DNA from: an archaeon
GTDB taxonomy: Archaea; Nanobdellota; Nanobdellia; Woesearchaeales; JBDRIN01
Assembly: GCA_043815805.1 (NCBI GenBank)
Contig: JBDRIN010000103.1
Span: forward strand, 1 to 24,000
Length of the DNA stretch: 24,000 nt
Direction: 5' to 3'
Shown here: one piece after another, positions 1 to 24,000 of the stretch
How the letters are laid out: each line of letters opens with the position of its first letter
Numbering within the stretch: position 1 is the stretch's first letter
Notes under the pieces: generated by a model
Databases searched by the model: none
The model's input: the letters and a program-made list of their open reading frames with translations, nothing else
What the model was told of the DNA's origin: nothing
Made by a program: the position numbers and the translations under genes

Positions 1-716
1 ATATCATAGGTCGGGTGGACTTCTGCGTCATCCATAACCATGAATACAAGCTCTTTTCCGTCCACAATCACAAATCTGCCCTTGCTGGTAGTGTGTCTCA
101 CTTCCGCAAGTCCTTTCAGGTCCTTCACAGCTTTCTCGTTCTCTTTTGTGATTGGAGCGGCAATTCTAATTTTTACTCCTCTCTTCTTCACTTCTTCGAA
201 AACAGGCTTTAGGCCTTCGATCTTTCTCATCAAACCCTGGGCGGTCGTCATGATGGTGACGGTCTTCTCTGCGTTCTTGATGGTCAATTCAAGATGGTTG
301 TACAGGTTGTGTCTGCCCTTTAAACTGCCACTCAGGTCTGATGGTTCAACTAATTCCACCCCTTGAGTATGCAATGAGTTCAACTCGTTGATGATCTCGG
401 TCTTCTTGAGATCTTCAAGTCTCTTTACTTTAATGTCCGCATCTGTCTTGACATTCTTCTTGACTCTCTCCAGGACTTCTTTTGGAGGGACTGCGATGTA
501 TTTGATAGGCTTTCCTATCTTCATAATCACAAAGCCTTTCTTTTCCAGGCTCTCTAGAATGTCGTAGCTCCTTGATCGGGGAACATTGGCTATATCGCTC
601 AATTCACCCGCAGTGCTTACTCCCCTGCTAAGCAAAGCAGTCCAAATTTTTACCTCATAGAGGTTTAGCGAGAAATATCGCCTTAACTTACTTAAAAATT
701 CCTCCTTCACAATCAT
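1..716 (-). CDS. TrmB-family archaeal transcriptional regulator (partial; C-terminus runs off the left window edge)
   Basis: Absent from the ORF track because it is open to the window edge. The ATG at 716 has GGGAGGT 6 nt upstream. My translation is MIVKEEFLSKLRRYFSLNLYEVKIWTALLSRGVSTAGELSDIANVPRSRSYDILESLEKKGFVIMKIGKPIKY..., the typical TrmB N-terminal winged helix. A coiled-coil stretch and a C-terminal domain (...GRFVIVDGKELVFMVMDD) follow. Confidence 0.8.
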   Translation of the reverse strand, partial: MIVKEEFLSKLRRYFSLNLYEVKIWTALLSRGVSTAGELSDIANVPRSRSYDILESLEKKGFVIMKIGKPIKYIAVPPKEVLERVKKNVKTDADIKVKRLEDLKKTEIINELNSLHTQGVELVEPSDLSGSLKGRHNLYNHLELTIKNAEKTVTIMTTAQGLMRKIEGLKPVFEEVKKRGVKIRIAAPITKENEKAVKDLKGLAEVRHTTSKGRFVIVDGKELVFMVMDDAEVHPTYD

Positions 717-856
717 TGTTCTACCTCCCTAAAGTAGGTATTAATCACCCCTTTTTAATATTGAACAGGTATAACTACTATATATATGTTACGGTTTTTT
801 ATGATTGACTGATAGTCAAAATCAGGTGTTTTTAGAGAATAGTCACAGAGGGGAGA

Positions 857-1555
857 CTACTTGCTAGCGTAATCTACAGCAGATTCTGCTAAAATTTGAA
901 GTGTGTCATAAACTTTAATATTCACATCTTCTTGGGTTATTGCTAGAGGCATTTCGGTACATCCTAAGATAACCGCTTTTGTTGATTGTAGTTCCATTTT
1001 TCTGATTATTGAAAGCACATCGTTTTTTGTTTTATCTTCTACTTTTCCGCTCATTACCTGTAGAATCAATTTTGTGATAAGAATGCCCTCTTTGTTAGTA
1101 GGAGAAACACAAGCAATATTGTTTTTACCCAATAGTTTCTGATAAAGCTGAAGCTTTAGCATAGTCTCTGAACCAAGAATGCCAACAGAACTGTGATTGG
1201 ATTGTTTGATCTTTTTCACTGTTTCTTCCAGTATACTGATTATCGGAATCGAGAAGAGAAGCCTTAAGCTATCAATGAAGTGATGAACCGTATTGCACGG
1301 TATCACGATAAAATCACAGCCTGCCTTTTCTAGTGTGTTAACTCCATGAATAAGTTGGTTTAAAACCCCTGTTTTATCCACTATGCCTGTTTCGTCCAAT
1401 CCAGATAATGGAAGAGAATACATGATCATCGGAGGGAAATCTGTATCTTGGACAGCACCATATTTTTTTTGGCAATACTTGATTATCTTTTGGTAGAAAC
1501 TTGCCGATGATTCGGGTCCCATCCCTCCAAGGATCCCTATCTTTTTAAATTCCAT
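857..1555 (-). CDS. aspartate racemase (Asp/Glu/hydantoin racemase family)
   Basis: 232 aa. It has the N-terminal IGILGGMGPESS motif and both catalytic Cys motifs (VIPCNTVHHF and ILGCTEMPL) typical of PLP-independent aspartate racemases. Confidence 0.85.
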   Translation of the reverse strand: MEFKKIGILGGMGPESSASFYQKIIKYCQKKYGAVQDTDFPPMIMYSLPLSGLDETGIVDKTGVLNQLIHGVNTLEKAGCDFIVIPCNTVHHFIDSLRLLFSIPIISILEETVKKIKQSNHSSVGILGSETMLKLQLYQKLLGKNNIACVSPTNKEGILITKLILQVMSGKVEDKTKNDVLSIIRKMELQSTKAVILGCTEMPLAITQEDVNIKVYDTLQILAESAVDYASK

Positions 1556-2315
1556 ATTTTCCCACCTCGATTTCCACAGAAGGGCCTAATGACAGGGATC
1601 CGGATAATTTTGCAACGGTTTGCAGTAAATCGATAGCTGGTTGAACAAAATGAAGACTTTCGCTTTCATTCGCAGACACGTTGGAAGAGTCAATAGAGGC
1701 GTGTTGCGGGGAATTGGAGGTAGAATAAAAAAAAGGAAATATCTTTGTCGTGTCAACTCCAATTTTCTTCAAGATGGTCAAAGTTCCTTTTTGTTGGGAG
1801 GTATATTGCTGGTCGAGTATGGTCACGCACCCATCTGCAACTTCAAGTTTTTCCATGTAGAGGCATGCATCTAACAGGGAACACATATATTTTTCATTTT
1901 CAGGATCATAAAGCAGGATCTTTCCTTTTTGAAGAACTGTCTTGCCGTTGTGGTAAGGGCTAGTATAACTTTTTTTCTCTAGATAGCCAATGATTTCTTT
2001 GGCTTTTTCTACGAGGTCAGCTTCGTATACGACTTCATCAGGTGCAAATCCCAAGCCAGATAAAGAGGCGATGTAGCTTTCCACATCCAGATCTTGTGGC
2101 TTATTTCCAAAGTGTGGATTGTAATTGTCTATGAAAAGCCATTTTTTGATTTCTGCTCCAAACAGTTCAAGATAGTTGGATAGCAGGTTTCCACACATAG
2201 CACCAATCTTATGCTCTAATCCTGGCTGTTCATCAGTATATATATGTCCTGCTTCTACAATGATGCTTGGTTTTTTCTCGTTTTTTGGAAATTTTAATTG
2301 CAGTGTTTTGGTCAT
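1545..2315 (-). CDS. hypothetical protein, 256 aa (start trimmed to MTKTLQLKF...)
   Basis: The track ORF 1545..2549 has a hydrophobic, low-complexity N-terminal 78 aa that crosses the divergent promoter and the start of the 2464 gene. The ATG at 2315 leaves a normal intergenic region. The 3' end overlaps the racemase start by 11 nt on the same strand. I recognise no family. Confidence 0.6.
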   Translation of the reverse strand: MTKTLQLKFPKNEKKPSIIVEAGHIYTDEQPGLEHKIGAMCGNLLSNYLELFGAEIKKWLFIDNYNPHFGNKPQDLDVESYIASLSGLGFAPDEVVYEADLVEKAKEIIGYLEKKSYTSPYHNGKTVLQKGKILLYDPENEKYMCSLLDACLYMEKLEVADGCVTILDQQYTSQQKGTLTILKKIGVDTTKIFPFFYSTSNSPQHASIDSSNVSANESESLHFVQPAIDLLQTVAKLSGSLSLGPSVEIEVGKYGI

Positions 2316-2433
2316 TTTGATAACCTTTAGTTTTTCTAAGTAAAGGTGGAGTAATATAACAAAGATATATGTTTGATGTCCAATATTAGACGAGAATAAA
2401 CAATAGTGTTTTAAATGGAACAATATAGTAAAA

Positions 2434-2441
2434 TTTATAAA
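2434..2441 (+). promoter_or_regulatory. TATA-box candidate (TTTATAAA) for the 2464 gene, leaderless geometry
   Basis: The box centre lies about 26-27 nt upstream of the ATG at 2464. No SD-like sequence lies in between. Confidence 0.45.
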
Positions 2442-2463
2442 GGGGGATAAATTATATGTTCTT

Positions 2464-3102
2464 ATGACACCTTCAACAACAGAACAAACAATCGAATACA
2501 TCAAAGAACACCCGCACATCAAGAATTGTCTAAAAAAAGGGCTAATCAATTACTCTTCTTTGGCCAGATTGATAAGTAAAGAGTTGAAAATTGAAAAAAC
2601 ATCCTCTAAAGAGGCCATTTTGATCGCAGCAAGAAGATTTCAGGAAAAGCTGAAGAAAGAACTAGATAACGAGAACAAAATAAGAACGTTATTAAGTGAA
2701 TCTGAAATAGAAATTAAAAATAAGATTAGCGTCTTAATATTGAATAAACTCATCAATATGGATTGCATTATTGAATTTCAAAAGAATGTCAACAAGGAAA
2801 ATGGAACCCTGTATGTTTTGGAAGGAACAGACAATTATACCTTGATTACGCAAGAAAAATATGCTCAGAAATTACTTAAAAAATTTAAGAATAGCGTGAT
2901 CAGATTCCATAAAGACCTGGCCATAATAGATTTCAAGTCTCCGGAAGAGATCGAGGAGATTATCGGCGTCTTATCCTATCTCACTTCTCTTTTTGCCGAG
3001 AATGGCGTAAATATTATTGAATTTCTTTCTTGCTGGAGAGATACCATTTTTGTTATTGATAAGAACGATGTGAATAAGGCAATCACCTTCTTGAATTTCT
3101 AA
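2464..3102 (+). CDS. archaeal HTH + ACT-domain protein (predicted amino-acid-metabolism regulator, COG2150-like)
   Basis: 212 aa. The N-terminus IEYIKEHPHIKNCLKKGLINYSSLARLISKEL matches my memory of the archaeal ACT-domain regulator family. The C-terminus (EEIIGVLSYLTSLFAENGVNIIEFLSCWRDTIFVIDKNDVNKAITFL) looks like an ACT fold. Confidence 0.6.
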   Translation: MTPSTTEQTIEYIKEHPHIKNCLKKGLINYSSLARLISKELKIEKTSSKEAILIAARRFQEKLKKELDNENKIRTLLSESEIEIKNKISVLILNKLINMDCIIEFQKNVNKENGTLYVLEGTDNYTLITQEKYAQKLLKKFKNSVIRFHKDLAIIDFKSPEEIEEIIGVLSYLTSLFAENGVNIIEFLSCWRDTIFVIDKNDVNKAITFLNF

Positions 3103-3115
3103 CCAGAATTCAGCC

Positions 3116-3961
3116 TTATTTCTTCACAACATAAAACACTTCATTGCTTACAGAAAACGTCTTATACTTCTTCTTCATCTTCTCTAACATCTTCTCCAGC
3201 CAGACTCTGCGCTCTTGCTTGATGCTCTTCTTGCCGCCGATGGAGACTGTTGGGAATGAAACAACTAAATACTTGCAGTTCACGGCTTTTATGAGCTTCT
3301 CGCTGATGTTTCTTTCTACGGTTTCTAATGAATCCAGAGTTTTGAACATGAAGCATACGTCTGCTTTGAGTTTTTTCAGCATTGAGGCAGCGTTCTTGTC
3401 CAAGAGATCAAAGGCAAAGCTCATTCCATCGATCTCCAGGCGCTTGAAGTATTCTTCCAGGAAGAGGCAGTCATCGCTGGCCAGCTCTGTAGCAATATAT
3501 TTGGGTGTGAACTTGAGATACGGGTAAGAGAAAGGGTTCAATCCACAGGCAACATCAAGGATAGTCTTTGCTTTGCCTGTGATTTTGAATATGTTCTCGT
3601 ATATTTCGGAATAGTACGGTAGACGCTCTTTTGTTGACTGGTGCATCTTGAGCATCTTGTTGTAATTATCTATAACAGGATTTTTCTCCAGATCCAAAAG
3701 CTGCAATATTCTTTTTGGTTTATTGTCAAGTATGAAGACTCCGTAGATCTCTCTGAGCTCTTTCCTTATGGGCTTTACAATCTTTGAGTAATCTTTGCTC
3801 CTGCAGAATTCTTTGAAGCTTTTTTTCTCAGCATATCTCTTTTTTATCTCTGGATTTTTCTTGAAGAAAGCATTTATCTTGCTCTTTACGAATTCATCAT
3901 CGAGATTGCGCAATTCTTTCTTGGCTTTCACAGCCAATATTAGATCTTTCAAGCTTTCCAC
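3116..3961 (-). CDS. FmrO/Rmt/ArmA-family 16S rRNA (guanine-N7) methyltransferase homologue
   Basis: 281 aa. Motifs MHQSTKERL, IYENIF, ILDVACGLNPFSY, VVSFPTVSIGGKK and the C-terminal EVFYVVKK line up with RmtB/ArmA blocks as I recall them (LHASTKERL, LYDFIF, VLDIACGLNPLAL, VSFPTRSLGGRGKG, ELIYLIKK). The start overlaps the pelota 3' end by 13 nt. Confidence 0.8.
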   Translation of the reverse strand: MESLKDLILAVKAKKELRNLDDEFVKSKINAFFKKNPEIKKRYAEKKSFKEFCRSKDYSKIVKPIRKELREIYGVFILDNKPKRILQLLDLEKNPVIDNYNKMLKMHQSTKERLPYYSEIYENIFKITGKAKTILDVACGLNPFSYPYLKFTPKYIATELASDDCLFLEEYFKRLEIDGMSFAFDLLDKNAASMLKKLKADVCFMFKTLDSLETVERNISEKLIKAVNCKYLVVSFPTVSIGGKKSIKQERRVWLEKMLEKMKKKYKTFSVSNEVFYVVKK

Positions 3962-4998
3962 CTTAAGATACAGGCTATGCCTCCAAGGCCATCAAGTTTT
4001 TTTGAGCCTTCATCGCTGGAAATGATATGTATCTTGCCTTTTACATTGTCTGCTGTCTTCATCAGGGCGTCCAGTTCAGCATACCTGTTCTCTTCTCTTT
4101 TTTCATGGATGAAATTGTCTGTTACAAATAGATCTTTTATGTTGCCATTATTGACTTGTTCGCTGACTTCCTTCAGGCCATAGCCTGCCTGGTTGTTTGA
4201 TATGGCCTGCAAAAGGGCATCTATAAGTTTTATTTCCTGAGCTATCTTGTCTTGCTCCAAGACTTGCTTCAGTTCTGGCCGTTTTATGATCTCATCGATT
4301 GCTTTCTCATTCACAGAAGAGCAAGTCGCCAGTGTGATCTTTGATTTCAGCTCTTCAGGAACTTCTTTCATCAAGTATTCTTTCCAAAAGCTTGGGCTGG
4401 CGATGATTATGTTCTTTAGACCGTATCTTTTGTCATAATCCAGGATCTGCTTCACGAGTTCCTTGTAGAAATCCCCTTTTGATTTTTCCGGCGAGTCTTT
4501 TTTTGCGACATCACCCTTCATGCTGCTCAAAATTTCATGACCTTGGTTCTTCAGCATGGCAAAATATGCTTCTTCGCGGTCAAAGGTCAACACAAGGATC
4601 TTCAGCGGCTTTGCTTTCGCTGCTTCATCAAGCTTTTCAATTTGGAATGATAACCATTTGGTTTTTGTTATTGTGATGACGGTCTGTTCTTCAACATTGA
4701 AAGTATGATAAGAGCCATGAGCGACATCTTCTGGGCCTTCTTCTACAGTTCCAGAGACCCTTAGGATGTTTGAATACTTGTGAAACTCGAGTTTCTCGAC
4801 CCGTATTTTCATGAAGACCCATTTCTTCACCACCTTCATGTTTCTTGCATCGGTCTCTCCGATCTTGATCTTCCTTTCAGTCTTGCCGCTAACAAGATCC
4901 CCAGGTTCTATGATATGGCTAAGATACCACAGGTCATCCATGTTTTCAACCTTTACAATGGCTAGGTTGTGCTTCAGGTCTTTCTTTATTATTTGCAT
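3949..4998 (-). CDS. pelA: mRNA surveillance protein Pelota (aRF1-related ribosome rescue factor)
   Basis: 349 aa. The N-terminal Sm-like domain (VKVENMDDLWYLSHIIEPGDLVSGKTERKIK) plus the central and C-terminal eRF1-like domains are typical of archaeal Pelota. Confidence 0.9.
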   Translation of the reverse strand: MQIIKKDLKHNLAIVKVENMDDLWYLSHIIEPGDLVSGKTERKIKIGETDARNMKVVKKWVFMKIRVEKLEFHKYSNILRVSGTVEEGPEDVAHGSYHTFNVEEQTVITITKTKWLSFQIEKLDEAAKAKPLKILVLTFDREEAYFAMLKNQGHEILSSMKGDVAKKDSPEKSKGDFYKELVKQILDYDKRYGLKNIIIASPSFWKEYLMKEVPEELKSKITLATCSSVNEKAIDEIIKRPELKQVLEQDKIAQEIKLIDALLQAISNNQAGYGLKEVSEQVNNGNIKDLFVTDNFIHEKREENRYAELDALMKTADNVKGKIHIISSDEGSKKLDGLGGIACILRWKA

Positions 4999-5018
4999 GC
5001 AGCAGAAGAAGGAGAGCT

Positions 5019-5028
5019 TATTTTAAAA
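5019..5028 (-). promoter_or_regulatory. TATA-box candidate (TTTTAAAATA on the minus strand) for pelota
   Basis: Centre is about 26 nt upstream of the ATG at 4998. Confidence 0.4.
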
Positions 5029-5067
5029 GCTTTCTGATGTTATTTTCTATATGGAAAAGAATCAAGG

Positions 5068-5075
5068 TTTATAAG
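5068..5075 (+). promoter_or_regulatory. TATA-box candidate (TTTATAAG) for the 5098 gene
   Basis: Centre is about 26 nt upstream of the ATG at 5098. Confidence 0.4.
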
Positions 5076-5097
5076 AAAGAGAGTATTTCCGAAGGGG

Positions 5098-6060
5098 ATG
5101 TTAGAAGAAATAGTCAATTTAGCATTACCTTTTGGAATGGGCGCAAGCATAGGCAGTGGTTTAGAAGTTTTCAGGTTAAAAAGCGAACCAGGTATGTATC
5201 AAAAACTTAGAACAAAGAAATTCGTAGCACTCGAAGTAGGAGCGTGTGCTTTTATAGCGAGCGTTTTGGCAGCTTTACATTATTTTTCTGACGGAGAATC
5301 TCTAATGGATTCCATCCAAGCAGGAGCACTTCCAGCTGCGGGCTTATTAGCAGGCACGGAAATCACAAGGAGCATAACGCATTTTTCCCAATTATTTTCG
5401 CGAAGAATCACCCTGGGAGAATATGAAAGATTAGATGCGCTCTATAACAAAGCTATTGACCTTGCTAAAGATCCCTTTGCTAGACTGGAAACAATACACG
5501 CCAGGAAATACTTCTTGGAATGTGTTGCTGAACTGCAAAAAAAGAAAGGCGTGGTAGAGATAGTGAAAACATTAGATTCTTATGCTAATATGAAAAAATC
5601 AGCCATAGAACAGGAATGTGTGAACGACTTAGTTTATACACAACTGCCTCGTTTGGAGAGAACTGAAACGTCGCAGGGTAACATAGCCGTGTTTAATGCG
5701 GCGCTCTACACGATATTTTCAAATGAAGCACCCAGCTGTGCTTTTGTTCTTTGGCCGGACAGAAAGCTTGAGTATTTCGCTTTTCACATTGTTTTTGATG
5801 AACAAAAGAATTCTTCTCATGCTTACATGGAAGGTGACCTTGTGGAATTACCATATGATCCAGAACATTCTACCCCAATACCTGCTGAAATTGTAAAAGA
5901 CGCTTTTGACAGATCAATCCTTATCTGTTCACCTAAGCCTTTAGGGAAAGACACCCAAGATTTTAGAACCAGTACAAAGGCGAATATCATGGGCATGGGT
6001 GCCCAGATACATCGCGATGTTTATAAGGGTCTTACGACTCCTCAAGGCCCTGTTCACTAA
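5098..6060 (+). CDS. hypothetical protein, 320 aa, with hydrophobic N-terminal segments
   Basis: Long ATG ORF with its own TATA box. The N-terminal 100 aa contain Gly/Ala-rich hydrophobic stretches (VALEVGACAFIASVLAALHYF, AGALPAAGLLAG). I recognise no family. The 3' end overlaps the convergent radB by 29 nt. Confidence 0.55.
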   Translation: MLEEIVNLALPFGMGASIGSGLEVFRLKSEPGMYQKLRTKKFVALEVGACAFIASVLAALHYFSDGESLMDSIQAGALPAAGLLAGTEITRSITHFSQLFSRRITLGEYERLDALYNKAIDLAKDPFARLETIHARKYFLECVAELQKKKGVVEIVKTLDSYANMKKSAIEQECVNDLVYTQLPRLERTETSQGNIAVFNAALYTIFSNEAPSCAFVLWPDRKLEYFAFHIVFDEQKNSSHAYMEGDLVELPYDPEHSTPIPAEIVKDAFDRSILICSPKPLGKDTQDFRTSTKANIMGMGAQIHRDVYKGLTTPQGPVH

Positions 6061-6709
6061 TCCTAAAAACAACCTCTTTCTCAGGCAGACTCCTATGCTT
6101 CCTGAGGATAGCTTTCTTTTTAGAATCTTCAAGGTTCTGCAGTTCTATCAATGTCTTGCTGGCATACTTGATTATGTCACCGCCGATTGCTTTGACCTTG
6201 CCACGTTCTGGATCTTTAAGGTCTGCGTAGACCTGGTTTGTGATTAAGATAGGCACATGAAACTTAGTTGTGATATCTCCTAATTCTCCTAGTTGAATCC
6301 TGAGATTTCTATTGGCGTCAAATACGTTTCTGCTCTGGCTCAGCTCGACTCTGTAAAGAGTTGCAATTGTGTCAATGATCACTGCACCGATTTTCGGGCT
6401 CATCATCTTCTTTAGGTTCAACAACATGTCTTTCTGATCTTCCAAGCTGACAGGCCTCACGAAGATTATCCTATCCAAAGCTTTCTTATAATTAGGGCAT
6501 ATCTGCTTGAACCTTGCCAGTGAGAAAGACCCTTCTGTATCAACATAGATCACCACTTTGTCAGTCATAGAGTGAGCAACGAACATAAGAGCAAGATTGG
6601 TCTTCCCACTGCCTGCAGGGCCATAGATAGTCGTGATAGAATCCTTGTCATAGCCGCCTTCCAGCAGCCAATCCATAACGGCAGTACCGGTACTTAATTT
6701 AGTTTCCAT
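6032..6709 (-). CDS. radB: DNA repair and recombination protein RadB (archaeal RecA/RadA paralogue)
   Basis: 225 aa. It has Walker A (IYGPAGSGKTNLAL) and Walker B-like (AVIIDTIATLY) motifs. The short RadA-core-only architecture is typical of RadB. Confidence 0.85.
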   Translation of the reverse strand: METKLSTGTAVMDWLLEGGYDKDSITTIYGPAGSGKTNLALMFVAHSMTDKVVIYVDTEGSFSLARFKQICPNYKKALDRIIFVRPVSLEDQKDMLLNLKKMMSPKIGAVIIDTIATLYRVELSQSRNVFDANRNLRIQLGELGDITTKFHVPILITNQVYADLKDPERGKVKAIGGDIIKYASKTLIELQNLEDSKKKAILRKHRSLPEKEVVFRISEQGLEES

Positions 6710-6730
6710 GAAAAAAAGAAAAAGAGATTG

Positions 6731-6738
6731 GTTTATAT
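6731..6738 (-). promoter_or_regulatory. TATA-box candidate (ATATAAAC on the minus strand) for radB
   Basis: Centre is about 26 nt upstream of the ATG at 6709, and the box begins only about 11 nt beyond the stop of the upstream transporter gene. Confidence 0.35.
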
Positions 6739-6748
6739 GATTTCCGCC

Positions 6749-8947
6749 TCAGGCCAGCACATCCTCTGTGGTCGAGTCTGCTATGAAAAGGAAGGTTTTT
6801 TTCTCAGCGTTGGATATGCTCTGGATGGTCCTGGCGCTTGTCCGCATGTTGAAGGGTACGATATGGATATCCCCTCGTGGGGCTTTCCGCAAGGTTTGCC
6901 TGAAGGTCTTTGTAGACACATTGATCTTAGTGGTCGATGGGAACCTTGCTTCATAGACTAGCTTTTTCAGATAGCGCCTGGCTTCTGCCTCAGAATCCTT
7001 GTCAACGCAGATCCATAGATTAAGGTTTCCTGCCCAATTCCGAGACAGGCGATAACCTATGAGCATGGCCAAGTCATAATCCTTGTCCTTGTACATCTCC
7101 TTATTGATTATGGTGGGAGGAAGCCATACATGGATGTCCTCTTCAGAGCCCAAGCCAGTCTCTTTATCCCTATCTACTAGAACGATACCAACATGGTTCT
7201 TCCTTGCGACATCAAATATCTTTGCTAAGAAAGTCTTGGCTATATTTTTCGGCTTGAAAGACAGGAACAATATGTTTGGATGGAAGATCTGCCCTTCTAT
7301 GGCTTCAAGGGATATGCATACTCCGCGAGCATAATTTTCTACTGAAACGACAGAAGAAGAGGTGAAGATGCCTTCTTCGCCGAATTTCATGGCAAGACCA
7401 GGAATTTCTTGCATCTCTTTTTTCATCTGTTTTTTTGAGATGGTGATTTCTTCCGGGGCCGAAGCGGCATTAGACAGGTCTAAGCCCAAGATGGTCATGG
7501 TGCCATGGGGGAAAATGATGGCTTTTATCAAAGGAAAATTGCCAAGCAAAGTGCTTGTGGACACAACAGGAACCAGTACGCTCGGCTTCCATGTGTGCTT
7601 TGTGTCTTCAGGCAAAGTGAGGACTTTCCTGGCAGCCCATTCAGATAGGGCTAGGAAAAGACCGGAACGTATGTCACCTTCCCTCGCCTTTATCCTTCTC
7701 TTGACCAGGAAAAGATAGCTTAAGAAAAGGAATATGGTGGCTGCCATGCCAGCGATAACATTTATCAGGAACATGAAAACTATAGAACTTAAAGCTCCGT
7801 AAAGAGGGACGAACTTATTGAGCTTCAGGGTCGGCCTGAAACTGACTAATCCTAAAGATTGTTCTATGAAGACAACGATGTTTATCATAGCATAGGTTAT
7901 GAGAAAGAATATGGTCAACACAGGGGCCACAGCGTTAAGGTTTCCAATGAAGATTATAACCAGAATGAAGACAAAAGAGAATAAGATGGCATTATGAGGG
8001 ATTCCTACCCTGCTTTTTTTAGAGAAAAACCTGCTTCCAGGCAGGATGGAATGGTCTCCCATTGCCTGCAACAGCCTTGGTGCAGCCACAGATGTTGTCA
8101 GGGCGCTTGAGAATGCGGATGCCAAAAGACCTGCCAAAACCAACGGTCCATAGTAAGCTAGAGAAATCATTATTTTTGTGTCAGATATAAGCTGCCCAGA
8201 AGTAGCAGACTTGCTCAGCCAAAAAGCTGTCAATAGATAAATGGCCGCTGTCGAGACAATAGCCCAGATGATTCCTTTAGGTATCTGTCGTTTCGGATCC
8301 TTAAGCTCTCCAGATAATCCTATACCTACCATAAGACCCGTGACAGCAGGGAAGAATAATGCGAACAGAAGCCAGAACGAACCGCTTACTAGGGGTACTG
8401 GTTGAGGGGCAGATACCATGCTTCCGAACCAGTTCCCTCCAAGGAATAATGAGATGAATGTGGCGATAAGCAATCCAAAGACGAATATTTGGGCTTTCAC
8501 TGCCAACCGTGTGCTTAGGAAAGTCATGAGAAAAAGAACAAGGAGAGTTATCAACAGCACAAGAATGACTGGGTGACTTGGGAAGATATATGCCCAACCT
8601 TCTACAAAACCGAATATATACAGCGCAATAGAGAGGACTTGTGCAAGGAAGAGAGGTATGCCCACGCTTCCTCCCACCTCAAGACCAAGAGACTTGGATA
8701 TGATAGAGTAAGCGCCACCAGAACCGATCCTTATGTTGGTTGTTATGGAGCTCAATGACAAGCCAGTGCATAAGGTTGTTGAGACGGCCAGGAGTATTAT
8801 TATAAATGTCTGCAATACGCCTGCAGACCCGACAATATACCCAAGACGGAGAAAAAGAATCACGCCGATAATGCTCAGAAAAGTAGGGAGGAAGACTCCG
8901 TTGAAAGCCCCGAACTTCGGCACAGCTGTTGTTTTTTTCTCACCCAT
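6749..8947 (-). CDS. cation:chloride cotransporter (SLC12/CCC) family permease with a large cytoplasmic C-terminal domain
   Basis: About 732 aa from MGEKK (alternative start 8989). The TM1 region KFGAFNGVFLPTFLSIIGVILFLRLGYIVGSAGV resembles the SLC12 signature (KFGW.KGV......I.GV.LF.RL.W.VG.AG). An APC-fold core of about 12 TM helices is followed by about 270 aa of soluble C-terminal domain, as in prokaryotic CCC homologues. Confidence 0.8.
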   Translation of the reverse strand: MGEKKTTAVPKFGAFNGVFLPTFLSIIGVILFLRLGYIVGSAGVLQTFIIILLAVSTTLCTGLSLSSITTNIRIGSGGAYSIISKSLGLEVGGSVGIPLFLAQVLSIALYIFGFVEGWAYIFPSHPVILVLLITLLVLFLMTFLSTRLAVKAQIFVFGLLIATFISLFLGGNWFGSMVSAPQPVPLVSGSFWLLFALFFPAVTGLMVGIGLSGELKDPKRQIPKGIIWAIVSTAAIYLLTAFWLSKSATSGQLISDTKIMISLAYYGPLVLAGLLASAFSSALTTSVAAPRLLQAMGDHSILPGSRFFSKKSRVGIPHNAILFSFVFILVIIFIGNLNAVAPVLTIFFLITYAMINIVVFIEQSLGLVSFRPTLKLNKFVPLYGALSSIVFMFLINVIAGMAATIFLFLSYLFLVKRRIKAREGDIRSGLFLALSEWAARKVLTLPEDTKHTWKPSVLVPVVSTSTLLGNFPLIKAIIFPHGTMTILGLDLSNAASAPEEITISKKQMKKEMQEIPGLAMKFGEEGIFTSSSVVSVENYARGVCISLEAIEGQIFHPNILFLSFKPKNIAKTFLAKIFDVARKNHVGIVLVDRDKETGLGSEEDIHVWLPPTIINKEMYKDKDYDLAMLIGYRLSRNWAGNLNLWICVDKDSEAEARRYLKKLVYEARFPSTTKINVSTKTFRQTLRKAPRGDIHIVPFNMRTSARTIQSISNAEKKTFLFIADSTTEDVLA

Positions 8948-8951
8948 TTTT

Positions 8952-9365
8952 CTATCTTTCCATTTCTGTATATTTGCCTTCTGCAGCATCTGCCATGGAC
9001 GTCAAGCCTTCTTTCAAGCTTTCAGGATCAGAAATCCTATTGTGGCTTTCCGGGCAGATGACCCATTTGCCGCCTTTTTCGCTGACAAAGATGAGATAGA
9101 GCTGGCTCATCGCTGCAAATTTCTTCCAATTGTTCAAGAGAACAAGCATGTTGGTATCATTATTCAGACAGACAAGGGTCTTCCAGGTGTACTTCTTCAC
9201 TTTAGCCAGCAAACTGACATCCAATGTCTCAGAGATCAGGTAATAATGCTTCTTATCCAGGAACTCAAACTCAATAAGGTCTTTATTGACCTCGAAAGTG
9301 ACAAGGGTCTTCTTGAAAAGATCCTTGTGCTTCACATAATCCACAGTCCATTCGATAAGGTTCAT
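8952..9365 (-). CDS. hypothetical soluble protein, 137 aa
   Basis: ATG ORF whose start overlaps the stop of the upstream membrane protein (ATGA, 9362-9365). It ends 4 nt before the MGEKK start of the transporter. I recognise no family. Confidence 0.6.
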   Translation of the reverse strand: MNLIEWTVDYVKHKDLFKKTLVTFEVNKDLIEFEFLDKKHYYLISETLDVSLLAKVKKYTWKTLVCLNNDTNMLVLLNNWKKFAAMSQLYLIFVSEKGGKWVICPESHNRISDPESLKEGLTSMADAAEGKYTEMER

Positions 9366-9859
9366 TTTTTTCTCAACGCAGCCAAGTAAACGACATAAGG
9401 TATCAAAAATGCGATAGCATAGATTATTCCGATCAACCAGGGATTATGGCTCTGAAAGCCCTCAATAGAGGACAGGCGGTTCGTGACCTCTATTATCATA
9501 ATCAAGGTTATCACAGCAGTCACAGGCATGACTATAGACGCTATCAGATGGTGCCCGAAGCTCAGTCTTTCTATGTCATGTATCAATACAGCAAATAGGC
9601 TTCCAAAAGCCAAGCCAATGATTATCAGTATTAGGCTAAGATAGGCATCGTTCAGAGTCGCTAGTAGTGGGATGACACGGACAGCGATGAAGATATTTCC
9701 CATCACTGCCAAAAGCAAAGCTATGATAAAGACTGCCTTGTCAAGAAAATAATGTGCAGGATTCTTCTTGGCCTCTGCTTTCTCAAGGATATTTATGGCA
9801 CGCTTAATGTCTTCTTCGCTCCAGCCTTTAAGCTTAAGTTTCTTGGGATTTATTTGCAT
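9362..9859 (-). CDS. hypothetical integral membrane protein, 165 aa, about 4 TM helices
   Basis: A charged N-terminal helix (KGWSEEDIKRAINILEKAEAKK) is followed by four hydrophobic segments. It is the first gene of the apparent operon ending in the CCC transporter. Confidence 0.65.
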   Translation of the reverse strand: MQINPKKLKLKGWSEEDIKRAINILEKAEAKKNPAHYFLDKAVFIIALLLAVMGNIFIAVRVIPLLATLNDAYLSLILIIIGLAFGSLFAVLIHDIERLSFGHHLIASIVMPVTAVITLIMIIEVTNRLSSIEGFQSHNPWLIGIIYAIAFLIPYVVYLAALRKK

Positions 9860-9881
9860 AATAAGAATCTGACAGTTTAGC

Positions 9882-9889
9882 TATATAAA
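9882..9889 (-). promoter_or_regulatory. TATA-box candidate (TTTATATA on the minus strand) for the 9859 operon
   Basis: Centre is about 26-27 nt upstream of the ATG at 9859. Confidence 0.45.
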
Positions 9890-9892
9890 TTT

Positions 9893-10087
9893 TTACTTTT
9901 TATCCTTATACTTAACAGAGTGCTGCTCTCCAGCAGTGCCCCAGTTCTCCTTCGGCACTTCGTGAAGCACGACAGTCACTGCTTCTGCGGGTATGTGCAT
10001 CCCTACGAAGACATCTGTTATCTTCTTTATCACTTCAGCTTTCATCTCATCGGCCAAAGGCCAAGTTTCTATTGTTATCTGTGGCAT
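9893..10087 (-). CDS. 4-oxalocrotonate tautomerase family enzyme
   Basis: 64 aa. It starts MPQITIE (catalytic Pro1 after Met removal), and the size and beta-alpha-beta pattern are typical of 4-OT. It lies 1 nt downstream of the gyrA stop. Confidence 0.85.
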   Translation of the reverse strand: MPQITIETWPLADEMKAEVIKKITDVFVGMHIPAEAVTVVLHEVPKENWGTAGEQHSVKYKDKK

Positions 10088-10088
10088 T

Positions 10089-13000
10089 TTATTCCTCCGT
10101 AACCTCTTCCTCAGGTTCTGCTTCTTCTTTGACTATCCTGGCTGTAGAGACAATCATGTCGCCAGGCTTCATCTTCATCAGCCTTACGCCCTGGGTGTTC
10201 CTTCCGATGGTAGAAATACCTGATGAAGGAGTCCTTATGATTATGCCTTGTTTTGAGATGAACATCAGTTCATCATCATCTGTGACGTCTCTTACAGCGC
10301 ATACAGGGCCGTTCCTTGCAGAAGTCTGTATGTTGATGACTCCTTTTCCGCCACGATTGATCAACCTGTACTCAGATATCCTTGTCTTCTTTCCAAAGCC
10401 GTTCTCTGTGATAGTCAAGAGCTTCCTATCATCAGCTGCAGTGACCATGCCAACGACAGCGTCGCCTTTTTTCAGGCTGATGCCGCGCACGCCCATGGAT
10501 GTCCTGCCTATAGGCCTGGCGTTTTTCTCGTCAAACTTCACAGCCATGCCATGTTTTGAAGCGAGAATCAATTGTTTTGTGCCGTCAGTCAATTTGACAT
10601 CGACAACGTCATCATCATCGTTCAAAGTGATACCTCGTATTCCGCCTTGTCTTGGTCGTGAATAGGCCTTCAGGTTGGTCTTTTTCACCAAGCCTTTCTT
10701 TGTTGCCATGACAAGATAATGCTTGTCATCGAACTCTTTTATGGGGATGACCGCCTTGACGACCTCACCAGGTTCTAGCTGGACGAGGTTGATGACCGCT
10801 TTTCCCTGACCTTGCCTTGAGGCTTCTGGTATCCTGTATACTTTAAGCCAATAGACCTGGCCCTTGTCTGTGAACACAAGCAAGTAAGAGTGAGTATTGG
10901 CGATGAACAAGTGCTCGATGAAATCTTCTTCCCTTGCCTTTGCAGCAATGACTCCTTTTCCGCCTCTTCTCTGAAGCTTATAAGTCTCAGTGGGCAATCT
11001 CTTGATATAACCTGAGTGGGTTATCGTGACAACCTGGTCTTCTGCTTCAATCAAGTCTTCGATTTCAAGGTCATCCTCTGCCTCTTCAATCTTGGTCCTT
11101 CTTTCATCGCCATATTTGGATATTATCTCTTTCATCTCCTGCTTTATCAAATTGAGGATTTTGTTCTCATCTGCAAGTATCTCTTGGAGCTTCTTGATCA
11201 GCTCAAGCAGTTCTTTGTATTCCTGCATGAGCTTTTCTGTCTCTAAGCTTGTGAGCTTCTGTAGCTTCATGTCAAGTATGGCCTGGGCCTGTTTCTCGCT
11301 GAGCTTGAAGCTGCTCATCAAGCCGTCCCTTGCGACTGCAGCGTCTTTTGATTTCTTTATGAGCTTAATAGCGGCATCTATGTTTTCGAGAGCGATCTTC
11401 AACCCTTCTAAGATATGAGCCCTCTCTTCTGCTTTCTTAAGGTCGAACTCGGTCCTTTTCCTGACGACAAGTCTTCTGTGCTTCAAGAAGACTTCCAGCA
11501 TAGGTTTCAATCCCATGACTTTAGGCTGGTTATCTACTAGAGAAAGCATCAGGATTCCAAAATTATTCCTTAATCTTGTGTGTTTAAAAAGTTGGTTTTG
11601 CAGGACCTCTACGTTGGCGCCTTTCTTCAAGGTTATTGCGATGCGCATGCCATTCCTGTCAGACTCGTCCCTCAAGTCAGAGATGCCCTCTACTTTCTTG
11701 GTCTTAACAGCGTTTGCGATCTCTTCGATGAGCATGGATTTATTCACCATGTAAGGTATCTCTTTGACTATGAGCTTCTCTTTTTCACCTTTTTTCTCCA
11801 TTTCAATGACTGATTTTACAATCGCTCTTCCTCTTCCAGAAGTATAAGCTTGAACAATGCCCTGCCTTCCTGCGATAATTCCGCCTGTCGGAAAATCTGG
11901 TCCTTTGACAATAGATAGCAGTTCTATGATATCTATCTCTGGGTTTTCGATGAGTTTGATTACGCCTTGACAGACTTCTGTTATGTTATGCGGCGGGATG
12001 TTGGTCGCCATGCCTACAGCGATACCAGAGCTGCCGTTGATTAATAGATTCGGGACTTTGCTTGGCAATACCAGAGGTTCTTGCAGGCTTTCATCGAAGT
12101 TAGGAGCAAAAGGAACAGTCTCTTTGTCTATGTCTTGGAGAAGCTCTTCTGCCATGCGAGACATTTTTGCTTCCGTATTATGATTTATGAAACCGTTTGC
12201 TATAAAAGAATGGCATTTACTATTGACTTTGACAGAGAAAACATCTTCTTTTTTCTTCAATCTGCTGATTTTTGCGACTTGATTGAACAAAAACCTGTTT
12301 TTCAGGATGAAATCAACCAATTGTTTGTCTTTTGAATCGATAATCTTAATCAGTCTTGAGTAATTTTTTTCTAGATTGTTGTATCGGTTGATATTTGTTC
12401 TCTTTAAGAAAGATTTTTTGTATTTCTTCCTAAGATATTCAGTCAAGAAAGGGATGTAATCTGTCTTGCTCATCCTATAAGGATTCATCGATTTAATGTG
12501 TGCAAGTTTTCCCTTCTTTTTTTCAGAGAAGAAATCAATCTCTTCTTTGAAGTTTTTGATAGAATCATAGCCAGAAATTATGAGCTTGTAACATCCATTC
12601 CTTGTATCTCTGTAAGGCTTGGTGGTTGCGATTCCAAAACTTAGCAAGACAGTCTTTAATTGAGTGATTAGCTTTGAACTTTTAGAATTATAGGTCAGTT
12701 CAATGCCTTTTCCTCCATGTCTTTTGTCTGTTTTGTAACCGACAGAACCATCGCCTTCAAACAAGCCGTTAAGGAAGCTTTTTATGTTGCTTTTAGTCGA
12801 CAAAAGCACAGAAAAAGGAATCTCTTTTTTATCAGATTTTACTTCAGTCAGGCCGATATTTTTTAAGAAAAGCACGATCTTTTGCTCATAGATACTTAGT
12901 TCAGTGCAATTTCCTTTTAGTTTTCTCTCATAAAGCTGAACCCCTTTAAACTGAGACTTGATGACTGACTTGACTTTGTTATAGAATATTTTATCTTGAT

Positions 13001-13862
13001 TGTTGAATAAAATATGTTTTTGGTGGAAACTTCCTTCACTCACCAAAGCACCTAAAAGAAATGCCAAAGAATCATTTATCTTGGTCGGAAGCTTAACGTT
13101 GTTCTTAAAGCCTTTTTCAGGATGATATTTCCTTAAATCCAGAGAATTTTTAGAGAACAAAGCATGTTTTCTATTGAGGATTATGATATCGTCTTTGGTT
13201 ATGTTTTCAAGGAGTTTCCATTCAATCTGCGGAAAACCATTCTTGAAAGTCCAGCCTAGGACCGGATGATTATAAGATCCTTTGATTTTATATCCTAAAG
13301 CGGTTTCCAGCTCTATGATGTTATGCTTGCCTGAGTTGAAGAATTTACTAGCAAGGTTCTTTTTGCCGTTATATGATAATATTTTCATGTTAATACGGGC
13401 TTCACTTTTGTTGGAAATATTATGAATAGGCAAAATACCTTGTTCAGTCAAAATCAATGAATCTCCTGTTATGCAATATCTCATAGCGGCTGCGTTGTCG
13501 CCGTCAACACTTCCAAAGTTACCCTGGCCCATGACTAGAGGATATCTTAATGAAAATGTTTGTGCCATCCTTACCAAAGAATCGTAGACTGCGGTGTCTC
13601 CGTGAGGATGATACTTACCAAGGACTTCTCCCACGATCCTGGCGCACTTTTTGAAAGGAGTATTGTGCTTCATACCCATGTCGTTCATAGCATATAAGAT
13701 ACGCCTATGGACTGGTTTAAGGCCGTCTTTAGCATCAGGCAATGCTCTTCCAACTATGACACTCATAGCATACTTCAGATAAGAAGTCTTCATCTCATCC
13801 TCAATGACTTGAGGTATGACCCTGTCTGTTACCGGTTTGCTATTTTTTGATTCTTCAGCCAT
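10089..13862 (-). CDS. gyrA: DNA gyrase subunit A, interrupted by an intein (824-aa extein + 433-aa intein)
   Basis: Motifs present: [30 protein letters not shown], the active site AAMRY/TEAK split by the intein, and the GyrA box QRRGGKG in the C-terminal beta-pinwheel domain. The GyrA box indicates gyrase rather than Topo IV. Confidence 0.95.
12177..13475 (-). mobile_element. GyrA intein with a LAGLIDADG homing-endonuclease domain (433 aa)
   Basis: It begins [13 protein letters not shown] directly after the catalytic Tyr (codon 13476-13478) and ends [11 protein letters not shown] followed by +1 Thr (12174-12176). A block-B-like GSYNHPVL is present. Two LAGLIDADG motifs occur ([14 protein letters not shown] and [12 protein letters not shown]). 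The segment is visibly more AT-rich than the flanking extein DNA. Confidence 0.9.
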
Positions 13863-13982
13863 TTTCTCGTCTAAAAAAAGAGCGTTTTTTACAATAAAAC
13901 AAACACCTGCTCCTTTATAAATCTTACCATTTAGAAGGCCTTCTCAGAGTCTGTAGAGGGTGAATTTTGGGGTTTCAGCCGG

Positions 13983-14528
13983 TCATCCCGTCCCCTTCAT
14001 AACTACGCCTAGCCTTTCAAAGAGCATGGCCACATATCCTTTATGCACGATGTCTTTCTCTGCAAAGCCGAGCTTGTTCAGAAGTCCTATGATCTTTTCT
14101 TTGGCATCATTGCCGTCTTCAGAATCTAATGCGATCTCTATGTAAGTGCCCAGCTCTTCTATGTCATCAAGGCACAGCTCGAAGTCACCAAGTGTTCCTG
14201 GAATCCTTGTCTTGTGCATCGAGACTTGCTCGATAAAGCCTGTCTTTTCAAGAATGGACCTGAGCTGTTCAGAATCTTTGATCTCTGTCTCGTGCTCTAT
14301 CCAGACGCCTGCTCTGTCTGTCAAGGCCTTGAAAGTGAGGATGTTCTTTGTGGATTGCCTGATTCTAAGGATAAAGTCGCCTGGCTTTGCAACCTTAGAT
14401 ATCAAGTCTTTTCTTTTGAAGACTGCATCGTTCTGCTTTTTCGGCTCAAAGAACTCTGCGCCCATATCGACAAGCTTCTTCTTGATATCTTCCAAGCTTT
14501 CAACCTTGACTCTGGCTTCGACTTCCAT
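13983..14528 (-). CDS. CYTH-domain protein (class IV adenylate cyclase CyaB / triphosphate tunnel metalloenzyme)
   Basis: 181 aa. It begins MEVEARVKV (the CYTH ExExK signature), and the later conserved acidic/basic strands (RIRQ, IEHETEI, LDDIEELGTYIEIA) match the CyaB-like layout. Confidence 0.85.
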   Translation of the reverse strand: MEVEARVKVESLEDIKKKLVDMGAEFFEPKKQNDAVFKRKDLISKVAKPGDFILRIRQSTKNILTFKALTDRAGVWIEHETEIKDSEQLRSILEKTGFIEQVSMHKTRIPGTLGDFELCLDDIEELGTYIEIALDSEDGNDAKEKIIGLLNKLGFAEKDIVHKGYVAMLFERLGVVMKGTG

Positions 14529-14549
14529 CTTTAAAGAATATATTATTTG

Positions 14550-14558
14550 CTTTTAAAG
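14550..14558 (-). promoter_or_regulatory. TATA-box candidate (CTTTAAAAG on the minus strand) for the CYTH gene
   Basis: Centre is about 26 nt upstream of the ATG at 14528. Confidence 0.4.
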
Positions 14559-14584
14559 TCTTTGGTTAAAAGAATAAAGTAAAG

Positions 14585-14598
14585 AGAAAAATAAATAA
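14585..14598 (-). terminator. oligo-T tract (minus strand TTATTTATTTTTCT) downstream of the micro-ORF cluster
   Basis: A T-rich run follows the stop of micro-ORF d. Archaeal intrinsic termination uses oligo-T tracts. Confidence 0.3.
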
Positions 14599-14608
14599 GC
14601 CCTAAATG

Positions 14609-14680
14609 CTAATCATCGTCATCATTGTCATAAAAGTCATCATCGTCATCATCGCTGAATTGCCATTCTTTATGTTCCAT
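14609..14680 (-). CDS. micro-ORF d, 23 aa, poly-aspartate peptide MEHKEWQFSDDDDDDFYDNDDDD
   Basis: ATG at 14680 with GGGAGGT 7 nt upstream, 20 nt after the stop of micro-ORF c. Not in the track because it is shorter than 60 aa. Confidence 0.4.
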   Translation of the reverse strand: MEHKEWQFSDDDDDDFYDNDDDD

Positions 14681-14700
14681 CTTGTGTACCTCCCGAATGT

Positions 14701-14808
14701 TTACCAATCCTCACTGTCAGAGTCTTTGTATTCTTCTATCTCTTGTTCATCTATAGGATTCTCCTTGTAATTTTCCGGCTCTGGCTTTTTCATCTTTTTG
14801 CGTGCCAT
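14701..14808 (-). CDS. micro-ORF c, 35 aa, basic head and acidic tail: MARKKMKKPEPENYKENPIDEQEIEEYKDSDSEDW
   Basis: ATG at 14808 with AGAGGTGG 4 nt upstream, 26 nt after the stop of micro-ORF b. Confidence 0.45.
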   Translation of the reverse strand: MARKKMKKPEPENYKENPIDEQEIEEYKDSDSEDW

Positions 14809-14816
14809 CTTGCCAC

Positions 14817-14834
14817 CTCTTTGATCTCTTTGAT
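14817..14834. repeat. perfect 9-nt tandem duplication (ctctttgat x2) in the b-c spacer, overlapping the SD of micro-ORF c
   Basis: Direct reading: 14817-14825 and 14826-14834 are identical. Confidence 0.85.
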
Positions 14835-14954
14835 CTATTGGTATTTCGCTGCTAACACAGCAGCTTTCTTTGCTTTCTTCAGATCTTTAGCTTTTCTCTT
14901 TTCAGCATCTTTTTGCTGTATGTCTGTTTTTTGCTGTATGTCTGTTCTGTCCAT
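14835..14954 (-). CDS. micro-ORF b, 39 aa, basic peptide MDRTDIQQKTDIQQKDAEKRKAKDLKKAKKAAVLAAKYQ
   Basis: ATG at 14954 with AAGGAGAGGG 3 nt upstream. It contains an in-frame duplicated hexapeptide (TDIQQK x2). Confidence 0.45.
   Translation of the reverse strand: MDRTDIQQKTDIQQKDAEKRKAKDLKKAKKAAVLAAKYQ
14911..14946. repeat. perfect 18-nt tandem duplication (ttttgctgtatgtctgtt x2) inside micro-ORF b
   Basis: Direct reading: 14911-14928 equals 14929-14946. The length is a multiple of 3, giving the TDIQQK repeat on the minus strand. Confidence 0.9.
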
Positions 14955-14983
14955 ATTCCCTCTCCTTGAATTTATACATAAAG

Positions 14984-14998
14984 AAAAAATAAAAAAAA
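14984..14998 (-). terminator. oligo-T tracts (T8 and T6 on the minus strand) between micro-ORF a and micro-ORF b
   Basis: The minus strand reads TTTTTTTTATTTTTTC shortly after the stop of micro-ORF a. Confidence 0.35.
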
Positions 14999-15024
14999 TT
15001 ATGAAGCCAAAAATAGAACCTGGC

Positions 15025-15093
15025 TTATTTCTTTTTTGTTTTTTTTCCTGGAACCATTCCTTTCTTGTCCATTTTCTTTTTTGCTTTGGCCAT
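15025..15093 (-). CDS. micro-ORF a, 22 aa, poly-lysine peptide MAKAKKKMDKKGMVPGKKTKKK
   Basis: ATG at 15093 with AGGAGGTGA 5 nt upstream, close to full complementarity with a canonical 16S 3' end. It lies 96 nt downstream of the wHTH regulator stop on the same strand. Confidence 0.45.
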   Translation of the reverse strand: MAKAKKKMDKKGMVPGKKTKKK

Positions 15094-15189
15094 GATAATC
15101 ACCTCCTAGCGTATTCTAAATATGTGGTTGAGTCTTAGAAATTATTTACCACTATGAATTATGCTTTTCAGCACTTTTTTCGAGTCTTT

Positions 15190-15627
15190 TCAGAATCCTC
15201 TGGCCTCCATCGGCCTATGTTCCAGACCGATGTGGTTGTCTATGTCTATGGCAATCTTCTTGATGCCGTTGAGAGTCATTTCAATGTCCTTCCTGATTTC
15301 ATCTATGGTTGTGAAGAGGCTGCTCATCCTGAGTTCGTAAGCAGATCCCATCTTGACTACTAATCCTGCCTTAGTCAGTTTTTTCAGATGATATATTACA
15401 GATCCTACAGTGGGCTCTACGATACGTGCGAGTTCTTCGCTTGTCATGCCAGCTCCTTCTTTTGAAGCTTGAACAAGGGCCTTTAGGATTTTAAGGGCTG
15501 TTTTGTCCTGGTCTCGGGAGGAGATAAACCCCAGACTGTTGCAGACCCACTCAATATCCTTATCGAGTTCTTTATCTGTAGGCTCTCTTAGTTTTCTTAT
15601 GGTGTATTGTTTCAATACTTTTGCCAT
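15190..15627 (-). CDS. winged helix-turn-helix transcriptional regulator (ArsR/MarR-like, archaeal)
   Basis: The wHTH core is MTSEELARIVEPTVGSVIYHLKKLTKAGLVVKMGSAYEL. I prefer the start MAKVLKQ (15627) over the track start 15639 because the TTTAAATA box (15653-15660) is about 29 nt from 15627 but only about 17 nt from 15639. Confidence 0.7.
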   Translation of the reverse strand: MAKVLKQYTIRKLREPTDKELDKDIEWVCNSLGFISSRDQDKTALKILKALVQASKEGAGMTSEELARIVEPTVGSVIYHLKKLTKAGLVVKMGSAYELRMSSLFTTIDEIRKDIEMTLNGIKKIAIDIDNHIGLEHRPMEARGF

Positions 15628-15652
15628 TTCTAAATACATAAAGATGAACTAG

Positions 15653-15660
15653 TATTTAAA
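15653..15660 (-). promoter_or_regulatory. TATA-box candidate (TTTAAATA on the minus strand) for the wHTH regulator
   Basis: See the start-site argument for the 15190..15627 gene. Confidence 0.4.
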
Positions 15661-15737
15661 CTTTACTAAAATATTCAAGTTAAGGTTGAAATAAAGGCCA
15701 GAATCTTAATAATTAACTTAAAATTTATGGAGATTGC

Positions 15738-15896
15738 TCACTTCTCCACCTTCACGATCCTATCAGTCTTCAAACTAGAATGCACCTTGAAGCTGTAGCC
15801 GCAATAGACGCATCTCTTGACTTTAGAAGTGATTTCGCCTCCCATAGGCTGGTATTTCATCCTGTGCTTGCATCTTGGACATTGGACTATTAACAT
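15738..15896 (-). CDS. small zinc-ribbon protein, 52 aa (MLIVQCPRCKHRMKYQPMGGEITSKVKRCVYCGYSFKVHSSLKTDRIVKVEK)
   Basis: Not in the track because it is shorter than 60 aa. It has two CxxC pairs (CPRC ... CVYC). The ATG at 15896 is 1 nt after the scpB stop (TAAGATG), which suggests translational coupling. Confidence 0.65.
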   Translation of the reverse strand: MLIVQCPRCKHRMKYQPMGGEITSKVKRCVYCGYSFKVHSSLKTDRIVKVEK

Positions 15897-15897
15897 C

Positions 15898-16761
15898 TTA
15901 TTTCTGCTTTTTCTTAGAATCAGTCTCTACTTCTTCGTTGCCTTCTGTAAGTTCTTCTATCTCTTTCTCGACCTCTTCGAGCATCTTCTGAGTATCCGAA
16001 TCATCCTGTGTTTCTTCTTCTGTCTCCTCAGGTTCCTCTTCTACTTCTTCAGAGGATTCTTCTTTATCTTCTCCTGTTTCAGCTCCATCTTCTTCCTCTT
16101 CAGGTTCTTCGACTACTTTTTCAAGTTTAGTCTTTCCTTTCTTGTCTTCAACTGGAGCCTCGGGCAGTGACTCAGTTGCCGCTTCCGCGGGTTCTGACTC
16201 TGCTTCTCCTTCTGCAGGCACATCGACCACTTCAAGATCACCGAGTTTCTTCTGGTCAGGCTTGGGCTCTGGCTGTTTTGCATCTTTCAGAGCCTCTTTT
16301 ATGTCTTTAGAGCCTTCAACATCAAAGTATTCGAAGAATTTCTCTGCAAGTTTGATCTCAAAGCTTCTTCCTTTCTTCTCTCTTGAGACAAAGCCGAGCT
16401 TCAACAGCTCTGCGATATGATCATAGGCACCGCTTCCCCTTGTCTTAATCACGGCGGACTGCAACATAGGCGCTTTGTAGGCAATCACAGCCAGAGTTTC
16501 CAGAGTAGCCCTTGAGAGTTCTGTGTCTGCAACAATCCTTTGGACAAGATGAAGGTATTTCTCACGTACAGTTATCTTCCAGGAAGATTCGTCCTGGATT
16601 ATCATCAAGGCGCCTTCCCTTTTTGTGTAGGCATGCTTAAGCTCTTTCAAGGCCTTATGGATCTCTTTAGGCGTCTCTCCTGTCAGCTGAGCCAGCATCT
16701 CTTCTGGCACAGGCTTTCCAGAGCTGAAAAGCAGCGCTTCTATCTTGTTTTTCAGGGTCAT
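15898..16761 (-). CDS. scpB: segregation and condensation protein B (ScpB) with a ~135-aa Glu/Asp-rich C-terminal extension
   Basis: The N-terminal ~150 aa (IEALLFSSGKPVPEEMLAQLTG..., SRATLETLAVIAYKAPMLQSAVIKTRGSGAYDHIAELLKLGFV) match the tandem winged helices of ScpB. The remainder is low-complexity acidic sequence. Confidence 0.85.
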   Translation of the reverse strand: MTLKNKIEALLFSSGKPVPEEMLAQLTGETPKEIHKALKELKHAYTKREGALMIIQDESSWKITVREKYLHLVQRIVADTELSRATLETLAVIAYKAPMLQSAVIKTRGSGAYDHIAELLKLGFVSREKKGRSFEIKLAEKFFEYFDVEGSKDIKEALKDAKQPEPKPDQKKLGDLEVVDVPAEGEAESEPAEAATESLPEAPVEDKKGKTKLEKVVEEPEEEEDGAETGEDKEESSEEVEEEPEETEEETQDDSDTQKMLEEVEKEIEELTEGNEEVETDSKKKQK

Positions 16762-17351
16762 TTTGGTTTTGAATAAAGGTTATCCGTCTTTATAAGTTTT
16801 TTCTCTTTGATCAGGGCTTCGATGAAAGGTTTCAGCTGCGTATGGCTGATGCCTATGGTCTTGCCTATGTCCTCTTCAGTCTTTGGCTTGTCAAGGCCTA
16901 TCATGATGCTGTTCAGGATAAGGGTGTTCATACCCCTTACCATGCCTTCGTGCTGGCTTTTCAATTTCAAGAAATTGGTGTTAGTCTCGTGGAGCTTTGC
17001 CAAGAGGTCGTTCAGCCAGTTCTGGAGTTCTCTCCCCTTGAAGACCAGCTCTGCAGGCTCTAAGATCTCTATAGAAGCAGGCATAAAGTTGATGCACAGC
17101 CAGGTGAGGGTCTCCAGGTTTTTTATCAGCATCTCTACCTCTGCGAAGGTGCTCCAGAGCTTGCCTTTTGTCTGTTCTATCTCTCCAAGCTCTTCTTTGA
17201 CGAACTTGATCCTATGGTCTTTCTTCAGGTTGTCCAGGTAACTCTTTATGGCTTTCTCTACATGAGCCTTGGGGCTGCCAAGCAGCTCAAAGGTCACTCT
17301 TGCAAGTATATAACCGTCTGCAATGCTTATCTTTATTTCTCTTTTATCCAT
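16758..17351 (-). CDS. hypothetical protein, 197 aa, C-terminal winged-helix-like domain; occupies the position where scpA would be expected
   Basis: ATG ORF overlapping the scpB start by 4 nt (ATGA), starting 1 nt after the upstream gene's stop (TAAGATG). The C-terminus EEDIGKTIGISHTQLKPFIEALIKEKKLIKTDN looks like an HTH. No canonical ScpA N-terminal motif is present. Confidence 0.6.
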   Translation of the reverse strand: MDKREIKISIADGYILARVTFELLGSPKAHVEKAIKSYLDNLKKDHRIKFVKEELGEIEQTKGKLWSTFAEVEMLIKNLETLTWLCINFMPASIEILEPAELVFKGRELQNWLNDLLAKLHETNTNFLKLKSQHEGMVRGMNTLILNSIMIGLDKPKTEEDIGKTIGISHTQLKPFIEALIKEKKLIKTDNLYSKPK

Positions 17352-17352
17352 C

Positions 17353-19443
17353 TTAACTCCTCTTTATCAGCACAAAAACAGCGATCGCCAACACACCCAT
17401 TATCCAATAAGAGAGATTGTTTTTTAATATTGTGTTTTTAGACTCATAAACAACCGTGTTTCCTGTTATGCTATCCTCTAAAAAACTAGTGCTATTTATA
17501 TCTTTTTCCATTTCTTCGAGGTTTTCCTGCAAAGAGACTTCTGCATCGCCTTGCACGCTGTTTTCTGCCTCTTCCACAGCAAGGTCTTCTGTCAGCTCAT
17601 AATCTGTCTTCTGGCTGTTCTTGTTTATCTTTACTTTTAATTTATAGTCGCCAGGCTCACCATTGAATGAGTTTTCCAAAGTTATGTTCCTGGTGCCTAA
17701 CTGGTCCAGATCGAACTCTATTAGGTTGGCTGTTCTATTTCCCGAATAGCACTTGTTCCCCTTGTAGATATAGCTCCATACCTGATAATGGCTGGCCTCA
17801 TCCTCGATATTGTGGATCCGGATGGTTGTTTTCAGAGCTTCTCCCTGTTTTATCTTCTCGTCAAAAGCGATGATCCCGTATTGTTTAATCTTTCCGGGGG
17901 TTGCTGCGGCAGAATCATCGCAGGTAGAGACTGTTGTTTCCTTGCACAGAGTGCTAAGAACACCTTCAACATAAACTTCATCAGACACTTCCAGGCCAAG
18001 GCCTTCTATCTTCAAAAGATATTTTCCGTCCTTGAACTTCATGTCGCAGTTCGGCTTTATCACAATAGGTATGGTGGATTCGTAGTTTGTGAACTTCTTG
18101 TTGGCGTTGAAGCTTGAGACATAGGATATCTTGGAATTGTTCTTCTCCAGCCAAGCTTCGACAGAGCTCTTGCCTGTGTCGCCTTTGTATATGTCTAGCT
18201 TGACACGCAGGATCTCTCCGAACTTCACGACATTGTCTGATCCGGTGTAGATGTCCAAGACATGGATGCTTGAATTAGGATCTTTTCTGCTCTTTACGAC
18301 TGCAACAACAGAATTCTCCGTTTGCTTGTTGGAATTGTTGCATGCGATGAAAGAGAGCCTGTTCTTGATGACAAAGACAGCATCAGATTCGCTTATGTCT
18401 GGGGTGTAAGATTTTGAAGCTGTATTGGACGTATTGTATCTCTCTTTGATTATATTTCCGAAGAGATCTTCGATCCAATACTCTATGAAAAAAGGAAAGC
18501 TCTCATTGCTGATACCATTGTATATATTGATCTTCTCAGAATTATTATAGATAAATTTGTCTGTGGAAAGGTCCAGGGAGACATTGCAGGGGATAAAGTT
18601 CGAGTCGATGACGATGAAGCCTTTGCAGTCATGATTATTGCTGAGGTTGGTGTCATTGACAGAAGCGTTGATTATCTTTCCGCAGAGAGTGTAATTGCCA
18701 GGGATGTTGGCAAAGAAAGAGCCAGTGTTTGAGGTTGAATAAGAGTTGATGGTCTTGTTGAAGATATCTTCCTTGACAATGCTTCTGTTGCTTGTTATAT
18801 TATAATAGATAAATACAGTCACATTATCATCAATACCTAATTCATCATCAAGATTTTCTATCTTGAACAGCTTGGTGTAAGTCAAGCCTTTGAAAAGGAC
18901 ATCGTCGAGGGAAACAGAAAGTTTGATGTCCTTTCCTTGGCTTGTGTTTGAGGAGTTGGAGCTATGAGAGTCGACTATGATATGATTCTCTATTCCAGGA
19001 GTTCCGCCGATCACTAAAGACTCTACCCAATTATCATTCCAGAATTCCAGAGAAAAACCATTGCCGTTTGCTAACGAACCGTTGTAACTTACGTTGTCAA
19101 CAACGATTCCATTATAATATAATAGGACAGAATCTCCGGCGTTGTTAAGGTTGTCTCCAATGGTTGTTCCGACAGAATAGACAGAGCAGTTGATTCCAGA
19201 AAGATTGAATCCTTCTTCAACGATAAGAGAATAATCTGAATCCATAAATTGCAATAGAACTAAAGAGTCATTGCTCGCAGAGTCAGCTATTATATAATAA
19301 GAAAGATTGTTTGTTCCGTAGATTTCGACAAATTCTAGGTTATTGTCTATTCCTAAAGGATTGTACATGATCTCGTTGATGTGGACAGCGCTGACAAAGT
19401 CAATGTACACAAAGAAAAGCAAAAAAAGCATGATTTTTTTCAT
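17353..19443 (-). CDS. membrane-anchored surface protein with an N-terminal lamin-tail domain (LTD); probable glycoprotein
   Basis: 696 aa. It has a signal peptide (MKKIMLFLLFFVYIDFVSAV), an LTD signature (HINEIMYNPLGIDNNLEFVEIYG), about 27 N-x-S/T sequons by my count, and a C-terminal TM anchor (YWIMGVLAIAVFVLIKRS). Confidence 0.8.
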   Translation of the reverse strand: MKKIMLFLLFFVYIDFVSAVHINEIMYNPLGIDNNLEFVEIYGTNNLSYYIIADSASNDSLVLLQFMDSDYSLIVEEGFNLSGINCSVYSVGTTIGDNLNNAGDSVLLYYNGIVVDNVSYNGSLANGNGFSLEFWNDNWVESLVIGGTPGIENHIIVDSHSSNSSNTSQGKDIKLSVSLDDVLFKGLTYTKLFKIENLDDELGIDDNVTVFIYYNITSNRSIVKEDIFNKTINSYSTSNTGSFFANIPGNYTLCGKIINASVNDTNLSNNHDCKGFIVIDSNFIPCNVSLDLSTDKFIYNNSEKINIYNGISNESFPFFIEYWIEDLFGNIIKERYNTSNTASKSYTPDISESDAVFVIKNRLSFIACNNSNKQTENSVVAVVKSRKDPNSSIHVLDIYTGSDNVVKFGEILRVKLDIYKGDTGKSSVEAWLEKNNSKISYVSSFNANKKFTNYESTIPIVIKPNCDMKFKDGKYLLKIEGLGLEVSDEVYVEGVLSTLCKETTVSTCDDSAAATPGKIKQYGIIAFDEKIKQGEALKTTIRIHNIEDEASHYQVWSYIYKGNKCYSGNRTANLIEFDLDQLGTRNITLENSFNGEPGDYKLKVKINKNSQKTDYELTEDLAVEEAENSVQGDAEVSLQENLEEMEKDINSTSFLEDSITGNTVVYESKNTILKNNLSYWIMGVLAIAVFVLIKRS

Positions 19444-19464
19444 GAAACCAGAGAATAAAACGTG

Positions 19465-19474
19465 TTTAATAAAG
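19465..19474 (-). promoter_or_regulatory. TATA-box candidate (CTTTATTAAA on the minus strand) for the LTD-scpB operon
   Basis: Centre is about 26 nt upstream of the ATG at 19443. Confidence 0.4.
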
Positions 19475-19517
19475 ATGATTCAGAGTTTTTCGGAGAGGAT
19501 GCGGAAGAAACGGAAAC

Positions 19518-19527
19518 TTTTTATATA
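19518..19527 (+). promoter_or_regulatory. TATA-box candidate (TTTTTATATA) for the Cys-rich lipoprotein gene
   Basis: Centre is about 24 nt upstream of the ATG at 19547. It forms a divergent promoter pair with 19465-19474. Confidence 0.45.
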
Positions 19528-19546
19528 CCTCCTCCCTAATAAAATC

Positions 19547-20227
19547 ATGAAACACGCACTAATAATTTTAGTAATAGCAGCATTGTTTCTCACAGCGTGT
19601 GTGGTAGAGGAGACAGGGCCTACATGCAGAGATGGCCTTCAGAACGCAGACGAGTTAGGCATAGATTGCGGGGGCATGTATTGCAAGCCATGCTTTGACT
19701 TCATGCCTACAGCAGATTGCGAAGCTCAGAAAGCGGCATTGATAACTGAGTGTCCTGTAGAGATAGGAGAGCCTGAGCCTGAGCCAGAACCTGAGCCAGA
19801 GCCAGAGTTCCCTTTCGACCAGTATGGTTGTTATGACTCTGACGGCGGCATAAACGAGTTCATAGTCGGCTTTGCGGTCCAAAAAGATGGAAGGAGAGTC
19901 AACGACTCCTGCACAAGCGACCTCAACGTGAATGAGGCCATATGCAACTATGCGCACGTGCCAGAAGGCAAGCTCATCAGGTGTGCATATAAGTGCCAGG
20001 ATGATCATTGCATAGCCATGACGCCTAACCACGAGCCATGCTATGACTATGACGGAGACGATCCGTACGTTGCGAGCAGAGTCATGTTGGTAGACGGTAC
20101 AGAAAAATTAGATTATTGCTACAATGACTATACTGTCAGGGAATACATCTGCAACACCTACGGCCAGACTGCCATAAAAGAACATGTATGTGAGAACAGT
20201 ACATGCACAGACGGGGCATGTCAATAA
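19547..20227 (+). CDS. secreted Cys-rich protein, probable lipoprotein (226 aa, 19 Cys) with an (EP)n linker and two 61-aa six-Cys modules
   Basis: The start is trimmed to MKHALIILVIAALFLTAC (signal peptide plus lipobox-like LTAC). The track's upstream extension overlaps the divergent gene and promoter. The protein has an N-terminal CRDGLQNADELGIDCGGMYCKPC knot, an EPEPEPEPEPEPE linker, then CYDSDGG... and CYDYDGDD... modules with near-identical Cys spacing. Confidence 0.7.
   Translation: MKHALIILVIAALFLTACVVEETGPTCRDGLQNADELGIDCGGMYCKPCFDFMPTADCEAQKAALITECPVEIGEPEPEPEPEPEPEFPFDQYGCYDSDGGINEFIVGFAVQKDGRRVNDSCTSDLNVNEAICNYAHVPEGKLIRCAYKCQDDHCIAMTPNHEPCYDYDGDDPYVASRVMLVDGTEKLDYCYNDYTVREYICNTYGQTAIKEHVCENSTCTDGACQ
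19769..19807 (+). repeat. hexanucleotide (GAGCCN) repeat encoding (EP)6E
   Basis: Direct reading: GAG CCT GAG CCT GAG CCA GAA CCT GAG CCA GAG CCA GAG. Confidence 0.9.
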
Positions 20228-20241
20228 TTTTTTTATTTTTT
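20228..20241 (+). terminator. oligo-T terminator candidate (T7 A T6) immediately after the lipoprotein stop
   Basis: TAATTTTTTTATTTTTTC begins at the stop codon. Confidence 0.45.
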
Positions 20242-20248
20242 CATTAAA

Positions 20249-20256
20249 TTTATATA
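20249..20256 (+). promoter_or_regulatory. TATA-box candidate (TTTATATA) for the 20279 gene
   Basis: Centre is about 26 nt upstream of the ATG at 20279. Confidence 0.45.
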
Positions 20257-20278
20257 GTGTTCTTTCTTTTCTTTTTTT

Positions 20279-20857
20279 ATGGACATAATAAAAGAAGCAA
20301 GAAAGCTTGTCACAGTAGAGATAGAGAAATACGGCTTTCCAACAAAGCTTCATTCTGAGTTCTCTGAAAAGAAAGCTTTAGACTTAGCAGATAAGCTCAG
20401 CGCAGACAAGACCATAGTCAACGTCGGCATACTCCTCATAGATGTGAAATTAGGAGAGGCCATCACATCAGACAAAATAAAAGACCATCTTAAAGAGCAT
20501 GTTCATATGAGTGCGAAAGCTGTCAAGCAATTCTTAAAAAAATTTGATCTGGACAAAGAAAGCAAAGACAAGATCATCAACTGTGTCGAAGCGCATCATG
20601 GCGGAGTGCCTTTCACCTGCAAAGAAGCAGAGATCTGCGCTAATGCAGATTCTTATTTTTTCCTTCATCCTGTAGGGTTCACGAACGCTTTGTATAATTC
20701 AGGTGCAAGAAATTTGGGGTATGAAAAAACATTAAATTGGTTGCACAGAAAACTCGAACAGAAATGGGAGATGGTCTCCCTTTCAGAAGTCCAGCAGGAA
20801 CTGGAGCCTTACTATAGGCAATTCAGAGAAATAATCAAGAAAGCCAAAGAATCTTAA
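20279..20857 (+). CDS. HD-superfamily-like protein (degenerate HD dyad)
   Basis: 192 aa. The helical layout and spacing resemble small HD hydrolases (LHSEF..., VGILLIDVKLGE, CVEAHHGG), but the HD position reads ID. Assignment is tentative. Confidence 0.45.
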   Translation: MDIIKEARKLVTVEIEKYGFPTKLHSEFSEKKALDLADKLSADKTIVNVGILLIDVKLGEAITSDKIKDHLKEHVHMSAKAVKQFLKKFDLDKESKDKIINCVEAHHGGVPFTCKEAEICANADSYFFLHPVGFTNALYNSGARNLGYEKTLNWLHRKLEQKWEMVSLSEVQQELEPYYRQFREIIKKAKES

Positions 20858-21855
20858 GTCTTTATCTCCCAACATCCAGGTATCTTCTTGCCGCAGGGAC
20901 AACATCCATCTTCTAATTTATCATGTTCCAGACAATAGCTCCGTTCAATCAGGTGCTCTCCGCATTCTGGGCAGATAGTCTCTCCTTTCTCCAAGACATT
21001 GCCAAGATAGACATAGTTAAGATGCTTCTTGGCCACTTCTGCTATCTTATGCAGACTCTCTACTGAAGTTGGAGCCCTGTCAAGCATCTTATGGCAGGGA
21101 TGAAACCTTGAGAAATGGATAGGGACATCTTTACCAAGCTCTTTCGCTATCCACTTGCACATCTCTCCTATCTCTTTCAAGTCATCGTTCAGTCCGGGTA
21201 TTATCAGGTTGGTTATCTCCAGCCAGACCTTGTTCTTCTTCAATATCTTCAAGCTCTCCTTCACAGGCTCTAACTCGCCGAAGCAATATTTTTTGTAGAA
21301 CTCTGGATTGAAACTTTTCAGGTCTATGTTCGCACCATCGATGTACTTACACCATTCCTTGAGCGGTTTGGGATTGATGTAACCGTTGCAGACAATGACA
21401 TTCTTCAGGCCCTTTTTCCTGGCAATCTTGGCTGTGTCCAAGACATATTCAAAAAAAACAATAGGATCATTATACGTGTAAGCGATAATCTTGCAGTCCT
21501 TGTTCATGGCCAAGGTGACTGCCTCTTTAGGGTTCAGATCCATGCCAGGAACTGAACCTGCATTGGCCTGTGAAGTGCTCCAGTTCTGACAGAAAGCACA
21601 ATGTAAGTTGCAGCCGGTAGTGCCTATGGAAAACGCATGTTCGCCTGGCAGGAAATGATACATAGGCTTCTTTTCGATAGGATCAACATTCACGCTGCAA
21701 AGCTTGCCATAGACAAGGCTATAGAGTTCTCCCTTCTCATTCTTCCTCGCCTTGCAGTCGCCGATCTCTCCTGGTTTGATGCTGCAGAAACGAGGACATA
21801 ATTGGCATTGGACAAGATTATCTTTGAGCTTTTTGTAATGGAGAGCTTCATTCAT
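20854..21855 (-). CDS. amrS: AmmeMemoRadiSam system radical SAM enzyme (AmrS; PFL-activase-like)
   Basis: 333 aa. It has the N-terminal Cys cluster (CQLCPRFC...GDC), the radical SAM CX3CX2C (GCNLHCAFCQNW), and a C-terminal Cys ribbon (CPECGEHL...CCPCGKK). Confidence 0.9.
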   Translation of the reverse strand: MNEALHYKKLKDNLVQCQLCPRFCSIKPGEIGDCKARKNEKGELYSLVYGKLCSVNVDPIEKKPMYHFLPGEHAFSIGTTGCNLHCAFCQNWSTSQANAGSVPGMDLNPKEAVTLAMNKDCKIIAYTYNDPIVFFEYVLDTAKIARKKGLKNVIVCNGYINPKPLKEWCKYIDGANIDLKSFNPEFYKKYCFGELEPVKESLKILKKNKVWLEITNLIIPGLNDDLKEIGEMCKWIAKELGKDVPIHFSRFHPCHKMLDRAPTSVESLHKIAEVAKKHLNYVYLGNVLEKGETICPECGEHLIERSYCLEHDKLEDGCCPCGKKIPGCWEIKT

Positions 21856-21877
21856 GATACTACAATGGGGTTAGTCC

Positions 21878-21885
21878 TATATAAA
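21878..21885 (-). promoter_or_regulatory. TATA-box candidate (TTTATATA on the minus strand) for amrS
   Basis: Centre is about 26 nt upstream of the ATG at 21855. Confidence 0.45.
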
Positions 21886-21979
21886 TGTTATTTTTTCGTT
21901 TACCATTCGCCAATAATAAGAAAACTTTTAATACCCATAAACAATATTTCCATCACATAGTTAAAAAAAGAGGGTGAAT

Positions 21980-22753
21980 ATGGGATTATTCTCAAAAAAG
22001 AAGAAGAGAGAGGAAAATATAGACGAAGAAGTAGAAGAATTTGAAGACGATTTCTCTCCGAGCATGCCAGTCCCGCCTCCAGCTCCAGACTTGATACGGG
22101 AACGGCTTGATGAGCATCCAGAAGACCTGTTTTCTCCTGCACCAGAGCCAGAGCTTGCAAGATCATTCAGGGAAGAGGAACCCATAAAAGAGCTGCAGCC
22201 AGGAGAAGTCGACAAGCTGTTAGAGGAGAAACCATTGCCTCCTGATTTTGAGGAAGAAGATATCCGAAGAGCCATAGAAGAAGTGAAGACAGATATGACT
22301 CCAGAGCCGATAAGAGTGTTCTTGAAGCCAGAAACAGTCACCATGGACGACATAGAGAAAGAGTTTGCTTTGCCTGACATAGAGACGCCTGTGCCAGAGG
22401 ATTTTGGCATACCCTCGCCAATACCAAGGAATAATTTTAAGCTCCCTGACGTAGATGACGATCTCCCGGACTTTGAGTCGCCGTTCACGCCTCCGAGAGC
22501 AAAGAAGACATTTTCAGTTCCTACTCATAAAAAATTAGAAGGAGAGATTTTCATCAGATTTGATGATTATCAAAAGGTAAGTCCAAAGGTGAAAGAGCTC
22601 CAATCAGTACTCAACAATACGATAAGGTCTTTGAATGCAGAAGTCAATTTAGAAAGTTCGCAATTGAGCACTTTAGGAGCTTTCAACGGAACATTAGACC
22701 ACATCCAAGAGAAATTGATGGAAGTGGATGGTCTGATGTTCAAGGAAGAATAG
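21980..22753 (+). CDS. hypothetical protein P1, 257 aa: MGLFSKKKK head, ~185-aa acidic/Pro-rich disordered region, C-terminal ~65-aa helical module
   Basis: The ATG at 21980 is preceded by AGAGGGTGA; the track start at 21974 is a GTG. The C-terminal module IFIRFDDYQKV...LMEVDGLMF is paralogous to the next gene. Confidence 0.6.
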   Translation: MGLFSKKKKREENIDEEVEEFEDDFSPSMPVPPPAPDLIRERLDEHPEDLFSPAPEPELARSFREEEPIKELQPGEVDKLLEEKPLPPDFEEEDIRRAIEEVKTDMTPEPIRVFLKPETVTMDDIEKEFALPDIETPVPEDFGIPSPIPRNNFKLPDVDDDLPDFESPFTPPRAKKTFSVPTHKKLEGEIFIRFDDYQKVSPKVKELQSVLNNTIRSLNAEVNLESSQLSTLGAFNGTLDHIQEKLMEVDGLMFKEE

Positions 22754-22757
22754 TAGA

Positions 22758-22787
22758 GGCACTGAAAAATCCGAGATTTTTGGTGCC
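22758..22787 (+). other. intercistronic stem-loop (about 13 bp, one bulge) between P1 and P2
   Basis: GGCACTgAAAAATC CGA GATTTTTGGTGCC. I paired it by hand: 7 bp, a bulged G, then 6 bp including one G-U pair. Confidence 0.5.
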
Positions 22788-22814
22788 GCCTCGAATATCT
22801 CGGAGGTGAATCCA

Positions 22815-23042
22815 ATGAACCCATCAATCCCTGTTTTCGTCAAAATCGAAGAATACAAAGAGATCCTGGACATAATAGATGTCATACGGAGCAAGATAGA
22901 CACTGCAAAGAACACGCTGTCTAAGATCTCTGAGTTGAAGGATCAGGAAGACCAGAAGATAGAAGAATGGTCAAAGAACCTGGATGAAGTGGAAAGGAAG
23001 ATAGACTTCGTAGACAAGACATTATTTGAACCAAGAACTTAA
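22815..23042 (+). CDS. hypothetical protein P2, 75 aa, coiled-coil module
   Basis: The ATG at 22815 has GGAGGTGA ending 5 nt upstream (22802-22809); the track start at 22806 is a GTG. VFVKIEEYKEIL...IDFVDKTLF aligns without gaps over 65 residues with the C-terminus of P1. Confidence 0.6.
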   Translation: MNPSIPVFVKIEEYKEILDIIDVIRSKIDTAKNTLSKISELKDQEDQKIEEWSKNLDEVERKIDFVDKTLFEPRT

Positions 23043-23043
23043 A

Positions 23044-23448
23044 ATGGCACAAGATGCGTATTTTGTACATATAAGAAGCCCTGTTGATTTCCGCAGGACC
23101 TTGCTAGAGAGCTCCCGAGAAATCATACACCTGATGCAAGACTATCAGACGCTTCTTGAGTTAAGGAAGCAGAGGCTTGATATGGAAAGGTGCTTTAAAG
23201 AAGAAACAAGAGAGATCATGCTTCTCGTCAATAAGTTGGAGAAAGCACTGCCAAAGCATTCCTTGAACAAATTGAAGGAAGTCCTGCCAGGAGTCATTGA
23301 AGAAGAGAAGAAAAGGCAGCCTGCAAAAGCAAAAAAAGGCAAGAAGAAACCTGCTAAAAAAGAAGTTCTCAAGACTAAACAGGTCTCTGACATCAAGAAG
23401 CTGGAGAAAGCGCTTGAGAGCATTGATTCGAAGCTGCATAGTTTGTGA
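23044..23448 (+). CDS. hypothetical protein P3, 134 aa, helical module plus Lys-rich region
   Basis: The ATG at 23044 is 1 nt after the P2 stop (TAAAATG); the track start at 23026 is a TTG. YFVHIRSPVDFRRTLL...NKLEKALP has the same 65-residue span and the same beta-start pattern. It is followed by KKRQPAKAKKGKKKPAKK. Confidence 0.6.
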   Translation: MAQDAYFVHIRSPVDFRRTLLESSREIIHLMQDYQTLLELRKQRLDMERCFKEETREIMLLVNKLEKALPKHSLNKLKEVLPGVIEEEKKRQPAKAKKGKKKPAKKEVLKTKQVSDIKKLEKALESIDSKLHSL

Positions 23449-23462
23449 ATTCTAAAGAAACC

Positions 23463-23470
23463 TTTATATC
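23463..23470 (+). promoter_or_regulatory. TATA-box candidate (TTTATATC) for the 23493 gene
   Basis: Centre is about 26 nt upstream of the ATG at 23493. This supports trimming the track ORF 23445..23882. Confidence 0.4.
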
Positions 23471-23492
23471 TACACCGCTATTTCTATCTCTT

Positions 23493-23882
23493 ATGGAACC
23501 TGTTTTTCAATGTGGGGGATATTACGTGCCTGAAAGAGATGGTCCTTTACAAGAATACTTAAAAACCCACAACGGACGTTCTGCTTTTCCTCTTTTTAAG
23601 GGCTATGAGATGTATGAAACGCTCAGAGATGAAGGTTATCTTGCACAGCACTATAGCATTGTTCGTCTGATGTGGAACATCGGCAGGGATGATGAACATT
23701 TTCTTGTTGTTGATGATTTTCAATTAGAAGGCATGGTTGCAGCTGCGCATTCTGGTAGAGACGGAGTTCATGATCCAAAAGATATCTTAACAGATGACGG
23801 ACCGCCCTGGGAAGCATTTCAGCTTAATCCAAAAAAATTATACGAAAAGCTTGAAAATGAGCAGGAACCGGAAATTGATTAA
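23493..23882 (+). CDS. hypothetical protein, 129 aa (MEPVFQCGGYYVPERDG...)
   Basis: ATG ORF with its own TATA box. I recognise no family. Confidence 0.55.
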   Translation: MEPVFQCGGYYVPERDGPLQEYLKTHNGRSAFPLFKGYEMYETLRDEGYLAQHYSIVRLMWNIGRDDEHFLVVDDFQLEGMVAAAHSGRDGVHDPKDILTDDGPPWEAFQLNPKKLYEKLENEQEPEID

Positions 23883-23918
23883 TTTTGTTCTCAAAGTTTT
23901 CTTTCTTGAAGAAAACAT

Positions 23919-23927
23919 TTATAAAAC
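23919..23927 (+). promoter_or_regulatory. TATA-box candidate (TTTATAAAA) with no ATG at the expected leaderless position
   Basis: The predicted start near 23949-23951 lies just before a GC-rich, ATG-free segment. Confidence 0.35.
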
Positions 23928-23949
23928 CCTTATTTCTCCTAAGATTCTA

Positions 23950-24000
23950 ACCTGTGGGGGTGGCGAGAAATCCAGAGAATTTCTGAACCGCCCTTGTACT
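23950..24000 (+). ncRNA. candidate structured ncRNA 5' end (possibly the SRP/7S RNA Alu-like domain), truncated by the window edge
   Basis: The sequence is ACCTGTGGGGGTGGCGAGAAATCCAGAGAATTTCTGAACCGCCCTTGTACT. It is locally GC-rich in an AT-rich intergenic context and contains no ATG. It forms a nested hairpin (GGCG-AGAAAT-loop-ATTTCT-gaa-CGCC) followed by a UGUA-type motif, as I recall from SRP RNA 5' domains. Confidence 0.3.

Follow-up and report, generated by a model that had tools for sequence, protein, structure and literature searches.

Four charged SD-led micro-ORFs beside a wHTH gene in a Woesearchaeota-like archaeon: probable small-protein genes and a tentative charge-pair reading

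The locus

The window, the whole 24,000-nt stretch of DNA analyzed here, carries four micro-ORFs (a-d) in the 661-nt spacer between a wHTH gene and a CYTH gene (Table 1). A preliminary description made from the sequence alone had given their coordinates, minus strand, ATG starts and translations, all of which we reproduce. It also described a fall in net charge from about +10 to about -12 along transcription, which agrees with the computed values of +10 (a), +6 (b), -5 (c) and -12 (d). Lysine makes up 11 of the 22 residues of ORF a. The gaps are 26 nt between b and c and 20 nt between c and d.

Table 1. Coordinates of the four micro-ORFs and neighboring features in the window
Feature	Coordinates	Strand	Description
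ORF a	15093-15025	minus	22 aa, lysine-rich, MAKAKKKMDKKGMVPGKKTKKK
ORF b	14954-14835	minus	39 aa, basic, conserved C-terminal motif LKKAKKAAxLAAKYQ
ORF c	14808-14701	minus	35 aa, basic head MARKKMKKPE, acidic tail with final W
ORF d	14680-14609	minus	23 aa, poly-aspartate, aromatics W6, F8, F16, Y17
SD box of ORF a	15098..15107	minus	AGGAGGTGAT; spacer 4 nt
SD-like box of ORF b	14958..14967	minus	AAGGAGAGGG; AGGAG core, spacer 7 nt
SD box of ORF c	14813..14820	minus	AGAGGTGG; GAGGTG, spacer 5 nt
SD box of ORF d	14688..14694	minus	GGGAGGT; GGAGGT, spacer 7 nt
Hairpin and T-run, terminator-like	14990..15026	minus	begins within the ORF a stop codon
Tandem duplication in ORF b	14910..14946	minus	perfect 18 nt, in frame, TDIQQK twice
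T-rich stretch 3' of ORF d	14570..14608	minus	precedes the CYTH promoter region
wHTH gene	15190..15627	minus	ArsR-type winged helix; conserved anchor of the module

A GGAGG-type box had been reported before each ORF. Boxes do lie 4-8 nt upstream of all four, and that of ORF a matches the anti-SD complement over 10 nt, but ORF b has merely AGGAG, a 5-nt core that is weaker than was implied. ORF a has a TATA-like box so near its SD that the SD might lie outside the mRNA. The gap between a and b contains an 8-pair hairpin with a loop of 7 (15026-15004), then a T-run. Downstream, the T-rich stretch is likely the end of a b-c-d transcription unit, judging from the sequence and from similar T-runs after the last acidic ORF in four related loci (L022, L032, L033 and L035).

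Tandem Repeats Finder reports the ORF b duplication with period 18, 2.1 copies and 100% match, and a GAT/GAC-rich 9-nt period in ORF d. From the single sequence, AlphaFold2 predicts one helix in ORF b (residues 3-37, pLDDT 85.6).

The wHTH protein matches Pfam HTH_20, HTH_5 and HTH_24. Position 15627 is the more likely start; P0002, the protein as deposited, is 145 aa long. We found no close solved structure for it, and against PADLOC it has merely generic wHTH similarity to Csa3/CARF regulators.

Also considered in the spacer was a plus-strand ORF of 131 aa (14743-15138) with a TTG start. We rejected it as a gene: it has no SD, no family match and no exact match in a collection of 15 billion proteins, and its counterpart in L022 is broken into pieces of 79 and 71 aa.

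Database searches

The same collection contains the CYTH protein exactly and the wHTH protein as P0002, with no exact match to any of a-d, which are thus unannotated in the public record. An exhaustive phmmer search of 1.84 billion representative proteins with ORF b returned a single match, its L022 orthologue. Searching the PDB with an ORF b family profile gave just insignificant V-ATPase subunit G helices (E ~0.2). Pfam has no match at E up to 10 for a-d or for several peptides of related loci, NCBIfam none for a, b, c or the lysine-rich peptide of L010 at E up to 1, and PADLOC and PHROGs none for a-d. In the window, neither Rfam at its gathering thresholds nor tRNA scanning found anything. 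The published literature that we searched describes no polycation/polyanion micro-ORF clusters and no such linkage to a wHTH gene. By these searches a-d appear to belong to no known family, and the functions given for them below are proposals.

Chance expectation

Dinucleotide shuffles of the 661-nt spacer produced four SD+ATG ORFs 18 aa or longer in 0 of 5000 trials; the maximum was three, reached once. A core-SD 6-mer followed by ATG is rare in the window, with just seven sites in 48 kb (both strands). Three belong to a, c and d, three to solid genes, namely TrmB (716), an Asp/Glu racemase (1555) and an ORF of 75 aa (22815), and one is apparently spurious. The preliminary description had noted the same SD consensus before TrmB and before a "P2" gene at 22815. 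The SD is present at both, but the P2 identity does not hold, as the ORF at 22815 has no ribosomal P2 match in Pfam.

Conservation in the closest relative

The nearest relative found is L022 (ERZ928008), with a wHTH protein 82% identical to that of the window and saturated synonymous sites. All four ORFs recur there in unchanged order, each with ATG and SD. Two checks had been suggested beforehand: that ORF integrity and the basic-to-acidic order be kept beside the wHTH gene, as they are in L022 along with the SDs, and that conservation be examined at the codon level, where we find a coding pattern. Differences pooled over a-d are distributed 22/14/46 by codon position (chi-square p=4e-5), with pN 0.17 and pS 0.75; the wHTH gene is comparable, with 0.11 and 0.76. 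Nucleotide identity is 56-93% in the ORFs and 20-56% in the spacers.

The ORF a orthologue (MAKAKKKMDKKGMVPGKKGKKN) is identical at 20 of 22 aa, and SD plus spacer at 13 of 14 nt. Its synonymous sites are conserved too (pS 0.09 vs 0.76; one difference where about eight are expected), which suggests an RNA-level or translational role besides, or instead of, a peptide role. ORF b differs at 6/3/18 sites by codon position; L022 has AGGGAGGG at the SD-like box and does not have the 18-nt tandem duplication. ORF c (orthologue MARKKMKKPESEPYEESPMEEEPEETKENEDEW, SD counterpart TGAGGTGG) differs at 8/6/17 sites, and its first 10 codons, read from the alignment, have three synonymous and no non-synonymous changes. 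The ORF d orthologue is MKQERRFDDDDDYDSNDW, preceded by GAGGAGG.

The a-b hairpin is also kept in L022, where one pair is altered in both arms (AAGCCA/TGGCTT to GAAGCCC/GGGCTTC).

In the spacer between the wHTH gene and ORF a (15094-15189), L022 retains the block ATTCATAGTGG as well as the motif AGTGG-N22-CCACA. In blastn searches of the spacer against the related loci, nucleotide-level conservation was found nowhere but in L022.

On this comparative evidence, a-d are very probably real protein-coding genes. The substitution pattern indicates that the encoded peptides are under purifying selection. Charge class is kept even where sequence diverges. The earlier reading of four separate SD-led coding ORFs, not one decayed gene, is borne out, the frames of b and c being different.

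Related wHTH loci

At E<1e-20 the wHTH protein has 305 homologues; those listed, 120 in number, have 65-82% identity to it, with P0002 itself listed as well. The wHTH gene is the sole gene common to the window and the related loci. Near it (-600/+1700 nt, 56 kb over 31 loci) we found SD-led micro-ORFs, 27 of the lysine type and 8 acidic; the remaining 100 kb of these 31 loci contained neither type. One class with the form MAK(K)...KKK, which includes ORF a, has 8-31 aa and lies beside the wHTH gene in 21 of the 31 loci. The ORF b motif, as ELKKAKKxAAxxAKYQ, occurs in five lineages, with homologues in L022, L032, L035 and L038. ORF c has an analogue in L003 (MPKAKKKEEKK...DDDDEEDK), and SD-led acidic/aromatic micro-ORFs are also found in L003, L005, L013, L032, L033 and L035. 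At the c position in L032, L033 and L035 the ORFs have just 8-12 aa, which is hard to square with a stand-alone protein.

Pairs of closely related loci give further coding signals. The lysine-rich ORFs of L011 and L014 differ by seven synonymous and two non-synonymous changes, and their upstream flank is unalignable up to the SD. Conservation between the acidic ORFs of L003 and L013 spans ATG to stop and includes a 6-nt indel that keeps the frame, whereas their flanks cannot be aligned. L002 and L006 likewise differ by an in-frame 6-nt indel. In tblastn of a-d against the loci, the matches were compositional only, the best of them on analogous micro-ORFs. Since similarity between lineages is mostly compositional, our family grouping depends partly on class, position and SD and not on alignment.

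Basic and acidic ORFs occur in one cluster in the window, L022, L003, L032, L033 and L035, a count of about six lineages in a sample where certain contigs are truncated. Lysine-rich ORFs occur without acidic ones in at least seven lineages (L001, L002, L006, L007, L010, L011, L014 and the L025/L030 groups). An acidic partner is thus not obligatory. The order also varies: L003 reads acidic, basic, mixed, basic along transcription, so the basic-to-acidic order of the preliminary description does not extend to a general rule. A coiled-coil 'LEWD' ORF and a Zn-ribbon ORF, companions of the module in other lineages, are not in the window. We take a-d and the ArsR-type wHTH gene together to be a lineage-specific module found in Woesearchaeota-like DPANN archaea.

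Summed over whole clusters, net charge is near balance in four of six (-1, +3, 0 and -2), and L032 and L003 are unbalanced (-7 and -9). Because the balance is merely rough and confined to these four, we set it aside and leave it out of the evidence.

A hammerhead-like element in sister loci

In five sister loci (L001, L007, L010, L011 and L014), an element of 52-55 nt directly follows the lysine-rich ORF. Its core is ordered CUGA[A/G]GA, stem II, GAAA, stem III, GUC and stem I strand. Two alignments (A6 and A9) have 15 pairs, and no cell among 74 is unpaired; one pair is compensatory and two changes are wobbles. The best Rfam match is the RAGATH-1 hammerhead (RF03152, E=0.0026) at 29.8 bits, below the gathering score of 56.3 bits; nothing matched at the gathering threshold. 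Stem II has only 3 bp. From its conserved core and pairing, the element is a probable hammerhead ribozyme. Coupled as it is to a stop codon, it could be a simple system for the interplay of translation and ribozyme cleavage. A covariance model (R1), run at E up to 10, found no such element in the window, and viral contigs gave 0 matches to the hammerhead core.

Proposed mechanism

We propose that ORF a would be a unit of its own, with a very strong SD ahead of it and, beginning in its stop codon, a hairpin/T-run terminator, and that b, c and d would be a closely spaced, SD-coupled trio ended by the T-run. The lysine-rich peptides would be small polycations that bind a polyanion, for which nucleic acid (DNA, rRNA or mRNA) is the likeliest candidate. 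Their acidic counterparts, which have aromatics amid the acidic runs, would be counter-ions or chaperones, binding and buffering the lysine-rich or other basic proteins. The adjoining wHTH protein would set expression of the micro-ORFs.

As a mechanism, this charge-complementary set of binders and neutralisers is tentative, and we lean toward doubting it. For the joint statement that a-d are coding genes and that charge pairing is how they work, we see the case as evenly poised. A broader proposal is more speculative: linked, free-standing polycation and polyanion micro-proteins of 8-47 aa might be governed by a dedicated, strongly conserved wHTH protein, the lysine-rich ones condensing DNA or RNA in a minimal protamine- or H1-like way and the acidic/aromatic ones serving as their chaperones or antagonists, with a ribozyme after the stop codon in sister lineages whose cleavage could need a terminating ribosome. 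If true, prokaryotes would have a minimal counterpart to the polyelectrolyte pairs of eukaryotes.

Alternative explanations

The most basic alternative is that a-d are no genes, being chance products of a purine-rich spacer, or that the plus-strand ORF is the real one. Frames rich in K, E and D arise readily from purine-rich DNA, (AAG)n and (GAA)n are one repeat in shifted frames, and the likeness between distant lineages is compositional. However, the shuffles never produced four such ORFs, L022 retains every one of the four ORFs with its SD despite diverged spacers, and substitutions are biased to third positions in each ORF's own frame, which differs between b and c. The plus-strand ORF, for its part, has the failings given above, down to the split in L022. 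We regard this alternative as largely refuted already and scarcely credible. A toxin/antidote arrangement, which the preliminary description had floated, would have a cationic peptide toxin with an acidic neutraliser under wHTH regulation. Opposite charges and a neighboring regulator speak for it and nothing else does: no peptide matches a family in PADLOC, Pfam, NCBIfam or PHROGs, the lysine-rich peptides do not have the hydrophobic face or segment typical of membrane-active toxins, and a lysine-rich ORF stands alone in many lineages. We also see no two-gene toxin/antitoxin architecture and no sign of mobility; viral contigs gave no match to the hammerhead motif. We regard the suggestion as very improbable. 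The peptides could instead have independent housekeeping roles, the lysine-rich ones as lineage-specific, small basic proteins associated with the ribosome or RNA and the acidic ones unrelated, with their complementarity incidental. In size and composition the lysine-rich peptides resemble known tiny basic ribosomal proteins; the very strong SD of ORF a suggests high expression; lysine-rich ORFs are frequently without acidic ones; and in L029, L033 and L035 the wHTH gene and micro-ORFs lie just upstream of the gene for ribosomal protein S17e, followed in L029 by that for RNA polymerase subunit Rpb6/RpoK. Most loci, though, are linked to the wHTH gene and not to ribosomal operons, the lysine-rich peptides match neither Ribosomal_L41 nor any other family in Pfam or NCBIfam (E up to 10 and 1), and at 8-31 aa they are too variable in length and sequence for a fixed rRNA binding site. 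We think such roles unlikely.

A different alternative makes a-d leader or sensor ORFs, in which translating the runs of Lys or Asp codons matters and the peptides themselves do not. A ribosome at the ORF a stop codon would cover the 5' arm of the hairpin or, in the sister lineages, hammerhead stem I; translation would then control read-through or cleavage, and hence the downstream ORFs. The arrangement at ORF a speaks for this: a Lys-codon run leads at once into a hairpin and T-run, the hairpin starts within the stop codon and has a compensatory change in L022, and the synonymous sites of the ORF are conserved. The hammerhead-like element takes the same place after the lysine-rich stop codon in the five sister loci, and certain lysine-rich ORFs have merely 8-13 aa. 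RNAalifold also pairs ORF a codons 10-15 with the 3' arm of the terminator as a possible alternative structure, but with two sequences (window and L022) 0 of these 18 pairs covary. Other observations speak against it. ORFs b, c and d are under peptide-level purifying selection, b with a defined motif, and in L011 and L014 the synonymous sites vary freely. In the L002, L006, L025 and L030 groups the lysine-rich ORFs are divergent from the wHTH gene, and in L002 the ORF is followed by a T-rich stretch alone, beyond which we read neither a gene nor a structured element. What follows in the window is ORFs b-d and then CYTH, with no lysine or aspartate pathway genes, and other loci have unrelated genes. 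To our knowledge, hairpin-dependent attenuation is not established in archaea, which we also count against the leader explanation. We do not expect it to be correct, and keep the charge-pair mechanism as our working proposal.

Relation to known systems

Under the charge-pair mechanism, the nearest likeness is to histone H1 and prothymosin-alpha, which reportedly form a polyelectrolyte pair, and to protamine. One partner is very basic and the other very acidic, both of low complexity and presumably disordered, and it is charge class and not sequence that is conserved. The evident functional analogy would be a basic binder of nucleic acid teamed with an acidic chaperone. As in that pair, opposite extreme charges come together, here encoded side by side in the window and the five loci with mixed clusters. 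There is no homology, however, and the peptides have 8-47 aa vs about 110-220 aa. They are archaeal, their SD-led genes adjoin one another beside a wHTH gene, and in many lineages the acidic partner is missing. If the polycation/polyanion reading is true, no smaller dedicated charge-pair proteins would be known, and they would offer a new handle on nucleic-acid organisation in DPANN archaea.

AA-boxes of eIF5 and eIF2B-epsilon bind the K-boxes of eIF2-beta, and acidic stretches of histone chaperones carry aromatic anchors. The acidic micro-ORFs similarly mix D/E runs with W, Y and F (MEHKEWQFSDDDDDDFYDNDDDD, MEDWEKFDEEEEDEDYGGDYDKEWN and ...SEDW in ORF c), a likeness in composition alone. Those elements are parts of large proteins, whereas here they would be free-standing peptides.

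The ribosomal proteins eL41, bTHX and bS22 are likewise about 22-35 aa long, extremely rich in K/R and often missed by annotation. The micro-ORFs differ from them in preferring Lys over Arg, in their A/P/G/T spacers, variable length and wHTH linkage, and in having no Pfam or NCBIfam match. With the leader peptides hisL, pheL, thrL and leuL they share a short, SD-led run of codons for one amino acid and, after the ORF a stop codon, a terminator hairpin. Unlike those leaders, they are found in an archaeon with no Lys or Asp biosynthesis genes downstream, their peptides are selected, and some occur in divergent orientation.

Micro-ORF classes invisible to standard annotation are conserved and selected in a large uncultured archaeal group. 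Genomes of this group are tiny, so every gene kept likely matters. Published work on Haloferax volcanii includes accounts of Ribo-seq and optimised mass spectrometry that recovered conserved proteins of <=70 aa missed by annotation (PMC10117724; PMC7261190). In escaping annotation while being conserved, a-d resemble the part of the small proteome covered in those accounts, and they offer a concrete case for composition-aware small-ORF calling in archaeal annotation.

The micro-ORF genes and their neighbourhood

ORFs a-d, which lie in the 661-nt spacer between the stop of the ArsR-type winged-helix (wHTH) gene at 15190 and the CYTH start at 14528, are real micro-protein genes of a wHTH-linked module, and their coding reading is strongly supported. 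Re-reading the minus strand across this spacer recovered all four ORFs of the preliminary description, and the computed net charges reproduce the fall along transcription that it reported (see table). A T-rich stretch lies 3' of ORF d. ORF b contains a perfect in-frame tandem duplication of 18 nt (TDIQQK twice) that is absent from L022, the closest relative found, and a perfect 9-nt duplication in the b-c spacer reaches into the Shine-Dalgarno (SD) box of ORF c.

Each ORF has its own SD box, as had been claimed, but that of ORF b is weaker than described and the weakest of the four. A core SD 6-mer followed by ATG occurs at only seven sites in the window, both strands counted: three belong to ORFs a, c and d, three to solid genes, namely TrmB (716), an Asp/Glu racemase (1555) and a 75-aa ORF (22815), and the seventh is probably spurious. 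Boxes of this type are rare and specific within the window. The same consensus does precede TrmB and the ORF at 22815, although the latter cannot be shown to be ribosomal protein P2. Shuffling the spacer 5000 times with dinucleotides preserved never produced four SD+ATG ORFs of 18 codons or more (0/5000). That this genome has real small SD-led genes is shown by the tautomerase gene; its GGAGG box falls in the final gyrA codons and its ATG begins 1 nt past the gyrA stop. A strong SD-like run with no start codon within 14 nt stands about 85 nt upstream of a 696-aa gene starting at 19443.

The wHTH gene probably begins at 15627. The window, which comes from an uncultured archaeon, also encodes GyrA, CYTH and ScpB; the GyrA gene is split by an intein with Pfam Intein_splicing and LAGLIDADG_3 homing-endonuclease domains. 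Two ORFs further upstream of ScpB (197 and 696 aa, without significant Pfam match) may represent divergent partners resembling ScpA and SMC, which would place the module, in this genome alone, between chromosome-segregation genes and gyrA. Scanning the whole window with Rfam and for tRNAs found nothing. In a collection of 15 billion proteins, CYTH (NCBI MFH1506613.1, an exact entry) and wHTH (P0002, 145 aa) are present and ORFs a-d have no entry, so the latter are unannotated.

Coordinates and sequences of the micro-ORFs and of elements in the window and related loci
Feature	Location	Strand	Sequence or description	Net charge	SD box (spacer)	L022 counterpart
ORF a	15093-15025	minus	MAKAKKKMDKKGMVPGKKTKKK	+10	AGGAGGTGAT, 10 nt (4)	MAKAKKKMDKKGMVPGKKGKKN, then hairpin and T-run
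ORF b	14954-14835	minus	MDRTDIQQKTDIQQKDAEKRKAKDLKKAKKAAVLAAKYQ	+6	AGGAG (7)	MNRENLQQKEAEKNKTKELKKAKKAAQLAAKYQ
ORF c	14808-14701	minus	MARKKMKKPEPENYKENPIDEQEIEEYKDSDSEDW	-5	GAGGTG (5)	MARKKMKKPESEPYEESPMEEEPEETKENEDEW
ORF d	14680-14609	minus	MEHKEWQFSDDDDDDFYDNDDDD	-12	GGAGGT (7)	MKQERRFDDDDDYDSNDW
ORF a with SD	15025-15107	minus				
Interval from wHTH stop to ORF a, with conserved block and arrangement	15094-15189	minus	ATTCATAGTGGnAAAT; AGTGG-N22-CCACA			L022:3268-3370
Duplication in ORF b	14910-14946		18 nt			
Duplication in b-c spacer	14817-14836		ATCAAAGAG twice			
GyrA gene	10089-13862	minus				
Tautomerase gene	9893-10087	minus	64 aa, 4-oxalocrotonate tautomerase family			
ScpB and two upstream ORFs	15898-19443	minus				
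SD-like run	19526-19535	minus	GGGAGGAGGT			
Lysine-rich ORF	Window, L022, L001, L007 (GTG start), L010, L011, L014, L033, L038		Just downstream of wHTH			
Lysine-rich ORF	L002, L006, L025-28 group, L030-31 group		About 195 nt upstream of wHTH, divergent			
Lysine-rich ORF	L003, L032		Further downstream, inside cluster			
Coiled-coil-like ORF	L003:5051-5221, L032:2970-3185, L033:1593-1772, L035:1647-1826, L038:1104-1295					
Hammerhead-like element	L001:6570-6624, L007:4231-4285, L010:4164-4217, L011:4222-4275, L014:1496-1547					

Conservation

A search with the wHTH protein gave 305 homologues (E<1e-20); among the matches listed, taxon labels are mixed (Woesearchaeota, unclassified archaeon, Euryarchaeota and apparently mis-binned bacterial) and the closest is P0003 on contig L022, 82% identical. 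The two genomes are far apart: wHTH is saturated at synonymous sites (pS 0.76), and identity in the spacers separating the micro-ORFs is just 20-56%. L022 nevertheless carries four matching micro-ORFs 3' of its wHTH gene, arranged in the same order and each provided with an ATG and an SD, and all four reading frames are unbroken; the next gene there is a 134-aa ORF on the opposite strand, not CYTH. ORFs a-d evolve as coding sequence. Pooled over the four ORFs, differences at the three codon positions number 22/14/46 (chi-square p=4e-5), with pN 0.17 versus pS 0.75, compared to 0.11 versus 0.76 for wHTH. The conservation and the codon-level pattern by which the preliminary description proposed to judge its ORFs are thus both found in L022, contrary to the outcome it named as refuting. 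Counted in their respective frames, ORFs b and c give 6/3/18 and 8/6/17; because these frames differ, a single antisense frame cannot account for both patterns. Direct reading of the alignment shows three synonymous changes and no replacements in ORF c codons 1-10 (MARKKMKKPE), and eight synonymous changes versus two replacements in the C-terminal half of ORF b. Chance ORFs, or the plus-strand ORF as the real gene, are effectively refuted by the shuffles and this substitution pattern, and by the plus-strand ORF itself, which lacks an SD and is split in L022.

We collected 38 related loci, with wHTH the only gene common to them and the window, and scored the 31 with about 60% or more wHTH identity (L038 lies outside these). 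SD-led lysine-rich ORFs of the type MAK(K)...KKK, 8-31 aa long, adjoin wHTH in 21/31 scored loci, and SD-led acidic/aromatic micro-ORFs (e.g. MEDWEKFDEEEEDEDYGGDYDKEWN, MNDWDYPKLDDDDDSDDEKWDY, MKYDDEYDKENDDGDDNDEYDPDKDDY) occur in the window, L022, L003, L005, L013, L032, L033 and L035. The stretch from -600 to +1700 nt around wHTH (56 kb summed) contains 27 lysine-type and 8 acidic SD-led micro-ORFs, against none in the remaining 100 kb of the same loci. Since several loci are near-duplicates, these represent about 15 independent lineages.

Orthologue pairs confirm coding outside the window/L022 pair, judging by their substitutions and indels. The L011 and L014 lysine-rich ORFs differ by seven synonymous and two non-synonymous changes, and upstream of the SD their flanks cannot be aligned; the L003 and L013 acidic ORFs are conserved over their full length, start codon to stop codon, apart from an in-frame 6-nt indel, and neither flank aligns; and in-frame GK-repeat indels separate L002 from L006 and L025 from L027. 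The ORF b motif [ED]LKKA[KR]KxAAxxAKYQ recurs in five lineages (window, L022, L032, L035, L038), and a single-sequence AlphaFold2 model weakly suggests one long helix. Searched exhaustively with ORF b, 1.84 billion representative proteins yielded only its L022 orthologue, its family profile gave nothing significant against PDB, and no micro-ORF relatives were found in Pfam, NCBIfam, PADLOC or PHROGs. Our literature searches gave no description of these micro-ORF classes in this architecture. The classes are new; unannotated conserved small proteins as such are of a known kind. In several lineages a 56-71-aa ORF, a coiled coil by the look of its sequence, lies 3' of wHTH beside the charged micro-ORFs; it has a conserved L/I-E/Q-W-D motif, matches no Pfam family and does not occur in the window.

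Possible functions

Selection retains mainly the charge class, one or two aromatics in the acidic peptides, the MAK/MAR-KK N-terminal head and the ORF b motif. The simplest mechanism fitting these features, which we regard as possible rather than probable, is that the lysine-rich peptides would be small polycations binding a polyanion, presumably nucleic acid, that the acidic/aromatic peptides would bind these polycations, or other basic proteins, and buffer them, and that the neighbouring wHTH protein would govern their expression. A polyelectrolyte pair is plausible. Both charge classes are co-encoded in six lineages and cluster charge is roughly balanced in four of these; counting against the mechanism, it is unbalanced in the other two, at least seven lineages have lysine-rich ORFs without an acidic partner, and the c-position ORFs of L032, L033 and L035 are just 8-12 aa. 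The toxin/antidote-like arrangement suggested earlier finds no support. Charge-pair function or ribozyme coupling, if true, would be categorically new.

Some features point to regulatory leader ORFs acting as a translation-coupled RNA switch. ORF a with its SD is 93% identical in nucleotides to L022 despite the saturation at wHTH, with one synonymous difference against about eight expected, which hints at RNA-level constraint. A hairpin and T-run follow it; this terminator starts within the ORF a stop codon and is retained in L022 with one pair altered on both sides, and L033 has a similar one a few bases past its lysine-rich ORF stop. RNAalifold pairs codons 10-15 with the terminator 3' arm, but this alternative pairing lacks covariation, selection acts at the peptide level on b-d, synonymous change is free in L011 and L014, and a divergent stand-alone arrangement exists. 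By analogy, independent small basic ribosome- or RNA-associated proteins are also plausible: ribosomal S17e lies close to the cluster in three loci, but profiles match none and peptide length is highly variable.

RNA and DNA elements

The interval from the wHTH stop to ORF a contains a candidate operator or promoter, made up of the conserved block and the AGTGG-N22-CCACA arrangement. Only about 4 nt upstream of the ORF a SD lies a TATA-like TTTAGAAT, and likewise in L033, so that transcription would start near the ORF a ATG.

Directly 3' of the lysine-rich ORF stop codon in L001, L007, L010, L011 and L014 is a conserved 52-55-nt element, CCUAC-CUGA[A/G]GA-GCU(loop)AGC-GAAA-CCUGGGG(loop)CCCCAGG-UC-GUAGG, a putative hammerhead ribozyme core (CUGA[A/G]GA ... 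GAAA ... GUC) with three stems and an open stem I. In Rfam it comes closest to the RAGATH-1 hammerhead (E=0.0026, under the gathering threshold). A covariance model from four copies found the fifth, in L007, at E=3e-15, and no copy in the window; at this position the window and L022 show a plain hairpin terminator. Pairing holds in all 74 pair cells, and the copies show one compensatory pair and two wobble changes. In L001, L007 and L010 a small Zn-ribbon ORF comes next after the element.

Follow-up and report, generated by a model that had tools for sequence, protein, structure and literature searches.

Do the three short genes at positions 21980 to 23448 of the DNA analysed here, a stretch of 24,000 nucleotides referred to below as the window, belong to a single molecular system, and if so, what might this system do? 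The first-pass annotation, made from the letters alone, had described an operon of three paralogous, helical modules of about 65 residues. Direct reading and the ORF listing agree with it in finding three linked, co-directional genes, all on the plus strand (as are all features given with coordinates below): P1 (21980..22753, 257 aa, taken from the ORF list and sequence reading), P2 (22815..23042, 75 aa), which consists of a bare heptad module, and P3 (23044..23448, 134 aa). As had been noted, P1 and P2 are separated by a 61-nt spacer containing the SD sequence GGAGGTGA (22802-22809), and P2 joins P3 through TAAAATG, as seen by direct reading. The hairpin pointed out in the same spacer (22758..22787, predicted fold) does exist but is not exceptional, with a z of -1.36 and 15 of 200 shuffles folding equally well. 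The 61-nt spacer of the window is itself an outlier: elsewhere P1 and P2 lie a median of 7 nt apart, and for this reason the hairpin is no family feature. Unexceptional and unconserved, it was rejected as a regulatory element of the trio, and hairpin and SD are probably local features outside the system.

The arrangement of the three genes recurs in other genomes. A neighbourhood survey covered 81 related loci from many species whose genomes are labelled Woesearchaeota or Nanoarchaeota, together with bare 'archaeon' labels, probable mislabels and one divergent marine locus. P3 follows P2 in 81/81 of these loci and a P1-type ORF precedes P2 in 80/81, which bears out the expectation that the three genes would be found together. 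The order P1-P2-P3 is constant; the single exception with regard to P1 (L076) reaches the contig edge before P1, its P2 lying 136 nt from the contig end. Median intergenic gaps in the family amount to 7 nt between P1 and P2 and 2 nt between P2 and P3, and the trio is therefore expected to be co-translated. Of the three proteins, P2, for which 2964 cluster representatives were collected at E<=1e-3, varies least and has invariant V9, K15, E45 and W52. With a mean p-distance of 0.46 versus 0.61, P2 evolves more slowly than ScpB. Conservation of the operon is thus strict, and purifying selection on it strong. The distance matrices of P1, P2 and P3 are correlated even after control for two neighbouring genes (partial r 0.33-0.54), mirror-tree comparison being a weak method. 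No relatives of the trio proteins were found in a viral contig collection. Judged from the genomes in which its sequences occur, the operon appears to be specific to the Woesearchaeota/Nanoarchaeota lineage (DPANN).

What holds the proteins together at the sequence level is a heptad helix of 65 residues. In P1 it forms the C-terminus (IFIRF...GLMF, 22547..22741), while P2 comprises little else. The gap-free alignment of the two over 65 residues that had been proposed was reproduced by BLASTP with 17% identity and an E of 4e-4 for a single comparison. Comparison of family profiles by hhalign yielded a probability of 99.7% (E 3.4e-25), and an HMM of the P1 C-terminus built without the window sequences scored 44.1 bits with the P1 and 76 bits with the P2 of the window. 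These sequence and profile comparisons establish true paralogy between P2 and the P1 C-terminus. All three proteins display the general hallmark of coiled coils, a hydrophobic period of 3.5 residues over a long predicted helix. The spectral peak lies at 3.45-3.50 for the P1 C-terminus, P2 and the N-terminal segment of P3, and the power at 3.5 exceeds that at 3.6 by ~2.6-2.8 times for P2 and the P1 C-terminus and by ~11 times for the P3 segment. The AlphaFold2 monomer model of P2 is a single continuous helix (residues 7-71, pLDDT 86). That of P3 has a helix of 56 residues (13-68), two short helices, disorder at 91-110 and a further helix at 106-133. A long helical hairpin, as suggested earlier, is therefore not supported by the models, which give one uninterrupted helix for P2 and a helix at 13-68 for P3.

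The proposed paralogy of all three modules stands for the P1 C-terminus and P2 but does not extend demonstrably to P3. BLASTP returned no matches between P3 and the P1 C-terminus or P2, hhalign gave probabilities of 12% and 2% against the respective profiles, and HMM scores reached 2.8 and 8.5 bits. In a gapless register test, offset 0 ranked first among 43 offsets; this positive result was lost under heptad-preserving shuffles with the start anchor excluded (z about 1, p 0.12-0.17), and the idea of P3 as a third paralogue was dropped. The N-terminal heptad segment of P3 (YFVHI...KALP, 23059-23253, sequence reading) shares with P1 and P2 only the xFVxI start, the phase of its heptads and the distance of 65 residues to a proline. 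The heptad pattern and the close linkage of the genes fit a hetero-oligomeric coiled coil, and we infer that such an oligomer is formed: P2, as the bare paralogue of the P1 heptad helix, and P3, contributing a third helix alike in start, span and heptad phase, would bundle with the P1 C-terminus in register, the three helices being equal in length.

The first-pass annotation could not place the module in any family, and the searches agree. When the window proteins and members of their families were scanned against Pfam, NCBIfam, PHROGs and PADLOC, only sub-threshold coiled-coil noise appeared, e.g. MtrG, NPV_P10, Laminin_II and Cluap1. Profiles of the P2 and P3 families searched against PDB sequences gave nothing below E 0.04, and Foldseek comparison of the P2 and P3 AlphaFold2 models with the PDB found zero matches, as expected for long single helices. 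SNARE profiles yielded sub-threshold V-SNARE_C matches in 3/25 P2 members (best E 0.016). SNARE motif proteins have a heptad motif of 60-70 residues and carry a C-terminal membrane anchor, whereas the trio is devoid of transmembrane segments and its proposed anchor is N-terminal and peripheral; membership in the SNARE family was accordingly discarded. Our literature search found no description of this protein family, of MJ0538 or of ESCRT in Woesearchaeota. By all these comparisons, the trio proteins appear to constitute an undescribed family of long-helix proteins. Even if they were merely a generic coiled-coil set, they would provide three new families for annotation and a correction of 'CdvB' and 'MtrG' mis-annotations.

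Clues to function come from the parts that lie outside the helices. P1, whose sole close homologue (P0028) is 51% identical, is predicted to consist of a membrane-targeting-type N-terminus, an acidic, proline-rich, disordered linker and the C-terminal heptad helix. The MGLFSKKKK start singled out earlier is indeed present, as part of the hydrophobic-basic motif MGLFSKKKKR (21980..22009; family consensus MGFLKFLKRxKK, consensus form of the peptide MGFLKFLKREKK), and a membrane-binding-type motif occupies this place in 76/80 orthologues. The linker (22010..22546) contains 18% E, 17% P and 11% D and has a net charge of -30 over residues 11-185. Across the family, it varies in length between 37 and 329 residues and is rich in P and E. 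Close to its start lies the conserved proline motif SMPVPPPAPD (22061..22090; family consensus [EG][LM][ED][LIV]PP[PAMV]P[PS], in short form [ED]-h-[ED]-h-PPxPP), which is found within the first 90 residues in 73/80 P1 orthologues; in a related motif scan its median position was ~19 residues from the start Met. The repeated linker motifs reported before were all recovered by reading the sequence: PLPPDFEE (22232-22255), ALPDIE (22367-22384), KLPDVD (22439-22456) and DLPDFE (22460-22477). Motifs of the type hPxh[PED] occur 2.55 times per P1 linker on average versus 0.34 times in shuffles, i.e. they are enriched ~7-fold.

Does the P1 N-terminus bind a membrane? The mean hydrophobic moment of the family is 0.546 compared with 0.478 for shuffles, and none of 5000 resampled means was as high. 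The consensus reaches 0.63, MinD's membrane-targeting sequence 0.62. By sequence, the P1 N-terminus of the family thus appears to resemble the membrane-binding helix of MinD or SepF. Note that the window's own P1 N-terminus is weakly amphipathic (0.29) and that an earlier, crude moment test of P1 N-termini was not significant, while the better-defined test at the family level was. The low value in the window and the outcome of the crude test would suit a soluble, cytoplasmic coiled-coil complex that plays no part at the membrane, such as an adaptor of nucleic-acid-associated or chaperone-like type, in which the P1 N-terminus serves another purpose. The basic P3 tail, C2H2 zinc-finger inserts in two P3 orthologues and a neighbourhood rich in genes for DNA and RNA metabolism point the same way. 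Against such a complex speak the presence of the motif in 76/80 orthologues, where it is more amphipathic than its own shuffles, and its position, always at the extreme P1 N-terminus ahead of a flexible linker, as is typical of tethers. We consider a purely soluble complex unlikely.

The third distinctive element is the lysine-rich tail of P3 (23308-23361), modelled as disordered. It contains the tract KKRQPAKAKKGKKKPAKK that had been highlighted before and is indeed there, and it is followed by a C-terminal amphipathic helix (23383-23445), modelled as a helix by AlphaFold2. In the family, the P3 linker consists of 27% K and is net positive in 51/64 orthologues; this composition and the two zinc-finger inserts also speak for the tail of the adaptor proposed below. 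This tail would bind a polyanion, most likely DNA, with the amphipathic helix beyond it; it could bind acidic lipids or RNA instead.

Taking these elements together, we tentatively favour a membrane-tethered, hetero-oligomeric coiled-coil adaptor with a DNA-binding P3 tail, whose role would most probably be in cell division or chromosome partition. The hydrophobic-basic helix of P1 would bind the cytoplasmic face of the membrane, its flexible, acidic, proline-rich linker would offer polyproline-type docking motifs to partner proteins, and the assembled adaptor would link the membrane to the nucleoid, or possibly to the divisome, and/or to the partners recruited by the P1 motifs. A more specific version, namely a heterotrimeric coiled-coil tether that is unique to DPANN, ties the nucleoid to the membrane by the basic P3 tail and partner proteins by the P1 polyproline motifs, and serves chromosome partition or division of the ultra-small cells independently of known archaeal division families, strikes us as rather doubtful. 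Parallels to the proposed adaptor exist among small bacterial coiled-coil scaffolds for division and polarity, such as ZapB and DivIVA/GpsB, and among membrane-DNA tethers, such as Noc and RacA-DivIVA, which are short proteins with heptad repeats assembling at the membrane. [quoted passage not shown] In contrast to these systems, with which it shares no sequence or profile similarity, the trio has its functions split over three polypeptides. Strictly conserved and with features that suggest docking motifs, a tether to the membrane and a tail for binding polyanions, the trio is a concrete candidate, cheap to test, for a module of division, segregation or envelope organisation specific to this lineage. 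DPANN account for a large share of archaeal diversity, most of it uncultured, and their cell biology is almost unknown.

As an alternative, the trio might act as membrane anchor or bundler for FtsZ or another cytoskeletal filament in the manner of SepF, ZipA or CdpC, with P1 as the tether and the bundle of P1 C-terminus, P2 and P3 binding the filament. An FtsZ-based system is present in about 93% of DPANN genomes (PMC8407392), the N-terminal and proline motifs of P1 are conserved (76/80 and 73/80), and the order of N-terminal amphipathic helix, disordered linker and C-terminal binding module matches that of SepF (PMC8178401) and CdpC (bioRxiv 10.64898/2026.07.16.738847). P1 has the amphipathic helix and flexible linker of SepF, a small cytoplasmic protein with a C-terminal interaction module (PMC8178401), but the analogy is confined to layout: SepF has an alpha/beta core (PF04472, DUF552), while the P1 module is a single heptad helix of 65 residues that gives no SepF/DUF552 profile match, and SepF has no counterpart of the two further dedicated subunits of the trio. 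Furthermore, Woesearchaeota already possess SepF, a homologue of theirs having served as query in bioRxiv 10.1101/2020.10.06.327809, and the trio was therefore rejected as a SepF replacement. CdpC (HVO_0399), which anchors FtsZ1 to the membrane in haloarchaea, depends on zinc fingers in both of its terminal domains, whereas the P1 of the window is free of cysteine and the 80 P1 family sequences contain 18 cysteines in total; membership of P1 in the CdpC type of FtsZ1 anchors was discarded on this basis. CdpC also acts as a single protein, unlike the three-gene set with its coiled-coil helix as P1 C-terminal domain. Finally, a regex scan of the flanks detected no FtsZ signature within about 6 kb in 80 genome loci, which, like the lack of AAA+ division genes there, also weighs against the adaptor favoured above. 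An anchor or bundler of FtsZ or another filament has a low probability in our view. The trio adds a further example, unrelated in sequence, of the layout recently found for FtsZ anchors of archaea, with an amphipathic helix, a disordered linker and a binding module.

The first-pass annotation had also likened the P1 N-terminus to the membrane-binding heads of ESCRT-III-type proteins. Extended to the whole trio, this would imply membrane remodelling in which the P1 N-terminus acts as a CHMP-type insertion motif and hPxhP motifs, MIM2-like, together with a MIM1-like C-terminal helix of P3 recruit a Vps4-type ATPase. The likeness to Snf7/CHMP/CdvB proteins comprises the basic-hydrophobic N-terminus, the helical character and the putative MIM1/MIM2 motifs in P1 and P3. 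MGLFSKKKK resembles the N-termini of CHMP3 and CHMP6, ELPPVP and ELPEFP are similar to the CHMP6 MIM2 sequence 'ELPEVP', and the IxxRLxxL of the P3 C-terminus looks MIM1-like. These resemblances are leads only, and as evidence for ESCRT-III the MIM motifs were dropped, being supported by no test. One source annotates a P2 homologue as CdvB, which would also be in keeping with an ESCRT-III-like system. Yet Snf7 (PF03357) and PspA/Vipp1 profiles did not match at E<=1 in 25 P2, 30 P3 and 16 P1 members and the window proteins. An ESCRT-III protein is a single polypeptide of ~200 aa in which alpha3-alpha5 follow a core hairpin of alpha1 and alpha2; the trio differs in motif order and spacing, with 37-329 disordered residues between the N-terminal motif and the helix, and the AlphaFold2 monomer models are devoid of the hairpin. 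The partner of ESCRT-III in a genome is a Vps4/CdvC AAA+ ATPase with a MIT domain. Neither Vps4 nor any other relevant AAA+ gene is located nearby: a Walker A regex applied to about 6 kb around 80 loci picked up nothing except one kinase-like P-loop ORF of 158 aa. ESCRT machinery is moreover reported to be absent from DPANN in a review (PMC10117752). Together with the lack of Snf7/PspA matches and the wrong motif spacing, this leaves membership of the trio in ESCRT-III unsupported, and we regard ESCRT-III-like remodelling as extremely improbable.

The genomic surroundings were finally considered for what they say about the proposed adaptor. Synteny with gyrA and with an operon containing ScpB and an MJ0538-like gene is kept even in the divergent marine locus. 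Since the same block also contains RNase J and PCNA, linkage to ScpB may go back to an inherited gene order and not to a functional tie. In 54/81 loci, a divergent gene upstream encodes an LTD-family protein; the copy of the window has 696 aa, carries many NxS/T sequons besides a signal peptide and has a transmembrane anchor at its C-terminus, which would suit the trio as cytoplasmic scaffold or organiser of this surface glycoprotein or of the cell envelope. We deem such a scaffold very unlikely: the LTD gene shares its overlapping operon with the MJ0538-like gene and ScpB instead of the trio, three other genes separate it from P1 in the window, and the LTD protein has a cytoplasmic tail of just ~3 residues.

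The ORF listing and direct reading of the sequence place three co-directional genes on the forward strand: P1 (21980-22753, 257 aa), with GAGGGTGA before its ATG; P2 (22815-23042, 75 aa), with GGAGGTGA ahead of it at 22802-22809; and P3 (23044-23448, 134 aa), joined to P2 as TAAAATG. They bear out the layout given in the first-pass annotation, including a 61-nt P1-P2 spacer with a hairpin, and the peptide motifs quoted there were all found in place. The hairpin (22758-22787, forward strand) is energetically unremarkable (z -1.36; 15 of 200 shuffles fold equally well). In the related loci, the P1-P2 gap has a median of 7 nt and lies between -10 and +20 nt in 71 of 80 cases, so that the long spacer with its hairpin is a local peculiarity of the window. 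The P2-P3 gap is also tight (median 2 nt; -10 to +20 nt in 74/79). A P3-type ORF follows P2 in all 81 loci and a P1-type ORF precedes it in 80, the exception being locus L076, where 136 nt separate P2 from the end of the contig. The three genes form a unit that is strictly conserved and translationally coupled.

The nearest relatives of all three proteins occur in Woesearchaeota/Nanoarchaeota (DPANN) assemblies. For P2, a word-indexed search returned 26 clusters, and an exhaustive profile search 2964 cluster representatives at E<=1e-3, of which 758 also pass E<=1e-10, with a length of 71-84 aa in nearly all of the best 150 matches. When one genome per GTDB species was scanned, 128 species contained a relative and 80 loci were retained. 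Their labels are mostly Woesearchaeota, Nanoarchaeota, Nanoarchaeia or Nanobdellota, in a few cases simply 'archaeon', and in about a third 'uncultured Methanosarcinales'. The latter TPA assemblies (loci L007, L010, L012, L013 and about 20 others) nevertheless carry a Woesearchaeota-type trio with the same flanks and are probably taxonomically mislabelled DPANN bins. Trio and flanks are likewise the same in a divergent marine Nanoarchaeota locus, and no relatives were found in the viral contig collection. Pfam gave no threshold match for P1, P2, P3 or for 25 P2, 30 P3 and 16 P1 family members, sub-threshold matches being to generic coiled-coil families, and NCBIfam, PHROGs, PADLOC and PDB sequence profiles gave none. 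The earlier remark that the module could not be placed in a known family is supported, and as far as these data show the trio proteins form new sequence families limited to Nanobdellota-type DPANN archaea. Note that one P2 homologue, P0088 (204 aa), has the module fused to a bacterial solute-binding-protein-like N-terminus and is probably a chimera produced by assembly or gene calling.

Judged from their sequences, the P1 C-terminus and P2 are paralogues beyond doubt. They align without gaps over 65 residues in BLASTP (17% identity, E 4e-4) and over 69 ungapped columns in hhalign (99.7% probability, E 3.4e-25). In most loci the P2 HMM matches the P1 gene upstream (E 1e-10 to 1e-19), and a profile of the P1 C-terminus from which the window sequences were left out scores 44 bits on the window's P1 and 76 bits on its P2. 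P3 had been counted as a third paralogue, and this part of the claim does not hold. For P3, BLASTP finds no match, hhalign assigns 12% and 2% probability, and HMM scores reach 2.8 and 8.5 bits. When profiles were compared without gaps from the xFVxI anchor, P3 fitted best at offset 0 of the 43 tried, whether against P2 or against the C-terminus of P1. Once the anchor columns are dropped and P3 is shuffled in heptad blocks, the score exceeds the mean by only about 1 sd (p 0.12 and 0.17; z 5.7 for the P2 versus P1 C-terminus control), and residue-level homology is thus not demonstrable. What P3 has in common with the two modules is the start motif, a 65-residue span closing in proline and the heptad phase; its N-terminal segment is best described as a look-alike.

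AlphaFold2 predicts P2 (25-sequence alignment) as one unbroken helix from residue 7 to 71 (mean pLDDT 86, ~95 mid-helix) and P3 (shallow alignment, pLDDT 71) as a long helix (13-68), a pair of short ones, a disordered stretch rich in lysine (91-110) and a C-terminal helix (106-133). Neither model contains the long helical hairpin suggested earlier; Foldseek searches of both against the PDB returned nothing useful. Averaged over the alignments, hydrophobicity shows a sharp peak at 3.45-3.50 residues per period in all three long helices, the power at 3.5 exceeding that at 3.6 about 2.6-2.8-fold in P2 and in the C-terminus of P1, and about 11-fold in P3. A 3.5-residue period is the signature of left-handed coiled coils and not of surface-lying amphipathic helices.

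In 76 of 80 P1 orthologues, the N-terminus is of a conserved hydrophobic-basic type with the consensus MGFLKFLKRxKK and a median net charge of +3. Its best 9-residue hydrophobic moment averages 0.546 versus 0.478 in shuffles, a value reached by none of 5000 resampled means. The consensus has a moment of 0.63, the window's own MGLFSKKKK only 0.29; for comparison, the membrane-targeting sequence of E. coli MinD gives 0.62 and the N-terminus of B. subtilis SepF 0.69. The linker that follows spans 37-329 residues (19% P, 14% E; 80 orthologues), with a net charge of -30 in the window. The motif [EG][LM][ED][LIV]PP[PAMV]P[PS] occurs within the first 90 residues in 73/80 orthologues, its median distance from the Met being 19 residues in a scan for a related motif, and hPxh[P/E/D] motifs number 2.55 per linker on average versus 0.34 in shuffles.

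The P1 motifs may resemble MIM2 and the P3 C-terminus MIM1, a possible lead towards an ESCRT-III-like remodeller. The source annotation labels single P2 homologues (P0020, P0023) 'CdvB (Snf7/Vps24/ESCRT-III)' and 'MtrG', likely coiled-coil false positives. Membership of ESCRT-III, to which a resemblance was noted in the first-pass annotation, fails on three counts: there is no profile match, no hairpin core, and the N-terminal motif is misplaced. No AAA+ gene was found in the flanks of the trio, and a review describes DPANN archaea as being without ESCRT machinery (PMC10117752). We consider such a remodeller highly improbable. An anchor for FtsZ or another filament would agree with the layout that P1 shares with archaeal SepF (PMC8178401) and with CdpC, the haloarchaeal FtsZ1 membrane anchor (bioRxiv 10.64898/2026.07.16.738847): an amphipathic N-terminal helix, a disordered linker and a binding module. 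Profile search shows, however, that P1 lacks the SepF core, and Woesearchaeota possess a SepF of their own (bioRxiv 10.1101/2020.10.06.327809). P1 also differs from CdpC in lacking its zinc fingers. An FtsZ signature was found in none of the flanks, and we regard a filament anchor as unlikely.

The P3 linker contains 27% lysine and is net positive in 51 of 64 orthologues. Two orthologues, in L014 (~6182-6742) and L055 (~6220-6711), have a C2H2 zinc finger inserted within it (CDRCDKEFKSRQSLTKHHKLH and CVVCNDSFKTQALLAQHMKRH), which hints at nucleic-acid binding, and several orthologues carry KK(S/T/A)KK-type N-terminal extensions. Together, these features point to binding of a polyanion, most plausibly nucleic acid. 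They would also suit a soluble, nucleic-acid-associated coiled-coil complex, a reading in which the conserved P1 N-terminus would serve some other purpose and to which we give the same low probability as to the filament anchor.

Ahead of the trio, on the opposite strand, 47-54 of 81 loci encode a surface protein matching the lamin-tail domain, an MJ0538-like protein (~200 aa) and ScpB, often with gyrA beyond; on the far side of the trio RNase J is common (44 loci), as is PCNA (29 loci). In the window (15898-19443, reverse strand), start and stop codons of the three genes overlap, suggesting one operon. The surface glycoprotein (696 aa; orthologues match the lamin-tail domain) has a signal peptide, many NxS/T sequons and a C-terminal transmembrane anchor, an odd companion for the other two. 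The MJ0538-like protein (197 aa, probable C-terminal winged helix) shows no ScpA profile match, although its gene stands where one would look for the kleisin ScpA; it may be a divergent archaeal kleisin. The neighbours in the window are archaeal housekeeping genes (intein-containing gyrA, ScpB, ArsR-type regulator, CYTH protein, radical-SAM enzyme, HD protein, RadA/RadB-like ATPase, eRF1-family protein and cation-chloride cotransporter). This neighbourhood fits DNA maintenance or the cell cycle and may equally reflect inherited gene order. That the trio organises the adjacent surface protein is very unlikely in our view, their recurrent proximity notwithstanding. With ScpB and MJ0538-like distances regressed out, the distance matrices for P2, the C-terminus of P1 and the N-terminal segment of P3 retain partial correlations of 0.33-0.54 (0.60 for the ScpB/MJ0538 pair), weakly supporting co-evolving partners. 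P2 is more conserved than ScpB (mean p-distance 0.46 versus 0.61).

Starting from two paralogous and one look-alike 65-residue heptad helices, the conserved P1 N-terminus, the polyproline motifs and the basic P3 tail, we tentatively favour an adaptor tethered to the membrane, with a role in division or chromosome partition, though we would not put it at even chances; any specific partner is far less certain. The three helices would bundle in register into a hetero-oligomer, held on the membrane by the P1 N-terminus through its long, flexible acidic linker, whose motifs could recruit partner proteins, while the P3 tail would bind DNA or another polyanion. A peripheral membrane tether with small coiled-coil partners is of a general kind already known, and current knowledge is not overturned; the sequence families are new, and the trio, well defined and open to testing, is a candidate for cell biology peculiar to this poorly understood lineage.

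A 145-aa ORF (23445-23882, forward strand) overlaps the P3 stop codon and starts at a GTG or, more likely, at an ATG near 23493. It matches no family, lacks a counterpart 3' of the trio in other loci and is probably an unrelated lineage-specific gene. Between the block of lamin-tail-domain protein and ScpB genes and the trio lies a radical-SAM gene (20854-21855, reverse strand; 333 aa; Radical_SAM and Fer4_12 matches). The same family occupies this position in 18 of 81 loci, which marks the divergent intergenic region as a recurrent insertion point. The window's gyrA (10089-13862, reverse strand; 1257 aa) is split by a LAGLIDADG homing-endonuclease intein at about residues 137-562 (Intein_splicing and LAGLIDADG_3 matches); its orthologues are far shorter in loci L003 (813 aa) and L085 (855 aa), although both calls end at the locus edge.
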